Below, piece after piece: positions 1 through 64,000 of a DNA stretch of 64,000 bases. The notes beneath the pieces were generated by a model. It saw only the letters and a list, made by a program, of their open reading frames with translations, made no database searches and was not told the DNA's origin. The translations under genes and the position numbers were made by a program. The stretch's first letter is position 1, and every line of letters starts with the position of its first letter. The DNA lies in IMG/VR virus record IMGVR_UViG_3300028400_000005, positions 15,031-79,030 of that record; one strand, 5' to 3'. The stretch comes from a virus.

Positions 1-2
1 GC

Positions 3-2192
3 GAGCCACGGCTTGCCCTTGCCGATCAGGCTGCCGCGGATGCCGTAGGGCGGGTTGGCGATCACCGCGTCGTAGGTGTGCTCCTGCCCTTCGCCCTGGT
101 TGTACTCCTCGAAGGACAGGCCGGGGTAGACCTTGTGCCCCCGGGGCTCGTGCAGCAGCTTGCCGATCTTGCCCGATACCTCGGAGAGCTCGACGCCGGT
201 CACGCGGGTGCCGTCGGGGGCGGTGTGCAGGAAGACGCCGTTGCCCATCGAGGGCTCGAGCGCGGTCTTGGGCTGGCCGGCCACGCGGTGCAGCAGGGCC
301 CACATGGCGGCCGCCAGCGGCGCCGGGGTGTAGTGGGCGTTCAGGTCGCCCGTCAGGCCGCCCTCGCCGGTGTAGGCGGCCAGGACCTGGCGCTCCTCCT
401 CGGTGGGCTCGCGCTTCTCGTCTTCCAGGCGCTCCAGCAGCTCCACGGCGCGCGCGTTGGCCTTGGTGCGCTGGGCAACCGTGGCCTTGGGCAGCAGCGC
501 GAACCCGAACCGGGGAATACGCTTCAGGATCTCGCGCAGGGGGCGCGCGTAGTTGAGTCCGCGGCCTTCGGCTTCGGCCTGGGGCGGCTCCTCGGCGGCC
601 GGCTCGGCCTCGGCCTCGGGCTCGGTCTCGGTCGGCTTGGCCTCGGGTTCGGGCTCCGGCTCGGCCTGGGGTTCGGCCGCTCCGGCTTCCGCCTCGGGCG
701 CGGTCGGCTTGGCCTCGGGTTCGGGCTCCGAGGTGGCCTGGGGCTCGGGTTCGGTTTCCTGCCGGGGCGCGCTCGGGGCGCTTTCGGGTTCCTCGTCCAC
801 GCGGTGCCAGCGCCCGCCCTTGAGGCGGTACGTGTGGGCCCCGTCGGCGAAGACGACCGTCTTCTCGGCACCCTCCCGCAGGTGCTGATCGGAAGGGTCG
901 GCCGGCAGCTCCGCGGGGGCCGGTCCCGCGGTGTCGGGCACCGACGGCTCCACCTGCGGCGCGTTCTTGCCCTCCCAGCGCTCGCGCGGCACTTCATGGT
1001 AGAAGTGGTCGGTCAGGTTCTGGGCGAAGACCCGGGCGAACTGGGGGTCGCGTCCCCGCAGCTCGTAGCCGCGGATCGGGTCGTGCGTCGCCGTCTCCTC
1101 CAGCTCGAGGGCGCCGTCGGGAGCCACCTTGTACACCAGCTCGCCGTCGAGGTAGATGTCGCTCATTGGGTCGTCGGGGTCGGCGTGGCGGTAGTGGGTG
1201 AGGTACAGCCGCGGCGCGCCGTCCCGCCCCGGGTGGCGCTCGATGACCAGCGGCAGGAAGGGCGGGTTGGGGATGCGCAGGTGGTAGTCGCCGTCCTCGT
1301 CCCCCTCGCGCAGGACGTGCTCACGCAGGCCGGCCCGCTCCAGGAACTCCGCCACCGCCTTGGCGTCGGCGCTCTTCTGGCGGTCGGCGGGGGCGACGGC
1401 CGGCCCCGCGTCCTGTTCGGGCTCGGCCGGCTTGGGCGGCTCCAGCTCCCCGCGGCTGGCCAGGCGGGCCGCGGCCTCGACCTTCTTGGCGAGGGCGCCC
1501 GCCGTCTTGATCAGGTTCTCCGAGCCGTGGTCCACCCGTCCCCCGGCGTCGTAGGCGAAGCTGCTCGCGGCGTACAGGTCCTTCATCGCCGCCTGCAGCT
1601 TCACCAGCATGCGCTGCAGGCGCGACAACGGGTCGTTCCCGCGGGGCAGCTTGCGCGGGCGCAGCTTCTTGCGCTCCCACTTGGGGGCCGCGTTGGAGTC
1701 GAAAACGCGCTCCACCTCGCGCTCGAGCTCGTCCAGGGCGGCCTCGGGATCGCGGCGCAGGGTCGCTTCCCAGTCGTCCGGCGCCGGCCGCTCTTCGGGT
1801 TTGGCCTCGGGTTTGGCCTCGGTCTCGGTCGGCTTGGCCTCGGCCTCGGGCTTGGGGGCGGCGGCCTGCGGCTTCGGCTTCTGCGCGGCCTCCGCCTCGC
1901 CGTCCGCCTTCTCCCAGTACGTCTGCGTGTGAACCTTGCCGCTCTTCTCGCGCACCACCTTTTTGACCGGCTTGAGGTGCGCCTTGTCGTGCCGGCGGTC
2001 GAAGAGCGACGGCTGCTCGGGCTGGCGGCCCTGCCCGTCGAAGAGTGCGGGCTGGTCGGGGGGCGGCGCCTTGCGCCGGCGCGTCCCCGCAGAGCGCCGC
2101 GTGCGGCGCGCGGACCGGCTGGGGGCTGGAGGGAGGTTGAAGAGGGCCTGGGCCTGGGCTTTGATGAGGTCGTAAATCTCGCGTAGGGTCAT
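3..2192 (-). CDS. DarB-like polyvalent protein, N-terminal part including N6-adenine methyltransferase domain (runs off window start)
   Basis: Not in the ORF track because truncated. Read by hand from ATG 2192 (ATGA overlap with upstream stop): MTLREIYDLIKAQ..., Pro/Glu-rich linkers, then RTKANARAVELL...QVLAAYTGEGG...AHYTP...LEPSMGNGVF...GVELS...VIANPPYG, typical of DarB/SNF2-associated MTases. Confidence 0.85.
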   Translation of the reverse strand, partial: MTLREIYDLIKAQAQALFNLPPAPSRSARRTRRSAGTRRRKAPPPDQPALFDGQGRQPEQPSLFDRRHDKAHLKPVKKVVREKSGKVHTQTYWEKADGEAEAAQKPKPQAAAPKPEAEAKPTETEAKPEAKPEERPAPDDWEATLRRDPEAALDELEREVERVFDSNAAPKWERKKLRPRKLPRGNDPLSRLQRMLVKLQAAMKDLYAASSFAYDAGGRVDHGSENLIKTAGALAKKVEAAARLASRGELEPPKPAEPEQDAGPAVAPADRQKSADAKAVAEFLERAGLREHVLREGDEDGDYHLRIPNPPFLPLVIERHPGRDGAPRLYLTHYRHADPDDPMSDIYLDGELVYKVAPDGALELEETATHDPIRGYELRGRDPQFARVFAQNLTDHFYHEVPRERWEGKNAPQVEPSVPDTAGPAPAELPADPSDQHLREGAEKTVVFADGAHTYRLKGGRWHRVDEEPESAPSAPRQETEPEPQATSEPEPEAKPTAPEAEAGAAEPQAEPEPEPEAKPTETEPEAEAEPAAEEPPQAEAEGRGLNYARPLREILKRIPRFGFALLPKATVAQRTKANARAVELLERLEDEKREPTEEERQVLAAYTGEGGLTGDLNAHYTPAPLAAAMWALLHRVAGQPKTALEPSMGNGVFLHTAPDGTRVTGVELSEVSGKIGKLLHEPRGHKVYPGLSFEEYNQGEGQEHTYDAVIANPPYGIRGSLIGKGKPWL

Positions 2193-2422
2193 TCGGTCGC
2201 CTCCACCGCGCGGGCCGTCCCGCGCTCGAGCACGTGGCTCAGGTACTCGTCTTCCAGCGCGCTTCCCCGCGGGGCGCGGATGCCGTCGGCGGCCGCGCGG
2301 GCGGCCTCCTCGTGGCGCTCGGCCACGCGACGGGCGGCACCGCGCGCTGCGGCCTCCTCCACGTGGGCGCGCGCGATCTCGGCGCTGATCTCGGCCAGCA
2401 AGCGCTTGGCGTCGTCCTTCAT
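2189..2422 (-). CDS. Small hypothetical protein
   Basis: ATG 2422 lies 7 nt after a TAAGGT -10 box; translationally coupled to the DarB-like gene. Confidence 0.65.
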   Translation of the reverse strand: MKDDAKRLLAEISAEIARAHVEEAAARGAARRVAERHEEAARAAADGIRAPRGSALEDEYLSHVLERGTARAVEATE

Positions 2423-2454
2423 GGTGCGCACCTTATCCGCCGTGGTGGTCAGTC

Positions 2455-5400
2455 CTACCCGAAAAGCGTTCCCTGCTGCGCCGCGGGGTTCGGCGCCGGC
2501 GGGGGCGGGGGCGTTGGATCGTCGTCGTCGTCGCGCTCAGGGCGGGACAGGCCGGCCAGCTGCAGCTGCAGCGCGAGGCCGGTGTCGTCCATGTGTTCGT
2601 ACGGCCCCTGGAAGATCTGCCCCAGGAGGCGCTTGCGCTCGAGGCGTTCCAGGTTGGCGCGGTCGTGGTCGGTGTCCGTCATGAGGGTGTGGATCTCGAT
2701 CGCCTTCTTCTGCCCGAGGCGGTCAATCCGCGCCGAGCGCTGCTCCCACGTCTTGTGCGTCATGGGCAGGTCGTAGTGCACCAGCCACTCGCCGCGGTGC
2801 TGCAGGTTCGCGCCGGTCGCGCCGGCGTCGGAGGCGACGATGATGTCCACCTCGCCGCGGTCGAAGCGCTGGCGGATGCGCGCCTTGTCCTGGGCGCTGT
2901 GCCCCCCGTGCAGGACGGCGACCTTGTGCCCGGCCCGCTCGAGGGCGGCGGCGATCTCGGCCACCGCCTTGCGGTTGTGGGCGAAGACCACGCCGCCCTT
3001 CCCGCGCCGCTGCTCCGCGAGCGAGAGCAGGTGCTGGATCTTGGCGTTGCGGTCGGCGGGGGCCTCGTTGATCACGCGCGCCTTCGCGGCCTCATGCAGC
3101 ACCCCGAGGCTGCGGTTGAGTTTCTGGGCGACCTGCTCGTGCTGGGCCTCGGGGACGCCCTCGAAGCTGCGGGGCGAAAGGGCCCGCAAGGCCTCCAGGT
3201 CCACGTCGCCGCGGTCGCGGGCGCGCACGGCGCGCTGGTAGGCGGCGCGCACCTCTTCCAGCTGCGCCCGCTGCTCCGGGTGCAGCGGGATCGGGGCGTG
3301 CCCGCTGGGGGTGTCGCCGCGGGTGCCGTCCGCGCCCCAGACGACGCGCTTGGTCGTCCCCGAGGGCACCACGTCGTGGTAGACGTAGCGGTCGGCCAGC
3401 CGCTTCAGCGCCTCACGTGCGGTCAGCGCGTCCACGCCGTAGCGGCGCCGGAACTCGGCCGCGTCGCCGAAGCGCTTGGGGTCGAGCTTCTTGAGCCAGT
3501 CGCCGATCTCGGAGGCGTCGTTCTTGACCGGGCTCCCGGTCATCAGGGTGCCGTACGGCGACAGGCTCATCGCGGTGTCGAGCACGGCCGTGAGCAGCGA
3601 CTCCGCCTTGCCCTGGCGGTTCAGGGCGTCGTGGGCCTCGTCCACGGCGACGTAATGCAGGGGGATCCCGTGGGCCTCCAGGGCCTCACGCATGAGGCGC
3701 TGGCGCTCCGGCAGGTCGGCCTCGAGGAAGCGGTCCTTGAACGCCTCGAGGTCCTCCCCGTGGTGCTCCGCCATCAGCTTGAGCATGTCGTCGCGGAAGG
3801 CCTGGTGGGTAACGGCCACCATGTGCACGTCGGGGGTGGCGTAGGCGGCCCGGCGCTCTTCGTGCGTGGCCTCGCGCGCGTGCCAGCGGAAGCGGCCGGG
3901 CTCGAGCACCCGGGCCATCTCCTCGCCGAACTGGTCGCGCACGATCGAGGGCACCACGAACAGGCCCTTCTTGGCCTCGCCGCGGTGGTGGAGCTCGGTG
4001 AAGGCCCCGATCGCCACCGAGGTCTTGCCGCTCCCCGTCCCCAGGAAGGCGGCGAGCTTGCGGCCTTCGATAATGGCCTTTATCGCCCGCTGCTGCTTCA
4101 CGTACTTGGTGCCCTTGCCCATGGTCACGGGGTACATCTGCACCGGGCTCATGCCCGCGTGGACGCTGCCGGCAACCTCCGGCATGAGGGCCGCCAGCCG
4201 CTTCTCGACGGCGGGGGGCAGGGCGTGCCGCTCGAGGTGCGGCACCGGGGCCTCGGGCTCGACCGCCTCGTCGCCGGCGTTGGCGAAGAGGCTGGCCTGC
4301 GCCATGCGCGCGGCGCGCTCTTCCTCCTTCTTCTTGCGCCACGCCTCGAGCAGCGACCCCTTCCCGCCCATGTACGCGAAGCGGCCGCCCTGACGCTCCC
4401 GCAGGCTGTGCTGCTGGCGGGCGATCTCGTCCTTGAAGCGGCGGTACCCCTCGGGGTCGCGCACCGCCCACAGGTGCTCGCCCCAGCGGTTCGCCTCCTT
4501 CGACAGGCGTAGGGGCTGGCCGGTGAGCTTGGCGTGGTAGTGGGCGTAACGGCTCGCCAGCGACCCCCTCATGTGCTCCTGCACCGCCTCGTAGGCGCGC
4601 TGCGGCCCGCCGATGCCCTCCACGAACTTGTTCCACTCGACGAGCTCCGCCTGGTCGCCCAGCGCTTCGGTGGCCACCCGCTGGCGGTCGCGGTGCCACT
4701 TCACCCAGTCCGGGTTCAAGGGGAGGTCGCTCGCCAGCCGGTCGGGGTAGGGGTTGCCCCGCAGGTTGGCCTTGCCGTCCTCGGTGAGGGTCACGCTGCC
4801 GTCGTCGTTTTCCACGTAGTCGCCGCGGCCCAGCCCCATCGCGCGCAAAGTCTCGGCGCGGAGGTCGGGGTCGGCGGCCACATGGTCACGGAACCGCAGC
4901 GTGATGGGGGCGTCGGGGTCTACGGGGGCCGGCTCTCCGAAGAGGCCGCCGTCCTGGGGCGCGCCCCACTTCTCCGGCATGGGGTGCTTGGCCTCGTACT
5001 CGGCCAGGGCCTTGCGCACCGCGTTCTTGCGCGCGGCCAGCTCCTCGGGGCTCTTGCCCAGGATCTCGGTCAGGTAGTAGTGCCGCAGCGCACGCTGGTC
5101 GCGGTGGTCGAGCTCGCCCAGGGGCTTGAGGGCCACCTGCGTGCGCGGATCGGCGAGCACGCTCAGGTAGAGGGCCTTGCGGACCTCCGGGGTGTCGCCC
5201 ACCGTCTGGCCGTAGAAGTCGGCCTCCCCGGGGTGCTCGCGCTCCACGAAGTCACGGGCCAGGCCGCGCAGCCGCTCATGGAGCTCGGGGTGCTTCTCCT
5301 GCAGGCGGTCGTAGTCCACCGGGATCGGTACCCGGTACTCCTCGCCCTTGCGGTTCTTGCGCACCTCCTCGCCCGCCCACGTAGGCAGCAGCTCCTCCAG

Positions 5401-7692
5401 GTGGCGGTCGTACTCCTCCATCTTCTCCGGGGGCACCCAGTCACGGATGAAGCTGCTCGAGGTGAGCAGGCGCTTGACCTCCGCCGGGGTCCACCCGTCG
5501 GCCAGGCGGCTGGCCACGGCCTCCTCCAACCCCGCGCGCACGTCGTCGCGGAAGTTGGGAGCGCGGGCGAGGCGGCGGGCCTTGGGGGGCTCCTGCTGGT
5601 CGAAGGCGCTGGCCGGGTAGCGGGCGAAGCCCGCCGGCAGCCAGTCCTCTTCGTCGTGGCGGCCGGCCTTGATCGCCTTGACCCGCTCGGCGGTCTCGCG
5701 TTCGGCGGGGTCGGCGTCGGGGGTCAGCCGGTCCATGCCCTGCCGGTTGAGCCGCACCCTGAAGCGGTCGTCGTCCCACTCGTAGGTGTAGTCGCCAGGC
5801 TCCAGGCCCAGGGCGCGCAGGGCCGGGATCACGTCGCGGGCGCTCTTGGAGAACTCCAGCTCGAGGTGGTCGGCCGGGGGCTGGCTGAGGGCGAGGTTGA
5901 GCGCCGCGGACGCCTCCAGCTTCCCGAGGGCGGTACCGAGGTGCCGGTGGGCCTCTTCGAGCAGGCGCCGCTTCCGGCGCACCAGGTCCATGACCGCCGC
6001 GGCGTCGGTGGTCGAGGTGATCGCCGGGATCTCGATCGCACGCGCGGCCTCGAGGGCCTTGGTGCCCCGCTCCATCGCCTCCTTGAGCATGGGCTCGAGG
6101 GTGCGGTCGTGGTGTTCGGCCAGGGCCTTGCGGACCTTGTCCAGCTCCTCCTCGCTCAGACCCCGGCGCAGCGCGTGCGCCGTGAGCTTGACCCCCGCGT
6201 CGAGACCCAGGGCATCGAGGGCGAGCCGGTCCAGGGTGTCGCGCCCGAGGACCGCGAGCGCCACGTTGCTCAGGTGGGCGTAGGCCCCGGCGGCGTGGTG
6301 CTTGTACAGGGCCTTGCGCAACTCGCCGTAGCTCCACCCGGGCTCGGCCGCCCGGTTCACGGTGTCCAGGAAGCTGCGGGTCAGGTCTTCCTTCGCCAGG
6401 TCGTCCACCCGGGCCGCGATCTCGCGCGCCAGGTCGGGGTCCACCTCCTCCGTGTGCACGAGCAAGGGGCTGCCGTCTTCACGCGCGTGGGCCTCCTCGA
6501 GGGCGCGCACCTCTTCCTCGCTGGCGTCGGGGTCGTGACCCAGCAGCGCGCGCCGCTTGGCGCGTTGCAGCTTGCGCAGTTGGCGCGCCGCGGCAAGGAA
6601 GGCACGCACGTCCTCGGCGTGCTGGCGCAGCTCCTCCGGCGTGGGGGCCTCCGGCTTGGGGGCGGCCTCCTCGAGGGCGGCGCCCGCCTCCTGCGCGAGG
6701 GGCTGGGCCGCGCGCATGCGCTCCCGGGCGGCGAGCACCCGGGCCTGGACCTCTGGCGCGTACTGCGCGAGCCGCGCCTGGAACGCCTCTTCGGCCTCGC
6801 GCTCGAACTCGTCCTGCGTGAGGCCCCGCTCCTCGGCCAGCTGGCGCATGGAGCCCCCGTAACCGCGGCTGGCCACCGGAGCCGTCTCCGCCCCGGGGAT
6901 CTCGTCGGGTTCGATCTGCCCCCGCTCGCCCAGAACCGCGCTGCGTAGGTCGGGGTCGCGCACCAGGTGCTTGAGGACCTGGCGCTCGATCCGCTTGACG
7001 GCCTGGGTCGCGGCGCGAACGTGGCGCGCGGTGGCCAGGCCGGCGGCCAGGGAGGCCGCGTCGCCCTCGCCGGCCGCCTGCTGCGCGATGGTGCGCAGTT
7101 GCTCACGGGTCTCGTCGTCGAGCATGCGCTCGAGGTGCGGGTTTCCGGTGATCCGGGCGGCCGCGGCGAGCGCGGCCCGGTGCGCGGCCTCGATGTGCTC
7201 CTGCAGCCGCTGGGCCAGCTCCTTGCGCCGCTGGCGCTCCTCGGGGGGCACGTCCGGCTTGGGAGCGCGCTCTTGCTGGCGGCCGCGTCCGATCCGCGTC
7301 AGGCGCAACCCGTGCAAACCCTTGGGCCCCGAGACGACGTGGGCCGATCCGTCGGGGTTGACCTTGATCTTGACGTGGACGTAGTCGGGGTGGTCGGGTC
7401 CGTGGGGCTTCAGCGTGATCCAGCGCTCGTTGGGCCCTAGGTCGCCCCCGTCCGCCTTGTGCACCAGCTCGGCGGGCTCGAGCCAAAACACCAGCGCGAA
7501 GCCGTTTTCGTCGTAAGCCAGGTAGTAGCCCTTGGCCAGCGCACCCTTGGCCCGGGCAATGGCGATCCGTATCGCCTCTCCCTCGTCGTACCCCTCGCGA
7601 AGCAGCGCGTTGGCGATCCGCACCGCCCGGCGCCGCACGGGGGGCGCGAGGTGCTTCATGGCATCGGGAAAGCGTTCTGCGGTCCAGGGCAT
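2455..7692 (-). CDS. Giant SNF2/SF2 helicase-domain protein with N-terminal YdaT-like domain
   Basis: Start reassigned to MPWTAERFPDAMKHL...RIANALLREGYDEGEAIRIA (YdaT-like). Walker A GTGSGKT, VAVDEAH, LMTGSP, SDAGATGANLQ and QRSARIDR helicase motifs. Confidence 0.85.
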   Translation of the reverse strand: MPWTAERFPDAMKHLAPPVRRRAVRIANALLREGYDEGEAIRIAIARAKGALAKGYYLAYDENGFALVFWLEPAELVHKADGGDLGPNERWITLKPHGPDHPDYVHVKIKVNPDGSAHVVSGPKGLHGLRLTRIGRGRQQERAPKPDVPPEERQRRKELAQRLQEHIEAAHRAALAAAARITGNPHLERMLDDETREQLRTIAQQAAGEGDAASLAAGLATARHVRAATQAVKRIERQVLKHLVRDPDLRSAVLGERGQIEPDEIPGAETAPVASRGYGGSMRQLAEERGLTQDEFEREAEEAFQARLAQYAPEVQARVLAARERMRAAQPLAQEAGAALEEAAPKPEAPTPEELRQHAEDVRAFLAAARQLRKLQRAKRRALLGHDPDASEEEVRALEEAHAREDGSPLLVHTEEVDPDLAREIAARVDDLAKEDLTRSFLDTVNRAAEPGWSYGELRKALYKHHAAGAYAHLSNVALAVLGRDTLDRLALDALGLDAGVKLTAHALRRGLSEEELDKVRKALAEHHDRTLEPMLKEAMERGTKALEAARAIEIPAITSTTDAAAVMDLVRRKRRLLEEAHRHLGTALGKLEASAALNLALSQPPADHLELEFSKSARDVIPALRALGLEPGDYTYEWDDDRFRVRLNRQGMDRLTPDADPAERETAERVKAIKAGRHDEEDWLPAGFARYPASAFDQQEPPKARRLARAPNFRDDVRAGLEEAVASRLADGWTPAEVKRLLTSSSFIRDWVPPEKMEEYDRHLEELLPTWAGEEVRKNRKGEEYRVPIPVDYDRLQEKHPELHERLRGLARDFVEREHPGEADFYGQTVGDTPEVRKALYLSVLADPRTQVALKPLGELDHRDQRALRHYYLTEILGKSPEELAARKNAVRKALAEYEAKHPMPEKWGAPQDGGLFGEPAPVDPDAPITLRFRDHVAADPDLRAETLRAMGLGRGDYVENDDGSVTLTEDGKANLRGNPYPDRLASDLPLNPDWVKWHRDRQRVATEALGDQAELVEWNKFVEGIGGPQRAYEAVQEHMRGSLASRYAHYHAKLTGQPLRLSKEANRWGEHLWAVRDPEGYRRFKDEIARQQHSLRERQGGRFAYMGGKGSLLEAWRKKKEEERAARMAQASLFANAGDEAVEPEAPVPHLERHALPPAVEKRLAALMPEVAGSVHAGMSPVQMYPVTMGKGTKYVKQQRAIKAIIEGRKLAAFLGTGSGKTSVAIGAFTELHHRGEAKKGLFVVPSIVRDQFGEEMARVLEPGRFRWHAREATHEERRAAYATPDVHMVAVTHQAFRDDMLKLMAEHHGEDLEAFKDRFLEADLPERQRLMREALEAHGIPLHYVAVDEAHDALNRQGKAESLLTAVLDTAMSLSPYGTLMTGSPVKNDASEIGDWLKKLDPKRFGDAAEFRRRYGVDALTAREALKRLADRYVYHDVVPSGTTKRVVWGADGTRGDTPSGHAPIPLHPEQRAQLEEVRAAYQRAVRARDRGDVDLEALRALSPRSFEGVPEAQHEQVAQKLNRSLGVLHEAAKARVINEAPADRNAKIQHLLSLAEQRRGKGGVVFAHNRKAVAEIAAALERAGHKVAVLHGGHSAQDKARIRQRFDRGEVDIIVASDAGATGANLQHRGEWLVHYDLPMTHKTWEQRSARIDRLGQKKAIEIHTLMTDTDHDRANLERLERKRLLGQIFQGPYEHMDDTGLALQLQLAGLSRPERDDDDDPTPPPPPAPNPAAQQGTLFG

Positions 7693-7751
7693 CGCCCCCA
7701 CCGTAGCGGCGGGGGCGGTTGGGGTGCGGGCCCGGTCGGGGCGTCGTCGCG

Positions 7752-8516
7752 CTACGGCTGCCCAGCCAGCAGCGAGGCCCAGAAGTCCGCGATCGGGATG
7801 CGCCGGGTGACCCGGCCCGAGCCGTCGCACACGTGGCACTTCACCTCTTCGGGCTCGGGCTGGTCGTAGCCGTGCTCGGACCAGAACCTACGTACGAGCT
7901 CGTTCACCTGCTCCACGGTGAGCCCGTGACGCTCCTTTGGGGGGTGGGCGGCGTAGAAGGCCTCCCACAGGGGATGCGCGACGATCCCCTGCCCCCGGCA
8001 CTCGTCGCACCTGGACTTGGTGACGACGTGGGTGACGGTGCCGCCGTAGGCGTCCTCGACCGCGCCCTTGACGGCTCGGACCGCGTCGTGCACGTCGCAG
8101 GCGTCTTCGTCGCGCGCTTGTCGCTCGAGCTCGGCCAGGGTCAGCCCATGCCGGCGCGCGAGCCAGTTGGCGAGTTTGCGGGGCATGGGGTTCCGGGTTT
8201 TTTCCGGGTCCACGAGCCCCGGGAGGTCGTCGAGGTCATAGGCGCCGAAAAAGTCCTCAAGCGGCTCGTTGAAGCTGGTCTCGCAACCGTACCCCACCTG
8301 GAGGTTCCAATCCACGAGCTCAGCGCAGCGGCCGCAGATCTTGTACGTGCTCCACTTGTGGCCGTCCTCGTCCAGAACGTCGTGGCGGTAGTAGGTGGCC
8401 TTCGGGGGAATCACGCCGCCGCACGAGCTGCACGTATGCTGCCGGCGCGCCTTCAGGCGCTGTTCCTTGTGGAGCCGTACGTCGCAGTTATCCGTGTAGA
8501 CCGTCACAGTAGCCAT
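7752..8516 (-). CDS. Cys-rich zinc-binding hypothetical protein
   Basis: CxxC pairs (CSSC, CGRC) plus DnaJ-like CDECRGQG and CHVCDGSG motifs. Confidence 0.65.
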   Translation of the reverse strand: MATVTVYTDNCDVRLHKEQRLKARRQHTCSSCGGVIPPKATYYRHDVLDEDGHKWSTYKICGRCAELVDWNLQVGYGCETSFNEPLEDFFGAYDLDDLPGLVDPEKTRNPMPRKLANWLARRHGLTLAELERQARDEDACDVHDAVRAVKGAVEDAYGGTVTHVVTKSRCDECRGQGIVAHPLWEAFYAAHPPKERHGLTVEQVNELVRRFWSEHGYDQPEPEEVKCHVCDGSGRVTRRIPIADFWASLLAGQP

Positions 8517-8530
8517 CCGTGCCCCCCCCT

Positions 8531-8896
8531 TCACGCCAGCGGCCGCCTCGGATCGCGCCCCCCGGCCGATTCGGCCAGCGCCTCCGCCATCATCCCGGCG
8601 GTTTTCAGCAGCATCGAGGCGAACCGCAGCGCCTTAACCCGCGTCTCATCGCACGGGTCGTCACCCCCGAGCTCGTCCGCGGCGTCCAAGAACGCTGCGG
8701 AGGCGCGCGTGTAGGCTTCGGCCGCCCCGCGCATGAAGATCTCCAGCGTGCCAAGGTGGTCGCCCAGAACAACGCCGGCGGGCACGAGCTCAGCGGCCAC
8801 GTCCACCAGCTTCTCGGCGACCTCCTGCTCCATGCCACCGTGCTTGAGAATGTTGACGAGCGACGCCTTGCTTGCGCTCCCCTGTTCGGTCGTCAC
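8531..8896 (-). CDS. Hypothetical protein
   Basis: Helical ORF coupled (GTGA overlap) to the upstream gene. Confidence 0.6.
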   Translation of the reverse strand: MTTEQGSASKASLVNILKHGGMEQEVAEKLVDVAAELVPAGVVLGDHLGTLEIFMRGAAEAYTRASAAFLDAADELGGDDPCDETRVKALRFASMLLKTAGMMAEALAESAGGRDPRRPLA

Positions 8897-9906
8897 GCCA
8901 CCACCTCCTCAGCCTCCGGGTACTCCTCGTACAGCCGCCCGTCCAGTTCCCGGCCGGCCGCCCTGCGACCGACGCGCGACATGACGACCGGGCGGTCGAG
9001 GTCGGCCGTCCCCCCGAGCTCCACCGGGACAACCTGACCGTCCACGTCGAGCAGGAAGGGCGTCCGCGAGGGTGCCTCCCCCGGGGCGAACTCGCCCCAT
9101 TGCTTGAAGAAGAAGGCGGCGCCGTACCGGTGCGCCTGGGTGCGCAGGGACCGCACCCAGGCCGGATGCATGGGGCGCGCGCCGCGGCCGGTCTCGCCCC
9201 CCACGATCACCCAGCTCACCCGTCCCGGGAGCTGCTGGCCCGGGCGGTCCAGTCGCTCCCCGGTCAGCACGTTGTACAGACCGCCCCCGTCCCGGTCGTC
9301 GGCCTGCACGTGGTCCAGCCACAGGCTGCCCAGCAACGGCTCGGCGCTGACGAACCGCACGAGCGGCACCGGGCTGCGGATGCTGGCCAGGTCGAGGGCC
9401 CGCTGCGCGAACTCCTGCCGCCCCACCGACACGCCGAACCAGATTGAGGCGGCCCCAATCGGCGCGACGCGGTGCTCCAGGAACTCGTCGAACCAGGTCT
9501 CCAGGATGTCCCGCATGCGCCTGGACCGCTTGGTCAGCACCATGAAGCGGTGCGGCTTCTGACCGGCGTGGACGCGGTTCGCGTTAACCTGCTCCATAGT
9601 GTTCAGGATCCGCAGGATGGTGCGCGCGGGCAGGTCCTCATGGAAGAGGTCGCCCATCGAGCAGCAAAACACGGCCCGGGGCGCGCGCCACCGCGCGGGG
9701 ACGCTCAGGCGGTCCTCCAGGAACTGCACTTCGGTAAACGGGCGGCCGTACTGCGCCGGGGCCCCCCTCCACTCCCCCCGCTTCCAGGCGCGGTGCCGCT
9801 TCGTATGCAGGCGCTCGGCGTAGCAATGCTTGCACTCGGTGCTGACCTTGGTGCAGCCCACCACGGGGTTCCAGGTCTCCTCCGCCCATTCGATCTTCGT
9901 TGGCAT
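8893..9906 (-). CDS. DUF5131 / phage Gp37-Gp68 family protein (radical-SAM-like)
   Basis: TKIEWAEETWNPVVGCTKVSTECKHCYA, SMGDLFH, LTKR, RFVSAEPLLG, WVIVGGETG, FFFKQWGE signature. Confidence 0.9.
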   Translation of the reverse strand: MPTKIEWAEETWNPVVGCTKVSTECKHCYAERLHTKRHRAWKRGEWRGAPAQYGRPFTEVQFLEDRLSVPARWRAPRAVFCCSMGDLFHEDLPARTILRILNTMEQVNANRVHAGQKPHRFMVLTKRSRRMRDILETWFDEFLEHRVAPIGAASIWFGVSVGRQEFAQRALDLASIRSPVPLVRFVSAEPLLGSLWLDHVQADDRDGGGLYNVLTGERLDRPGQQLPGRVSWVIVGGETGRGARPMHPAWVRSLRTQAHRYGAAFFFKQWGEFAPGEAPSRTPFLLDVDGQVVPVELGGTADLDRPVVMSRVGRRAAGRELDGRLYEEYPEAEEVVA

Positions 9907-9918
9907 GATGCCCCCCTT

Positions 9919-10173
9919 CTACCTTTCCGTCAGCGGGACCAACGCCGTGACCTTCCGGGTTTCGTAGTCCACGTGTACGAAGTCGAGGGCGCTGAAGTGT
10001 TCCCGCACCACCTGCGCGATCCGGTCGAGAACGTCGGCCGTCGAGGCGTCGAACATGACCTGCTCGTCGTGCTCGTCCACGAGCGTGGGCACGTTCGTCA
10101 CGATGAGGACGGGACCGCCGTCGGGCAGCTGCCACGCGTGCACCGTGCGCTCCTCGCGCAGGCTAGCGTGCAT
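9919..10173 (-). CDS. Small hypothetical protein
   Basis: In-operon ORF starting MHASLREE. Confidence 0.5.
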   Translation of the reverse strand: MHASLREERTVHAWQLPDGGPVLIVTNVPTLVDEHDEQVMFDASTADVLDRIAQVVREHFSALDFVHVDYETRKVTALVPLTER

Positions 10174-10405
10174 CGCCCTGACCTCCCTCACCCGCCTCGG
10201 GAAACAGCTCCACCGTCACCACCGCGCGCATTCCGACGGCGAGCTCCCGCACCGCGCCTTCGTCCGTGGGGATGGTGGCGATCACGCGGTCGTGTTCGTC
10301 GGTCAGCACGAGCTCGGGGTCGCCGTTGCACCCCTCGATGACCTCGGACAGGCGCGCGGGGATGACGTACGTGGTCGGGGTCGGTTTAGTCTTGGTCCTG
10401 GTCAC
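10163..10405 (-). CDS. Small hypothetical protein
   Basis: GTG start at 10405 preceded by GGAGGAG RBS. Confidence 0.55.
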   Translation of the reverse strand: MTRTKTKPTPTTYVIPARLSEVIEGCNGDPELVLTDEHDRVIATIPTDEGAVRELAVGMRAVVTVELFPEAGEGGQGDAR

Positions 10406-10679
10406 GCTGCTCCTCCTCCCGCTGCATGGCGACCCGCAGGCTGCGCAGGGCCGTCTCGGTCGCGCGCATCTGGCCGTAGGTGTCCGCGGCCAGCTCGCGC
10501 GCCACCGTGAGGGCTGACTGCACCTCCGGGCCCCGGGTTCCTTCCGTGGCCGCATCGGCGACCCGGATCGCGTCGAGCGCGCGCTCGATCGCTTCCTTAC
10601 CGCGCGTGCGCAGCTCCTCCTCGGCCCGCAGCAGCATGCGGTGCGCGTCGGTGAAGCTGGTCGGTTCGTGCTTGGTCAT
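10386..10679 (-). CDS. Coiled-coil hypothetical protein
   Basis: ATG 10679 (MTKHEPTSF) preceded by AGGAGG RBS. Confidence 0.6.
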   Translation of the reverse strand: MTKHEPTSFTDAHRMLLRAEEELRTRGKEAIERALDAIRVADAATEGTRGPEVQSALTVARELAADTYGQMRATETALRSLRVAMQREEEQRDQDQD

Positions 10680-11775
10680 CCCTGCCCTCCTTTCTGTCGC
10701 TGCTCTTTCGGCGGCTCCGCCGCGTACGCCACTCCACGTAGGCCCGCCACGCCTCCGGGGAACAGTAGCGGACGGGCGTGGCCTTCGGGTCGTCGGGCTG
10801 ACGCACGGGCACCGTCTTGTGCCCGTAACGGCGCAGCCAGTTGTGGGTAGCGCCCACGCTCCACCCGTTCCGCTCGGCCTCCTCCGACACGTGCACCCAG
10901 CCCTCCGGTGGGCGCTCGAGGATGCCCGCCTCCCACCGCTCACGCCACTCCACGTAAGCCTGCCAAGACTCCGGCGGGCAGTAGCGGGAAGGAGCGACCC
11001 GCGCATCGGGCTGGCGCGCCAGCACCGTGGGGTGCCCATACCGGCGGAGCCAGTTCTGGACCGCGCCTGCGCTCCATCCCCTCCGCTCGGCCTCTTCCGA
11101 CACGTGCACCCAGCCCTCCGGTGGGCGCTCGAGGATGTCCTTGTACTCGATGATCTGGGCGGCGTCCAGCGGTGCGTACCAGTTGACGCGCCGCCCGCCC
11201 GCGCGCGGATCGGGTGCCACGCGCGCCTGAATGCCCAGCGCCTTAGCGCGCGAGAGCACCGTCCGGGTGTGCAGCCCGGTGCGGCGCGCGATGTCGGCCA
11301 GCGACAGCCACCCCTCGGGGATGGAGCGCCGTCGCAGGTACGCCTGGAACAAATCGGGCTCGAAGTACAGCCGCCCCTTGTACTTCACCGCGCGCAGCTC
11401 CCCCCGGCGCGCCGCGGCGGTCAAGGTGTCCACGTGCTGCCCCGAAAGCTCCTGGGCCCGCTGGCTGGTGAGCCAGCGGGCGGGGCGCTTGGCCACGCGG
11501 GGCACGCCGTCGTTGTCCAGGTACTCCTTGGCCACTTCGGCGCGCACGTACGCGCACTTCCCGACTTTGCGGTAGTACGGGCATCGGGTGTAGTTGCGTT
11601 CCAGGCGCCACTCGCGGAACGCCGCGTGGCTGACCCCGGCTTCACGCAGCACCCATTGGACCGGTACGAAGATCCCGCTGCGGCGCCCGCACAGATCTTC
11701 CGGCGGAGCCGGGCACGGCTTCCGGCGACCATCGGACCGGCGGTCACGCATCGAAGAGCGGCTGCGAGCCGTCAC
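10597..11775 (-). CDS. Multi-HTH DNA-binding protein with tandem 71-aa repeat
   Basis: MerR/Xis-like HTHs (WLTSQRAQELSG..., WLSLADIARRTGL...) and two copies of ILERPPEGWVHVSEEAERxGWSxGAxxNWLRRYGH. Confidence 0.65.
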   Translation of the reverse strand: MTARSRSSMRDRRSDGRRKPCPAPPEDLCGRRSGIFVPVQWVLREAGVSHAAFREWRLERNYTRCPYYRKVGKCAYVRAEVAKEYLDNDGVPRVAKRPARWLTSQRAQELSGQHVDTLTAAARRGELRAVKYKGRLYFEPDLFQAYLRRRSIPEGWLSLADIARRTGLHTRTVLSRAKALGIQARVAPDPRAGGRRVNWYAPLDAAQIIEYKDILERPPEGWVHVSEEAERRGWSAGAVQNWLRRYGHPTVLARQPDARVAPSRYCPPESWQAYVEWRERWEAGILERPPEGWVHVSEEAERNGWSVGATHNWLRRYGHKTVPVRQPDDPKATPVRYCSPEAWRAYVEWRTRRSRRKSSDRKEGRDDQARTDQLHRRAPHAAAGRGGAAHAR

Positions 11776-13042
11776 GTCGCGCCACCTCCTCCCCCGCCTC
11801 GGCGGCCGTCACCAGGGCCTCCAGCCGGTCCAGGTCGTAGGCGTCCTCACTCGTCTTCGGGGGTATGAGGGCCGGGTCCACGGCCGCCAGCCGCCCGATC
11901 AGCTCGCGCCAGCGGGCCACGACCTTCTCGGCGGTCTGGACGGTGTGCGCGGCCATCTCCTCATCGGCACGCTCCAGCAGCTCCTTGAGGCTGTCCGTGG
12001 CGCCGCCCGTCGCGTACGCGATCAGCCACGCACGCCCCGGGCGCTCCCGGTACGGGGTGCCCTGCGTGACGGCGTAGTAGCGCTTGCGCCAGTCGTCGGG
12101 GTTGAACCCTCGTTCCACCCGCAGGAGCTGGGCGTCGCTGACCTCCAGACCCTCGTCTTCGTCGCCGGCGATGAGGGTCGTCTCGCTCACGGGCGGCGGG
12201 GGTTCGAGCGTGAGCGCCTGCGCCTCCTGGGTCGCCGCCTGCACGATGGTCGAGAACACCCGGCTGGTGAGGCGCATGGCCTTCGGGTCCGGGGTGCTCA
12301 TCCGCAGCCCCCAGATGGGTGCGTTGAACCGCCCACCGTCAGGGGTGGTTGTGTTCTCGATCTTGGTGTAGAGCTCGAAGGGAATGCCCGCGATGCGCCC
12401 CCGCGTGATCTGGGCCGTCTGGTTGATCATGCTCAGGATGTTCCGGGCTCCGCGCGAGCTGGTGGTGCGCAGGCGGTAGTACCCGTAGCCGTCCGGGAAA
12501 ACGATCATGGGGCGGCCGTCCTCATCCCACTCGGCGAGCAGGAAGTAGACGAACGTGGCCACCTTGCACTCCCGTACGGTGCGCTCGTATTCGGGGGTGC
12601 CTTTGAGGTACACCTCCCGTTTGTTGGCCCCCCGGATCACGGTGATCTGCTTGTCGTCACCGTAGGCGGCGAGCTTGGTTGCCGTGTAGTACACGTAGCG
12701 CTGGTGAAAGAACAGCGACGGGCGGTCGAACGGAAACGTGATGATGAGCGACTTACCGCCGCGGCGCTTCAGCGCCTCCACCAGGCCTGGGGCGCGCTCC
12801 GCGCCGTGCACGATGATCTTGCCGTCGCGGGACACGCGCGGGCGGCCGTCGCCCGTGCGCTCCCCGAGGCTGATCGTCGCCATTGCGTCGAGGTGGTAAG
12901 CCACGTCCTGCACGTCCATGGCGTACTGGTCCAGGACCGTGGCGGGCTCGGGGGTGTAGGGCGGCAGCACCAGGTCTGGCGCGCCGTCGTCCTGGGGCTC
13001 CGCCGGAACCGCGTGTACGAGCTCTCCTGCGATGGGTTTCAT
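11744..13042 (-). CDS. Gp3-like recombination directionality factor family protein
   Basis: ISLGER..GRP and YRLRTTS.....NI......ITRGRIAGIPFEL motifs; AAGGAGG RBS. Confidence 0.6.
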   Translation of the reverse strand: MKPIAGELVHAVPAEPQDDGAPDLVLPPYTPEPATVLDQYAMDVQDVAYHLDAMATISLGERTGDGRPRVSRDGKIIVHGAERAPGLVEALKRRGGKSLIITFPFDRPSLFFHQRYVYYTATKLAAYGDDKQITVIRGANKREVYLKGTPEYERTVRECKVATFVYFLLAEWDEDGRPMIVFPDGYGYYRLRTTSSRGARNILSMINQTAQITRGRIAGIPFELYTKIENTTTPDGGRFNAPIWGLRMSTPDPKAMRLTSRVFSTIVQAATQEAQALTLEPPPPVSETTLIAGDEDEGLEVSDAQLLRVERGFNPDDWRKRYYAVTQGTPYRERPGRAWLIAYATGGATDSLKELLERADEEMAAHTVQTAEKVVARWRELIGRLAAVDPALIPPKTSEDAYDLDRLEALVTAAEAGEEVARRDGSQPLFDA

Positions 13043-13106
13043 ACGTCCTCCTTTCCGTTGGTCTGCGTGTGCTGGGGGTGGACGGTGGGGGCGCGGCCGG
13101 GCGGCG

Positions 13107-13457
13107 TCATGCGAGCATGCCCCGGCAACGGCGTCTCAGGCACCGCGCCAGCGACCGCAGCACCGACTCCCGGTCGCGCTGGCGGTTGGTCTTGCAGATA
13201 CGCCCGTCGCGGGCCTCGGCCTCGCCGTAGTAGCCGAGCTCCGTGTCGTAGCGCACGAAGTGACGGCGGGAAAGCGCGCGCACCTCCGCCTCGTGCGGGT
13301 TGGTGCCGATCCGGGCGTCGGCGAAATCCTGCGCCAGCTCGCGCAGCTCCTCATGCGTTCCCCGGGCGCGGTAGGTCCAACCCTGTTCCGTGGACCACAG
13401 CACCAGGGTCGCGTCGTTCCGAGGGCCCGTAATGGCCCACCCGATCGCCAGACCCAT
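13107..13457 (-). CDS. Hypothetical protein
   Basis: ATG overlapping upstream stop, GGAGG RBS. Confidence 0.55.
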   Translation of the reverse strand: MGLAIGWAITGPRNDATLVLWSTEQGWTYRARGTHEELRELAQDFADARIGTNPHEAEVRALSRRHFVRYDTELGYYGEAEARDGRICKTNRQRDRESVLRSLARCLRRRCRGMLA

Positions 13458-13882
13458 CACTCGACCTCCCCGAACCCGAAGTCGCGCTCCATCGTGCGGC
13501 GCTCCAGGTCCTTCTTCCATTGCTCCCAGACGTTGAGAGCGCGCTTGCGGGCCTTGGGCGCCTCGACGAAGCCCACGACCCGGATGGTGAGCAGGTCCTC
13601 CTCCGGGCGCTCGATGGCGACGCGGATGCCGCCCTGCCGCAGGCGCTCCACCAGCGCCTCGATCTGCTTCACGCGCTCGGGGCCCTCCTCCCGGCGAACC
13701 ACCAACCCGCCGGTGCTGTAGAGCATCCCCGCGTCGTGCTCCTCGAGCACATGCTCATAGGCCGCGAACTTGGCGAAACACTTCGGCCCCAGGGCCCCGA
13801 TGCCGGGAATCTCCCGCCCCTGGCCCTTGAGCAAGCGCCCGCACGCGGCACAACGGTCTCCGGCTTTTCTGGGTGTCTTCAT
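13457..13882 (-). CDS. DUF6011-like zinc-finger protein
   Basis: CAACGRLL...LGPKC motif; GGAGG RBS before ATG 13882. Confidence 0.6.
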   Translation of the reverse strand: MKTPRKAGDRCAACGRLLKGQGREIPGIGALGPKCFAKFAAYEHVLEEHDAGMLYSTGGLVVRREEGPERVKQIEALVERLRQGGIRVAIERPEEDLLTIRVVGFVEAPKARKRALNVWEQWKKDLERRTMERDFGFGEVE

Positions 13883-13901
13883 GGCAACCTCCCACGTGTC
13901 C

Positions 13902-13950
13902 AGTTTATCGGACACGCGAGAAAGCTGTCAAGCTGTACACCCTGTCTGTC
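13902..13950 (-). promoter_or_regulatory. Sigma70-type promoter of the early accessory operon with upstream GACAGACA box
   Basis: TTGACA-N18-TAAACT on the minus strand; GACAGACA at 13943-13950. Confidence 0.7.
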
Positions 13951-14972
13951 TACTTGCTGGCCGCGGCGATCAGCGCCTGCAGCTTCTCCTCGAAGTCGGG
14001 GTCCGCCTCAGCGCCGCGGTCGGTCGGGGTGCCGGCGTGCGTGACCAGGATCCAGCGGCAACGGCAATGCGGGTGCAGCGGGATGGCCGCGTGTTCGACG
14101 GGGTCGCGGCGGCCGATCGGGTTCTTGCCCACCCATACGTCGAGCTTGGGGTCGCCCGGGCCTGGGTGCACCACCGTGAACCGCCGACCATGCAGCGCCC
14201 GGCACTTGTCGCAGGCGTCCCGGGCGGCGCTCCACTCCACCAGAGCCCCCTCGGGCAGGGCGGCGATGAAGCCGGCCGAGCGGTTGCGCGCCGTCTCGGT
14301 GAGGGCGACGCGCCGCCAGTCCCGGTTGAGGACTCCGAAGCGGTCGGCAAGTGCCCGGGCCAGGTCTATGGGCTGGCGCCGGTCCTCCTCCCACGCGTAG
14401 ATCGTCTGCAGGATGGCGTGCCGAGTCTGGTCGTCCAGGAAGCGCACGTGCTCGGCAGCGCGCGCCCGCGCGAACTCGATGCGCGCCGCGTGGCGCTCGC
14501 CCAGCAACCCCGTGTAGCGCTCGAGCATCACCTCGGGCCGCACTCGCAGGGCGTAACCGCCCTGCACCAACCCGACGATGTAGCTCGCCACGGCGCGCTG
14601 CTGCGCGCGTGTCTCGAGCTTGCCCCGCCCGTACCACTCCTCGGTGATCACGCGTACGAGGTCCCGGTAAGCCTCCGGGGGCACGTCCCCGGGGGCGTAG
14701 CCGGCCAGGCGCTCCTGGAAGAGGCGCTGCGCGCGCTCAAGGGCGCGCCGGCGCGCCTCGGCCTGGCTCGCCTTGGCCAGGGTCTCGACGTGGTACGTGG
14801 ACCGGATGAGGTCGGCCGGCAGGCTGGGCAGCCCGAGCACCCGGTGCAGGTCGCGGTGGACATGGTACAGGTACGTGGTCCCCAAAGCGGTCATGGACCG
14901 CTCGAGGGCTGCCACCAGCGGGTCGGGGTCCGGGCTCCAAACGTCGCGCTCGGAGGCGGCCGCGGGCCTCAT
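13950..14972 (-). CDS. Head morphogenesis protein (Mu gpF / SPP1 gp7-like)
   Basis: RDWRRVALTE, ACDKC and PLHPHCRC motifs. Confidence 0.85.
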   Translation of the reverse strand: MRPAAASERDVWSPDPDPLVAALERSMTALGTTYLYHVHRDLHRVLGLPSLPADLIRSTYHVETLAKASQAEARRRALERAQRLFQERLAGYAPGDVPPEAYRDLVRVITEEWYGRGKLETRAQQRAVASYIVGLVQGGYALRVRPEVMLERYTGLLGERHAARIEFARARAAEHVRFLDDQTRHAILQTIYAWEEDRRQPIDLARALADRFGVLNRDWRRVALTETARNRSAGFIAALPEGALVEWSAARDACDKCRALHGRRFTVVHPGPGDPKLDVWVGKNPIGRRDPVEHAAIPLHPHCRCRWILVTHAGTPTDRGAEADPDFEEKLQALIAAASK

Positions 14973-15547
14973 GCCTCTCCCCCATCGGGCACCCGCACCA
15001 GGCGGCCCTTGCGGGCGATCTCGACCAGCGTGCGCAGCTCCCGGCTCCGTGCCTCCGGCAGCGGCTCGCCCATGACGACGCGCCCTCGGAGCCTCCCCTC
15101 ACGCGCCAGTCGGACGAAGGTCTCGGCGGGGATGCGGGTCATCCCCCCGTAGTAGCTCCGGGGGATGTGGGCGAGGTAGGCGGCCTTTGCCTCCCGTGCC
15201 GATCGGAACCCCAGCATTACCTTGTCCTCGTCGTGCTCCCCGGTGTCGGGCCGGACCTGGTGCACCACGTAGACGTAGCGCGCGTTCTCGTAGGGGCCTA
15301 CGTACACGTCGAGGTGATCCGGCCGCTTCTTGCCCGGCTCGCGGTCCACGCCTTCCGTGCCGCGGATGTAGCCGTAGTCGTAGCGCATGAGGGTCTTGCC
15401 CTCACGCCCGTTTTCGTCGCGCCACGGGCGGTACTGCCCCTTCTTGGCCTCGATGCTGATCTCCAGCCCGCGCCAGCGGCGCCGGCCGGCGAGTGGGTAC
15501 CCCGTCGCGTGCGCCTTGGCGAGACGCACCACCAGACGCGGCATCAT
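14969..15547 (-). CDS. InPase (inorganic pyrophosphatase-like) domain protein of polyvalent-protein type
   Basis: GLEISIE..KG..R, YDYGYIRGTEGVD..DHLDVYVGP, VYVVHQ, DEDKVMLGF. Confidence 0.75.
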   Translation of the reverse strand: MMPRLVVRLAKAHATGYPLAGRRRWRGLEISIEAKKGQYRPWRDENGREGKTLMRYDYGYIRGTEGVDREPGKKRPDHLDVYVGPYENARYVYVVHQVRPDTGEHDEDKVMLGFRSAREAKAAYLAHIPRSYYGGMTRIPAETFVRLAREGRLRGRVVMGEPLPEARSRELRTLVEIARKGRLVRVPDGGEA

Positions 15548-17382
15548 TCGACCTCCTCCGGCCAGTCCTCGATGGCCGTCACGCTCACGGCCTTGGCGGC
15601 CAGGTCCTCATCGCCGCGGCCCGGAGCCCTGGGGACATGGTGCTCGAGGGCCCACTCCTCCTCATCGGGTGACGCGGGGCCCTCCTCTCCCCCGGCACCT
15701 TCGGGCGGCGCGCCTTCGCCCTCCTCTTCCGCCGGGGGCATACCCTCCTGCTCGGCCCCCGGCGGCACCTCGCCCCCCTGCGGCTCCGGGGGAACGCCCT
15801 GCGCCTGAGCCTGCTCCTGCTGCTCCTGCTGCAGCGCGAGCTGGTACACCGAGAGCAGCGCCGGGTTCATGGGCGCGTTCGCCAGGATCGGCGACTCGGG
15901 CTCGGACTCGCCGCGGCTGCGGCGGAACTCGCCCAGCGTGAGCATCTTCTCCTCGTCAGCCTTGGCGAGCTGCTGGTCCTGCTCGAGCCCCGTCCAGTAG
16001 AGCTCGACCTCCGGGTCCACCGTGTACAGGATCTCGTTCAGCGTCTGCCCCAGGAACTGCAGCAGGGGCCACAGGCCCTTGTCCTTCGAGCTCGCCAGCC
16101 GCTCCTCGGTGTCGGAGCCTGAAAGCGTTGAGGGCCGGGCCGAAAACGACTCGAAGTTGATCTCCTCCGGGTCCATCCCGTAGAGCGCCGCCTTGATCGC
16201 TACCAGGAACGTCATCCAGCGGGCAAAGTACATTTCGTTGAAGTCCTGCCCGATGGGCACGAAGCTCACGCCCGCGTTCTGCGCGTCGCTGGAGATCATC
16301 ACCGGCATCCGCCAGCGGTTGCTGAGACCGGTGACGTAGGCGTCCCACTCCATGCGGAACTGCTCGATGTCCTGCTCGTTGAAGTCCCCCCAGACCGTGA
16401 GGACGCCCTTGGGGATGGAGTTATGCGTGAAGCCGCGCAGGTTGAGCGTCAGGGCGTTGACGAAGCCGGTCACGATACGGATCAGGTCCTCCGGCTCGGG
16501 CTGCCCGTACCCGAGCGCCAGGGCCTCCGAGCGCGGCCGCCTGACGCGGTAGAGCAGGTCGTCGTGCGTGTACCACGCCTGGACGCGCCCCTCGTGCGCC
16601 AGGATCGCCACGACCTCGGTAGGGTCGGGGATGTCCAGGCCGTACCGCTGGTGCAGGCTGGGCGGCTCGCGGTCCGTGGCGCCGTAGTTGGGGTCCACCA
16701 GGTAGACCATCCCGCCGTCCACATGCACCCAGCCGTGCGTGCGACCCGACGGGGTGGGGATCAGCTCGACCGGTGCCGCGTCGAGCGTGAGGGAGTCCTG
16801 AAGGTGTTTCGAGGTCCAGTCCCAGAGGTTGTCGCGCCGCAGCGCGCGGCGCTTGCGGGGGTCGAACTCCGCCCCCGCGTTGAGGACGTACTGCTCGAGC
16901 CACGAAATCCGCGCACGGTCTTCTGGGGTGGTCTTGCGGTGCCGGTCGCGGAAACGGATGCGGTACCCCGGCTTCCACTCTTGCAGCGAGGGGCGCAGGA
17001 AGCGCTGGACCTGCGAAATGCGGGTCCAGATCACGCTTTTCAGGACCGGGTCCTCGCGTACGATGCTGCGCAGCTGCGGCCAGTCCAGGCCCACGGGGCG
17101 CACCAGCCACACCGTGCGCGCGTTGGGGTCCTCGAGGTCGAGGGACACCCGCGCCATGCGCTGCAGTTTCTGGCCGGGGATCTCCTTCGGGGCGAAGGCC
17201 TGCGCCCACCGCATGACCTCGTTTACGGGTACAGCTTTCGCCATGGGGGCAAGCTCTCGGGCAGCCGCCGCAACGGCCTCGGCGCGTTCGTCGGCGGGCG
17301 CGTCCGGGGTCGCGGCCACGCGGGCCGCGCCCAGGTACTCCTTCGTGGGGTCGTACAGGCGGCGCGCCTTGGGCTTCTTCAT
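15544..17382 (-). CDS. Phage portal protein
   Basis: LTLDAAPVE, GYGQPE, FTHNSIPKGVL, ALYGMDPEEINF and SKDKGLWPLL motifs; adjacent to MuF. Confidence 0.85.
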   Translation of the reverse strand: MKKPKARRLYDPTKEYLGAARVAATPDAPADERAEAVAAAARELAPMAKAVPVNEVMRWAQAFAPKEIPGQKLQRMARVSLDLEDPNARTVWLVRPVGLDWPQLRSIVREDPVLKSVIWTRISQVQRFLRPSLQEWKPGYRIRFRDRHRKTTPEDRARISWLEQYVLNAGAEFDPRKRRALRRDNLWDWTSKHLQDSLTLDAAPVELIPTPSGRTHGWVHVDGGMVYLVDPNYGATDREPPSLHQRYGLDIPDPTEVVAILAHEGRVQAWYTHDDLLYRVRRPRSEALALGYGQPEPEDLIRIVTGFVNALTLNLRGFTHNSIPKGVLTVWGDFNEQDIEQFRMEWDAYVTGLSNRWRMPVMISSDAQNAGVSFVPIGQDFNEMYFARWMTFLVAIKAALYGMDPEEINFESFSARPSTLSGSDTEERLASSKDKGLWPLLQFLGQTLNEILYTVDPEVELYWTGLEQDQQLAKADEEKMLTLGEFRRSRGESEPESPILANAPMNPALLSVYQLALQQEQQEQAQAQGVPPEPQGGEVPPGAEQEGMPPAEEEGEGAPPEGAGGEEGPASPDEEEWALEHHVPRAPGRGDEDLAAKAVSVTAIEDWPEEVE

Positions 17383-17412
17383 ACCGGACACCCTAGGTGC
17401 TGCGGCCGTCGG

Positions 17413-18003
17413 TCAACGCATCCGCACTACCGTGAGGACGTTGCCGGCGCGGTCCACGAACAGGCCGTAGCGCACACCGCTCACGACGACCGTCCAAACG
17501 CCCTCCGCGGGGGGCTGTGGGCGCACGCGCTCCGCCTCGGCCACGGTAGCCGGGATGGCGTCGCGCAGCAGCCCCTCCAGCTCCTCCTCCGCGGCGCGCA
17601 GGGAGCCGCGCCCACCGAGCACGCGCTGGCGGTAACGCACCACCGCATGCCGGGTCAGGCGCGCCGGCGGGACCACGATCCTGGGCTCGGGGGCAGGGGC
17701 ATGCACCACCAGGGTGTGGCGGTCGCGCACGGCCACGACCTGCGCCACCCGGTTGGCGGGCAGCGTGTACCGGCCCGAGTTGTGCACCTCCAGGACGGCC
17801 TCCGCGTCCCCGTCGTAGGGATGCAGGTCCATGCCCGCAATCGCGCCGTCGGCGTCGTAGAACGGCGTGGCCACCACACGGTCGTTGCCGCGCAGGGAAA
17901 CCCGCGAGCGAAGCTCGAACGGGCCCATGCGGTAGGTGTACAAGCGCCCCCTGCCGCGGTGCGCTCGCGGGACTCCACGGACCTCGACGGGTACGGCGAT
18001 CAT
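17413..18003 (-). CDS. Hypothetical protein
   Basis: ATG 18003 in ATGA overlap; C-terminal LTRHAVVRYRQR motif (DUF4258/RelE-like fold possible). Confidence 0.55.
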   Translation of the reverse strand: MIAVPVEVRGVPRAHRGRGRLYTYRMGPFELRSRVSLRGNDRVVATPFYDADGAIAGMDLHPYDGDAEAVLEVHNSGRYTLPANRVAQVVAVRDRHTLVVHAPAPEPRIVVPPARLTRHAVVRYRQRVLGGRGSLRAAEEELEGLLRDAIPATVAEAERVRPQPPAEGVWTVVVSGVRYGLFVDRAGNVLTVVRMR

Positions 18004-18515
18004 TGCGCCATCACCTCCAGGTAGCCCCGCTTGACCCCGTACGCCAGCGCCGGCTCGTGCGGCGCGACGAGCACGTCCACGGTGCGCCGCCACCGCGGCG
18101 CCATGGTGTCCCACACCACCGCCTCGACGACGGTGCCGTCCTCCATGACGACCTTCACCCGCGCGCCGCAGCCGAGCTGCCGGAACAGGTCGCGCGATAC
18201 CGCCACCTGGGTCCAGGGACTCCGCGTCGGCCCGCACGCGGAGTATTCCGGGTCGTGGTCCGTCTGCGAGGGGACCGCCTGGTAAAAGCTAATGCGCCGG
18301 ACCTCGATCCGGCGCGTCGGGTCGTCCACGTCGGGGGGCGTGGCGGGTGGCTCCGGGACGGGAACCAGGGTGATGACGGTCGTGCTGTCGCCCGCCGCCT
18401 TGGTCCTGTCCGGGACCATCGCGAGCAGGGCCGATAGGAACGAGAGAATGGACACGGCCAGCACGACCAGAACCAGGAGGGCCAGAAGTCGGAGGGTGTA
18501 CAGTAGGTTGTCCAT
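18000..18515 (-). CDS. Membrane-anchored 3D/RlpA-like double-psi-barrel cell-wall enzyme
   Basis: N-terminal TM helix; SFYQAVPSQTD, VAVSRDL, VWDTM...VDVLV (three-Asp motif). Confidence 0.75.
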   Translation of the reverse strand: MDNLLYTLRLLALLVLVVLAVSILSFLSALLAMVPDRTKAAGDSTTVITLVPVPEPPATPPDVDDPTRRIEVRRISFYQAVPSQTDHDPEYSACGPTRSPWTQVAVSRDLFRQLGCGARVKVVMEDGTVVEAVVWDTMAPRWRRTVDVLVAPHEPALAYGVKRGYLEVMAQ

Positions 18516-18521
18516 GATTCT

Positions 18522-18563
18522 AGACTAACGAGCAAGCATTCAAGCTGTCAAGGTTGTCTGTCC
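18522..18563 (-). promoter_or_regulatory. Leaderless sigma70-type promoter with GGACAGACA box
   Basis: TTGACA-N18-TAGTCT-N6-ATG(18515). Confidence 0.7.
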
Positions 18564-18825
18564 GCTTCCTCTACCCCTCGCGTTTGGCCACCCACCACCG
18601 CCGCAGCTACGCTGGGGGTGTGGCAGGGGCCCTACCCCCCTACGCCGAACCCGTGGCTGGATACCACGTTGCCGCCTGGCTGACCCCCAGGCCGGATAGG
18701 CGCAGGGGCGAACGGGCCCCGCCAACCCTGTAAAGGCGGCCCGCCTTGCGGCGGGCCGTTCCGGCTGTGGCCTTACATGGGCTAGGCCTCGGCGTGTAAG
18801 GTTTCAGGGGCGATAATCGCCCTTA

Positions 18826-19266
18826 TCAGACCAGGGACACCTCAATCACCGTCCACTCCCCCTCGGCCCAGGGCCGCTCGGACGCTTCGCGCAACGCCCG
18901 CGACTTGGGGCTCTCCCACAGGACCGGCTGCCCTTCGTCGTCAAGCGGGCGGCGGTCCACCACCCAGATCGGGGTTCGGCCGTTGCGCAAAAGCGCCAGC
19001 GCCACCGAGGACGCGGTCTGCTCCTCGACGGGGCCGATCACCTCGTACCCCTCCCCCTCCTGGCAGCGCACCGCGACGTACTGGGCCGGCTCGGCGTCGA
19101 AGCCGGGCTCCAGGAGCTCGGAGCAGCCGCTCTCCCAGCGGTACAGGGGGCCGCGGGGGTACTCGAACACATGCCTCACCGGCGGGAGCTCGGGGTGAAA
19201 GCGAAGGCTCCGGCGCGTGAAAAAGACCCTCCCGCTTATCTTGCGTCTGTCTCGTTTGCCGTCCAC
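18826..19266 (-). CDS. Hypothetical protein
   Basis: GTG start 6 nt after TAGATT -10 with TTGACA -35. Confidence 0.6.
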   Translation of the reverse strand: MDGKRDRRKISGRVFFTRRSLRFHPELPPVRHVFEYPRGPLYRWESGCSELLEPGFDAEPAQYVAVRCQEGEGYEVIGPVEEQTASSVALALLRNGRTPIWVVDRRPLDDEGQPVLWESPKSRALREASERPWAEGEWTVIEVSLV

Positions 19267-19272
19267 GCCTGC

Positions 19273-19338
19273 AATCTAGCCCAGCGCCTAGGCATCTGTC
19301 AACCCCCGTTGACAAACCGCTGCATCTGTGCGTAGGAT
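19273..19338. promoter_or_regulatory. Back-to-back divergent promoters
   Basis: TGTCAA-CCCCCG-TTGACA core; leftward TTGACA-N18-TAGATT, rightward TTGACA-N18-TAGGAT. Confidence 0.75.
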
Positions 19339-19347
19339 GGTCTCGCA

Positions 19348-19782
19348 ATGGAGACAAACGTCAAAGCGTCGGAAAATAGTCGCACTCCAACTGCGGCGAT
19401 TCGTGTTACCGGGGTCAGACCCGGCCCCGACCTGCAGATGCGCGTCGGCCCACACGCCGGCTTCACCGCCATCGCACGGCGTGACCTGGGGCGCTACTAC
19501 GCGCTGCTCGACCACGTGCGCGACGGCATGCGTGGGCGCTTCACCGCCGATGAACTCGACGCGCTCGCGGACCACCTCACCGCGACGCCCATGTTGGACC
19601 TCCCCGAAGCGCTGGCCGTCGTGCCCCACATTCTACTGGAGGCCGCCGAACGCGGCCTGCTCGACGAAGGCCTAGCCGAGCGGGTGCGGCAACTGACCCA
19701 CGCGGAGCGCTGGGCGCTCGTGGACGCGGCCGAGGTGGTGTCCTCCGGCACGGCCTCCTGGGCCGATCTAGGGATGGTCTGA
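19348..19782 (+). CDS. Putative small DNA-binding regulator (paralog of 29191-29652)
   Basis: VRPG.DL..R and IARRDLGRYY motifs shared with the paralog; first gene of the replication operon. Confidence 0.65.
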   Translation: METNVKASENSRTPTAAIRVTGVRPGPDLQMRVGPHAGFTAIARRDLGRYYALLDHVRDGMRGRFTADELDALADHLTATPMLDLPEALAVVPHILLEAAERGLLDEGLAERVRQLTHAERWALVDAAEVVSSGTASWADLGMV

Positions 19783-19784
19783 TC

Positions 19785-20792
19785 ATGGGCAGCCTCCACG
19801 ACGGCCGAATCAAAAACTTCTGGTGGGGACCCAACGCCCTGGTAGACGACGGGCATCTCGAGCGCATGGGTCCCCACGCCGTTTCGGTGTACGTGGCGCT
19901 GCTGCGCTACTCGGACAACGACCGCCGCTCGTGGCCCAAGGTCGAAACCCTGGAGCGCCTGACCGGCATCTCTCGCGCCCAGGTCTACCGCGCGCTCGCG
20001 CGCCTCGAAGAGCTGGGCTACGTATCCCGCGAGCGTGACGGCCGGCGCAACGTCTACCATCTGCTGCAGCTCCCCACGGCATCCCCCGCCGACCCGCCCG
20101 TGAAACAGGTCTCAGGCAGAGACGTTTCCAGCGAAAAGGTCTCAGAGGGAGACCCTTCGGGGGAAAGGGTCTCAGACAGAGACAAAAAGGGTCTCAGACA
20201 GAGACGTGTAAGGTCTCAGACAGAGACGTATGGTGACACCGAGAGCGCGCGTCCTGGACGGGAAAAACTCCCCCAAAATGCAGGCCGAAGAAAACAAATA
20301 GAAAAAGACCTAGGGAAGAAAACAACACAAGAAGAAGAAGAAGAAGAAGCGGCCGCTCACGAAAATCTCAGAAAGGAACCGCCCCCCTACGCCTCGGTGT
20401 TCGCCACCCCGGCCGCGATGAAGGACGCGGTGTTGCATGCGGCGCTGCGCGGTGCCCCCGAGCGCCGCATCCGTATGCTGGCGGACCTCGTCGAGGCTGG
20501 GGTGTGGGAAAAGTTGCGCGCGCTCGCGCGCGAAAACCGCCGCGGCGCGCGCGCGTGGCACGACTGGCTCGATCAGCTGTCGCGGCAGCTCGAGGGCCGG
20601 CCGGACGGCCTCGAGCGGCTGCGCCAGGCTCTCGAGGCGCTTACCCCGGACATCGAACGCCCCTTTGCGTGGGTGACGCGGTTCCTGAGCACCGAGGCCC
20701 CGACGCCGGCGCCTAAGCGGGCGCCGGCGCGGAACGCAGGCGTAGGCGACGGCGTGGAAGTGGACATGCGCGGTGTGTACATGGAGGACTGA
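19785..20792 (+). CDS. Replication initiator (N-terminal wHTH, lambda O-like organisation)
   Basis: AVSVYVALLRY...SWPKVETLERLTGISRAQVYRALARLEELGYV; internal iterons; followed by a DnaC-like ATPase. Confidence 0.85.
   Translation: MGSLHDGRIKNFWWGPNALVDDGHLERMGPHAVSVYVALLRYSDNDRRSWPKVETLERLTGISRAQVYRALARLEELGYVSRERDGRRNVYHLLQLPTASPADPPVKQVSGRDVSSEKVSEGDPSGERVSDRDKKGLRQRRVRSQTETYGDTESARPGREKLPQNAGRRKQIEKDLGKKTTQEEEEEEAAAHENLRKEPPPYASVFATPAAMKDAVLHAALRGAPERRIRMLADLVEAGVWEKLRALARENRRGARAWHDWLDQLSRQLEGRPDGLERLRQALEALTPDIERPFAWVTRFLSTEAPTPAPKRAPARNAGVGDGVEVDMRGVYMED
20108..20227 (+). repeat. Five iterons GGTCTCAGACAGAGAC (putative replication origin)
   Basis: Copies start at 20108, 20138, 20168, 20190 and 20212; each is the palindrome GTCTC-N5-GAGAC; an A-rich tract follows at about 20285-20350. 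Confidence 0.85.
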
Positions 20793-20793
20793 C

Positions 20794-21585
20794 ATGGGCG
20801 ACGCCCCGGAGAAGGATCAGGAGAACCCCTTTCTGGCGCTGGTCGAGGAAATCCGCTCGAAGAACCCGCCGGCGGCGCGGGTCGAGTCCGACCACGAGTG
20901 CTTCGACGGGATGGTCGAGGACGACAAGGGCCGCTGGGTGCCGTGCCCGGTGTGCAAGGCGCGGCGCGACGAAGCCATGCTGCGCATGCGCCTCCAGTCG
21001 TCGGGGATCGCGGAGCGCTACCTCGACGTGGGCTGGGACGACCTCGAGATGCTGCCGCCCTTCCCGCTGGTGCGAAGCGTGGCCGAGCGCATCGGCGACC
21101 TGATCCACGCCGGCGAGTCCGCGGTGTTTACGGGGCCGGTGGGGACGGGCAAGACCCAGGCCGGGCTGCTCCTGGTGCGGGCTGCGGTGCGCGCCGGGTT
21201 CGAGGCGCGGGTCGTCAACGTCGGCTGGCTGGGGGTTGAGGTGCGCTCCACCTGGAACGGCGGTGAGGGCATCACGGAAAACGAGGCCGTGCGCCTCATG
21301 GCTCAGCCCGACCTGCTGCTGCTCGACGACGTGGGGGCCGGCGAAACCCGCAACGCCGAGCTCGAGCGCCGCCTCCTCTACCTCGCCCTCGAGGCGCGGA
21401 ACCAGAACCGGCGCCCGACGATCATCACGACCAACCTCGGGGTTGGGTCAAAATCGGCCTCGCGCGCCACATTGGAGCAGTACCTTGGAGGGCGGATATG
21501 GGACCGCCTCAAGCCGCTCCGGGTGGTGGCCTTCAAGCACGGGAAAAACTTCAGGGAGCGGGAGATTAGCGTATGGGCAAACTGA
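20794..21585 (+). CDS. DnaC/IstB-like AAA+ helicase loader
   Basis: VPCPVC, SGIAERY, GPVGTGKT, LLLLDDVG, PTIITTN, RIWDRL. Confidence 0.9.
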   Translation: MGDAPEKDQENPFLALVEEIRSKNPPAARVESDHECFDGMVEDDKGRWVPCPVCKARRDEAMLRMRLQSSGIAERYLDVGWDDLEMLPPFPLVRSVAERIGDLIHAGESAVFTGPVGTGKTQAGLLLVRAAVRAGFEARVVNVGWLGVEVRSTWNGGEGITENEAVRLMAQPDLLLLDDVGAGETRNAELERRLLYLALEARNQNRRPTIITTNLGVGSKSASRATLEQYLGGRIWDRLKPLRVVAFKHGKNFREREISVWAN

Positions 21586-23003
21586 GCTATGACGACCTGG
21601 TCGATCCGGCCCGCTGGGACGTGGTGGGCTACGAGATCGGCTTGGATGACCTGGGCGAGTTTGAACCCGACGACATCGTGCGCAGCCGTCGCGCTCAGCT
21701 GCTGATGCGTCAGGAACGTTATGAAGAAGCGCTCCTCGAGCTCGACCGCGTAGAGGGACCTCCGGGATCGGGGTTGCGCCGGCTGGCGCGGCTGGGCCTT
21801 GGGCTCTACGAGCGGGTGCTGCAATCCGAACCCACGCCCGCGGAAACCCTGAACCCCATCGAGCTCGAGGAGCAGTTCTACTTCGCCTTTGCCCGGGCGG
21901 GTGCGGCCAGCCAGCTCGGCAAGCTGGACCTGGCGCTGCAGCACAACGCCGTGGCGGAGTTCATCGCCCGCACCCTGCGCATGGAGCGCCGTCTCCACGT
22001 CGTTCATGCGGACATCCTGCGCATTCGCAACCTGATGGGCGACCCCCAGCCCGAGGAAATGGCCGGACTCTACGCGATCATGGGGCGCTGGAACCGGCGC
22101 CTGAGCCTGTGGGGGCGGCGCACCCTCGTGGAGATGCACCTGGCGCGCGGGGACTACACCAGGGCGCACCGTGACGCTCGGGGCGATTCGGCCCTCGAGG
22201 CGTTCACCGGCATGCTGGCCTGCGACGGAACCGCGCGCCCCAGCAACGGCGATCACGGGGCCATCGCCAACATCGCGCAAAGCGTTCTGGGCGGCCACTA
22301 CCTGCCCGATGACGTTGCCTCGCAGCCGTACAGCGACTACGCCCGGGTGATCCGCGCCTACGGGCTGCTGCGCCGGGGGCATCCGACGGCCGCCATGCGC
22401 CACCTGGGACCCAAGCCCCCGGGCTTCCCCGACCAGCGCGTCTACTGGGGCGGGGTCGCGCTGCTGGCGCTGGCGCACGCCGGCAGCAGCGGACTTCCCC
22501 CGTTCGACCCCCTGTCCATCGCGGACGTAGTGCACGAGGGCGTGGCGAGGATGATCTCCACCGACGGAGTGGTGTGCGTGATGCGGCGGTACATGCCCGA
22601 CGCCCTGGCCGCCCTGGCCGTGCATCCCGAGACCCACCCGCACCTGGCCGGCGGGCTGGCCGAAGTACCCCTGCTGGTCGGTGGGTGGGTGGAATACCGC
22701 GGCGACCGCGTCAAGGTCCCCCCCACCCTTGGCGAGGCTGCGATCTTGCGCGCGCTGGGCGTGTCCAACGGCCGCCTGCCTACGGTCCACGCCGCCCAGG
22801 AGTCACGCTACCGGTCGTACCTTGGGCGGATGGGGCTGTCCCCGGACGAAGTCGTGAACGTGGGCGTGCTCTACCGCCTAGCGCGCACCATGGAGGGCAT
22901 CGCCAACGGCGACAACGTGCGAAGCGCCCGCGCGTGGCGGCGCGTCGCCGAAGAGCTGGCCTCCAAGGCCCCGGTCTTGCAGTCCTACGACACCGGGCAC
23001 TAA
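21573..23003 (+). CDS. TPR-like helical regulator, candidate peptide receptor
   Basis: TPR-like segments (RAQLLMRQERYEEALLELD; ARAGAASQLGKLDLALQH; LVEMHLARGDYTRA; RAYGLLRRGHPTAAMRHL); directly followed by a signal-peptide micro-ORF. Confidence 0.65.
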   Translation: MGKLSYDDLVDPARWDVVGYEIGLDDLGEFEPDDIVRSRRAQLLMRQERYEEALLELDRVEGPPGSGLRRLARLGLGLYERVLQSEPTPAETLNPIELEEQFYFAFARAGAASQLGKLDLALQHNAVAEFIARTLRMERRLHVVHADILRIRNLMGDPQPEEMAGLYAIMGRWNRRLSLWGRRTLVEMHLARGDYTRAHRDARGDSALEAFTGMLACDGTARPSNGDHGAIANIAQSVLGGHYLPDDVASQPYSDYARVIRAYGLLRRGHPTAAMRHLGPKPPGFPDQRVYWGGVALLALAHAGSSGLPPFDPLSIADVVHEGVARMISTDGVVCVMRRYMPDALAALAVHPETHPHLAGGLAEVPLLVGGWVEYRGDRVKVPPTLGEAAILRALGVSNGRLPTVHAAQESRYRSYLGRMGLSPDEVVNVGVLYRLARTMEGIANGDNVRSARAWRRVAEELASKAPVLQSYDTGH

Positions 23004-23012
23004 GGTGCAGGC

Positions 23013-23111
23013 ATGAAAAAGTACAGAAAGTACCTCCCCGCGCTTTTGGTCCTCGGAATCCTGCTTTGGGCCGCCATCGCCAACGCTGACCCCTGTCCGG
23101 GTTGCGTGTAG
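23013..23111 (+). CDS. 32-aa secreted propeptide MKKYRKYLPALLVLGILLWAAIANA|DPCPGCV
   Basis: Read by hand (below ORF-track cutoff). Basic n-region, hydrophobic h-region, A-N-A signal peptidase I site, 7-aa tail. TAAGGT -10 box sits 6 nt before the ATG. Confidence 0.75.
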   Translation: MKKYRKYLPALLVLGILLWAAIANADPCPGCV

Positions 23112-23182
23112 CGCCTCTGGGTGTTAGTCGAGTGTTACCAAAAGCCACCCATTCCCGGTAAGGGGCGCGGTAAAATCCGAAC

Positions 23183-23374
23183 ATGGCATTGACTATGAAA
23201 ACACCCACTCAGCAGGAGGCCCGAAACCGGCTCATCAAGGCCACGGAGGGCGACCTGGACAGCGAAATCGCCGCGTTTTCGATCATCGCCAAAGCCAACG
23301 AAATCGGCCAGCTGCTCCAGCAGCTGGCCCCCGAGGCGCGCGAGACCGCGCGCGAGCTTCTAAGAGCCTTGTAG
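23183..23374 (+). CDS. Small helical protein (candidate effector/antirepressor)
   Basis: Leaderless TAAAAT-N6-ATG; no good -35 but an inverted repeat just upstream. Confidence 0.6.
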   Translation: MALTMKTPTQQEARNRLIKATEGDLDSEIAAFSIIAKANEIGQLLQQLAPEARETARELLRAL

Positions 23375-23785
23375 CGTCTTCTGGCCCTTCGGGGCCGCAC
23401 GCAAGGCCCGATCCAGGGCCGTGAGGATCACGCTGTTCTGCGTGATCTTTTCTTTGCGGGACTGGTTCAGCCGCTCCACCGTGTCGTGGAGGACCCGGAC
23501 CAGCTCCACGGGCAGCCGTTGGCTGCGCACCGGGTCGTACGGACGCGGGTTACGCCAGTACCGGGGCAGCGCGTCCGGGCGGCGCCGCGCCTCCCGCAGG
23601 AAGGCGGCGAGCGCGCGCTCAACGTAGCCCTGGATCGTGAGCCCTTCGGCCATGGCCGCGATCTTCAGCTCCTGGTACATGTCGTCCGGCATTTTGTAGG
23701 ACACGATCCGCCGCAACTGCTGTTTCGGGCCGACCGGCTTCGCGCTGTGCTCCATCAGCCCCTCGTACTGGTGTTTGTTGGGCAT
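23360..23785 (-). CDS. Tandem ribbon-helix-helix protein, probable ParA adaptor (ParG-like)
   Basis: VSYKMPDDMYQELKIAA....TIQGYVERAL and SQRLPVELVRVL...ITQNSVILTAL; directly after parA; AGGAGG RBS. Confidence 0.7.
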   Translation of the reverse strand: MPNKHQYEGLMEHSAKPVGPKQQLRRIVSYKMPDDMYQELKIAAMAEGLTIQGYVERALAAFLREARRRPDALPRYWRNPRPYDPVRSQRLPVELVRVLHDTVERLNQSRKEKITQNSVILTALDRALRAAPKGQKTLQGS

Positions 23786-23796
23786 GGCTCCTCCTG

Positions 23797-24594
23797 TTAG
23801 CGGCTGGGCACCAGCTCGGCCCGTTCCGCGACCCAGTCCCCCAGCGCCATGTAGTCAATCGCGCCCGGGGACCGGGGCTTGTACTCGAAGATGGTCAGCC
23901 CGCGCTCCGGCGCTTCGGCGAGGTGGACGTTGCGCCGGATGTGACCGGCGTAGGTGGGCCCGTAGGCCTCCTGCAGGTCGGGCACGAGGTTGCGGGACAG
24001 ACGTTCGCGTCGGTCGATCATCGTGGCCAGCACGCCCATCAGCGCCGGCGCGTAACCGAGGCGGTCGCGCATGGCGCGCAGGCGCGTTCGCAGCCCCTCC
24101 ACCCCGGCCCGGGTGGCCGCACCGGGGGCCACGGGCACGATGACGGCGTCGGCCGCGTAGAGGGCGAGCAGGCTGGCCAGGTTGACGGTGGGGCCCACGT
24201 CTATGATCACGAGCTGGTAGCGGTCGCTGACCTCCTTAAGCCGCTCGGCCAGGATCATGTGCCGGTCTTCGCGGCCGGCGATCTCGAGCTCGGCTTGGGC
24301 GATGCGGGGGTTGTTGGGGATGAGGTCGAGCCCGTCGCGCACGTTCAGGGTGATGAGCTCGTCGGCGGGGCGGTAGGTCGGGTCGAGCGGGTCCGAAAAC
24401 ACCAGCATCTCGTACATCCCCGCGCGGTCCTCCCCCTCCGTGGTGAACCCCAGGAACATGCCCGCCTGCCCCTGCGAGTCCATGTCCACGAGCAGCACCT
24501 TGCCTACGCGGTCGGCCAGGTAGGCCGCAAGGTTGACCGCGGTGGTGGTCTTCCCCACCCCGCCCTTTTCAGCAGCGATAGCCAGGACCATCAT
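23797..24594 (-). CDS. parA: ParA/Soj partition ATPase (type Ib)
   Basis: EKGGVGKTT deviant Walker A, LLVDMDSQG, IIDVGP, IRRNVHLAEAP. Confidence 0.95.
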   Translation of the reverse strand: MMVLAIAAEKGGVGKTTTAVNLAAYLADRVGKVLLVDMDSQGQAGMFLGFTTEGEDRAGMYEMLVFSDPLDPTYRPADELITLNVRDGLDLIPNNPRIAQAELEIAGREDRHMILAERLKEVSDRYQLVIIDVGPTVNLASLLALYAADAVIVPVAPGAATRAGVEGLRTRLRAMRDRLGYAPALMGVLATMIDRRERLSRNLVPDLQEAYGPTYAGHIRRNVHLAEAPERGLTIFEYKPRSPGAIDYMALGDWVAERAELVPSR

Positions 24595-25232
24595 GACACC
24601 CGCTTAGGCCGCACCCACGTCACCACACCAATCACCTTGTCGCTCGGCTTGGGCGGCGGGGCCTCTTCGTCGTCGTACACGTAGCCGCCCTTGGTGGCCC
24701 ACACGGCCTCGAGGCCGCTACCCAGCCGCTCGAGCACCACGAGGTCGCCCTCTTCGATCCGCTCGGTCGCCCGCACCCCCACCGGCTCGTTGAGCGGCAG
24801 ACAGGCGATCCTGCCCGACGTGGGAACGAAGAGCAGGTCGCAGGGCAGCGCCGGCTCCTCGCGCCGCGCGGCGGGGCCCTGGGCGGACTCCCCCTCGAGG
24901 TAGACGGGCACCGTCACGGCGACCTTGGCCGCCGGTTCGCCGTTGGCGGGCGCCACCACGGCGAGCCCGGTCTCCTCCACGAACCCCTGGTAGTCCCCGT
25001 CCCACAGGAGGGCGACCAGGGTACGCAGCCGGGCCGGCGAGAGGGTGCGCACGGCTACGTCGGGCTGCGTGATCAGCGTATGCAGCGTCGGGCGCGACAC
25101 GCGCTCGTAGATACCGGGTTCGCGCTCGGCCAGGTCCTGGCTAAGCGCGTCCACGTCCCGCAGGCTCAGCTTGCGGGCCTTCATCCGCTGGTGTATCGCG
25201 TCCGAAAGAGACTTGGTTTTGACTGCTCCCAC
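24591..25232 (-). CDS. CI-like repressor (XRE HTH plus degenerate S24-like C-domain)
   Basis: RKLSLRDV...VSRPTLHTL HTH; C-terminal EGDLVV...KVIGVVTWV; divergent from a Cro-like gene. Confidence 0.7.
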   Translation of the reverse strand: MGAVKTKSLSDAIHQRMKARKLSLRDVDALSQDLAEREPGIYERVSRPTLHTLITQPDVAVRTLSPARLRTLVALLWDGDYQGFVEETGLAVVAPANGEPAAKVAVTVPVYLEGESAQGPAARREEPALPCDLLFVPTSGRIACLPLNEPVGVRATERIEEGDLVVLERLGSGLEAVWATKGGYVYDDEEAPPPKPSDKVIGVVTWVRPKRVS

Positions 25233-25282
25233 CTAACTCCACCCCCGTAAATGCGTGTGCCTCTTCCCTCCGTATAGTGCTT

Positions 25283-25366
25283 ATTGTAGTCCAGAATATT
25301 GGATAACGCAAATGGACAGACAGCACGGCTGGCCAGCTTGCCCCCTTGTCCGTCTGTCTGTAAAAT
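25283..25366. promoter_or_regulatory. Divergent CI/Cro promoters with GACAGAC operator-like boxes
   Basis: Leftward TTGCGT-N17-TACAAT; rightward TTGCCC-N17-TAAAAT-N7-ATG; GGACAGACAG at 25314 and inverted TGTCCGTCTGTCTG at 25347. Confidence 0.7.
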
Positions 25367-25373
25367 GAGACAC

Positions 25374-25577
25374 ATGGAGACGATCCGCCTCAGCGAAATC
25401 CACACGCGCCTGAGCGAGCTGTCCGGCGAGCAGATCCTCGAGCTCGCTCGCCGAACCGGCATCGGCCGCTCGACCCTGTACCAGTACCGCGCCAGCCCGG
25501 AGGCGCTGAAGCGGGCTCGAGGCTCCACCCTGCTGGCCATCCAGAGGGCCCTGGATGAGGTGCGCGATGCTGCCTAG
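25374..25577 (+). CDS. Cro-like HTH protein
   Basis: ILELARRTGIGRSTLYQY HTH; leaderless start at 25374. Confidence 0.75.
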   Translation: METIRLSEIHTRLSELSGEQILELARRTGIGRSTLYQYRASPEALKRARGSTLLAIQRALDEVRDAA

Positions 25578-26220
25578 GGACCTGGACCCGTGGGGCGAGT
25601 GGCGCAACCCGGGCCTGAACCCCGACGTGGCCGAGTTCCTGGTGACCCACCGACCCACCTACGCGCAGTCGGTGGGTTTCATCCGAGCGGAGCGGCCGCG
25701 CGAGAACAATCATGAGGCCACCGCGTGGTGGAGCACCACCCCTGCCCGCGCGCACCTCATCAACGCGCTGCTGCGCCGGGGCGATCGCACCGTCGAGGCG
25801 GTCGAGCGGGAGCTGGGCATCCCCTCGTCCAAGATTTACTACTACCTGCGCGAGTTCCGCATGGCCTTCCAGCCCCGTCCGGGCTCGTCGGTGGTCATCA
25901 TCGGCTACAGGGGCGAGTTCTACGAGGGGTGGGTGCTCAAGGACTACGGGAACGGCCGGGCGCGCCTGGTCGTGCCCGAGCACGGGGCGGTGGTCGAGGG
26001 CGAATGGAGCCGCACCAACCAGGCGTTCCGTTTGTCGCAGCCGTTACCGCGCACGGTGCCGCTTCGTGCCGCGGCGGAAAGCATGGGCGTCAAGGACTCC
26101 ACGCTGCGCAAAGCCCTCAAGGCGCTGGGGGTGCCGGTCTACCAGCGGGCCCCTGTGCCGCTGCTCCAGCGCATGCTGCCTGAGCGAGCCCGCTACCTGG
26201 GAGGGCTATGGGGGAGCTAA
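25567..26220 (+). CDS. HTH-containing regulator
   Basis: TVEAVERELGIPSSKIYYY and LRAAAESMGVKDSTLRKAL HTH-like motifs. Confidence 0.6.
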   Translation: MLPRDLDPWGEWRNPGLNPDVAEFLVTHRPTYAQSVGFIRAERPRENNHEATAWWSTTPARAHLINALLRRGDRTVEAVERELGIPSSKIYYYLREFRMAFQPRPGSSVVIIGYRGEFYEGWVLKDYGNGRARLVVPEHGAVVEGEWSRTNQAFRLSQPLPRTVPLRAAAESMGVKDSTLRKALKALGVPVYQRAPVPLLQRMLPERARYLGGLWGS

Positions 26221-26423
26221 TCGCGCTCATCGAGCGGCTGGATCTGGCCAATGGGCTGCCCTACCTGCTGGCGGCGCGCGCCGGTGAGCTAGATAACCCG
26301 CCGTTGATCTGGCTCCTGTGGGAAGTGGAGGGCCTGGTCGAGGGGTCCAAGCTCACCGCGAAGGGTGAGAAGGTGGTGCACCACCTTCTCGGGCTGGCCG
26401 ATGCCCTGGACATAGCCATCTGA
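26208..26423 (+). CDS. Small hypothetical protein (wHTH-like)
   Basis: GGAGG RBS; EGLVEGSKLTAKGE wing motif. Confidence 0.55.
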   Translation: MGELIALIERLDLANGLPYLLAARAGELDNPPLIWLLWEVEGLVEGSKLTAKGEKVVHHLLGLADALDIAI

Positions 26424-26450
26424 GACGGACAAGCAAGCAAGGGAGACTGC

Positions 26451-26921
26451 ATGTACATTCAACGGGACAGACGCACCGGGGAGCTGGGGCTCGTCCTGTG
26501 CGCTGCGGTGCTGGTGCTCACCCGCTACCGCTACGGGGGCGAGTATTGGCACATGGACATGAACGGCCTCGGCCTCGCGGCGCTTTGGCGGGCGCGGGAG
26601 CTGGAGCAGGCCGGCTACTACGTGCACCTCCGCCCAACCCGCACGGTGGTGCCCTCGCGCTGGCTGCTCGTAGCCCAGCTGCTGCTGGCGGCTTGGGTCG
26701 AGCGCGTCAGCGACCGAATCGGCCGGTGGGCAGAGGCCATATGGCACCGCAGCTGGAAGCACCACGTCCGGGCCGGCCGGCAGCTGGCACGCCGGGTCGC
26801 CTCGAGGTTGTGGCGGCGCGTGCGTGCGGCGGCCGGGGTGGCGCTTGGAGAACGACTCGAGCGCGCGGCGCCGAAACCGCGGGCATGGCCGCGGTACCGG
26901 AAGCCCTGGAAGCGGTGGTAG
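26451..26921 (+). CDS. Hypothetical protein
   Basis: GGGAG RBS; fills the gap in the operon. Confidence 0.5.
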   Translation: MYIQRDRRTGELGLVLCAAVLVLTRYRYGGEYWHMDMNGLGLAALWRARELEQAGYYVHLRPTRTVVPSRWLLVAQLLLAAWVERVSDRIGRWAEAIWHRSWKHHVRAGRQLARRVASRLWRRVRAAAGVALGERLERAAPKPRAWPRYRKPWKRW

Positions 26922-26928
26922 GGAAGAG

Positions 26929-26974
26929 GGACAGGCAAGCCAGCTTGACGGCTTTGTCAGCCGTCCGGTATCCT
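26929..26974 (+). promoter_or_regulatory. Promoter of dnaN operon with GGACAGGCA box
   Basis: TTGACG-N18-TATCCT, followed by GAGGAGG RBS. Confidence 0.65.
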
Positions 26975-27001
26975 AGACACGCAAGGCGAGGAGGTTAAGC
27001 C

Positions 27002-27256
27002 ATGAAGACACCCGAAGCAGTTCTCCAGCACGCACCCGCCGCCGCTCACGGCGCCGCGTCGGCGGCCGTGACGCTCTTGCCGGCTGACGGCTGGCGCGCC
27101 GTCTATGAAGGCGGGGACGCGCGACCGTTGGTAGCTTGGCGCTTCGTCGGAGACCGCGGCGAGGGCATCGTGCTCAACGAAGCGGGGGAGACGGTAGCGG
27201 CCCCGATGCTCCCGGGGTTCAAACGCTACCTGTACGTCCAGCGGAGGAGCGCATGA
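27002..27256 (+). CDS. Small hypothetical protein
   Basis: Strong RBS; ATGA-coupled to dnaN. Confidence 0.6.
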   Translation: MKTPEAVLQHAPAAAHGAASAAVTLLPADGWRAVYEGGDARPLVAWRFVGDRGEGIVLNEAGETVAAPMLPGFKRYLYVQRRSA

Positions 27257-28323
27257 AGTTCGCCCAGGCCGTCTCACTCCTGGCGGGCCTCGTGCCTACC
27301 CGCGCCAGCAACCCGGCGCTGGGCCACATCCACCTCGATACCAAAGACGGGGTGCTCGTCGGCCGCGCGTCCAACGGGGAAGTGGACCTCGAAATCATGA
27401 CGACGGAGGCGGCCCTCGAGCTGGATCCGGGCGGGGTGCTGGTGCCCCCGGCGGGGTTTGCGCGGTTTGTCGCTAGCCTGAAAGAACCTGCGCTGGGATA
27501 CGACCCCGAGACGCGCGAGCTGGTCGTCAGCGGCGGCGCAGCCTCGGCCCGTTTCCGCACCGGCCGCGCCGACGACTTCCCCGAGATGCGCGCCTTTGGG
27601 GGCGAGGTTCCGCGCGTGCGCATCCCTGCCGGCGAGCTTCGCCGGGCGCTGTCCGTGCGCTTCGCAAGCTCGGCCGAAGACTACCGCGCGATCTTCCGCG
27701 GGGTGCAGTTCGAGTTCCGCGAGAAAGGCTTCCGCACCGCGGCCTCGGACGGGTTCCGCCTCGCGGTCTACGACTTCCCCGAAAGCGAGGGCGAGGTCGA
27801 ACGCCTGTTCGTCATCGCCCGAAAGTCGCTCGACGTGCTGAGCAAGCTCCTTCCCGGGGACGAGTCGCCCGTAGAGGTGGCCGTCCAAGGCCCGCAGGTG
27901 CAGTTCGTGTGGGAAGGCGTGCGCCTGGTCCTCACGGCCATGGAGGGGCAGTTTCCCGACTACGAGCGGGTCGTGCCCAAGGAGATCACCCACACCATCG
28001 AAGCGCCGCGTGACGACCTCCTGACCGCGCTCAAGCGGCTGGCGCCGCTCACGGACCCGAACACGGCCCGGGTGGACGTGCGGTTCGAGGACGGGGCCGC
28101 CACACTCACCGCCGAGGGCGACTACGGTAAGGCCAACGACCGGGTGGAGCTCCTGGCGGTCCAGGGCGAACCCGTCCTGCAGTCGTACAACCTGCATTAC
28201 CTGCAGGAGGCGCTGCAGCACGTGGACACCGATCGTGCCACCCTCGAGCTCAGCGGTCCCGTGACCCCTGCGGTCATCCGCGGAGAAAGCACCTGGAGCA
28301 TCGTGGTACCGCTGCGAACCTAG
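27253..28323 (+). CDS. dnaN: DNA polymerase III beta sliding clamp
   Basis: NPALGHI, ASNGEV, DDFP, R.IFRGV, ASDGFRLA, EGQFPDYERVVP, YNLHYLQEAL, C-terminal VVPLR. Confidence 0.92.
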   Translation: MKFAQAVSLLAGLVPTRASNPALGHIHLDTKDGVLVGRASNGEVDLEIMTTEAALELDPGGVLVPPAGFARFVASLKEPALGYDPETRELVVSGGAASARFRTGRADDFPEMRAFGGEVPRVRIPAGELRRALSVRFASSAEDYRAIFRGVQFEFREKGFRTAASDGFRLAVYDFPESEGEVERLFVIARKSLDVLSKLLPGDESPVEVAVQGPQVQFVWEGVRLVLTAMEGQFPDYERVVPKEITHTIEAPRDDLLTALKRLAPLTDPNTARVDVRFEDGAATLTAEGDYGKANDRVELLAVQGEPVLQSYNLHYLQEALQHVDTDRATLELSGPVTPAVIRGESTWSIVVPLRT

Positions 28324-28353
28324 CGGTTAACCGGCCGTCCTACCCTCCTAGGG

Positions 28354-28393
28354 CGGTACCCCCGCGGTTCCTACCGTGGGGGTACCGTTTGTT
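28354..28393 (+). terminator. Hairpin after dnaN
   Basis: CGGTACCCCCGCGG-TTCCTA-CCGTGGGGGTACCG followed by TTTGTT. Confidence 0.55.
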
Positions 28394-28459
28394 ACCGCTA
28401 CCCATGTACCGCTCGAGGCCGGAAAAACTCCCACGGTATCGACGCGTACGGTAGGTGCG

Positions 28460-29194
28460 ATGGGTGACCGTTCCGACGACTACATCCAGCTCCCCAACGG
28501 CGGGCGGGCGCTGCGCTGCAAGGCCACCCTCAAGAACGGCAAGCGCTGCTCCAACCCGGCCCGCAAGGGCTTCGAGGTCTGCTGGAAGCACGGCGCCGGA
28601 TCGGGCAAGCGCGAAAAGGAGGGCACGCGTAAGCCCCCGGGCCGGCCGCCCGTGCATGGCCTCTACTCCAAGCACGGGCTCACCTCGATCCGGGAGCTGC
28701 GGGATCAGCTGCTCGAGCTCGGGGGAGAGCTCGACAACACCGACGCGGCGCTGGCCACCCTCAAGGCCACCCTCGAGTGGCTGCTCAGCCTCGCGGACAA
28801 CCAGAAGGACAAGGCGGAGAAGTTCGAGAAGCTGGCCGATACGCTCGCCGCGGCGGCCTCGGAGGCGAGGTCGTACGGCGACGTGGAAACGGCCGTCGAG
28901 CTGGGTCGGGACGTGCGCGCGGCCCTGCGGCTCGCCACCGAGCTGTCGTCCTGGACGGACCGCCTCGTCGAGGCCGCCCTCAAGGTGATCAACGCGGTCA
29001 AGCAGCGCGCCGAAACCCGGGCCAAGCTGGCCGAAACCAGGGCGCTCGAGCAGTTCGTCAAGCTGGCCGCGGGCGTCCGCGACATCGTTTGGGACCTGAT
29101 GGACGAGGAAACCCTGAACGTCTTCGAGGACCGCTTGCGCCGGGAGCTGCTGGCCCCGAAGCGCCTGCAGCTCCCGGAACGCACGCAGGACTAG
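28460..29194 (+). CDS. HGGxSTG-type zinc-finger protein, probable terminase small subunit
   Basis: RCKATLKNGKRCSNPA..G..VCWKHG...GRPPVHGLYSK followed by coiled coil; late-type promoter; upstream of TerL. Confidence 0.7.
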   Translation: MGDRSDDYIQLPNGGRALRCKATLKNGKRCSNPARKGFEVCWKHGAGSGKREKEGTRKPPGRPPVHGLYSKHGLTSIRELRDQLLELGGELDNTDAALATLKATLEWLLSLADNQKDKAEKFEKLADTLAAAASEARSYGDVETAVELGRDVRAALRLATELSSWTDRLVEAALKVINAVKQRAETRAKLAETRALEQFVKLAAGVRDIVWDLMDEETLNVFEDRLRRELLAPKRLQLPERTQD

Positions 29195-29652
29195 CTCGAG
29201 CGCAGACCCAAACCGACCCAGCCCTCCTCGCCGCGTTGGTCACGCGGGAGCTCCAGGTACTGGCCGATCGCGTCCACCAGCGCGTAGCGCTCCGCCAGGC
29301 TCAGCTCCCGGACCCGCCGCAGCAGGCCCTCGCAGTCGTCCAGTCCGGCCTGCTCGCACAGGCGCTCGTGCTGCTCGGCCTCCTCGACCGTCGCCGGCAC
29401 TAGGTAGATCAGCTCGGGAGCCTCCACGGACGCCATCGAGCTGAGGGCGTACGCCAGCGCCTCGAGCTCAGCAACGGAGAAGCGGTCGCGCAACCCGCGC
29501 ATGGCGCGCTCGAGCATGGAGTAGTAGCGCGCGAGGTCGCGGCGCGCGATCTCAGTCGGGGTGGCGGAGCGCGCCCGCTGGACCAGGTCGGCCCCCGGAC
29601 GCACGTCCGGGCTCAGCGACGTGTTAACCCGCAAGGCGTTTTTCATGGGCAT
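29191..29652 (-). CDS. Putative small DNA-binding regulator (paralog of 19348-19782)
   Basis: VRPGADL, IARRDLARYY, RVRELSLAERYALVDA. Confidence 0.65.
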   Translation of the reverse strand: MPMKNALRVNTSLSPDVRPGADLVQRARSATPTEIARRDLARYYSMLERAMRGLRDRFSVAELEALAYALSSMASVEAPELIYLVPATVEEAEQHERLCEQAGLDDCEGLLRRVRELSLAERYALVDAIGQYLELPRDQRGEEGWVGLGLRSS

Positions 29653-29670
29653 TTCAGCACCTCCGCCGCC

Positions 29671-29734
29671 ATCCTAGCACGGTACGCGGACCGCGCGCAA
29701 TAGGATTGCAAGGGTACGCGTACCGTGCTACAAT
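29671..29734. promoter_or_regulatory. Divergent promoters with 14-bp inverted operator
   Basis: TAGCACGGTACGCG (29675-29688) and CGCGTACCGTGCTA (29717-29730); rightward TTGCAA-N17-TACAAT, leftward TTGCGC-N18-TAGGAT. Confidence 0.7.
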
Positions 29735-29754
29735 ACGGGTGTGGGAGGTATGCG

Positions 29755-30429
29755 ATGAAGAAAGCGGAAATGAGCGCGAAACTGTTGGCGGCCCTGAGCG
29801 AGCTCGGTGACTCCTTGGCCCCGCTGCACGTGATGCTTGGCAACGAGCTCGAGCCCCGCCCGGCCTACCTGTTCCTCGGCGAGGACGAGGTGGGGTTCCG
29901 GGTGGCGTACTCCGACGGTACGCCGGAGGCCGTCTGGAACGGCCGCGTCCGTGAGTGGTCGCTCCACCCGCGGCTCTCCGCGGACGCCCTGCGCCGGTTG
30001 GCCGAAGACGACCGCGTGCTGTCCCTGCTCGAGCGCGTGGCGGCCGGCCTCAGCGTGGAGTGGGACGGCAGCAACCGCGTGGGCCGCCTCTCGCCCGACG
30101 CCGCGGCCGCCGAGGAGGAGCTGGGCGACCTGCTCGAGCGCGAGTACGGGCTCGACGGCGACCTGGTGCCGTCCTACGACGCCGATGAGGTTGTCTGGGG
30201 CGTGAACGTGCCGTCGCGCGAAAAGCTCGCTGAGGTCTGGCCCCCGGAAAAATCCCTCGACGAGGCCGTGAGTGCGCTGGAAGAGCTGGCCCGGTCTGAG
30301 GGCTTTCTCGTCCGCGGCGACCTCGAGCGGGTGCTCCTGGACGCCCTGGAATCGCTGGGCGACGAAGACCCCGACGCCCTCACGGGCGAGCACCGGCGGG
30401 AGTACGAAGCGCGCTTCGCCGCGGCCTGA
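29755..30429 (+). CDS. Acidic hypothetical protein
   Basis: GGGAGG RBS before ATG 29755; own promoter and terminator. Confidence 0.7.
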   Translation: MKKAEMSAKLLAALSELGDSLAPLHVMLGNELEPRPAYLFLGEDEVGFRVAYSDGTPEAVWNGRVREWSLHPRLSADALRRLAEDDRVLSLLERVAAGLSVEWDGSNRVGRLSPDAAAAEEELGDLLEREYGLDGDLVPSYDADEVVWGVNVPSREKLAEVWPPEKSLDEAVSALEELARSEGFLVRGDLERVLLDALESLGDEDPDALTGEHRREYEARFAAA

Positions 30430-30447
30430 TCCGGTCTCGACTCCTCA

Positions 30448-30473
30448 AAGGCCGCCCTGGGAAGGGCGGCCTT
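30448..30473. terminator. GC-rich hairpin
   Basis: AAGGCCGCCCT-GGGA-AGGGCGGCCTT. Confidence 0.6.
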
Positions 30474-30563
30474 GCTCATGGGCCCGCCACCGGGACGGCT
30501 TTGTGCGCGTGTGGGGCGCAGCTTCCATTGTTCACCGGCCTTTACTAAAATCTATATCGGTAC

Positions 30564-30746
30564 TCAAAAATGTATCAAAAGCCAAAATACAAGAAGAGCA
30601 ATCGTAAGGAAAATCAGACCCGTAAGCCCTGTCCAGACCGCCACCCTGGCCTCTTCGAGCGCGTGTCGCTCCTGCTGCAGATAGCGCGCCTGGTGGTGGC
30701 CCTCCTGCAACTCCTGCTGCGCTGATGGTCTGGTGTTACAGACCAC
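30564..30746 (-). CDS. Possible small single-TM protein in an AT-rich patch
   Basis: C-terminal hydrophobic helix; start uncertain. Confidence 0.3.
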   Translation of the reverse strand: MVCNTRPSAQQELQEGHHQARYLQQERHALEEARVAVWTGLTGLIFLTIALLVFWLLIHF

Positions 30747-30904
30747 GCAGCAAGCATGTTGGCTGGACCGTCTAATATTCCCGCTAATAGAAATAAACGG
30801 GAATATCCCGGAACCTTACACCCCGAGGCCCTGCGGGTGTAAGGTTCCCGCCCTGGGCGTCCCGGGCGGCCGCTTCTGACCGCCCCCGCGCCTAGCGTGG
30901 GGGT

Positions 30905-31423
30905 ATGAGCCCTGCGCATCGCATCTACGCCGTGGACCCCGGGGGCACCACCGGGCACGCCGTCGTCGAAGGGGGAACCGTGCGTATGGCGGGCGCCGTC
31001 CCGCGCTCCGACGCCCTCGAGGTCCTGACGGCCGCCTTCGTGGACTACCGCCCGCACCTGGTGGTGCTCGAGGGCTGGGAGAATCAGGGCCGCCGCCCGA
31101 ACATCCACGCCGCCTACGCCAATCAGGTCCTGGGGTACGTCAAGGCCCTAGCCCACGTCTACAAGGTGCCGCTCGTCGAGACCTACGCCTCGGTCTGGAA
31201 GCCCGCCATGCGGGCCGGCGCCATGGCGATCCCCGGGGACCGCTACGGGGTGCCGACGGTGCGCAAGGAAAGCCGGGCGCTCGCCCTGCGGCTCGCCCTC
31301 GAGCTCGGCGGCTGGCCGGCGGACACCTTCGAGGGCCTGCCCCGGCGCGACTGGCCGCACGTCATTGACGCGCTCGCCCTGGCCGTCTGGGGGTGGAAGT
31401 ATGGCGCCCGCCCTCGAGCCTGA
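30905..31423 (+). CDS. RuvC-like Holliday junction resolvase
   Basis: IYAVDPGGTTGHAV, VVLEG, SVWK, HVIDALALA. Confidence 0.8.
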   Translation: MSPAHRIYAVDPGGTTGHAVVEGGTVRMAGAVPRSDALEVLTAAFVDYRPHLVVLEGWENQGRRPNIHAAYANQVLGYVKALAHVYKVPLVETYASVWKPAMRAGAMAIPGDRYGVPTVRKESRALALRLALELGGWPADTFEGLPRRDWPHVIDALALAVWGWKYGARPRA

Positions 31424-33422
31424 GTTTGCACGCGCGGCGAGCGAGGTCCTGTTTCGCCCGCCGCCGGTCTTCAGCGCCGATGAGCTCGAGACCCTAGCCG
31501 GCTTCGCGCACGCGTCGGGGATCCGCCCCGAGGGGGTCGGGGGGCCGCGGTTCTCCCTCGAGGGGCGCCCCTACCTGGAAGCGCTGTACGGCGAGCGCCG
31601 GGACAAGCCGTTCACCCGGCTGGTGATCATGAAGGCCGCCCAGATGGGCCTCACCGTGAAGCTGCTGTACCGCGCCGGCTGGCTCACCGCGGACGCGAAC
31701 ACCCGCTTCAACGTCGCCCTCATGTTCCCGACGCTCGAGGCCGTCCTCGACCTGCACAAGTCGCGTTTCCGGCCGATGATGCAGTCGTCGAGCAAGATGA
31801 TGAAGCTGATCGGGGACGTGGACGCCGTGGGCCTGGTGCGCGTCGGGGTTTCCACGATGCGCTTCCGCGGCATGCGCTCGGGGATCGGGGTGGACTCCTT
31901 CCCGGCGGACGCCCTGCTCTTCGACGAGGTGCGCCTCATGGACCTGGCCACCATCGAGCGCACCTTCGTGCGCGTCTCGGCCTCGAGGTTCGAGTGGGAG
32001 GGCCGCCGCGGGCTGATCGAGCTGAACTCCACCGCCGGTTTCCCGGGCATGGACATAGACCGCTGGTTCCAGCGCTCGACCATGAACTACTGGCGGACGC
32101 CCTGCCCCAACCCCGCCTGCAAGCTCCACCACGAGGGGATCGTCATGCCCCTGCGCTGGCCGGACGTGGTGGGCCGGGACGGCTCGAGGCTCTACTACCA
32201 ATGCCCCGAGTGCAAGACCGAGATCACCGACGACGTGCTGCTCAAGCACGGGTTCTACGTGCCCGAAAACCCCGGCGCCGAATGGGAGGGCTACCAGTTT
32301 TCGCAGATCCTGCGGGGCAACCGCTACCTGCCCGAGCTGTGGGCGGCCTGGGAGCGTGGCGACAACCTGCCCGAGTTTTACAACTCGCGCCTCGGGCTGC
32401 CCTACCGCGACCCCGACGCCGTGCCGGCGCCGCGCGAGACCGTCGAGGCCTGCATGGACCCCGAGTACCGCTGGCCCGACCCCGAGGACCTGAAGGGGGA
32501 GTGGGTGGCCGTGGGCGTAGACCAGCGCGCCCCCGAAAAGCACGCCGTCGTCTACAAGCTGGGCCACGGGAGCACCTTCGACCTGGTGCACCTTGAGGTC
32601 CTGGAGGTCAGCGGTGAGGACGCCGTGCGCGCGCTCGAGCTCCTGGCCCGCCGCTGGCACGCCAAGATCGTGGTGATTGACGGCGAGCCCTCCTACGACC
32701 TGGCCGTCGGCCTCGCCCGCCGCCTGCCCAAGGGGGTGGTCTGGCTGGCGGACTACGCGGACTCGCCCCACGCGATCACGTGGAAAGACGAGCGCACCCG
32801 CAAGGACATCCAGAAGTCCACCGGTGAGGTCAAGTACGAGTACCGGGTGCTGCTGGACCGCTACAAGGCCCTCGACTGGGCCCTCACGCAGTTTCAGCGG
32901 CGCCGCATCCGCGTGCCCGTGGACTTCTACGAGAAGCACCAGACCCGGCGCATCGGCGGGGTGGCGCAGAAGTGGCCGGTGGCGAAGGAGTACGTGACCC
33001 ACCTCGAGAACATTGCCCGGGCCACCATCCCGGTCTACCGCACGCTGCCCACCGGCGAGCGCGTGCACTCCGGCGAGGTGCGCCAGATCTACCGCCACCT
33101 GGCCCTCGACCCCCACTTCGCCCACGCCCACGTCTACGCCCTCGTCGGGCTGGCCCGCCGGATGGGGGACACGACCATCCACATGGGGGCCGAGGCCTCG
33201 CTCAAGCCCCCGTCGCCGCTCGAGGCCGCCACCCCCCAAGGCCTGAGGCCGGGCGACCTGGCGCTCGAGCGTCAGCGGGCGCTCAGCCGCACCTGCGGGG
33301 TCTGCCGCTACTACTCCGCGCTGTCGGGGGGCAAGGGGCGGTGCAATCACCCCAGCAACGCCGCGATCAACCTGCGGGTGGGCGAAAGCGACCCCCATTG
33401 CCCGCTGTGGCGGCGCAAGTAG
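31401..33422 (+). CDS. Terminase large subunit (lambda GpA-like)
   Basis: IMKAAQMGLT, ALMFPT, LLFDEV, NSTAGFP, CP..C zinc motifs, EFYNSRLGLPY, VGVDQ, DPHFAHA. Confidence 0.9.
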   Translation: MAPALEPEFARAASEVLFRPPPVFSADELETLAGFAHASGIRPEGVGGPRFSLEGRPYLEALYGERRDKPFTRLVIMKAAQMGLTVKLLYRAGWLTADANTRFNVALMFPTLEAVLDLHKSRFRPMMQSSSKMMKLIGDVDAVGLVRVGVSTMRFRGMRSGIGVDSFPADALLFDEVRLMDLATIERTFVRVSASRFEWEGRRGLIELNSTAGFPGMDIDRWFQRSTMNYWRTPCPNPACKLHHEGIVMPLRWPDVVGRDGSRLYYQCPECKTEITDDVLLKHGFYVPENPGAEWEGYQFSQILRGNRYLPELWAAWERGDNLPEFYNSRLGLPYRDPDAVPAPRETVEACMDPEYRWPDPEDLKGEWVAVGVDQRAPEKHAVVYKLGHGSTFDLVHLEVLEVSGEDAVRALELLARRWHAKIVVIDGEPSYDLAVGLARRLPKGVVWLADYADSPHAITWKDERTRKDIQKSTGEVKYEYRVLLDRYKALDWALTQFQRRRIRVPVDFYEKHQTRRIGGVAQKWPVAKEYVTHLENIARATIPVYRTLPTGERVHSGEVRQIYRHLALDPHFAHAHVYALVGLARRMGDTTIHMGAEASLKPPSPLEAATPQGLRPGDLALERQRALSRTCGVCRYYSALSGGKGRCNHPSNAAINLRVGESDPHCPLWRRK

Positions 33423-33434
33423 CCGAACAGACGA

Positions 33435-33464
33435 ACGCCCGGGCCAGCATACGAGCCCGGGCGT
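33435..33464. terminator. Hairpin between convergent genes
   Basis: ACGCCCGGGC-N10-GCCCGGGCGT. Confidence 0.5.
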
Positions 33465-33483
33465 CTGTCTAACCTACGTGCCG

Positions 33484-34284
33484 CTATGCGCCGGCCAGGT
33501 AGTCCTCGACCGGTCCGAAGAGCTCGTCGCCGGCCGCCTTGAGCTCGACGAGGGACGCGGCCCTCACCGTGTGGTCGGGCTCCACCGCGTCCACCATGCG
33601 CTCGCTGGCGTGCTTCTGCGCCTCGGGATCCAGGACCTCCGGGGCGTTGTCCCGCACCACCCGCACCACCTCGCCCAGGCCGGGCGGGGGGAGAAGGCCG
33701 CCCTCCTCGTCCCAGGTATGGGTGAGCGCGTGCCGCACCACGTCCAGCGTGGGACCGTCGTGCTGCTCGTAGTAGGCCCGCATGCGCTCCACGTCGCCCT
33801 GGATCGCGTACGCCTCGTTCGGGAAGCGCACATCCGTCACGGCCACCCGCCCGCCGGCGGCGAGCACCCGGCGCGCCTCGGTGAGGGCCGGGACCAGCCA
33901 GAGGCCCGGGTCAATGCTGCGGCCGATCTCGGTGCCCAGGTGCTGCAGCAGGCGCCGCTCCCGCGGGGCCTTGTTCGCGCCGAAGTAGGCGTAGTAGCGC
34001 TCGAGCACCATCGAGAGCGTGGGCTTGAGGTAGATCCCGACGATCTCCCGCGGCTCGGGGGCGCGGCCCTCGTCCTTGGCGACCTTCTTGGTGTACGCGG
34101 CCACCTGCTCCGCCAGCCCCGGCGTGACCATGGGCACCGTCAGCCCCTCGAGCACCAGCGCCAGACCCTTCAGGGGGTCGGCCAGGGCGATGCGGGTGTA
34201 GCCCCGAGGGGCCAGCACCATGCCGTAGAAGCTGTCCTTGCCCGCGCGCGCTTTGCCGGTGATGCCGATCAGTCTTGGTTTCAT
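33484..34284 (-). CDS. Deoxynucleoside monophosphate kinase
   Basis: MKPRLIGITGKARAGKDS, ALADPLK, RRLLQHLGTEIGR, VTDVRFPNE, HASE. Confidence 0.88.
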   Translation of the reverse strand: MKPRLIGITGKARAGKDSFYGMVLAPRGYTRIALADPLKGLALVLEGLTVPMVTPGLAEQVAAYTKKVAKDEGRAPEPREIVGIYLKPTLSMVLERYYAYFGANKAPRERRLLQHLGTEIGRSIDPGLWLVPALTEARRVLAAGGRVAVTDVRFPNEAYAIQGDVERMRAYYEQHDGPTLDVVRHALTHTWDEEGGLLPPPGLGEVVRVVRDNAPEVLDPEAQKHASERMVDAVEPDHTVRAASLVELKAAGDELFGPVEDYLAGA

Positions 34285-34931
34285 GCGTTCCTCCCGTGCT
34301 GTCCGCGTTTGTTGCCGTACCCGAGCGGGTCGCGCCGCTCGCGGTAGTCCAGGGGTAGGCGCTCGAGCAGACCGCGCAGCGCCTCCCAGCTGCCCGCCCG
34401 CAGCACCCACGGCTCCGTGAGGCTGCGGTTGTAGCGGTGCTCGATCAGGATCGGGGTGAGGCCGGCCTCGGCGAACTCGCGGGCCTCCCGGGGGCTGTCC
34501 TCGACCAGGATCGAGACCCCGAGGCGCGCGGCCACCTCCGCCTTGGTCTCGGGGCGCTCCACGTGATGCACGGGGCGCATGGGGAAGCCGCGCTCGCGCA
34601 GCCACTCCAGGGTCACGTCCCGGGTGTGGGGCTTGCGCCGGGTGATGTAGGCGGTGAGCAGCTTGCGCCGCGCGAGCCATTGGGCGGCCTCGAGGGCGTG
34701 CGGCATGGGATGGGCTTCCCGGTAGGTCTCCGGGTCGCCGTAGATCTCCGAGAGGATCCGCTCCGCCTCCGGGGTCCGTACGCGCTCGGGGAACTCGGCC
34801 AGCACGTCGTCGTAGTGCTCGGGGTCCCAGTAGCGCACGTCCGCGGGCTCGAGCCCCAGCCGCTCCACTAGGCGCCGCATGACGACGGGGGTGAGGTTGG
34901 CGACCACGCCGTCGAGGTCGAGGGCGATCAT
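34281..34931 (-). CDS. HAD-family 5'(3')-deoxyribonucleotidase (NT5C-like)
   Basis: IALDLDGVVA, YITRR, TLEWL, LVEDSP, RYN. Confidence 0.85.
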   Translation of the reverse strand: MIALDLDGVVANLTPVVMRRLVERLGLEPADVRYWDPEHYDDVLAEFPERVRTPEAERILSEIYGDPETYREAHPMPHALEAAQWLARRKLLTAYITRRKPHTRDVTLEWLRERGFPMRPVHHVERPETKAEVAARLGVSILVEDSPREAREFAEAGLTPILIEHRYNRSLTEPWVLRAGSWEALRGLLERLPLDYRERRDPLGYGNKRGQHGRNA

Positions 34932-35272
34932 GCCTGCACCCCCGAGGGGGCCGGCGCCGCCTGCGCGCCGTGGACGAGAACCAGGGCGGGGGTGGTGCCC
35001 ATGCTCGAGGTCAGCCCGATCATGTCGGGGGCCAGCGCCCGCACCAGCTCGAGGTTTTCCATGACCAGCTCGTCGTAGGCCGCGGCGGCCCGGTAGAGGG
35101 CGTTCGTGTTGTTCAGGTGTTCCGAGCTGGGGTAGTTGGGATCGGCGTGGGCCTTCAGGAAGGTGCTACGGATGCCCAGGTAGGTACGGGCGCGCCGGCC
35201 CAGCTCCCGGACGATCCACGCTTCGGGGTAGAGGCCCAGGGCGGCTCGCAGCCGGTGGTACGCCTTCTTCAT
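34928..35272 (-). CDS. Hypothetical protein
   Basis: ATGA-coupled on both sides; AAGGAG RBS. Confidence 0.6.
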   Translation of the reverse strand: MKKAYHRLRAALGLYPEAWIVRELGRRARTYLGIRSTFLKAHADPNYPSSEHLNNTNALYRAAAAYDELVMENLELVRALAPDMIGLTSSMGTTPALVLVHGAQAAPAPSGVQA

Positions 35273-36729
35273 GCGGTCTCCTTTCGGGGCTCGAGCCCGT
35301 CCCCGTCTGCGAAGAACGGGAACATGGCCACGTAGCCGCGTTCACGGTGGAATACGTGCGCCTCGGCCGAGCGCAGGTTGGCGATGAAGCCCTTCTTGTG
35401 GTGCCAGGCGTCCGTCGCGGAGAGGGACGGCAGCACGCGCACGCGCACCCCGCCGTTCTCGGCGAGGGGCTGGAACGCCGCCTCGCTCTTCCGGTGCAGG
35501 TGCCCCACGTGCCACTCGCGGTAGCGGGTCTGCGACCAGTCCTCGGGGCGCTCGTTCGCCATGATGAGGGGCAGGTCGCGGTGCTTCTCCTCGTTGCCGT
35601 GGGTGTAGCCGATCAGCACCCGCCCCCAGCGCAGGTACTTGCGCGGGGTGGCGCCATTGTCCACGTGCACGTCCTCCGTGGCGCGGTAGTAGGCCCGCAG
35701 CACCTCTCCGAGGTAGAAGGTGCGCTGGTGGTCGTGGTTGCCCGGCACCATGAGCAGCCGCACCGGGGCGATGGCCCGGGCGCGGTCAATCAGGTCGGTA
35801 ATGAGCAGGTCCACCACCCGCCGGAAGGCGGTCTGCCAGCGGGTGTCCACGTCCACCCGCGTGCCCTTCGTGGTGGTGTTGTCGAGGGTGTCTATGTGGA
35901 AAAGGTCGTTGCCCAGGGGGATGACGATCTCGTCCAGGGGGTAGAGGGCGGCCTGCTCGAGCAGGTACTCGACGGCCTCCTTCCACACCGCGATGGCCCG
36001 CTTGGTGTCGTAGGCGTTCCCCGTCTCCTCGGCCGCGGCCAGCTTGCCCACGTGCAGGTCGTAGACGCTGATCTCGGCGAGGTACCCCGAGTTGCGCTCG
36101 AGCCGGCGGACGCGTACCGGGGGTTGCCCCGTGGGTCGGGGTACGGCCCGGGCGGCCAGGTCCTCGATCAGCCCCTCGAAGATGGCCTTGAGGTCCACGT
36201 CCCGCTTGCGCCGCAGCCAGACCTTGATCTGCCACAGGGGAGCCTTCTTGATCTCGCCCTCGTCTTCGATGATGCCGCTCATGCGGCTGTCTTCCCACTC
36301 GAGGGACTTCTTGGTCTTGGCCCGCCCCATCTCCCAGGTGTTCACGACGTAGCGCTCGACCTCCCACACGTCGGGGTCCACCTGGGCGATCCGCAGCACG
36401 TCCTCGAGGCTGAGCGGCCGCTCGCCCTTGTAGGCCAGGGTCGCGTTGCCGGTGGCCGTCTCCTCGAAGCGCACGTCGGGGCGCTTGGGCTCCTGGACCT
36501 TGGGCGGCTCCGGGGGGCGCTTGGGGGCCGGCGCCGGCATGCCCTCGGGGGTGTAGGCGGTCACGAAGTGGTAGAGCTCCCGGGAGCGGTAGTAGGTGAG
36601 CTCGTGGCCGATGGAGGCCAGGTGGTTCTTCAGGTACTGGGGCCCGTGGCCCGGGTTGGCCTCGAGGTAGGCCCGGGCGGCGGCCTCGAGCTCGGGGGTG
36701 AGCCACTTGGGGCGCTTGGGTCCGGCCAC
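35269..36729 (-). CDS. Calcineurin-like metallophosphoesterase
   Basis: DLHVG, GNDLFH.D, GNHD, THG, GHLH motifs. Confidence 0.88.
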   Translation of the reverse strand: MAGPKRPKWLTPELEAAARAYLEANPGHGPQYLKNHLASIGHELTYYRSRELYHFVTAYTPEGMPAPAPKRPPEPPKVQEPKRPDVRFEETATGNATLAYKGERPLSLEDVLRIAQVDPDVWEVERYVVNTWEMGRAKTKKSLEWEDSRMSGIIEDEGEIKKAPLWQIKVWLRRKRDVDLKAIFEGLIEDLAARAVPRPTGQPPVRVRRLERNSGYLAEISVYDLHVGKLAAAEETGNAYDTKRAIAVWKEAVEYLLEQAALYPLDEIVIPLGNDLFHIDTLDNTTTKGTRVDVDTRWQTAFRRVVDLLITDLIDRARAIAPVRLLMVPGNHDHQRTFYLGEVLRAYYRATEDVHVDNGATPRKYLRWGRVLIGYTHGNEEKHRDLPLIMANERPEDWSQTRYREWHVGHLHRKSEAAFQPLAENGGVRVRVLPSLSATDAWHHKKGFIANLRSAEAHVFHRERGYVAMFPFFADGDGLEPRKETA

Positions 36730-37118
36730 TACCTACCCCCCAGGCGTGCGAAGGCGCGGAACACGTAGGTGCCTGCGGGGCGGTACTGGGCCTCGAGCCC
36801 CAGCGTCACGCGGGGGCCGTCCGCTAGGGCCTGCACCCCCACCCAGGAGCGCTCGAGCGCGCCCGGGTAGAAGGCTAGCTGGGGCATGAGGTAGGCGTCC
36901 ACGTCCCAGCTCGAGCCCAGCCAGTAGTAGGCGTCCAGGCGCACGTAGTGGCCCGAGAACGGTGCGCGGTCGGCTGAGGGCTCCGTCGCGGCCGGCGCGG
37001 GGCCGCTCCACTCCCAACCGAGCTCCACGTCCCAGCCGGTCCAGCCGGTGCCGCCGGCGCCGGTGGCGAAGGCGAGTCCGGCGGCCAGCACCAGGGGAGC
37101 GATAAGGTGCTTTATCAT
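36729..37118 (-). CDS. Secreted beta-rich protein (possible small outer-membrane barrel)
   Basis: Signal peptide MIKHLIAPLVLAAGLAFA; alternating aromatic strands; leaderless TAGAAT-N7-ATG. Confidence 0.55.
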   Translation of the reverse strand: MIKHLIAPLVLAAGLAFATGAGGTGWTGWDVELGWEWSGPAPAATEPSADRAPFSGHYVRLDAYYWLGSSWDVDAYLMPQLAFYPGALERSWVGVQALADGPRVTLGLEAQYRPAGTYVFRAFARLGGR

Positions 37119-37274
37119 GCGTCTTATTCTACAGACGGGCACGGGTGGGGTAGAGAAAGGGCCTAACGGTTCAGTAACAGACCCGGGGAATAGCAGAGGC
37201 GGCGGGCTCGAGCCCGCCACCGGTCTACCTGCGCAATCCTCGCCGTCGGGGTCGCCGGCGCACCTGCCCCGCCC

Positions 37275-37547
37275 CTAGGTAGGCGGCGCGCCGGACTTCT
37301 CGAAAAAACCCGTGGCGTTGAAAAAAGCGACGACGGCGCGGATGACCATGCGCGCGATGATGTCGTAGCTGTCGCGGAAGGCCTCCGGGAGCATTTCCGG
37401 GGGGAAGAGCTCCCGCATCTGCGCCACCGCCTTGTCCTCCTTTGCCTTGCCCTTCTCACCGGTCCCCTCGGCGGTGAGCTCCACCAGGGTGACGGCGAGG
37501 CCGGCCGCCTGAATGATCGCCTGCAGGATCGAGAGCAGCTTCTTCAT
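37275..37547 (-). CDS. Holin-like protein
   Basis: N-terminal hydrophobic helix, GEKGKAKEDKAV motif, follows the endolysin. Confidence 0.55.
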   Translation of the reverse strand: MKKLLSILQAIIQAAGLAVTLVELTAEGTGEKGKAKEDKAVAQMRELFPPEMLPEAFRDSYDIIARMVIRAVVAFFNATGFFEKSGAPPT

Positions 37548-37566
37548 CGTTACCTCCGCGGCCACC

Positions 37567-38298
37567 CTAGGCGCTGGGGCGGTCGGGGTCCTCCCACCAC
37601 TTGCGCCAGTAGCTGATGCCGAAGTCGCGCTCGAGCTCGTAGCGCCGGCCGTGCACGGTGCCGCGGCCCACGGCGATCGTGAGCTTGCGGCTCAGCACGT
37701 CGTCGCGCCAGCGGGGGTTGGCGCTGTCGGCCACCACCTGGGCCAGCAGCTTGAGGCGCTGCCACTCCATGGGGTAGCGCGTCCCCGCCCCGAGGCGGCG
37801 CCGGTAGCGGCGGATGTGGTCGCGGCGCGGCGCGCCGTTCTGCACGGCGATGTCCACCCCGAGGGCGTAGGCGCGCTCGGTCGTGAACCCCAGGGCCTCC
37901 ACGAGCCTCCGGCCGCGGTCCAGGTACGGCTGGGCGGCCTCGCGGAACGCCTGCTGGGTGCCGGGCAGCTCCTCGAGGCGGTGGAAGGCGTTGCGCCACT
38001 CCCACGTCGGCCGGCCGCGGCGGTCCAGGATACGCGCCCGGGCGAAATCCACGAGCGCCGCGTTGCCGCGCCGGGCGGCCTCGACGAACTCCTCGCCCAT
38101 GATGCGGGCGGCCTGCTCGGGCTCGAGCTCGACGATGCGCGCCAGCACCGGGCCCAGCGTCCCCTGCCCGAGGTTCCATTGCAGCGGCCCCCAGGAGAGC
38201 ACCTGGCCGTCGAAGTCGCCGGCCAGGTGCCCCCCCTCGAACGCGTGCACCATGCGGAGCACGCGGGTCTGGAGGGTGGGGTGGGGTTTGCGGTTCAT
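37567..38298 (-). CDS. Endolysin (lysozyme-like fold)
   Basis: FEGG..AGDFDGQVLSWGPLQWN..QGTL and DIAVQNG motifs; lies between holins. Confidence 0.75.
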   Translation of the reverse strand: MNRKPHPTLQTRVLRMVHAFEGGHLAGDFDGQVLSWGPLQWNLGQGTLGPVLARIVELEPEQAARIMGEEFVEAARRGNAALVDFARARILDRRGRPTWEWRNAFHRLEELPGTQQAFREAAQPYLDRGRRLVEALGFTTERAYALGVDIAVQNGAPRRDHIRRYRRRLGAGTRYPMEWQRLKLLAQVVADSANPRWRDDVLSRKLTIAVGRGTVHGRRYELERDFGISYWRKWWEDPDRPSA

Positions 38299-38303
38299 GG
38301 ACG

Positions 38304-38795
38304 TTAGAGCATGCCGATGACGCCGTAGTTGCCGCCGCCGGCAACGATCGGACCGGGCATTTCGCTCGGATCGGCGGGCTCGAGCTGCAGGGTGAAGGCG
38401 ATGTCGCCGATGGACGTGTCGGCCGTCGCGGGGGCGGTGATGACGAGGGTGTCGCCGGGGGCGAGGTACACGTCCCCCATGGGGAAGTCGAACGCGCCGT
38501 CCGACTGCCCGGCGAGGAGGGCCGCCGCGATCGAGCCGCTGCCGCCCGAGATGTCGGCTACCCAGTCGGCCGCCGGGGGCAGGTCGGCGTAGAGCCGGTG
38601 GTTGCCGTTCGCGGGGATCTTGACGTGCTCGGCCGCCACGTAGATGAACAGGACGGCGTCGGCGGCGGGGGTGCCGGGTACGAAGACGCGAAGCTCGCTG
38701 GGGCCGCTGCCTAGGTCGGCGAGCTCCGACGCCTGCTCGAGCTGCTTGAGAAAGCGGGTGTTGGTACCGGGTAGGTGTCTGCGCTCCTTTGCCAT
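38304..38795 (-). CDS. Beta-rich virion/tail-associated hypothetical protein
   Basis: YLAPGDTLVIT strand similar to the C-terminus of the 39309 fiber; late-type promoter. Confidence 0.55.
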   Translation of the reverse strand: MAKERRHLPGTNTRFLKQLEQASELADLGSGPSELRVFVPGTPAADAVLFIYVAAEHVKIPANGNHRLYADLPPAADWVADISGGSGSIAAALLAGQSDGAFDFPMGDVYLAPGDTLVITAPATADTSIGDIAFTLQLEPADPSEMPGPIVAGGGNYGVIGML

Positions 38796-38825
38796 GCCGC
38801 CACCGTAGAAACGGTGGCGGTAAGG

Positions 38826-39275
38826 CTACACGTCGGACCTGGGCGCGCGCTCGCGCAATAGGGACTCGAGCCGTTGCAGGATGGGGAGGTCGGGGTAGAT
38901 GCGCTGCAGGTTCTCCAGGATGGACAGCGCCTCGGTGACGATCAGCATGCCCAGGCCCACGCCGGTGAAGAGGGCCCCCATGCCGATGCCGCGCTCGGCG
39001 AGGTTGATGGCGGCGAGCGCCGTCCCGTAGACCACGAGCTTGGCCCCCGTCTTGGTGGCCATGATGGCGCTGGTGATGTGGTGCCCGCGGTAGCGGGCGG
39101 CGATCACCCCCGTCAGAAAGTCGAGGGCCACGAGCGCCCCCAGGATGCCGTACGCCTCACGCCACGGCGAGTAGATCCAGATCACCAACCCCACGAGCAG
39201 CTTGACGATGAGGAGGTCGGTGAGGCGGCTCAGGATGTCGGCGATCGAGAGAAAGAAGGTCGTGAGGCGTTCCAT
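38826..39275 (-). CDS. Phage holin (holin_4_1/Cph1-like)
   Basis: LVALDFLTGVIAA...ITS...K...EALSILENL signature; multiple TM helices. Confidence 0.85.
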   Translation of the reverse strand: MERLTTFFLSIADILSRLTDLLIVKLLVGLVIWIYSPWREAYGILGALVALDFLTGVIAARYRGHHITSAIMATKTGAKLVVYGTALAAINLAERGIGMGALFTGVGLGMLIVTEALSILENLQRIYPDLPILQRLESLLRERAPRSDV

Positions 39276-39308
39276 GCCCGCACCCTCGAACCCGTAGCCG
39301 TCAGACGG

Positions 39309-40178
39309 CTAGAGCGGGACCACCGTGGCGTTGGGGGCGGTGGTGGCGTAGGTGATGCGCAGACGGTCCCCGGGGGCGAGGTAGACCATGCCGGCCGTGA
39401 CTCCGAGGTCGTAGTACGTCGCGCCGTCGCGGCTGAACTCGAGCAGGCTCGGGTCGCCGCCCTGCACGATCACGGCCACGGGGTTGGTCCCGGGGTTCTG
39501 GTACTCGAAGGGGCTGGCGCCCACCGTGAGCGCAGAGGGGGCGGTGGCCGTGTCCGTGAGGGCGTAGCGGGCGTCGCCTTCGGCCTGGGTCAGGTACTGG
39601 GGGTGCGGGTCGGCGTCGGCGACGTGGGCGTCCAGCGCCGCCTGGTCGGCCTTGCCGTCGAGCTGGGTCTGGATGGGGCCGGTGACGCCGTCGAGGTAGC
39701 CGAGCTCGGTCGCGTCCACGCCCGCGGGCCAGTCGCTGATCTCGGCGAGGGGGTGGGTGTGGGCCTCCGGGGCGAAGGTGGTGGGCTTGTTCTGCACGTC
39801 GTCCCAGCCGATGCCGTCGCCGGCGGGGTCGGCCGTCGCCGCCCAGGACTCGAGCGTGTCCATGCGGTCCGAGAGCGACCCCACGGCGGCGTTCAGGGCG
39901 TCCAGGTCCACGGCCTCGAGGGCGCTCAGGCGCGCGTCCGCGTTGACGGCCTCGAGGGCGTCCAGGCGGGCTCCGATGTTCAGGGCCTCGAGGGCGGCCA
40001 CCCGCGGGGCCAGGCCCCCGGTGCCGCCCAGCTCCTGCACCATGCGGTAGAGGATCGCGTCGTTGGTGATCAGGTCCTGGAACTGCGGGTTCCAGGTGTC
40101 CGGGTGCGCGGGGTCGGTGGTCTCGAGCGCGCGTACGCGGTCGGTAAAGGTGCCGTTTTCGTTGCCGATCAGGTCCAT
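39309..40178 (-). CDS. Tail fiber protein
   Basis: ETTDPAH..WN.....LITND N-domain, RLDALE coiled coil, WDDVQNKPTTF and HVADADPHPQY fiber motifs. Confidence 0.8.
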   Translation of the reverse strand: MDLIGNENGTFTDRVRALETTDPAHPDTWNPQFQDLITNDAILYRMVQELGGTGGLAPRVAALEALNIGARLDALEAVNADARLSALEAVDLDALNAAVGSLSDRMDTLESWAATADPAGDGIGWDDVQNKPTTFAPEAHTHPLAEISDWPAGVDATELGYLDGVTGPIQTQLDGKADQAALDAHVADADPHPQYLTQAEGDARYALTDTATAPSALTVGASPFEYQNPGTNPVAVIVQGGDPSLLEFSRDGATYYDLGVTAGMVYLAPGDRLRITYATTAPNATVVPL

Positions 40179-40186
40179 GGGTTCTC

Positions 40187-41206
40187 CTACTGCTGCTCAA
40201 GGGTGATGAGGAGGGTCGCGTCGAGGAAGATTTCCACGTGCCCCGAGGGGTGGTTGTCGCCGGGCCACTTGGTGTCACGGAAGGCGCGGACCCAGATCAT
40301 GCGGCTGGGAAGAAGCGGGCTCACGGTGGTCGGGTCAATCTCAGCCTGGACGTGGTGGTCGGTCTTCGCGCCCTCGCCGGTGGAGCGGTTGACGATGGTC
40401 TGGGCCCCCGAGGTGGTGCTGGGTGCGCCTTCGTCCCCGGGGTCGTTCCAGCGGCTGACGACGCCCTTCGGGCTCGCGTTGCCGTCCACGTTCCACCAGG
40501 CCTGCGCCTTGTAGCGGAAGTCGCCCTGGTTGGACTGCGCGATGTACTTGTACCGCAGCATGAGCGGCACGGCGTGCACCACCTTGAGGCCGTACATCAT
40601 GGTCTGCAGTTGCCAGCGGTCGCTGACGCCGCTGTCGAACATGATGGCCGCCGCGCGCAGCTGCACGCTCAGGGGCTCCATGCGCCAGAGGTTCTTCCCG
40701 TTGCTGGTGCCGATCTTGGTCAGGATGATGTGGGTGCCGTTCCAGGACTTGAGCCAGCGCGAGCCCACGGCCGCGTCGGCGGGGGGATCGCTGGTGTAGA
40801 CCGTGATCGCCAGGGTGGCCTGCTCGAGGGCGTCCAGCCTGGCGTCGGCGTTGACGGCCTCGAGGGTGGACACGCGGGAACCCAGGGTGATGATGGACTG
40901 CTCCACGGTCCCCAGGCGGGCGTCGGCGTTGACGGCCTCGAGCGCGTCCAGGCGCGGCCCGGCGCCGATGCTTTCGAGGGCGTCGAGGCGAGAGCCGGCG
41001 TTCACCGCCTCGAGCGCGCTCACGCGGCCGGGCAGGGCCAGCACCCCCGCCGCCTCGATGATGTCCAGGCGCTTCTTGAGCACCGCGTCGTTCGTCACCA
41101 GCTGCAGCAGCTGGGGGTTGATCGTCGAGGGGTGCACGGGGTCGGTCGTCTGGATCTCGTAGAGGTCCAGCGCGATGGTCCCGTTGGGGTCGCCGGTGAG
41201 TGCCAT
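40187..41206 (-). CDS. Tail fiber protein (paralogous N-domain)
   Basis: QTTDPVH..IN..L.QLVTND, 11-residue RLDALEAVNAD repeats, distinct beta head. Confidence 0.75.
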   Translation of the reverse strand: MALTGDPNGTIALDLYEIQTTDPVHPSTINPQLLQLVTNDAVLKKRLDIIEAAGVLALPGRVSALEAVNAGSRLDALESIGAGPRLDALEAVNADARLGTVEQSIITLGSRVSTLEAVNADARLDALEQATLAITVYTSDPPADAAVGSRWLKSWNGTHIILTKIGTSNGKNLWRMEPLSVQLRAAAIMFDSGVSDRWQLQTMMYGLKVVHAVPLMLRYKYIAQSNQGDFRYKAQAWWNVDGNASPKGVVSRWNDPGDEGAPSTTSGAQTIVNRSTGEGAKTDHHVQAEIDPTTVSPLLPSRMIWVRAFRDTKWPGDNHPSGHVEIFLDATLLITLEQQ

Positions 41207-41231
41207 GACTGCACCCTAGGCGTGGGCGCGG

Positions 41232-41957
41232 TCAGGCGGAGTTGAGCACCCAGTTGCCGTTGAGGATGCGCGTACCGTCGAGCGGGATGGTGCTCGAGCC
41301 CATGACCTCGTAGTGGGGGAGGGTGCCGGCGGGGCGGAAGCGGTCCACGATGGAACGCACCACGGCGAGGTCGTAGGGGCCGCCCTCGAGCCGCACGATC
41401 AGCACCCCGAGGTAATACTTCAGGTTCTCGTACGGCCCGCCGGGGTTGAAGCGCACGCTCCCGTCCCAGGTCTGCACGCCGTCCCAGCGGCGGATGGTGT
41501 ACCCGCCCTTGGTCTCCACCGTGGTCCAGTCGAAGACGGTGGCCGTGGTGCCCGGGAAGGCGCGCTCGATGGCCTGTTCGATGGCCTCCGGGGTGGTGCG
41601 CGGCAGGCGCAGCTCGCCCAGGATGCGCTCGCGCAGGGTCTCGTCGGTCTCCCCGGGGAAGCGGGGCTCGAGCCCGTAGAGGCGCGCGTGGAAGTCCAGC
41701 CACTCCCACGTCGCCAGCTGCACGTCGAGCTGGCCGAGGGCGCTCAGGTCCACCCGCTGCAGGCCGGCGTCGAGCGCGTCCATGAGGTCCGCGGTGACGC
41801 CGCGCAGCGGCAGCCAGGGGGGCAGGCGCCAGACCCTCCCCGAGCTCGCGCCGCCGTCCGCCGCCCCCGTGGGGGGCTGCAGGGGCAGGGTGACGACCAC
41901 ATGGTCCTGTCCGGGACCCGTGAGGGGGTTGGGGTCGGGGTTGAAGGTCTGCGCCAT
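41232..41957 (-). CDS. Baseplate wedge / tail protein I-like
   Basis: ATWEWLDFHARLYGL..R.PGETDETLRERI, TTPEAI, RFRPAGT. Confidence 0.8.
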   Translation of the reverse strand: MAQTFNPDPNPLTGPGQDHVVVTLPLQPPTGAADGGASSGRVWRLPPWLPLRGVTADLMDALDAGLQRVDLSALGQLDVQLATWEWLDFHARLYGLEPRFPGETDETLRERILGELRLPRTTPEAIEQAIERAFPGTTATVFDWTTVETKGGYTIRRWDGVQTWDGSVRFNPGGPYENLKYYLGVLIVRLEGGPYDLAVVRSIVDRFRPAGTLPHYEVMGSSTIPLDGTRILNGNWVLNSA

Positions 41958-41983
41958 GTCCGTACCCTAGCGTCCGTGACCGG

Positions 41984-44224
41984 CTACATGTACTGGTAGC
42001 CGTCGGCCGGAGCGTCGCCCGAGGGTCCGTCCTCGAGGTTGCTCAGCTCCACGTGCAGGTACACCTCGTCCACGTTGGGCACCAGCGGGAACGAGAACTC
42101 GTGGATGGTCTGCGGGTTCAGGGACTCGAGCACGCTCCCGATCTGGTTCCCGTCCTTGTCGGTGACGAAGAGCAGCACCCCCTCCGGGCGGCTGAGCTCC
42201 ACCTCGACGTGGGCCGTGAACGTCTGCGGGTCGTAGTTGCGGGTCACGCGGACGATGTGCCCGCCGGCGTACCCTTCCTGCAGGGCGGCGATGAAGTCGG
42301 GCTCGAGGTCGGCGTAGTAGCTCGCCTGCTTCTGGGCGCGGTCGAAGGTGAACCCGAACGGCTCGGCCAGCGGGTAGATGCGGTCGCGGTAGACGTAGAT
42401 CACCCCGGACTCGTAGACGCGGGTGAAGAAGTCGCCCTCGAGCGCGCGCAGCTGCTGGGCCAGCGCGTCGAGGTACTGGGTGCGGGTGACGTAGCTGGGG
42501 TCGCGGATGGCCGGGTAGCTGGTGAGGTCGTTGAAGTAGGTGCTGTCCCCCAGGTCGTAGGTCTCCTGCAGGGCCGAGGTCACGGCGTAGGAGTAGACCG
42601 CGGTGAGGAAGCTGTCCTTGAGCGAGCTCAGGGCGGCGGCGTCGAGCTGGGGGTCGTAGCTGAACTTGAAGAGGCTCACGCCCACGTCGTAGAGCTCGCG
42701 GTAGCCGTCGGCGCGGCCGGTGTCGTAGACCGTGGTCACGGCGCCGTTGCGCTCGCCCTCGAGGTAGGTGGTGTAAGCGGCGTCGTCGAGGCCGGCCGTG
42801 TTGTCCGCGTCGTAGCTGTACGCGGGGTACTGGGCGGCGATGTAGTCGAGGAAGAAGCGCAGACCGGCGATCTTGCCCGTGGCTTGCATCTTGTCCTTGT
42901 ACGGCGCGGCCTGGTCGCGGTACTGGGTCTGGTACCCGGCGTCCCCGGGCTCGAGCGCGGGGTCCACGCTCACGCGCCAGTCATAGCCGTCCGCGAGGCC
43001 CTGGTCGTAGATCTCCTGCGCGGCTCGAGCGAAGCCGGCCTCGTAGACGTGCTTGGCGACGGCGTCCGCCTGGCCGGAGGTGGTGCTGGTCGGCCAGGCC
43101 GTCGCCCCCTCGGGGAGGCCGCCGGTGATCTCCGCGTCGTGGGCGGCCTGGTAGACCTCGCCGTAGGCGCGGTCGTACCCCGCGGCGTCGCCGTCCCCCT
43201 GGATCTGGGCGATGAAGCTCGACTTGAGCCCCGAGAGGTAGGTCCCGTCCTGGCTGGTGGTGTCGTAGGTGAACGCGGGGTAGGCGCCGTACACGTCGTG
43301 GTAAGCCCCGACGCCGCCCGCCTGGTACACCTCGTCGGCCGCCGGCACCGCAAGGTTCTTGTAGTAGTTGGGGTCGGTGTTGGCGCCGTCGTAGGGCGAC
43401 GCGCCCTTGGCGACCATGGCGTCGAGGAAGCGCTTGGACGTGTCAATGCTCGAGCGGTCGGCGATGGCCTGCACCATGGCCTGACGGGTGGCGTCGGTGT
43501 CCCAGTCGGGGCCCGCCAGCACCGCGGCCGAGTCGAAGCCGTAGGGGTCGGCGAGCGGGTAGATGGCCTGCGCGAAGGCGAGACGGCCGTCCGCGACCCC
43601 GGTCTGGTAGCTGCCGCCCATCACATCGTCGGTGGGGGAGGCGTACGTGGAGAGCGCTGTGGTGGCCACGTCGCCGTCGTAGTCGCGGGCGTACTTGGTC
43701 ATGCCGGCCCGCACCACGATCCGGTAGAGGCCGTCCTGCCGGGGGAAGTCCATGGTCAGGGTCTTGGAGCCGGTGCCGTCCGCCCCGTCGCCGGCGGTGA
43801 TGAGCCCGGTCTCGTTGCCGTTGGCGTCGAGGCCCTTGAGGAACATGCTGATGGACCCCGGCTTGTCCAGGACCACGGTCAGCCGGGACGTGTCGGCGTC
43901 GAGCGGGGTGACCTCGAGGCTGAGCACCGCGGGCTCGAGCGCCGCCACCAGGCCCGCCCGCAGCGAGAGGGCCTTGCGCAGCGCCACGGCGGGGTAGAGG
44001 GTGGGCTGCGTCGGCGGCGATGCGTAGAGCCACGCCAGCTTCGCCACCCCGTCGCCGGTGAGGTGGCGAAAGGCCAGGTGGAAGGTGGTGCCCGTCCCGT
44101 CGTCCATGAGGCCGGGCGTGCTGGCGTTGCGCCAGTAGCGCGCCTGCGTCCGCACGCGCGGGCTGGCGAACGGGCGCTGCGCGAGCAGGTCGGCGTCGGT
44201 CAGGTTCTGGCTCCAGAGAGGCAT
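41984..44224 (-). CDS. Large Tyr/Asp-rich repetitive virion protein
   Basis: Located in the baseplate operon; AAGGAG RBS; repeated VY..G...Y..Y motifs. Confidence 0.65.
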   Translation of the reverse strand: MPLWSQNLTDADLLAQRPFASPRVRTQARYWRNASTPGLMDDGTGTTFHLAFRHLTGDGVAKLAWLYASPPTQPTLYPAVALRKALSLRAGLVAALEPAVLSLEVTPLDADTSRLTVVLDKPGSISMFLKGLDANGNETGLITAGDGADGTGSKTLTMDFPRQDGLYRIVVRAGMTKYARDYDGDVATTALSTYASPTDDVMGGSYQTGVADGRLAFAQAIYPLADPYGFDSAAVLAGPDWDTDATRQAMVQAIADRSSIDTSKRFLDAMVAKGASPYDGANTDPNYYKNLAVPAADEVYQAGGVGAYHDVYGAYPAFTYDTTSQDGTYLSGLKSSFIAQIQGDGDAAGYDRAYGEVYQAAHDAEITGGLPEGATAWPTSTTSGQADAVAKHVYEAGFARAAQEIYDQGLADGYDWRVSVDPALEPGDAGYQTQYRDQAAPYKDKMQATGKIAGLRFFLDYIAAQYPAYSYDADNTAGLDDAAYTTYLEGERNGAVTTVYDTGRADGYRELYDVGVSLFKFSYDPQLDAAALSSLKDSFLTAVYSYAVTSALQETYDLGDSTYFNDLTSYPAIRDPSYVTRTQYLDALAQQLRALEGDFFTRVYESGVIYVYRDRIYPLAEPFGFTFDRAQKQASYYADLEPDFIAALQEGYAGGHIVRVTRNYDPQTFTAHVEVELSRPEGVLLFVTDKDGNQIGSVLESLNPQTIHEFSFPLVPNVDEVYLHVELSNLEDGPSGDAPADGYQYM

Positions 44225-44234
44225 GCGCTACTCC

Positions 44235-46376
44235 TTACGGCTCCGTGTGGAAGCAGACGCTCCAGGGGCTGTTCCCGTCGGCTCGGCTGATGAAGGTCAC
44301 CAGGTCCTCCGAGCCGTCGCTGTTGGCGTAGCTGTTGCCGGCCGCCACGTCCTTCGTCGGCCGCATGACGGTCCGCTCGAGGGGCAGGCTGAAGCGGTAG
44401 GGCCGGTCCATCCAGGCCGGGAAGCGCCCCTGCACGTCGGGCTCGAACTCGAGCGTGGGGGCGGACTTGGCGGTGGTGTACCGCTTCCGGGTGCCGCTGA
44501 ACCAGCCGGGGAGCGGCGAGAGCTGCCATACCTGCCCCGCCTCCACGCTGGCGAGCGCCACGTCCACCCCGAGGGGGAGGCAGGCGCCGTAGGCCCACTT
44601 ACCGTTGCTGCTGTTCTCGGTGGACTCCGTAGGCGCGACCTCGTAGAGCTGGGGGTTGGGGCTGCTGTCGCCCGGGGAGCGGGTGACCATCATCAGCCCT
44701 TCCCCGAAGGCGCTCGTGCCGCTCGTGGGGGTGTCGCCCACCTCGAACTCGAGCCACAGGCTGAGGCTCATGTGCACCGCGGCGTTGTTGGGGGCGATGG
44801 TGAAGTCGGCGCCGGTCACGTTGAGCACGGTCGAGCCCTGGACCCAGGCGGTGTCGTCGCTCAGGTCGCGGCAGACCACCGGCCCGAGCATGCGCGCGCC
44901 GGTGCCGATGGGGCTGCGCACCGTCGGCACGCCGCGGTAGCTTTGGGTCTTCACGTTGGTGGGAGGCACGAGCAGGTAGTAGCCGGGGGCAAGGTCCAGG
45001 TTCAGGTCCTCGGCGAGCAGCGACCCCGAGCTGCTGCTGCCGTCGCCGACCATGGGAACGTCGGCCACCTTCTGCTCGTAGACCAGGTCGCCGTTCGTGA
45101 GGCTGACCTTGTAGAGGCGGAAGGTGTAGGTGTTCGAGTAGCTGCCGTACACCAGGTCGAGCCGCGCCTGCGTGAGCTTGCGGTTCTGCCCCTCGACCTT
45201 GAAGAGCAGCCCGACGTGCTGGGGGGCGCGGGTGAGGCTCGTGACGTTGCTCGCGTCGGCCTCGAGCCAGCGCGCGCGCTCGCGGCGCTCGGGGATCGTG
45301 GTGGGCGCGGCGGGGAAGACGCTTTTGTCCACCCGGTCGGCGTGGATGTGGATGGTGCTCGAGCCCGCCTGCGCGCTGCGCAGGAAGAAACCGCGGTGGT
45401 CGCCGTTGGAGGCGAGCAGCACGCTGAGGTCGGCACCGTAGGAGTAGTGCTTGACCACCGCGTAGGTGGGCAGGTGCTCGTTGACCACGCCGATCTGCTG
45501 GAGGCCGTCGTCGCGGAAGGCGTTGAAGAGGTGGCCGAAGAGCTGGGTGGGCCGCCAGTAGCTCGTCGAGGAGGGGACGCTCGATTCGTAGTTGAGGTAG
45601 GGCGGCAGGAGCAGCACCCGCGGCCGGTAGGCGTCCTGGATGGGCAGCGGGCGCATGTAGCCGTGGGCGTAGCCCGCCCCGTCGAGGAAGCGGAACTCGA
45701 ACAGCGGGCCGTCGAGGTTGGGCCCCTGCACGCCGAAGGCGTCGGGGGTCACGATGTACTCGATCTGGTCAATGCGCAGAATGACGTTCTTGGCGTAGAT
45801 GAGGGCGTGCGTCGCCACTTCGGCGACACCGCTCAGGGCGTCGGGGTGGCTCCAGAGGGTGGTGTAGGACTGGCCCACGGTGTAGCTCGAGCCCCAGGCC
45901 GGATCTTTGAGGCTGGCGGCGCGGGTGGAGCTGGTGATCTGGGAGGGATTGGTGCTGACGGCCCCCTCGACCACGTGCATCTCGATGTCCGTGAAGGCGC
46001 CGGTGGTGGCCCCGTCGGCGCGGTAGACCGGGGTGAAGGTGATGCGGAACGCCTTGAGGCCGGGCAGGTAGAAGAGCAGCGGCCAGCGGTGCCGGCCGTC
46101 CTGCGTGGGGTAGACGTAGGCCTTGCCGGCGAGGTTGTCCACCCAGTCCACCGCGGTCACGTTGGTCACCGAGGACGGCGCCGTCACGCTGCCGTCGGGG
46201 CGGACCGCGATGGGGCTCGCCTCGGTGTCGGTGGCCTGCTGGGCGGTGAAGCGGTAGCCGCCCTGGATGCTGACTTTACCGGTCCCCCACCCGAGGGTGT
46301 CGAAGGCGGTCTTGTACTGGTCGGCCAGCTGACCGATCGTGAAGGGGGATGCGAGGTTGGCGGAATACTTGGGCAT
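44235..46376 (-). CDS. Tail/receptor-binding structural protein
   Basis: Beta-rich Ser/Thr/Tyr composition in the baseplate operon; GGAG RBS. Confidence 0.65.
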   Translation of the reverse strand: MPKYSANLASPFTIGQLADQYKTAFDTLGWGTGKVSIQGGYRFTAQQATDTEASPIAVRPDGSVTAPSSVTNVTAVDWVDNLAGKAYVYPTQDGRHRWPLLFYLPGLKAFRITFTPVYRADGATTGAFTDIEMHVVEGAVSTNPSQITSSTRAASLKDPAWGSSYTVGQSYTTLWSHPDALSGVAEVATHALIYAKNVILRIDQIEYIVTPDAFGVQGPNLDGPLFEFRFLDGAGYAHGYMRPLPIQDAYRPRVLLLPPYLNYESSVPSSTSYWRPTQLFGHLFNAFRDDGLQQIGVVNEHLPTYAVVKHYSYGADLSVLLASNGDHRGFFLRSAQAGSSTIHIHADRVDKSVFPAAPTTIPERRERARWLEADASNVTSLTRAPQHVGLLFKVEGQNRKLTQARLDLVYGSYSNTYTFRLYKVSLTNGDLVYEQKVADVPMVGDGSSSSGSLLAEDLNLDLAPGYYLLVPPTNVKTQSYRGVPTVRSPIGTGARMLGPVVCRDLSDDTAWVQGSTVLNVTGADFTIAPNNAAVHMSLSLWLEFEVGDTPTSGTSAFGEGLMMVTRSPGDSSPNPQLYEVAPTESTENSSNGKWAYGACLPLGVDVALASVEAGQVWQLSPLPGWFSGTRKRYTTAKSAPTLEFEPDVQGRFPAWMDRPYRFSLPLERTVMRPTKDVAAGNSYANSDGSEDLVTFISRADGNSPWSVCFHTEP

Positions 46377-46385
46377 GGGTCTCTC

Positions 46386-48356
46386 CTAGGGCTTGACGAG
46401 GAGCAGGTGCGCCTCGGCCTGGTTCGAGTAGATCGTCTGCCGCCAGACGAAGACGTAACGGTTGCCGTCCTCGGCGAGCCAGCTGTCGCCCAGGTTGGCC
46501 GAGAAGGCCGCGTCGCGCGCGAGGTAGACGTTGGCGAGGCGGCCGCGGTTGGAGGCTACGCTGTCCGAACGGGCGACGTGGGTCTCGGTGAGGGCCATTC
46601 GGTCGAGCAGCCGCGTGCCCAGCGCGACCTCGTAGTAGGGCACCGCAGGCTGGCCGGCGTCGTAGGCGTTGTTCCACCCGGGCGGGGTGTGGAAGTTGGG
46701 ACCCCAGGCCAGCTGGTAGGACTTCGCCAGCGGCCCGGTGGCGGCCACGACGTAGCCCACGCGGTCGTCGGGGACGAGCAGCCCCCAGCGCGCCCAGGCG
46801 CTACCGTCGTCGGCCGACGAGGGGGGGTCCAGGAAGTCCGCGATGACGACGGGGGCTTTGTACGCGCCGGCCTGGTAGAAGGCCAGCGCCAGCCCCTGCG
46901 CGTTGCCGATGGCGTCAATGAAGAGGTCCTCGTCCTGGGTCATGGCCAGCGTGATCGCGCCCAGGCTTGCATGCGGCCGCACGTACGAGGTCGAGGCGGT
47001 CGAGCTTTGGCTGTTGTCGAAGATGTCGCCGTTGGCCCCGCCGTACCACTTCAGCGCCACGGCGTCGCCGTGCTCGAAGCCGGAAGCGGCCACCGTGGTG
47101 GCGACCTTGAGCTTGAAGGAGGGGGCGCCGGCGTCCACGACGCGCCACGCCAGCGCCTTGTTGTGGCCGGCCCCGGAAGTGGCGTTGGTGTCCGCGCGAA
47201 GCAGCCCCCCGATGGGCTTGTGCCGCACCCACACTCCGTGCACCTCGAACTTGAGGTGCGACGTGTAGTTGGAGTAGCGCACCACCGAGAAATACTGCAC
47301 GCCCAGCCCCGGCTCGCGCGGCTCGAGGAGGAGGAGCAGGGGGTGCTGCGCGTTCCCTGCGTACCACTCGGGAACGATGACCGCGGTTTGGTCGGAGCTG
47401 GTCGAGACGGGAGAGCTCCAGTTCCGGCGCGTGTGGTCGTAGAGGGAGACCCCCGTCCAGTCGGGGCGGGCGTCCAGCTTGAACGCCACCGCGCTTCCCG
47501 GGAGCGCCAGCGCGAGCATGGAGGCGTAGTTGTTGGTGCTGTCGATCGTCTCGTCCACAGCCACCGGGGTCGGCAGGGGGTGGTAGACCCAGAAGCGCGG
47601 GGGCTGCCAGGCGGTCGCGGTCGCGCCCTTCTCCAGCTGCGGGAAGGCGAGGCGCAGGCCCCGCTCACGCTGGGTCCCGTCCCACGATCCGCGGCCGCCC
47701 AGGTGGATGTACACGACGCCGCTCGAGCCCGTGGTGAAGGTGATGACCTTGCGCGCCCACACCCCGAGGCCCGCGGTCAGCCCGTCGGCGTCCTGGAAGA
47801 GGTCGTAGGCGGCCGTGCCGCTGCTCCCGGTGCCCGCGTCCACGTACAGGCTCCAGTCGGCGCTGCCCAGCTTCTTGTAGTAGAAGCTGAACGTGTAGGT
47901 GGTGTTGGGCTCGAGGCCAAACTCCCACCAGAGCACGTTGTCGTTGTTGTAGTTCCACAGGTCGGCCGAGCCGCCCTTGTACCAGGCGGGCGGCGCCGGC
48001 TCGCTGGGCAGGTCGGCGGTCGCCCCGTAGTTTTCTCCGATCAGGCGCACGCTGTAGGCCTTGCGCGGCGTCCAGTTCTTCGCCGCGCCCGGGGTGGGGT
48101 CGAACCCGCTGGTGCGGTCGAAGACGGTCAGGGAGAAGTTGGCGGGCCCGACCGCGAAGAAGGTGTGGTCGGGGTGGTCGAGCAGGTTGGGGCTGCCGTT
48201 GTCCAGGTCGGTGTCGCTGGGGAAGTAGGCGCTTTGCAGACCCACGCCGGCCGCGACCTCGAGCAGGCGGCTGGTGAACACCTCGGCGGGGTCGCCGTAG
48301 GTGTCGTCCGGCGACTTCTTGAAGGGAGCGGGTACGTACTTCGACGACTGGGGCAT
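46386..48356 (-). CDS. Tail protein with carbohydrate-binding-like (CBM4/9-like) module
   Basis: LEPNTTYTFSFY...W.RKVITFTT...PQLEKGATATAWQP motif common in phage tail proteins. Confidence 0.7.
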   Translation of the reverse strand: MPQSSKYVPAPFKKSPDDTYGDPAEVFTSRLLEVAAGVGLQSAYFPSDTDLDNGSPNLLDHPDHTFFAVGPANFSLTVFDRTSGFDPTPGAAKNWTPRKAYSVRLIGENYGATADLPSEPAPPAWYKGGSADLWNYNNDNVLWWEFGLEPNTTYTFSFYYKKLGSADWSLYVDAGTGSSGTAAYDLFQDADGLTAGLGVWARKVITFTTGSSGVVYIHLGGRGSWDGTQRERGLRLAFPQLEKGATATAWQPPRFWVYHPLPTPVAVDETIDSTNNYASMLALALPGSAVAFKLDARPDWTGVSLYDHTRRNWSSPVSTSSDQTAVIVPEWYAGNAQHPLLLLLEPREPGLGVQYFSVVRYSNYTSHLKFEVHGVWVRHKPIGGLLRADTNATSGAGHNKALAWRVVDAGAPSFKLKVATTVAASGFEHGDAVALKWYGGANGDIFDNSQSSTASTSYVRPHASLGAITLAMTQDEDLFIDAIGNAQGLALAFYQAGAYKAPVVIADFLDPPSSADDGSAWARWGLLVPDDRVGYVVAATGPLAKSYQLAWGPNFHTPPGWNNAYDAGQPAVPYYEVALGTRLLDRMALTETHVARSDSVASNRGRLANVYLARDAAFSANLGDSWLAEDGNRYVFVWRQTIYSNQAEAHLLLVKP

Positions 48357-48365
48357 GGCGTCTCC

Positions 48366-49427
48366 TTAGCTGGTGCTACCCTCGAGCACGCCCACCACGG
48401 CGCGCTCGCCGGGGGCGACGGGCACGTCGGCCGCGGGTTCGATGAGGGTGATCTCGCGCACGTCGGGATGGGCCACGGTGAGGGCGGCGATGAGGTTTTC
48501 CCGGCTCAGCTTCTGCCCGATCTGCAGGTCGCGCACGTGCTGGCGGGCGGCCTCGTAGCAGGCGGCCAGGGCCTCGTCGCTGCCGTCCACCTGGAAGCGG
48601 ATGTCCACGTACTTCGGTGCCGCGGCGATGACCTCGAGGGACACCCCGGCGGGGCGTCCGGCGTCGAGCGCGGTGCGCAGGTAGTCCACCATCTCGGGGG
48701 TGACGCTGGCCGAGCCGTTGTCCACGTACAGGCGCACCACCGCCGGCGGGAGGCTGGGGTCGCGGGTGATGTCGCGCGCGAGCACCTGGGTTACGCGCTC
48801 GCCCGCGGGGCTGGTGGCCTCGAGCGCGGCGGCCTCGAGGGACTGCAGGGTACCCTTCTGCAGGCCGGTAAAGAAGCGGGCGAAGCGGGCGATCTGGTCT
48901 TCGAGGGCTTCCTCGTCACGGCCGCCTACGGCGGGCTGGGGGTTGGTCACCTGCTCCACGCCCGGGATGAGGTCCACGAGCTCGGTCACGGTGCCCGCGG
49001 GCACGTTGCCGGCGGAACCCGGCTCGACGGCGCGCGCCGGCACGTCCACAAAGGTCTCGTTCAGGGGGATGGTGGCGTCGCTGGTCGTCTCGAAGCGAAC
49101 CCCGCTGGGCGTCTGGGCCCGGGTGCCCGCGGGGATGAGGTACGGCTCGGGGGCCGCGCTCGAGCGCGAGAAACGCAGGGTGGTCACGGCGGCTACGGCG
49201 GTCTCGCGCGGCAGCCCGAAGGCGCGGAACGCGGCCTCGGGTACGGCGCGCTCGAGCTCCTGGTCGAAGCGGGCGGTAAGGTCCTCGATCTCGAACCCCA
49301 CGGCCTCGAAGATGGTGCGCAGCACGTCCCCCTCGACCGCGCTCGGTTGGATCCCGGTACGGTAGAAGAACCACCGCAGCATGTCCAGGGTGGCTTCGTC
49401 GAGTGGGGTGTACGTCGCGTTCGGCAT
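48366..49427 (-). CDS. Baseplate J-like protein
   Basis: IPAGTRA, FETT, VPARAVEPGSAGNVPAGTVT, VTNP....GGRDEE, RPAGV. Confidence 0.92.
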   Translation of the reverse strand: MPNATYTPLDEATLDMLRWFFYRTGIQPSAVEGDVLRTIFEAVGFEIEDLTARFDQELERAVPEAAFRAFGLPRETAVAAVTTLRFSRSSAAPEPYLIPAGTRAQTPSGVRFETTSDATIPLNETFVDVPARAVEPGSAGNVPAGTVTELVDLIPGVEQVTNPQPAVGGRDEEALEDQIARFARFFTGLQKGTLQSLEAAALEATSPAGERVTQVLARDITRDPSLPPAVVRLYVDNGSASVTPEMVDYLRTALDAGRPAGVSLEVIAAAPKYVDIRFQVDGSDEALAACYEAARQHVRDLQIGQKLSRENLIAALTVAHPDVREITLIEPAADVPVAPGERAVVGVLEGSTS

Positions 49428-49804
49428 TATCCCTCCACGATGATCGTCATGTTCAGGTCGTCGCCCTCGACGGGCTCGACCGTGACGGTGATCTCAAGCG
49501 CTCCGTCGGATCGGTACTGGGCGGTGCTGGCGCGAACGGACCGCACCCGCGGATCGGCTTCCAGGGACACCTTAGCCTCGAGGGCCGCCAGGCGCGCCCG
49601 CCACTCCTCGGCCACCTCGCCCACGTAGTCGCGCAAGCGGCTGCCGTACTGCGGGTGCGCCGGCAGCTCGCCCGGGTAGGTGATGAGGCGGCGGTACAGG
49701 GCCTTCGCCAGCTGCTGGGCGCCGCCCTCCATGGCGGGCCTCGAGCCCTCCATGATGAGGACCAGGTCCTTGCTGTCCCAGCCCAGGTCGCGCTGGGCGC
49801 TCAT
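49427..49804 (-). CDS. Baseplate wedge gp25/GpW-like protein
   Basis: QLAKALYRRLITYPGELPAHPQYGSRL, LEADPRV. Confidence 0.85.
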   Translation of the reverse strand: MSAQRDLGWDSKDLVLIMEGSRPAMEGGAQQLAKALYRRLITYPGELPAHPQYGSRLRDYVGEVAEEWRARLAALEAKVSLEADPRVRSVRASTAQYRSDGALEITVTVEPVEGDDLNMTIIVEG

Positions 49805-50418
49805 GTTCCACCTCCGAGGCGCACCTGCTGGCGCCATGCCCACCCGAGGGTGAGCTCCACGCGGACGTTTTCGCCGGCCTCCCAGCGGAAGAGGCCGCGG
49901 AAGGCCACGTACTGCAGGAAGGGCAGCTGCACCCCCAGACCCCAGTCGAGACCGCGGGCCTCGGCGCGGACGGCCAGGCTGAGCAGGCGGTCCACCAGGC
50001 GGTAGCTCACCCGCAGCGAGGCGTCCACGGCCACCTCATTGCGGGCGCTCGTGAGCGCGGTGATGGCTGTGGCCAGGTCGCGCGTCTCGAGGGTCAGGCC
50101 CGCCCCGGCGCCGAAGACGAGCTCGGGGGGCTGCCCGCTGCGAAGCTCCAGCGAGGCGTCGGTCATGAGCGAGGCCATGGCGCTCAGGATGCCCTGGGCC
50201 TCGGTGTTGGTCACGGAGCCCGCCGCCTGCGTGAGGAGCTGCGCGGCGGCCTCGAGCTTGACCGCCCCCGTCAGCCGCACGCGGCCGCTCCGGTCGCTAC
50301 GGAGGCCCAGGGCCGCGCGTGCGCGGGTGCGGGCCTGTGCCCGGGGGACGACGGCGGCCTCCACCGCGGCGGCGGTCTCGGGGCTGGTGGACGTGGGGCA
50401 GAGACTGCACTTAGGCAC
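49801..50418 (-). CDS. Baseplate-region hypothetical protein
   Basis: GTG start after GAGGAGG; coupled to neighbours. Confidence 0.55.
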   Translation of the reverse strand: MPKCSLCPTSTSPETAAAVEAAVVPRAQARTRARAALGLRSDRSGRVRLTGAVKLEAAAQLLTQAAGSVTNTEAQGILSAMASLMTDASLELRSGQPPELVFGAGAGLTLETRDLATAITALTSARNEVAVDASLRVSYRLVDRLLSLAVRAEARGLDWGLGVQLPFLQYVAFRGLFRWEAGENVRVELTLGWAWRQQVRLGGGT

Positions 50419-51040
50419 CGGCCACCTCCTCACGCTCCGCGCAGAACGCGGCGATGACCTGCTCGGGATCGGCCTCGAGCCCGCCGGATACCGTGTCGGC
50501 GGCCGCCTGCGGCGGGCCTACGGGACGCAACCCCTTGAGCTTGAGGGTCCAGCGCTCGACGAGGGGGGAGGCGTTCGAGCGCTGCCCGAGGGGGACGAGC
50601 AGCGGCACGACCTCCCAGCTGTGGCCCTGGTAGGTGTCGTGCCACTCGAGGGTGAGCAGGGGCTGCTGCGCCCGGGCGCGCTCGCGGTTGGTCTCCAGGT
50701 AGTAGCGGATGTAGGCCTCGAGCGCCCGCTGCGCGGTGTAGGCGTCCAGGGTGACGCCCTCGACGCTGCGCGCCGAAAGCAGGAACTGGCCCTCGATGTC
50801 CCATTGGGGCGGGGCCGCCCCCTGCTCGTCGGCCACCGCGCCGTAGGGCGTGTCCATCACGCCGATGCGGGTCGGCTGATTGACCCGGATGGACTGCGGG
50901 GGGATCGGCAAGGGAAACACCCCGTCCCGCCCGGCGACGGGGTGGCCGGGCACGGGATGGGCGGCGCCGTTCTCGCGGATGCGCAGGATGAACGCCGCCT
51001 CCTGCAGGCGCTGGCGGTGGGTCGAGGTCGGGTGCGCCAT
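50411..51040 (-). CDS. Tail tube initiator-like protein
   Basis: FPLPIPPQSIRV.QP.R and ..IEGQF motifs; position after the spike gene. Confidence 0.6.
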   Translation of the reverse strand: MAHPTSTHRQRLQEAAFILRIRENGAAHPVPGHPVAGRDGVFPLPIPPQSIRVNQPTRIGVMDTPYGAVADEQGAAPPQWDIEGQFLLSARSVEGVTLDAYTAQRALEAYIRYYLETNRERARAQQPLLTLEWHDTYQGHSWEVVPLLVPLGQRSNASPLVERWTLKLKGLRPVGPPQAAADTVSGGLEADPEQVIAAFCAEREEVAGA

Positions 51041-51073
51041 GTCTGCACCCTAGGTCCCCGTGCGGTGGGTAGC

Positions 51074-52087
51074 CTATTCGGACTTGGCCTTGCTCGAGCC
51101 GCTGGTGATGGTGCCGGTGGCCGTGCCCGAGACCGTGCCCCCCGAGGTGCAGGGGAGGGCCGCAATCGTGACCTCCACGCTGTCCCCGACCCGGGCCAGG
51201 GGTACGCCGCCCTCGCCCGCGAGCAGCACCTCCGGGGCGTCCAGCACGATCTTGGCGGGGTCGCTGACCGTGGTCACGCCGGCCTCGTCGTCGAGCAGCA
51301 CCTTGCGCCCGCCCTTGGTCATGACCTCGGCGAAGCCGTCCCCGTCGTCGAGCGTCACGGCGTGCCCGCCCGCGGTGCGCAGGCGTACGGCCGCCTTGGT
51401 TCCGTCGCCCCGGGCCGTCACGTCGCCGGTCTCGGGGTCGCGGGCCGCTTCGGTGTCGTCGTCGAGCTCGAGCGTGTGCCCGCCCGCGGTGCGTACCCAG
51501 AGGCTGCCGTCGGCGCTGAGGTGCACCTCGGCGCCGCTCGAGTGCCGCAGGTAGAGGTCCACCGGGGGACTTTCCGGCGGGGACCAGGCCGCGCGCTCCG
51601 GCGGGTTCCAGGGACGGGAGGGGCGGCGGGTGACGAACCGCTCCCAGAGGCGGCCCAGCCAGCTTCGGTTGCCGATCTGGCCGTCCTTCTTGCTCAGGAC
51701 CTGCAACGCGGTCCCGTCGGGCCAGACCGTCTCGCTCGAGCCGTCGCCCTCGGTGATCGTATACCGCCCGGAAGGGTGCTGCTCGAGGCGGGCGTGGGGG
51801 TCGCGCTGCATGAGCTCGTTGGGGACGGCGTTCCAGGCCCGGTCGGGAAGGGCGGCGATCCAGACCCCTGAGCGCTCGTCGTCGGCGTAGAACGCCACCA
51901 GGCCCCAGTCTCCGGGCTGGGGCAGCTCGAACTGCCCGCTTTCCGGGTGCGCCGGCGCGGCCAGGCTGGCGACGCGTACCCGCACCCCCTTACCCGACAG
52001 GGCGACCATGTGGGGAAAGACGACGCTCACCGCGTACTCCCCGGGGTGCACGTCCACGACCTGCGCGAGCTGAATGCCCTTGATCAT
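51074..52087 (-). CDS. Baseplate central spike (gpV/gp5-like)
   Basis: OB-fold N-terminus with LPQPGDWGLVAF, RTAGGHTLELDD repeats, LARVGD...GTITSGS C-terminus. Confidence 0.85.
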   Translation of the reverse strand: MIKGIQLAQVVDVHPGEYAVSVVFPHMVALSGKGVRVRVASLAAPAHPESGQFELPQPGDWGLVAFYADDERSGVWIAALPDRAWNAVPNELMQRDPHARLEQHPSGRYTITEGDGSSETVWPDGTALQVLSKKDGQIGNRSWLGRLWERFVTRRPSRPWNPPERAAWSPPESPPVDLYLRHSSGAEVHLSADGSLWVRTAGGHTLELDDDTEAARDPETGDVTARGDGTKAAVRLRTAGGHAVTLDDGDGFAEVMTKGGRKVLLDDEAGVTTVSDPAKIVLDAPEVLLAGEGGVPLARVGDSVEVTIAALPCTSGGTVSGTATGTITSGSSKAKSE

Positions 52088-52114
52088 GCCCCCACCGTAG
52101 CGGCGGGGGCGGTG

Positions 52115-52570
52115 TTAGGGGCTTATCCTGCAGGCAAAGAGCAGCAACCCGGAGCCTTCGTAAGCGGCGAGGCCGATTGCGGCAAGGTGGCGCGTCGAAC
52201 CCTGCGCGAACACGCCGAACGCTCCTGTATCGGCTTTCGGAAAGTAAAGGGGGAAGGCGTCCACGTTCCATTGCCCCACCCAGCCAGCTTCGGCAATGGA
52301 GCGCGCCACCTCTTTGGCGATGGTGAGGATACGCTCGTTGTCCCGCTCGGGCCATGCGTACAGCTCGCCTTCTTCGCAGCGTTGCCCCTGGTACATGAGC
52401 ACCGACGCCTGGAAGGCCAGCAAGGATTTCTGCGCGCCATAGACGGAGGACGATTCAGGGTGCGGGGGCGTTGGCCACCGCACCCCGAGCAGGGGAGAGT
52501 AGGCGCCGGCCGCGGCCAGCGCGAAGGCGGCGAGCAACCCGGCCGCCGCAAGGGTCCACGCGCGTTTCAT
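52115..52570 (-). CDS. Secreted hypothetical protein (moron-like insertion)
   Basis: Signal peptide MKRAWTLAAAGLLAAFALA; lower GC; TAGACT-N6-ATG. Confidence 0.6.
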   Translation of the reverse strand: MKRAWTLAAAGLLAAFALAAAGAYSPLLGVRWPTPPHPESSSVYGAQKSLLAFQASVLMYQGQRCEEGELYAWPERDNERILTIAKEVARSIAEAGWVGQWNVDAFPLYFPKADTGAFGVFAQGSTRHLAAIGLAAYEGSGLLLFACRISP

Positions 52571-52579
52571 GGGGTCAGT

Positions 52580-53983
52580 CTACCGCGTCTCCCGGCGCGC
52601 GAAGGGTCGCGCGTAGATGTCGCTGCCCACCCGCACAGGCTCGAGCCCCTGCACGAACCAGTCGGCGTCCCGGTAGACCCCGACCGGCAGACCGCGCTCG
52701 ACGGCCAGGCTCATCGAACCGCCGCGCTCGGGCTGCCACGTCAGCTGACGGCCGCGCACGTGGTACTCGGCCAGCTCCTCAGCGTCCCACAGGCTCGGCG
52801 CCCGCACGCGTTCGCCGGGGCGGATCCAGGGGTAAAAGGGAGCCTGCAGGGTGCCGCTCATCATCTCGTGCAGGCGGTTCCATTGCCCCGCGAGCCGGTA
52901 GGTGAGCGCGAACATGAAGTCGGCCACCGTGCTGCGGTCGAGGCCGTCGTTGAGCACGAGGTGGGTGCGGATGTTCATGGGCCGGTACCCGAAGCGCTGG
53001 ATGGAAGCGCGGTGCGCCACCACGGCCCCGAGCCCGAAGAGGAACTGGTCGTCGCTGAACGAGAGCGCGGGGTAGGCCATGAAGAAGTTGCGCACGGCGG
53101 TGTCGGTGCGCGCCCGGCTTTGCCCGCGCACCAGGTGCAGGTCGTGGTCCAGGGTGTGCAGCGGCAGCGCCTGCCACGCCGTAAGGACGCCGCGGCCGCC
53201 GGGGTCGGCGTACGGGTAGGGGGCCGCGCGCCAGCGTACGGTCGTCGCGCCCTCCTCGTCCCCGGGGGCGCTCGAGGCGCGGTGCCGCCAGCGCCCCCGC
53301 AGCTCCCCGGCCTTCGCCGTGGTGACGTACAGCTCGTGGAAGGGGTAGTCCAGGATGCGGCTGATGATCTCGAGGTGGGTTCCCTCGGCCGCGGTGAGCT
53401 CGGTGAAGAGCGGCCCCACGGCCTCGAGCCCGTCAAAGTCCAGGTGCACCAGGTCGCCGAGGCTGCGCCCCTGATGGCGGTACATGGCGTTGTGGAAGGC
53501 CACCCGGGTGAGGTAGCGGAAGGCCACCTCGGCGGGCACGCCGCTCATCTCGGCCGTCGTGAGCCGGCTTTGCACGGGCTGCCACCCCTCGACCGAACCC
53601 AGGTACATCCATTGCCGTACCGCGTCCTGCGCCAGGATGTGGGCCATGGAGGCCACGGTCAGCTGCACCGTGGCCTGGAGGCCGTCGCTGACGGCCTCGG
53701 TGTCGGCCACCGCGATTACGGGCCCGTGCAACAGGGGCTCCCAGCCGCCCCGGCTGCCGGTCCACGCGTACGCCTCGATCGTCACCAGGTCGCCCACGCG
53801 CACGAGCGCGGTGTAGGGACGCCGCGACCGGCCGCTCAGGGTGCGGTAGCGGGGGAGGGTGACGCTGCCCTGGGGCAGGGCCTCCTGGCCTACGCCGTCG
53901 GAGACCTGCACGCCCAGGACGTGCTCGGTGAGCTCGAGCTCGCCGTCGTCGGTCAGCACGCGCACGCGAACGTCCGAGACCAT
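52580..53983 (-). CDS. Baseplate hub protein (gpD/gp27-like)
   Basis: Position after TMP; YPFHELY, IQRFGYRP, SGTLQ...PWIRPGERV...YHV motifs. Confidence 0.75.
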   Translation of the reverse strand: MVSDVRVRVLTDDGELELTEHVLGVQVSDGVGQEALPQGSVTLPRYRTLSGRSRRPYTALVRVGDLVTIEAYAWTGSRGGWEPLLHGPVIAVADTEAVSDGLQATVQLTVASMAHILAQDAVRQWMYLGSVEGWQPVQSRLTTAEMSGVPAEVAFRYLTRVAFHNAMYRHQGRSLGDLVHLDFDGLEAVGPLFTELTAAEGTHLEIISRILDYPFHELYVTTAKAGELRGRWRHRASSAPGDEEGATTVRWRAAPYPYADPGGRGVLTAWQALPLHTLDHDLHLVRGQSRARTDTAVRNFFMAYPALSFSDDQFLFGLGAVVAHRASIQRFGYRPMNIRTHLVLNDGLDRSTVADFMFALTYRLAGQWNRLHEMMSGTLQAPFYPWIRPGERVRAPSLWDAEELAEYHVRGRQLTWQPERGGSMSLAVERGLPVGVYRDADWFVQGLEPVRVGSDIYARPFARRETR

Positions 53984-53986
53984 GGT

Positions 53987-56590
53987 CTACGCCCCCCGGT
54001 GGTTCTGGGGCACGGCCGCCCCCAGGATCATTTCAAGCCCTTCACGGATGCGGTCGGCCTGGGGCCCGCTCACGCCCTCCACGCGGATGTTCTCGAGCCC
54101 GCGCACCTCGACGAGCACCCGCCGCTCCTGCGGCTCGGTGGTGCTGCCTTGCGGGCGGCCCAGGTACTGCTCGAAGAGCTTCTGCCAGTCCAGCGGGTCG
54201 GTGACCGGCTTGCCCCCGCGGATCATCTCCATGTGGAGGTGGGGCCCGGTCGCCGCCCCCGTCTGCCCCTCGAGCCCGATCCGGTCGCCGGCGCGCAGGC
54301 GCTGCCCTTCCTTGAGGTCGGTCGCCTGCAGGTGGGCGAACCGGGCCTGGGTGCCGTCCCCGAGGTCGAGGATCACGTAGGTGCCGTAGCCCTTGGGGTC
54401 CTTCCCGACCTTGGCCACGGTGGCCCGGGCAAAGGGGTTGACGATCGGGTCGCCCCCGACCCCGGGCTTGCCGATCGAGAAGTCGTAACCGGTGTGGCGG
54501 CGGGGCAGCGCGTCGGGGTCCACGCCCCGGGCGCGTAGCTGCGCGCGGGTGGCGGCGTCGTACTCGGCCCCCGGGGCGAGGGTGACGGCCACGCCCTCGG
54601 GGGAGAGCATCCCCAAGGCCCCGGCGCCGGCGGGGCGGCCGGGTGCTTCCCCGGGCACGTAGGCCCCGGTGGGGATCTCGCCGGCGAAGCCGCTCATGTC
54701 GGCGTCGGAGGAGAGGGAGCGGTCGCCGAAGCCGCGCGAGAAGCGCGAGAGGCCGATCGAGAAGCGGCCGTGTACCGAGCGCAGGCCGGCCTCGAAGTTA
54801 CCGGTGAGCTCGAGGCTCGCCAGGCTGCGCAGCCCGCGGGCCTCCTCGCCCAGAGCCCCCAGCTGGCGCGACTGCCAGTAGAAGCGGTTGGCCCCCTGCA
54901 CGTCCTCGGCCAGGTCCTGCCCCTCGGCGAAGACGGGGGCGCGTTCGGCCGCCTGGGTCACGAAGGCCTCGAGCCCGCCGGCGCCCAGGATGGTCAGCAG
55001 CTGCTCGTTGTCCACCCCGTACTGCTGCAGCAACGCCGCCTGCAGGGACAGACCCTGCGGTGAGCCCCCCAGGTTGCGCTGCAGGCGCCGGACCATCGCC
55101 GCCAGCTTCTCGGGCGCGCGCCCCTCAGCCAAGGCGCGCAGCGCGATCGGCAACGCCTGGATGGGGTTGGCCCGGGCCAGCTGCTCGTAGCCTCGAGCGG
55201 TGGCCCCGGAAAGGCCCAGCTCCTCGGCGGTGGGCAGCTCGCCGCCCATGGCGTCCAGCATGAGCATCTGCAGCCCGAAGTCGCCCTCCGCGGCGAGGGC
55301 CGATTTGATCCCCGACTGCGCCTGCGCCCCCGCCTGCCCCTGGAGCAGCCGGTTGCCGGTCTGGGCGAGCGCCTGCTGCAGCGCGGCGTTGAAGGCCAGG
55401 GTGCCCTGGGTGGCCTGCACGCCGCGGGCGGCGCTTTCCTGGGTGACGCGCAGGATGGCCTGCAGCGTGTCGGACTTGCTCACCCCGAGACGCACCCCCT
55501 CGGCGAGGGCCAGCTTCAGGGTCTCGAGCGGCTGCCCCATCTGGCCGCGGGCAAAGGTGCCGCTCATCCCCAGCTGGTGCATCAGCTGGGCGGTCTGCTC
55601 CTCGCCGATGCCGGTGGTGGCCGAAAACTGCAGCAGCGAGTACACGTCGCCGCGCATCCCGCCCGGAAGGTCGAGCATGGCCGCGTAGCGCTCGGCGTCG
55701 CGCGCGGTGTACCCGAGCCGCAGCAGGCGGGTATGGCTCAGGAGGTCGTCGCGGTTGCGGAAGAGGGTCAGCGGGTTCTCGCTCGACTCGTACTGGCGGG
55801 CCAGGTCGGCCGCGATCTCCAGCTCGTTGCGGCCCTCCTGGTTGGCCCGGGTGAGCGCGCCCTCGAGCATGCGGAAGCCCATGACGCCAGCCCCAAGGGC
55901 GAGGCCGGCCGGCCCCAGGAAGCGCAGGGCCCCGCCCAGCCAACCCATGCGGGCCAGCCCGGCGCCGCCCCAGCGCTCGAGCAGCTGCCCGATCAGCCCG
56001 CCCGGGCCACCGCCCTCACCTCCCGGGGGCTGCGGGCCCTGGGCCTCGGGCTTCTGGCCCTCCTTCTCCAGGGACTCCTTGTGCTCCTTGACGGCGTCGG
56101 TGAGCTCCTGCAGGGCCTCCTCGAGGCTTTCGATGCGGTCGTCCGGGGCCCCGGCCTGGCGGGCGGCCTCGAGGTAGGTGCCTAGCGTGGCCAGCCGCCC
56201 CTGGATGCGTTCGATCTCCGAGTAGGTGCGGGCGCCGGCCAGCGAGGCCCCGGCCGTCACGAGGCCGCGGTCCACGCGCGAAAGCAAGGCGGCGGGGTTG
56301 GCCTGACTCAGGTCCACCTTCCCCAGGACGCCCCCGCCGGCACCGCCGGCGGCCGCTTCCTCCACGGCGGAGCGCATGCGCTGGCCGAGGTTCTTCGCCA
56401 TGTCCTCGAAGGCGCGCTCGACCTCGCGGGCCACCTCGCGGGCCTTCTGCGCGGTGCCGTCCAGGCCCTCCGTGGCCCCTTCGGCGGCCGTCTCCACTTC
56501 GGCGGCCCGGCGCTTGGCCTCCTCGATGGACTGCTCGTCGGACGTGACCCGCACGCGCCCTTCGATGTTGACCTCTACCCGCTTCTCCAC
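53987..56590 (-). CDS. Tape measure protein with C-terminal M23 peptidase
   Basis: Ala/Gly/Gln-rich helical body; HTGYD, GYGTYV, FAHL, GQTGAATGPHLHME zinc-peptidase motifs. Confidence 0.88.
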   Translation of the reverse strand: MEKRVEVNIEGRVRVTSDEQSIEEAKRRAAEVETAAEGATEGLDGTAQKAREVAREVERAFEDMAKNLGQRMRSAVEEAAAGGAGGGVLGKVDLSQANPAALLSRVDRGLVTAGASLAGARTYSEIERIQGRLATLGTYLEAARQAGAPDDRIESLEEALQELTDAVKEHKESLEKEGQKPEAQGPQPPGGEGGGPGGLIGQLLERWGGAGLARMGWLGGALRFLGPAGLALGAGVMGFRMLEGALTRANQEGRNELEIAADLARQYESSENPLTLFRNRDDLLSHTRLLRLGYTARDAERYAAMLDLPGGMRGDVYSLLQFSATTGIGEEQTAQLMHQLGMSGTFARGQMGQPLETLKLALAEGVRLGVSKSDTLQAILRVTQESAARGVQATQGTLAFNAALQQALAQTGNRLLQGQAGAQAQSGIKSALAAEGDFGLQMLMLDAMGGELPTAEELGLSGATARGYEQLARANPIQALPIALRALAEGRAPEKLAAMVRRLQRNLGGSPQGLSLQAALLQQYGVDNEQLLTILGAGGLEAFVTQAAERAPVFAEGQDLAEDVQGANRFYWQSRQLGALGEEARGLRSLASLELTGNFEAGLRSVHGRFSIGLSRFSRGFGDRSLSSDADMSGFAGEIPTGAYVPGEAPGRPAGAGALGMLSPEGVAVTLAPGAEYDAATRAQLRARGVDPDALPRRHTGYDFSIGKPGVGGDPIVNPFARATVAKVGKDPKGYGTYVILDLGDGTQARFAHLQATDLKEGQRLRAGDRIGLEGQTGAATGPHLHMEMIRGGKPVTDPLDWQKLFEQYLGRPQGSTTEPQERRVLVEVRGLENIRVEGVSGPQADRIREGLEMILGAAVPQNHRGA

Positions 56591-56591
56591 C

Positions 56592-56894
56592 TCAGACCTC
56601 CACTACTCCACGTTCGCCGCGGTAGCCCTTGCCCCCGGGGAGGGCGGCCTGCCACGCGCTCTCGCGCTGGTCGCGCTCCCGGAACTCGGCCAGCGCGCGC
56701 TCGTCCTCCAGGGCCTGGGCGAGCTTGGGTTGCTCGAGCTCGAGCACGAACCGCGCCCGCTCGAAGGTGAGGGGGCCCTTGATCCCCAGGGCTTCGAGGG
56801 GATCACGCCCGAGGCGCTTGGCCGCCTCGTAGATCCACGGCGTCTCAGGATGCCGTCTCAGCTCCGCCAGCAGCTCCGCCTCGGCCACGAAAGG
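56592..56894 (-). CDS. Tail assembly chaperone extension (+1 frame; gpT-like)
   Basis: No good independent start; overlaps the chaperone end at TCC TTT CGT. Confidence 0.6.
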   Translation of the reverse strand, partial: PFVAEAELLAELRRHPETPWIYEAAKRLGRDPLEALGIKGPLTFERARFVLELEQPKLAQALEDERALAEFRERDQRESAWQAALPGGKGYRGERGVVEV

Positions 56895-57228
56895 AGTCCT
56901 CCAGTTCGATGTAGGCCTTGTAGACGGCCCAGAGCACGTCCACGTCGGGGCCCACGAGCTCGCCCGGGGCGAGCACCGGCTTGCCGTCGGGGCCGGTGAT
57001 GTAGAAGCCCTCGGGGGCGGTGTCAATCACGTGCTCGAGCGTGGCCAGCATCCGGGTCAGGGCGCGCTCCTCGGGGGGCAGCTGCTCCCATTGCATGGGG
57101 GCGCTCATCTGGGCGACCCGGCGCCCGATGCGGATCTGCTCGTACAGGGTGGCCAGGTGGAACGTGACCTCGCCGGCCAGGCGGGGGTTGCCGTGCTGGA
57201 TGGTGACGCTTCCGGTAGCGGTATCCAT
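56845..57228 (-). CDS. Tail assembly chaperone (gpG-like)
   Basis: Between tube and TMP; ATLEHVIDTAP motif. Confidence 0.75.
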   Translation of the reverse strand: MDTATGSVTIQHGNPRLAGEVTFHLATLYEQIRIGRRVAQMSAPMQWEQLPPEERALTRMLATLEHVIDTAPEGFYITGPDGKPVLAPGELVGPDVDVLWAVYKAYIELEDSFRGRGGAAGGAETAS

Positions 57229-57257
57229 GCCCGCACCTTAGACGCCGGGGCGGCATG

Positions 57258-57283
57258 AAAACGCCGGGGCCTCGGCCCCGGCG
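57258..57283 (-). terminator. Intrinsic terminator after tail tube gene
   Basis: CGCCGGGGC-CGAG-GCCCCGGCG-TTTT on the minus strand. Confidence 0.7.
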
Positions 57284-57299
57284 CGAAAAAGGGGGTGGG

Positions 57300-57746
57300 T
57301 TAGACCTGGACCGGCCCGACCCCGGCCGCGGCGCCGCTGTCGTCCACGCGCAGCGCCATGAACTGCACGTTGCGCGAGATCGGCTGGTTGGCGTTCACGC
57401 CCAGGGAGCGGTTGCTGAGCGTGCAGCCGCGCAGCACGAAGAGCACCGAGCCGTCCGACTCGTCGTAGGCCTCGATGTCGAAGGTGGGCAGCTCGACGAG
57501 CTCGCCCTTCCCGAGGCTCAGGTCCTCGAGCGCGCGCTCCTTCCAGTAGAGGGCGCTGATGGTCCCCTGGGCCTGGTACTGGTTGTGGATGTGCTCGTGG
57601 GGGTACTCGGAGCCGATGGTGTAGACCCCCGAGGTGCCCCCGGCCTCCGAGACCTGCAGGCTGGTGCCCTCCGCCATGACCTTGCCGCCCATCACGATGC
57701 GGCAGCGGTTGGCGTGGCGGGTGTTCTGGTTGCTAATCTGCGACAC
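57300..57746 (-). CDS. Tail tube protein
   Basis: 148 aa directly after sheath; VYTIGS..P.E, FDIE.YD, LRGC, NVQFMA; AAGGAGG RBS. Confidence 0.85.
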   Translation of the reverse strand: MSQISNQNTRHANRCRIVMGGKVMAEGTSLQVSEAGGTSGVYTIGSEYPHEHIHNQYQAQGTISALYWKERALEDLSLGKGELVELPTFDIEAYDESDGSVLFVLRGCTLSNRSLGVNANQPISRNVQFMALRVDDSGAAAGVGPVQV

Positions 57747-57760
57747 GGTTCACTCCTCCT

Positions 57761-59500
57761 TTACGCGCTCGCCACGATCTTGACGGGGGTGAGGTTGGCG
57801 GTGGCCACGACGTAGGCGATCTCGCCCACGGGGTGCGCCTCGTAGCGGATGCCCACCAGGTCGAAGCCGTCCATGACCGCCTCGACGTTGCGGAAGGCGG
57901 GGGTCGGGGCCCCGGTCGCGGGATCCACGCCGGGGGTGAGCACGCCGTCCGGGTTGTTGGGGCCGCGCACTTCCTCCTGCAGCATGCCCACGACGGCGTT
58001 CAGGATCTGCTTCACGGTGAGGGCGTCCCCGACCTGACCCACGAAGCGCGCGAGGCGCTTGCGGATCTTCTTGTTGAGCCAGTCGGCGATGTCCATCCCC
58101 GCGATCTTGCGGTAGATGACGTTCGCGTCACGGGTGTACGAGGTGATCCCCTGGGTGATGACCCAGCGCTCGTTGGGCGCGTCGTAGTGCGCGGGCATGA
58201 CCCCGGCCTCGAGCAGCTCCTCGAGCTCGGCGGTGCTCCACTTGGTGCCGCCGTAGACCGCGATGGCCTTGTTGGTGAGGGGCATCTCCGGCCGGTTGCC
58301 CGCCTTCATGCCCGCCGCCATGGCGGCGAAGTAGTAGGCGGCCAGGCGCTCGACCTTGCCGGTGGCGGTGCTGATCATCTCGGGCTCGAAGCCGGCCACG
58401 ACCACGCGCGCGCCGCCGATGGTGCGGGCCATTTCCTTCAGGGCGTCCTTGAGCGCCGTCTTGCTCGACTGCAGATCGGGACCGACGAAGAGCTGGCGCT
58501 CGCGTCGCGCCTTGGTGTCGCTCATGTCGAGCACGTGCTGACGGGCGGCCGCCAGTACGGCCAGGTCGCCGGTGCCCAGCACGACGCCGTAGACCTCCAC
58601 CGACTCGATCAGGCTGAGGGCGTTGAGCCAGTCCTGCACGGTGGGCGCCGGACCCTCCGACCCTCCGGAGAGGAACTGCCAGCTCGAGGTGGCGCTGGGG
58701 GCGGCCGCCTGCGCGGTCGCCTTGACGATGGCGCTGTCAGCGAGGGCGTACTCGTAGGCCTTGCCCTGCAGGCTGACCGTGCCGACGAGGGGCGTGCCGG
58801 CGAGGGTGACGGTCTGGGCGGGCAGGTCCTCGGTGCGCACGCCGACCAGCGGCCCCACGAGCCGCGCGCTCCACTCGCTGGTGTTGTTGATCGCGTCCAC
58901 CAGCTTCTCGAGGGTGTCCAGCTGGTCCGAGTCGAAGGTGGCCGTGGCGTCGCCCGTGAGGGTGAGCGTCTTCACGCCGGCGTTGTCGGTCACGGCCGCG
59001 CTGGGGCTGGCGTTCGTGCCCTCGTAGGTGAGCTCGAGCACCGGCCCGAGCCCCTTGTAGGCCTCGGCCAGGCCGCGGTAGGTGTCCTCCACCTGCAGGT
59101 CGTAGGCGTCGCCGTTGGCGATGCGCAACGCCCGTACCGCGTTGCCCACGCGGCCGGCCACCTTGGCCTCGAGCACCACGTCGCCCAGGTCGAGGGTGGC
59201 GGGGGTGGCCTGGTTGACGCGCACGAAGTAGATGTCGGTCGCGCCGCCCACCTCGCCGCTGGGGCCCATGGCCACCTCGGCGAGCTTGGCCCCGACGCCG
59301 CCCACCAGCTTCTCGCGGATCTCGCTGAACCGGGTGATGCGCGTCACGCCGCCCACCTCGCCCCCCTGGGCCGGGGCCAGGATGGCGAGCGCGCGGCTGG
59401 GAACGCCGCGCTCGGGGGTCATGCCCTCCGCACGCACGCGCGCGTAGACTCCGGGCAGGACGATGTCCCTGCCGTTGAAAAAGATGCCGAACTTGCTCAT
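57761..59500 (-). CDS. Contractile tail sheath protein
   Basis: LPGVYA N-terminus, LSGGSEG, AAMAAG, PLTNK, ELEELLEAGV, ITQGITSY. Confidence 0.9.
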   Translation of the reverse strand: MSKFGIFFNGRDIVLPGVYARVRAEGMTPERGVPSRALAILAPAQGGEVGGVTRITRFSEIREKLVGGVGAKLAEVAMGPSGEVGGATDIYFVRVNQATPATLDLGDVVLEAKVAGRVGNAVRALRIANGDAYDLQVEDTYRGLAEAYKGLGPVLELTYEGTNASPSAAVTDNAGVKTLTLTGDATATFDSDQLDTLEKLVDAINNTSEWSARLVGPLVGVRTEDLPAQTVTLAGTPLVGTVSLQGKAYEYALADSAIVKATAQAAAPSATSSWQFLSGGSEGPAPTVQDWLNALSLIESVEVYGVVLGTGDLAVLAAARQHVLDMSDTKARRERQLFVGPDLQSSKTALKDALKEMARTIGGARVVVAGFEPEMISTATGKVERLAAYYFAAMAAGMKAGNRPEMPLTNKAIAVYGGTKWSTAELEELLEAGVMPAHYDAPNERWVITQGITSYTRDANVIYRKIAGMDIADWLNKKIRKRLARFVGQVGDALTVKQILNAVVGMLQEEVRGPNNPDGVLTPGVDPATGAPTPAFRNVEAVMDGFDLVGIRYEAHPVGEIAYVVATANLTPVKIVASA

Positions 59501-59514
59501 TCTGCCTCCTTACG

Positions 59515-59712
59515 TTACGTCCGCTGCTTGAGAATGGACTTCACCAGGTTTTCCCACCCCTCCAGGGTGCGCTTTTCGCGTGCATGCAGCGCCTGGAGAA
59601 CGCCCTTGATCATGGGCCCCTGCGGCTGGTGCTGCAGGAACACGTTCAGGCTGATCTTTTCGGGCTTCTTGGCGGGCTTCGGGTTGGTGTTCGCCGCCTT
59701 TGTGCGTCCCAT
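59515..59712 (-). CDS. Small basic protein preceding sheath
   Basis: ATG 59712 after a late-type promoter. Confidence 0.6.
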   Translation of the reverse strand: MGRTKAANTNPKPAKKPEKISLNVFLQHQPQGPMIKGVLQALHAREKRTLEGWENLVKSILKQRT

Positions 59713-59790
59713 ACACCGCCACTCTAGCGACGTTTGCCGTAAGGAAACCGCCCGCTCGAGCGGGCGGTGGGCGGGCGCAGCGCCCGCGTC

Positions 59791-60067
59791 TGGTGGAGCC
59801 GGCGGGAGTCGAACCCGCGTCCGAAAAGGGTCACTCAAGCGCGTCTACGGACGTAGCCCGTGGTGCTGCTCCGGTCCACGGCCCGGGCCAGCCGTGGGCG
59901 GGTGAGCGAGGTAAGGCATGGAATCTTGAAACCGGTGGTGTGCGCCGTCAGGCAGCGCGGAGTTGCGGTTGGGTGTTGCCAGTTATGGGTGCCGGTTTTT
60001 ACGAGGCCTCCGGCCCCTCGGCCCGCAACGCTCGAGCTCGCCTCCCCGTCGAATCCGTTTCGGCCCC
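59791..60067 (-). ncRNA. ssrA: tmRNA (277 nt), tag (A)GNTQPQLRAA
   Basis: 5' GGGGCCGAAACGGATTCGAC; 3' GACGCGGGTTCGACTCCCGCCGGCTCCACCA; G3:U acceptor stem; ATAACT then resume codon GGC (59980) to TGA (59948). Confidence 0.93.
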
Positions 60068-60117
60068 AGGTTGTGCGGTACCCCGGGGGGCACCGTGTGT
60101 CTAGTGTACAAGACGGC

Positions 60118-60336
60118 CTAATCAGCATGCAAGCTGAGCGCCTTGTCTACCCAGTCAACGTTGACGAGCCGGCCCCCGCACGCGGGGCAAAGCAGGTGGT
60201 AGGGGTCGCCCGGGCGCGACTCGAGGGGGTGCACCTCATGCGTGGTCGGGTCTTCGGCCTCCGCGTAGGTCTCGTCCGCGGTGACGTAGTAGCCGGATGC
60301 GCAGCGGTCGCAAACGTGGTAGGCGTCGGTCAGCAT
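60118..60336 (-). CDS. Small zinc-ribbon protein
   Basis: CDRC...CPACGG; GAGG RBS. Confidence 0.6.
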   Translation of the reverse strand: MLTDAYHVCDRCASGYYVTADETYAEAEDPTTHEVHPLESRPGDPYHLLCPACGGRLVNVDWVDKALSLHAD

Positions 60337-60342
60337 GGTTCC

Positions 60343-61242
60343 TCACAGGGGGGTGATGAAGGTCTCGAGGTCGCCCACGGAGTAGCGCAGCTCCTCCCGG
60401 GCGACGACTTCGATCTCGCCGTCCAGGGTGATCTCCTCGCCGAAGACCATGAAGCCCTCCGGCGCCGGGGCCGCGTGGGTCATGCGCTGGATGGTCAGGC
60501 CGCGGTACCCGACCGACTCGAGCAGCGGCTGGTCGGTGAGCAAGGCGTCGTGCAAGGCGTTGGCGAGCTCGGTGCGCTCGGCCGGGCTCTCGCTCACCAC
60601 GAGCATGTCGAGGCGGGCGCGGTAACGGTAGGCGTACTCGCGGTAGGCGGTGCCGTCGCCGTTGTCGGTCCACTCGCCGCGGTGCTGCCCGATCCCGTAG
60701 GACGTGGGGATGATGGCCTCCTTGATGAGAACGGCGGGCAGGGGGTCGTCCTTGGCCAGGCTTTCCTGCTCGAGCACGGGGATGTACCCCGCCGCCGGCT
60801 GCACGCGTCCCGAGTCCACGACGCGCTGCAGGTGGTACTCCAGCCGCGGACGCACCAGGTCGCGGGTGGCGAAGGAGGCCGCGGCCCGGGTCGGCTGGCT
60901 GGCGTCCACGGCGACCGTGACGGGGGGCAGGTAGCTACCCCCGCGGTCGGGGGTGGCGAAGAGGTGGTAGTAGACCGGCCCCTGCTCGAGCTCGGGGTGC
61001 AGGTCGAACGCCTGCAGGTACACCAGGTTCGGGTGCGCCCGCAGGCGCAGGGGGTCGTCGGCGGGGTAGAGGCGGCTCGAGGGGGAGACCACGACGCGCG
61101 CGTCGGCGGGGTTGGCGGGGTCCGGGGGGGTCGCCGTCCGGGTCGTCAGCACGAGGGGAGCGAGGCCCTGCTCGAGGCCCATGACGATCCGGGCCGCTCC
61201 GCCGGACGGGACGGGTTGGACGTAGAAGCGCGTCTCAGCCAT
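60343..61242 (-). CDS. Tail completion/terminator-like protein
   Basis: Position before sheath; LPAVLI...YGIG...LDMLVVSESPAERTEL. Confidence 0.6.
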   Translation of the reverse strand: MAETRFYVQPVPSGGAARIVMGLEQGLAPLVLTTRTATPPDPANPADARVVVSPSSRLYPADDPLRLRAHPNLVYLQAFDLHPELEQGPVYYHLFATPDRGGSYLPPVTVAVDASQPTRAAASFATRDLVRPRLEYHLQRVVDSGRVQPAAGYIPVLEQESLAKDDPLPAVLIKEAIIPTSYGIGQHRGEWTDNGDGTAYREYAYRYRARLDMLVVSESPAERTELANALHDALLTDQPLLESVGYRGLTIQRMTHAAPAPEGFMVFGEEITLDGEIEVVAREELRYSVGDLETFITPL

Positions 61243-61421
61243 GTGGCCACCCTACGGCGCGGCGCGGTAGGTTGAGGTTGCGAGGCGCTGAGCGTCGCGT
61301 AGTCCGGCCGGCGCTGCCGTGTACGTACCCTGGGGGCGGAAGGACACGGCCTCGCCGCACGCGAGAGCGCGCCTGGCCCGCGCGCAGCCTCCCGTCAGGC
61401 CGGACACTCAACCTCCCACAG

Positions 61422-61450
61422 GGCGGGCGGGGCTCCATGCCCCGCCCGCC
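61422..61450. terminator. GC hairpin after neck gene
   Basis: GGCGGGCGGGGC-TCCAT-GCCCCGCCCGCC. Confidence 0.55.
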
Positions 61451-61456
61451 GTCTCC

Positions 61457-62347
61457 TTAGCGCTCGCCGGCGCGGCGCTTCAGACGCTCGATGTCGCGCT
61501 CGAGGGCTTCCTCCATCAGGGCGGGGTAGATCTGCTCCACCCACTCGTACACGGCCCGGGCCACCCCGAGCTCGGGGGTCCCGGGGTGCATCCAGCCCTC
61601 GGGGCTGGCCTCGCTCAGGGTGCGGAAGGTCATGTACTCGCTGCGCAGGAAGCCGAACTCGGGGTTGCGCATGCGCACCATGCCCACCAGCCGCTTGCCC
61701 ACCCCCTCGTTGGGGTCGAGCCCCAGCTCCGCCACGTCCGTCGGGGTTAGCCGATCGCCCCAGCGGTAGGTGTAGCGCTTCACCGCGACCTTCTCGTCCA
61801 GCACCGAGGGCTCCTCGTACTCGCCGGTGATCCAGGAGTCCTCACGGTCGCCCTGCAGCCACCAGGTGTACACCGCCTGCGGCATCTCGCGGCCCACGTA
61901 GGCCCCGACGGCGAGCGTGCCCGGCGTGCCCCACCGGAAGGGGATCACCAGGTAGCGGTGGCCCTTCTTGCTCAGGCGCACCTTGTGGGAGCTGTAGAGG
62001 AGCTTGTGCATGTCCCACGCCGGCGTGCCCCACTCGAGGCTGCCCGCCTTGGGGTCGTCCGAGTAGACGACGTAGCGCACGTAGCCGTCGCCGGTGTCCA
62101 CCTCGATCTGAATGCTGTCGGCGTACTGGCCGGTGTGCCGGCGCATGCGGTGGCCGTTGGGCAGGGGCAGGTCTCCCGAGGCGTAGGCGATCCAGCGCCG
62201 TTGCGCGGCCTCGGCCAGCGCGCTAATAGCCCGCAGCGAGTTGGGGAAGACGGCCCCCACGTCGCCGACCGCCCGGGCCAGCATGGCCTCGAGCTTGCCC
62301 GGCAACCCGAGCTGGACCTGCACGTCGTAGGAGCCGCTGCGCCGCAT
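61457..62347 (-). CDS. Neck / head-tail joining protein
   Basis: TGQYADSI, LEWGTPAWDM, RYLVIPFR, YMTFRTLS..S..GWMHPG motifs. Confidence 0.7.
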   Translation of the reverse strand: MRRSGSYDVQVQLGLPGKLEAMLARAVGDVGAVFPNSLRAISALAEAAQRRWIAYASGDLPLPNGHRMRRHTGQYADSIQIEVDTGDGYVRYVVYSDDPKAGSLEWGTPAWDMHKLLYSSHKVRLSKKGHRYLVIPFRWGTPGTLAVGAYVGREMPQAVYTWWLQGDREDSWITGEYEEPSVLDEKVAVKRYTYRWGDRLTPTDVAELGLDPNEGVGKRLVGMVRMRNPEFGFLRSEYMTFRTLSEASPEGWMHPGTPELGVARAVYEWVEQIYPALMEEALERDIERLKRRAGER

Positions 62348-62385
62348 GCCCGCACCCTAGCGCCCCGTAACGTAAGAGGCGGCGC

Positions 62386-62565
62386 TCAGCGCCGCCTCTG
62401 GATCTTGCGCGCCGCGCGCTGGCGACGCCGTCGCGCCTTGCGCCCGGTGAGGGCGGAAAGGGGCGGCTTCGTTCCGCCCCGCCGCTTCGGCGACGGGGAC
62501 GCGCGCAGCTTGGCGGGCTTTCGGTCTCCGGCCAGGGCTAGCAGGTTGGCAAGCAGCTCACGCAT
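62386..62565 (-). CDS. 59-aa Arg/Lys-rich peptide
   Basis: Read by hand: MRELLANLLALAGDRKPAKLRASPSPKRRGGTKPPLSALTGRKARRRRQRAARKIQRRR; AAGGAGG RBS. Confidence 0.55.
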   Translation of the reverse strand: MRELLANLLALAGDRKPAKLRASPSPKRRGGTKPPLSALTGRKARRRRQRAARKIQRRR

Positions 62566-63607
62566 GGGGTTCCTCCTTTCGTGCTTTCGTTGGGCTCGAG
62601 CCCGGCTCGAGCCCCCGCACCTCCATCCAGGCCTTCACGACTTCGGCCGCGACTTGCGGGACGATGGCGTTGCCGTAGGCGCGCAATCGTCCCACGCGGC
62701 CGGGTACCCCATCAACCAGCGGGAATGTGCCGGGTTCAACCGGCCGCCACGCGCCGTCCCGGCAGAGGAGCCAGTCCGCAGCGCCCCATCCGCCGTGATG
62801 CGCGCGGGACCCATCTCCGGGATGCTGCGAACCAGCTGATCCAGCCCCATCTCGTGCTTCCGGTCCCCGCCCCGGCTGCGGAAGCTGTCCACCTGCGGCG
62901 TCGGCCAGGACGCCAGCCGCGCCGCTCCCAGCAGTTTCAGCGTCCCGCCCCCGTGATTGGCGCTGTCGCGCGCGTCCCCGGCGATCGGCGTCGGCCACAC
63001 CGTAAGGGCTTCGACCTGCTCGCTCAAGGGCCGGGTGTTCTTGCTGAGCGTCGCCTCCGAAGTCCGCCCGCTCCGCCAGTCCCGCGCCATCGGCGTCGCC
63101 CAGACGGTCCGCGACGATCCAGAGCCGCTGCCGGAGGTGCGGGGCACCGACGCTACAAGCTGGCAGTACCACCGCCCCCGCGGCGTAACCTTCCAGCTCC
63201 AACGCGTCGAGCAGATCGTCGAGCCAGTCGTGGAGGGTAACCGCTCCCGCAACCTGCTCGCTAAAGAGGACAGGAGGGCGGAGCTGGCGGATGTGCTCGA
63301 GCCAAACAGGGGAGAGGTGCCGCTCGTCGGCGACCCCGCGCCGCCGCCCGGCGTAGCTGAACGGCTGGCACGGCGGGCTGCCCGTGAGGACCGGCCAGTC
63401 GTCGCGCCATCCGGCGAGTCGCAGGGCGTAGGGCCATCCTCCAATGCCAGCAAAATAGTGCCATTGGGTGTATCCGCGCAGCTCATCAGGGTCCACCTCC
63501 CGTATGTCGCGCTCGTCCACGTCGCCGTCGGGGAGGAGCCCGGCGGCGATCAGGTTGCGCAACCATGCAGCCGCAAATGGGTCGAACTCGTTATAGTAGG
63601 CGGCCAC
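62558..63607 (-). CDS. C5 DNA cytosine methyltransferase (main chain)
   Basis: FAGIGG, TGSPPCQPFS, EQV, GAPHLRQRLW and RAYGNAIVPQVA motifs. Confidence 0.9.
   Translation of the reverse strand: MAAYYNEFDPFAAAWLRNLIAAGLLPDGDVDERDIREVDPDELRGYTQWHYFAGIGGWPYALRLAGWRDDWPVLTGSPPCQPFSYAGRRRGVADERHLSPVWLEHIRQLRPPVLFSEQVAGAVTLHDWLDDLLDALELEGYAAGAVVLPACSVGAPHLRQRLWIVADRLGDADGAGLAERADFGGDAQQEHPALERAGRSPYGVADADRRGRARQRQSRGRDAETAGSGAAGVLADAAGGQLPQPGRGPEARDGAGSAGSQHPGDGSRAHHGGWGAADWLLCRDGAWRPVEPGTFPLVDGVPGRVGRLRAYGNAIVPQVAAEVVKAWMEVRGLEPGSSPTKARKEEPHA
62635..63486 (-). CDS. Overlapping alternative-frame MTase subunit (TRD/motif IX carrier); start uncertain
   Basis: WATP/WPTP repeats and GRLNPAHSRWLMGYP motif nested in the MTase gene. 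Confidence 0.6.
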   Translation of the reverse strand: MSCADTPNGTILLALEDGPTPCDSPDGATTGRSSRAARRASRSATPGGGAGSPTSGTSPLFGSSTSASSALLSSLASRLRERLPSTTGSTICSTRWSWKVTPRGRWYCQLVASVPRTSGSGSGSSRTVWATPMARDWRSGRTSEATLSKNTRPLSEQVEALTVWPTPIAGDARDSANHGGGTLKLLGAARLASWPTPQVDSFRSRGGDRKHEMGLDQLVRSIPEMGPARITADGALRTGSSAGTARGGRLNPAHSRWLMGYPAAWDDCAPTATPSSRKSRPKS

Positions 63608-63836
63608 TCAGCACCTCCTCGAGGTCGCGCAACGCCCCGTCCACGTCGGCCGCCGCGCCGCTCAGCGCGTGCAGGATCCCCAGCGGCGCCAGGACGGCCG
63701 CGGCAAGGACGAGGGCGATGAGGGCCAGCCGCGACCAGTCCCGCAGGGTGCGCGGCGCGCCGAAGGCGTCCACGACCAGGTACATGAGGGCGGCCCATAC
63801 CGCCGCGCTGAGGGCGTCCACAAGAAGCAGGGTCAT
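63591..63836 (-). CDS. Small two-TM membrane protein
   Basis: Two hydrophobic helices; ATGA overlap. Confidence 0.55.
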   Translation of the reverse strand: MTLLLVDALSAAVWAALMYLVVDAFGAPRTLRDWSRLALIALVLAAAVLAPLGILHALSGAAADVDGALRDLEEVLSGRLL

Positions 63837-64000
63837 AGGGCGAGCAGCGGCATGGGAACGGCGTCCAGCCGCCCCCGGGCGAGGTCGGCGTACTCCGGGT
63901 TGGCCTCGATACCGATGAAAAAGCGGGCGTTGCGCAGGGCGGCCTCGCCGCTGGTGCCGCTGCCGGCGAACGGGTCGAGCACGACCCCGCCCACGGGGCA
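63833..64000 (-). CDS. N4/N6 DNA methyltransferase (beta class), C-terminal end only
   Basis: Hand translation: CPVGGVVLDPFAGSGTSGEAALRNARFFIGIEANPEYADLARGRL... Confidence 0.85.
   Translation of the reverse strand, partial: CPVGGVVLDPFAGSGTSGEAALRNARFFIGIEANPEYADLARGRLDAVPMPLLAL

Follow-up and report, generated by a model that had tools for sequence, protein, structure and literature searches.

The candidate signalling cassette lies on the plus strand of the 64-kb window (the whole stretch of DNA that was analysed) and consists of three ORFs. The first (21573–23003), defined from its ORF and translation, encodes a 476-aa candidate peptide receptor, presumed to be cytoplasmic, and its first 13 nt lie within the end of the preceding DnaC-like gene. 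It is followed, 9 nt past its stop codon, by a 32-aa micro-ORF for a putative propeptide (23013–23111). An SD-like AAGGTG (23002–23007), read from the sequence, is positioned 5 nt 5' of the micro-ORF ATG and shares bases with the receptor stop codon. Residues 1–25 of the micro-ORF product (23013–23087) form a signal-peptide-like part ending in A-N-A, the next stretch (23088–23108) specifies the predicted mature heptapeptide DPCPGCV, and the stop codon occupies 23109–23111. Beyond this are an operator-like direct repeat, GTGTTA-N5-GTGTTA, with an 11-bp period (23121–23138), and a 63-aa helical ORF (23183–23374), the candidate output gene, all on the same strand. This three-ORF cassette is real: the 476-, 32- and 63-aa ORFs and the 9-nt gap are all found where the earlier note had placed them. 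The −10 box that it had assigned to the 63-aa ORF is borne out in part, in that a −10-like TAAAAT with no recognisable −35 is read on the plus strand at 23171–23176, 6 nt 5' of the ATG, but was not called by a consensus promoter scan. This box could be an activator-dependent promoter that gives rise to a leaderless or near-leaderless mRNA. A look for RNA runs that contain this DNA listed none.

Immediately upstream, on the plus strand, are the genes for a replication initiator (19785–20792; Pfam HTH_36; PHROG replication initiation, 3.3e-19) and a DnaC-like helicase loader (20773–21585; Pfam IstB_IS21; PHROG DnaC-like loader, 7.5e-34), which may be co-transcribed with the receptor. Downstream, the minus strand carries genes for an Arc/RHH-like protein (23360–23785; PHROG Arc-like, 1.8e-4), ParA (23797–24594; PHROG, 7.9e-53; Pfam AAA_31, 2.9e-37) and a 213-aa putative repressor (24591–25232). 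These are followed on the plus strand by divergent HTH genes encoding a 92-aa Cro-like HTH protein and a 221-aa protein (25299–26220; Pfam HTH_7, 2.1e-5, and HTH_26, 5.8e-4), presumed to be the other arm of a switch. The replication genes upstream and ParA downstream agree with the context first proposed for the cassette, but the repressor had also been labelled 'CI'. As the 213-aa protein matches no family, this label can be used only as a putative one. The protein has no significant similarity to the proteins in the same position in two related loci described below (L007 and L009), and the description of the region as a presumed 'CI/Cro switch' is drawn from gene order and the HTH matches. 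Elsewhere in the window are portal, MuF-like and tail-sheath genes, and those relatives of the tail sheath that bear organism names are from Thermus and Deinococcus. The element is best read as a temperate myovirus-like phage-plasmid of a Deinococcus–Thermus host. The assignment originally made, to a phage-plasmid of this group, is upheld by a phage of that type with plasmid-like par and rep genes.

The receptor belongs to a family of about 67 diverged representative clusters of about 480 aa each, most members being of 440–520 aa within a full range of 272–608. All members that bear organism names are from Deinococcus, and the cultured carriers are D. aquaticus PB-314 (on pDATS02), Deinococcus sp. 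QL22, Deinococcus sp. KNUC1210 and D. cavernae. With the family alignment, AlphaFold2 (AF2) gave a model of the receptor with a pLDDT of 93.2 and a pTM of 0.90; the single sequence gave a pLDDT of 39.6. In the model the N-terminal 30 residues, which carry a conserved P12/D16 motif, form short helices, residues ~1–365 adopt a TPR-like α-solenoid with a concave groove, and residues ~366–476 (~110 aa) make up a C-terminal domain composed of a small β-hairpin and helices. The TPR-like fold proposed from the sequence is recovered, as a solenoid of TPR type that has a concave groove. The family profile matches consensus TPR proteins (E=2.9e-7), and TPR_2 is recognized in 6 of 69 family members; further TPR families of Pfam each occur in 1–3 of them. 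The window receptor alone reaches TPR_1 at E=0.041, under the Pfam cut-offs, so that a detector based on HMMs only would overlook it, and it matches no Pfam, NCBIfam or PHROG family.

Apart from the TPR families no Pfam domain was found in the 69 family members. None of them has an HTH, which makes the receptor a distinct family, as had been suggested from the lack of an evident N-terminal HTH. RRNPP receptor families are likewise absent among the matches of the 69 members. Searching the PDB with the family profile returned designed or generic TPRs only, and Foldseek against the PDB and BFVD returned only generic TPR or low-TM matches. The C-terminal domain has look-alikes in YTH3_C, Trans_reg_C and BTAD at 0.75–0.79, values that lie inside the noise of the method, and an hhalign comparison with the OmpR-type winged HTH gave a probability of 0.8%. 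On a sister contig that extends across the cassette, the receptor is 99% identical and the DNA is ~2.7% different, most of the differences being in third codon positions. Judged from the sequences, purifying selection acts on the receptor between sister phages that come from different vent studies.

The micro-ORF product begins with a basic n-region (KKYRK), continues with a hydrophobic core and reaches an A-N-A|D site, after which DPCPGCV is left. Signal peptides were called heuristically, from a K/R-containing start, an 11-aa window with a mean hydropathy of at least 2.0 and the −3/−1 rule. When the whole 5.4-Mb assembly was screened, over all stop-to-stop frames of 25 aa or more, for such a start combined with a PCxxC end (0–2 aa from the C-terminus), a single one of 82,508 was returned, namely the window micro-ORF. 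This rarity, together with a counterpart ORF in all four of the other loci compared, indicates that the micro-ORF is more than a chance frame. It has no Pfam or NCBIfam match, and its best PHROG match (E=0.036) is non-significant.

Two other identities were considered for the micro-ORF product and ruled out. A lipoprotein or spanin is not compatible with the lack of a lipobox, due to the first cysteine not being at the cleavage site, or with the lack of lysis genes nearby; a RiPP is not compatible with the Sec-signal N-terminus and the absence of modifying enzymes. The wider proposal of this kind, in which the micro-ORF encodes a RiPP-type precursor or a lysis-type small protein (spanin-like or a lipoprotein) and the TPR protein is its recognition or maturation scaffold, is highly improbable. 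The product is a short cysteine-containing peptide, and its counterpart in one locus (L008) is Pro-rich like o-spanins, but the N-terminus is of Sec type and not a RiPP leader, and none of the five loci has a neighbouring gene for a modifying enzyme, holin, endolysin or i-spanin.

The window was compared with four further loci (L006, L007, L008 and L009), of which three are on large Deinococcus plasmids and one is an IMG/VR provirus; L009 was found in a viral-contig search. Their receptors are 24–27% identical to that of the window by alignment (25.5% and 25.6% by tblastn). A same-strand, signal-like micro-ORF follows the receptor gene in five of the five loci, each satisfying the signal heuristic and ending in PCxxC plus 0–2 residues, and GC3 exceeds GC2 in all five. 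Receptor and micro-ORF in L006–L009 overlap by as much as 7 nt or are up to 32 nt apart. The propeptides end in DPCLGC (L006), DPCPWCRP (L007), GPCGGC (L008), DPCLGCYL (L009) and DPCPGCV (window), with lengths of 49, 48, 81, 36 and 32 aa, respectively. PCxxC is thus invariant across the five loci; propeptide length and the pro-region vary, the relatives having a Pro/Val-rich pro-region of 15–50 aa. At the sequence level the receptor–propeptide pair is conserved across deep divergence, and the expectation that homologues would be followed by a signal-peptide micro-ORF whose tail is related holds in all five loci.

Plasmid searches with four different family members always returned the same three Deinococcus plasmids. 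The family was found neither in genome contigs, with D. ruber and D. peraridilitoris proteins as queries, nor in metagenome contigs. Viral contigs yielded no locus of the family beyond L009, and tblastn against phages gave no match. Nor was the family found in 60 relatives or in 400 genomes sampled from the phylum to which the assembly is assigned.

Co-folding the receptor (with its alignment) and the 32-aa precursor gave an ipSAE of 0.66, against 0.33 for the best of three controls; among solved complexes 58 of 80 reach that mark, and among mismatched pairs 2 of 110 do so. The three runs have at least 78% of the contacts in common, and the pLDDT of the partner is at least 54. The contacts of lowest error are between peptide residues 28–32 and receptor residues 42–48, 71–75, 102–107, 140–147 and 176–180. 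The C-terminal tail is placed in the concave groove on R140 and Y256, the most conserved residues of the family (97% and 95%, respectively), and the predicted contacts also include highly variable positions. The residues predicted to be in contact show stronger conservation than the rest of the solenoid (mean entropy 2.34 vs 2.76; Mann–Whitney p=5e-4); concave TPR faces are commonly conserved, whatever the ligand. Since the partner was the whole precursor, part of the modelled interface is formed by the signal peptide (precursor residues 10–23), which would be gone from the mature ligand. We know of no similar complex solved for this receptor family. Complexes of RRNPP receptors with peptides have already been solved, so the co-fold score may partly reflect memory of TPR–peptide binding modes. 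As anticipated, the C-terminal heptapeptide of the precursor was modelled in the groove, above controls, and the mature peptide is predicted, in silico only, to bind there.

These models also bear on a separate possibility, that the neighbours are conserved but the peptide is not the ligand of the TPR protein. The micro-ORF would then be a 'moron' for a secreted or anchored product, perhaps on an uncleaved signal anchor, whose external CxxC serves in metal binding, thiol-redox chemistry or a superinfection block, and the TPR protein would work independently of it, as a regulator or scaffold. The CxxC motif is typical of redox and metal-binding sites, the relatives have long, Pro-rich pro-regions, cleavage and re-import of the peptide are only predicted, and TPR proteins have diverse partners. 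Nevertheless, strict same-strand adjacency is kept in all five loci despite the low identity of the receptors, the co-fold sets the conserved tail on invariant groove residues, and conservation of the C-terminal PCxxC alone is the pattern of a processed C-terminal pheromone; an independent 'moron' is accordingly considered distinctly improbable.

The reading favoured here is that receptor and propeptide constitute an RRNPP/arbitrium-type signalling module with a new, non-homologous receptor family on a Deinococcus–Thermus phage-plasmid, for which we estimate a probability of about 0.6. Under this signalling reading the propeptide would be exported and, in the window phage, cut by signal peptidase at A-N-A|D to free DPCPGCV directly; the pro-regions of the relatives would need extra trimming, as for Phr and AimP. 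The peptide would build up outside cells carrying, or infected by, the element and would be re-imported, for which an oligopeptide permease is presumed. The envelope of Deinococcota is thick and includes an outer membrane, and export and re-import of a cysteine-containing peptide across it are assumed. Inside the recipient the C-terminal tail would dock in the concave TPR groove, where the conserved R140, E/D147, R150 and Y256 may hold the invariant core and the carboxylate, and the variable groove residues (42–50, 71–75 and 143) may read the element-specific x-x and tail positions. Peptide binding would then switch the output of the receptor and, whichever output is used, bias the decision for lytic growth or plasmid-like lysogeny according to carrier density.

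The cysteine pair may form a disulfide outside the cell. In a more elaborate, and rather improbable, form of the signalling reading, the cysteines make the signal redox-gated, the peptide being disulfide-closed and stable outside and reduced or re-oxidised depending on the oxidative or radiation stress of the recipient. The receptor would integrate carrier density with host redox damage in deciding between lysis and lysogeny, or on maintenance, its C-terminal domain would be a new DNA-binding domain that reads the repeats, and the whole would be an independently evolved arbitrium analogue in a diderm extremophile phylum.

The arbitrium system AimR–AimP–AimX is known from SPbeta-like and other Bacillus phages. 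The cassette is similar to it in the succession of a receptor, a Sec-exported propeptide with a C-terminal signal and a short ORF behind an operator-like repeat, in being borne by a temperate phage beside maintenance and regulatory genes, and in the all-helical TPR solenoid of a receptor of about 400–480 aa. However, the window receptor has no sequence homology to AimR (Pfam, NCBIfam, PHROG) and has an extra C-terminal domain of ~110 aa in place of an N-terminal XRE-type HTH. The peptide has a P-C-x-x-C core with two invariant cysteines, in contrast to the linear xxxxG(G/A) hexapeptide of AimP. The cassette has direct repeats of 11-bp period, unlike the AimR operator, and the host phylum is Deinococcota rather than Bacillota.

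In Rap–Phr systems, known from chromosomes, phages, plasmids and ICEs of Bacillus and with the C-terminal 5–6 residues of Phr as the signal, a TPR receptor without a DNA-binding domain is similarly followed by a small gene for a Sec-exported peptide, and these systems (e.g. RapI and phi105 Rap) are also frequent on mobile elements. The window module differs in the lack of detectable homology, in the CxxC chemistry of its peptide and in that no Rap-type N-terminal three-helix-bundle effector domain is recognized in its receptor. NprR–NprX and PlcR–PapR, RRNPP transcription factors of the Bacillus cereus group, bind the peptide in a concave TPR groove, as modelled here by co-fold. However, the r.m.s.d. 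to these is high (8.7 Å), with scores tied with those of generic TPR proteins, and the window receptor has no HTH, no sequence relationship to them and a different host phylum. As to common descent with Rap, Rgg, NprR, PlcR, PrgX or AimR, no homology was detected with Pfam, NCBIfam, PHROG or a PDB profile search.

The published RRNPP signature comprises five criteria, namely propeptide size (10–100 aa), a Sec/SPI signal called by SignalP, receptor length (about 250–500 aa), TPRs and adjacency (Bernard et al., 2023; PMC10075063). The module agrees with five of the five, the signal being called by the heuristic instead of SignalP. So far, Bacillota and their mobile elements are the only described setting of arbitrium and of cytoplasmic TPR peptide receptors (PMC10075063; PMC9765709; PMC13389391), and in a 2026 review the arbitrium-like loci are all still assigned to Bacillales and other Gram-positives (PMC13389391). 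No published description of this receptor–PCxxC propeptide system was found in the literature. The arbitrium/RRNPP-like interpretation put forward in the earlier note is supported computationally, and the pair is a strong candidate for communication by peptide in phages outside the Bacillus group. If this is correct, the peptide strategy would have originated in, or reached, hosts far outside the Gram-positives and gained a new peptide chemistry (CxxC). The module would also give a first handle on cell–cell and phage–phage signalling in a radiation- and heat-resistant phylum, and would offer orthogonal peptide/receptor pairs for engineering.

The likeliest output of the module would be control of the small-ORF promoter via the 11-bp-phased repeat and the receptor C-terminal domain; alternatively, the receptor would act in a Rap-like manner on another protein. 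A related explanation takes the module as genuine signalling but for plasmid functions (replication or copy number, partition, exclusion of related elements) instead of the lysis–lysogeny decision, with a Rap-like receptor acting on a protein partner. The window receptor gene follows and overlaps the replication genes and faces the ParA operon, the family lacks an HTH, the highest-ranked structural matches include RapI and phage Rap, three homologues are plasmid-borne, and Rap–Phr systems on Bacillus plasmids and ICEs provide a precedent. This explanation is nonetheless thought unlikely, as in L007, L008 and L009 the module adjoins a divergent HTH gene pair and not rep/par genes, the phased direct repeats and downstream small ORF suggest a transcriptional output, and the receptor C-terminal domain could bind DNA.

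The GTGTTA repeat is found 10 nt 3' of the micro-ORF stop and 45–61 nt 5' of the ATG of the 63-aa ORF. GTGTTA-N5-GTGTTA has its sole match in the window here (0.15 expected even allowing one mismatch), equivalent repeats are seen in L007 (7359–7375) and L009 (3375–3391), and L008 has GTGAT at 2217, 2228 and 2250 (0.01 expected), although the significance of these figures is partly circular as the pattern was derived from the same loci. In total, 11-bp-phased direct repeats are positioned 10–25 nt past the peptide gene in four of the five loci, and a small ORF begins 45–73 nt 3' of the repeats in three of the five. In L006 no GTTA-type repeat follows the peptide gene and a 993-aa STAND-like ATPase is encoded at the position of the small ORF, which means that the output of the module is not uniform. 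The 63-aa ORF has no Pfam match, and its best NCBIfam (DegQ, E=0.14) and PHROG (E=0.2) matches are non-significant. Homologues that are 98% and 75% identical, both of 63 aa, are called in other assemblies, and ORFs of 66 and 65 aa with weak similarity (BLASTP E=0.013) occupy its position in L007 and L009, respectively. In the window the 63-aa ORF converges on the RHH/ParA operon and overlaps the last gene of this operon by 15 nt.

The three cassette genes lie on the (+) strand, and reading the sequence confirmed all of them as the earlier note had presented them. The first 13 nt of the receptor gene (21573-23003, +, 476 aa) are shared with the end of the upstream DnaC-like gene. It is followed by a micro-ORF (23013-23111, +) encoding a 32-aa precursor with the C-terminal end DPCPGCV, and by a small ORF of 63 aa (23183-23374, +). 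The sequence AAGGTG, 5 nt upstream of the micro-ORF ATG, overlaps the receptor stop codon. The micro-ORF product opens with basic residues, continues into a hydrophobic core and has an A-N-A/D site that leaves a heptapeptide. The GC3 of the frame is 0.75 against a GC2 of 0.44, and GC3 likewise exceeds GC2 in the neighbouring genes.

The DNA around receptor homologues could be read at four other loci, namely on plasmids of Deinococcus sp. KNUC1210 (L006) and Deinococcus sp. QL22 (L007), D. aquaticus pDATS02 (L008) and an IMG/VR provirus that encodes the D. cavernae protein (L009). The adjacent signal-peptide micro-ORF with a related tail, expected if the pairing proposed in the earlier note is genuine, is present in all four. 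In each case an ORF on the same strand starts between 7 nt before and 32 nt past the receptor stop; it is annotated in just one of these loci. The N-termini are signal-like throughout, and the tails read DPCLGC (L006), DPCPWCRP (L007), GPCGGC (L008) and DPCLGCYL (L009). Across the five loci P-C-x-x-C followed by 0-2 residues is constant, whereas the length (32-81 aa) and a Pro/Val-rich pro-region vary. Among the 82,508 frames of 25 aa or more in the 5.4-Mb assembly, a single one, the window's micro-ORF, combines a signal-like start with a PCxxC end, and chance is therefore excluded for the five loci. The two-gene module is almost certainly real and conserved.

Asp-Pro opens four of the five tails (window, L006, L007 and L009), and in the window (ANA/DP) and L009 (AAA/DP) it is preceded by A-x-A. 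The Asp-Pro peptide bond is the one most labile to heat and acid, and non-enzymatic release of the PCxxC peptides in hot habitats is therefore conceivable.

The window receptor has no significant family in Pfam, NCBIfam or PHROG. An exhaustive HMMER search gathered 67 representative clusters, mostly 440-520 aa long, with 23-33% identity and matches across most of the length. All named members belong to Deinococcus (D. ruber, D. peraridilitoris, D. cavernae, D. rufus and D. sp. QL22) and are annotated as hypothetical or 'TPR'. The AlphaFold2 model, built with the family alignment (pLDDT 93.2, pTM 0.90), forms an alpha-solenoid up to about residue 365, after which comes one domain made of a beta-hairpin and helices. 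This fold agrees with the TPR-like receptor originally proposed. Domain matches among 69 family members comprise weak TPR families and three stray matches, each in a single member. The lack of an HTH noted for the window protein extends to the family, with neither an HTH nor an enzymatic domain in the 69 members.

Co-folding the receptor, with its alignment, and the whole 32-aa precursor places the tail in the concave groove of the solenoid. The ipSAE of the predicted complex is 0.66, compared with 0.33 for the highest-scoring of three controls; 58 of 80 solved complexes attain this mark, as do 2 of 110 mismatched pairs. The interface in the model is partly signal peptide and may have been informed by known TPR-peptide complexes. 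Separate runs have at least 78% of contacts in common, with a partner pLDDT of at least 54. The CPGCV end of the peptide (residues 28-32) makes the lowest-error contacts, with receptor residues 42-48, 71-75, 102-107, 140-147 and 176-180 on the concave face of successive repeats. Predicted contacts are more conserved than other solenoid positions (entropy 2.34 versus 2.76, p=5e-4) and include the two most conserved side chains of the family, R140 (97%) and Y256 (95%), as well as E/D147 and R150; positions 42-50, 71-75 and 143 vary strongly. A specific peptide receptor should combine invariant anchors for the invariant peptide core with variable positions for the x-x and tail residues that change, and the predicted contacts follow this pattern.

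The module has all five features of the published signature of RRNPP systems, the cytoplasmic TPR peptide receptors (PMC10075063), and mirrors the gene order of arbitrium, the AimR-AimP-AimX system of Bacillus phages. It shares no detectable homology with arbitrium or RRNPP proteins and has no N-terminal HTH, and it differs from arbitrium in peptide motif, repeat type and host phylum. A 2026 review restricts arbitrium-like loci to Bacillales and other Gram-positives (PMC13389391), and the literature searched on Deinococcus together with RRNPP or arbitrium contained nothing relevant. We favour a peptide-receptor signalling pair of the RRNPP/arbitrium kind, at a probability of roughly 0.6.

Ten nt past the micro-ORF stop, GTGTTA-N5-GTGTTA (23121-23138) is the sole match to this repeat in the window, where 0.15 would be expected even with one mismatch permitted. 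Repeats of TGTTAC type with the same 11-bp period occupy the same place in L007 and L009, and L008 has three GTGAT copies at 11- and 22-bp spacing (0.01 expected). The L006 repeat is different, with TCGTCCA copies 31 bp apart in an intergenic region (NZ_CP092193.1). Downstream of the repeat, at a distance of 45-62 nt in the window and L009, is the ATG of a 63- to 65-aa ORF; in L007 the distance is 57-73 nt and the ORF 66 aa long. These small ORFs are only weakly similar (E=0.013). The window's small ORF is probably a real gene, because 63-aa homologues with 98% and 75% identity exist in other assemblies. TAAAAT stands 6 nt upstream of its ATG without a -35 element, and the ORF converges on the par operon. 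A putative activator-type promoter would drive the small ORF under control of the direct repeat. The receptor C-terminal domain, which might bind this repeat, scored a probability of 0.8% against the OmpR-type wHTH, and its Atlas look-alikes were within noise. In L006 no small ORF follows the peptide gene; its place is taken by an AAA/STAND-like ATPase of 993 aa with TPR-like repeats (7435-10416, NZ_CP092193.1), which may be an alternative output of the same receptor-peptide pair.

Upstream of the receptor lie a replication initiator (PHROG 3.3e-19) and the DnaC-like loader (PHROG 7.5e-34). Downstream, a convergent operon contains an Arc/RHH-like gene, ParA (PHROG 7.9e-53) and a 213-aa protein (24591-25232, -), with divergent HTH genes beyond it. 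Portal, MuF-like and tail-sheath proteins are encoded elsewhere in the window, and the element is a tailed phage whose replication and partition genes are of plasmid type. The setting between replication genes and a par/CI/Cro switch holds for the replication, ParA and HTH genes; 'CI' is a tentative name for the 213-aa protein, which matches nothing in Pfam or PHROG. Its positional counterparts in L007 and L009, of 198 and 250 aa, are not significantly similar to it; if all of these proteins are repressors, the repressors of such elements are very diverse. The 15 nt at 23360-23374 belong to both the small ORF (+) and the Arc/RHH-like gene (-), which converge there, so that transcription of the small ORF would run on into the par/repressor operon, with possible interference. 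A specific role in lysis-lysogeny is a tentative proposal, to which we give somewhat less than even odds.

The assembly containing the phage was assigned to another, large phylum, and the receptor family did not turn up in 400 genomes sampled from that phylum. No contig of the 702-contig bin is longer than the 79-kb phage contig, which also has the lowest tetranucleotide correlation with the remainder (0.952 versus a median of 0.992); it is probably mis-binned, or part of another host's mobile element. Named relatives of the tail sheath come from Thermus brevis (66% identity), Deinococcus sp. PEB2-67 (47%) and a D. geothermalis plasmid (39%), and many further relatives lie on 67-96-kb contigs. 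The host of the phage probably belongs to the Deinococcota.

A sister contig from another hydrothermal-vent study covers the entire cassette and differs over 2.5 kb (21400-23900) by 68 substitutions and a single deletion of 3 nt; its receptor is 99% identical at the protein level. Most of the changes listed fall at third codon positions, which points to purifying selection. The deletion, at window position 22772, is in frame and removes one residue of the receptor's C-terminal domain (NGRLP to NGLP). On the QL22 plasmid unnamed8 (NZ_CP097156.1) two receptor copies with identical scores (3323-4765 and 97739-99181) are separated by 94,416 bp, roughly half the length of the record (188,830 bp). 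The record resembles a head-to-tail dimer of a ~94-kb element, or a duplicated assembly of such an element.
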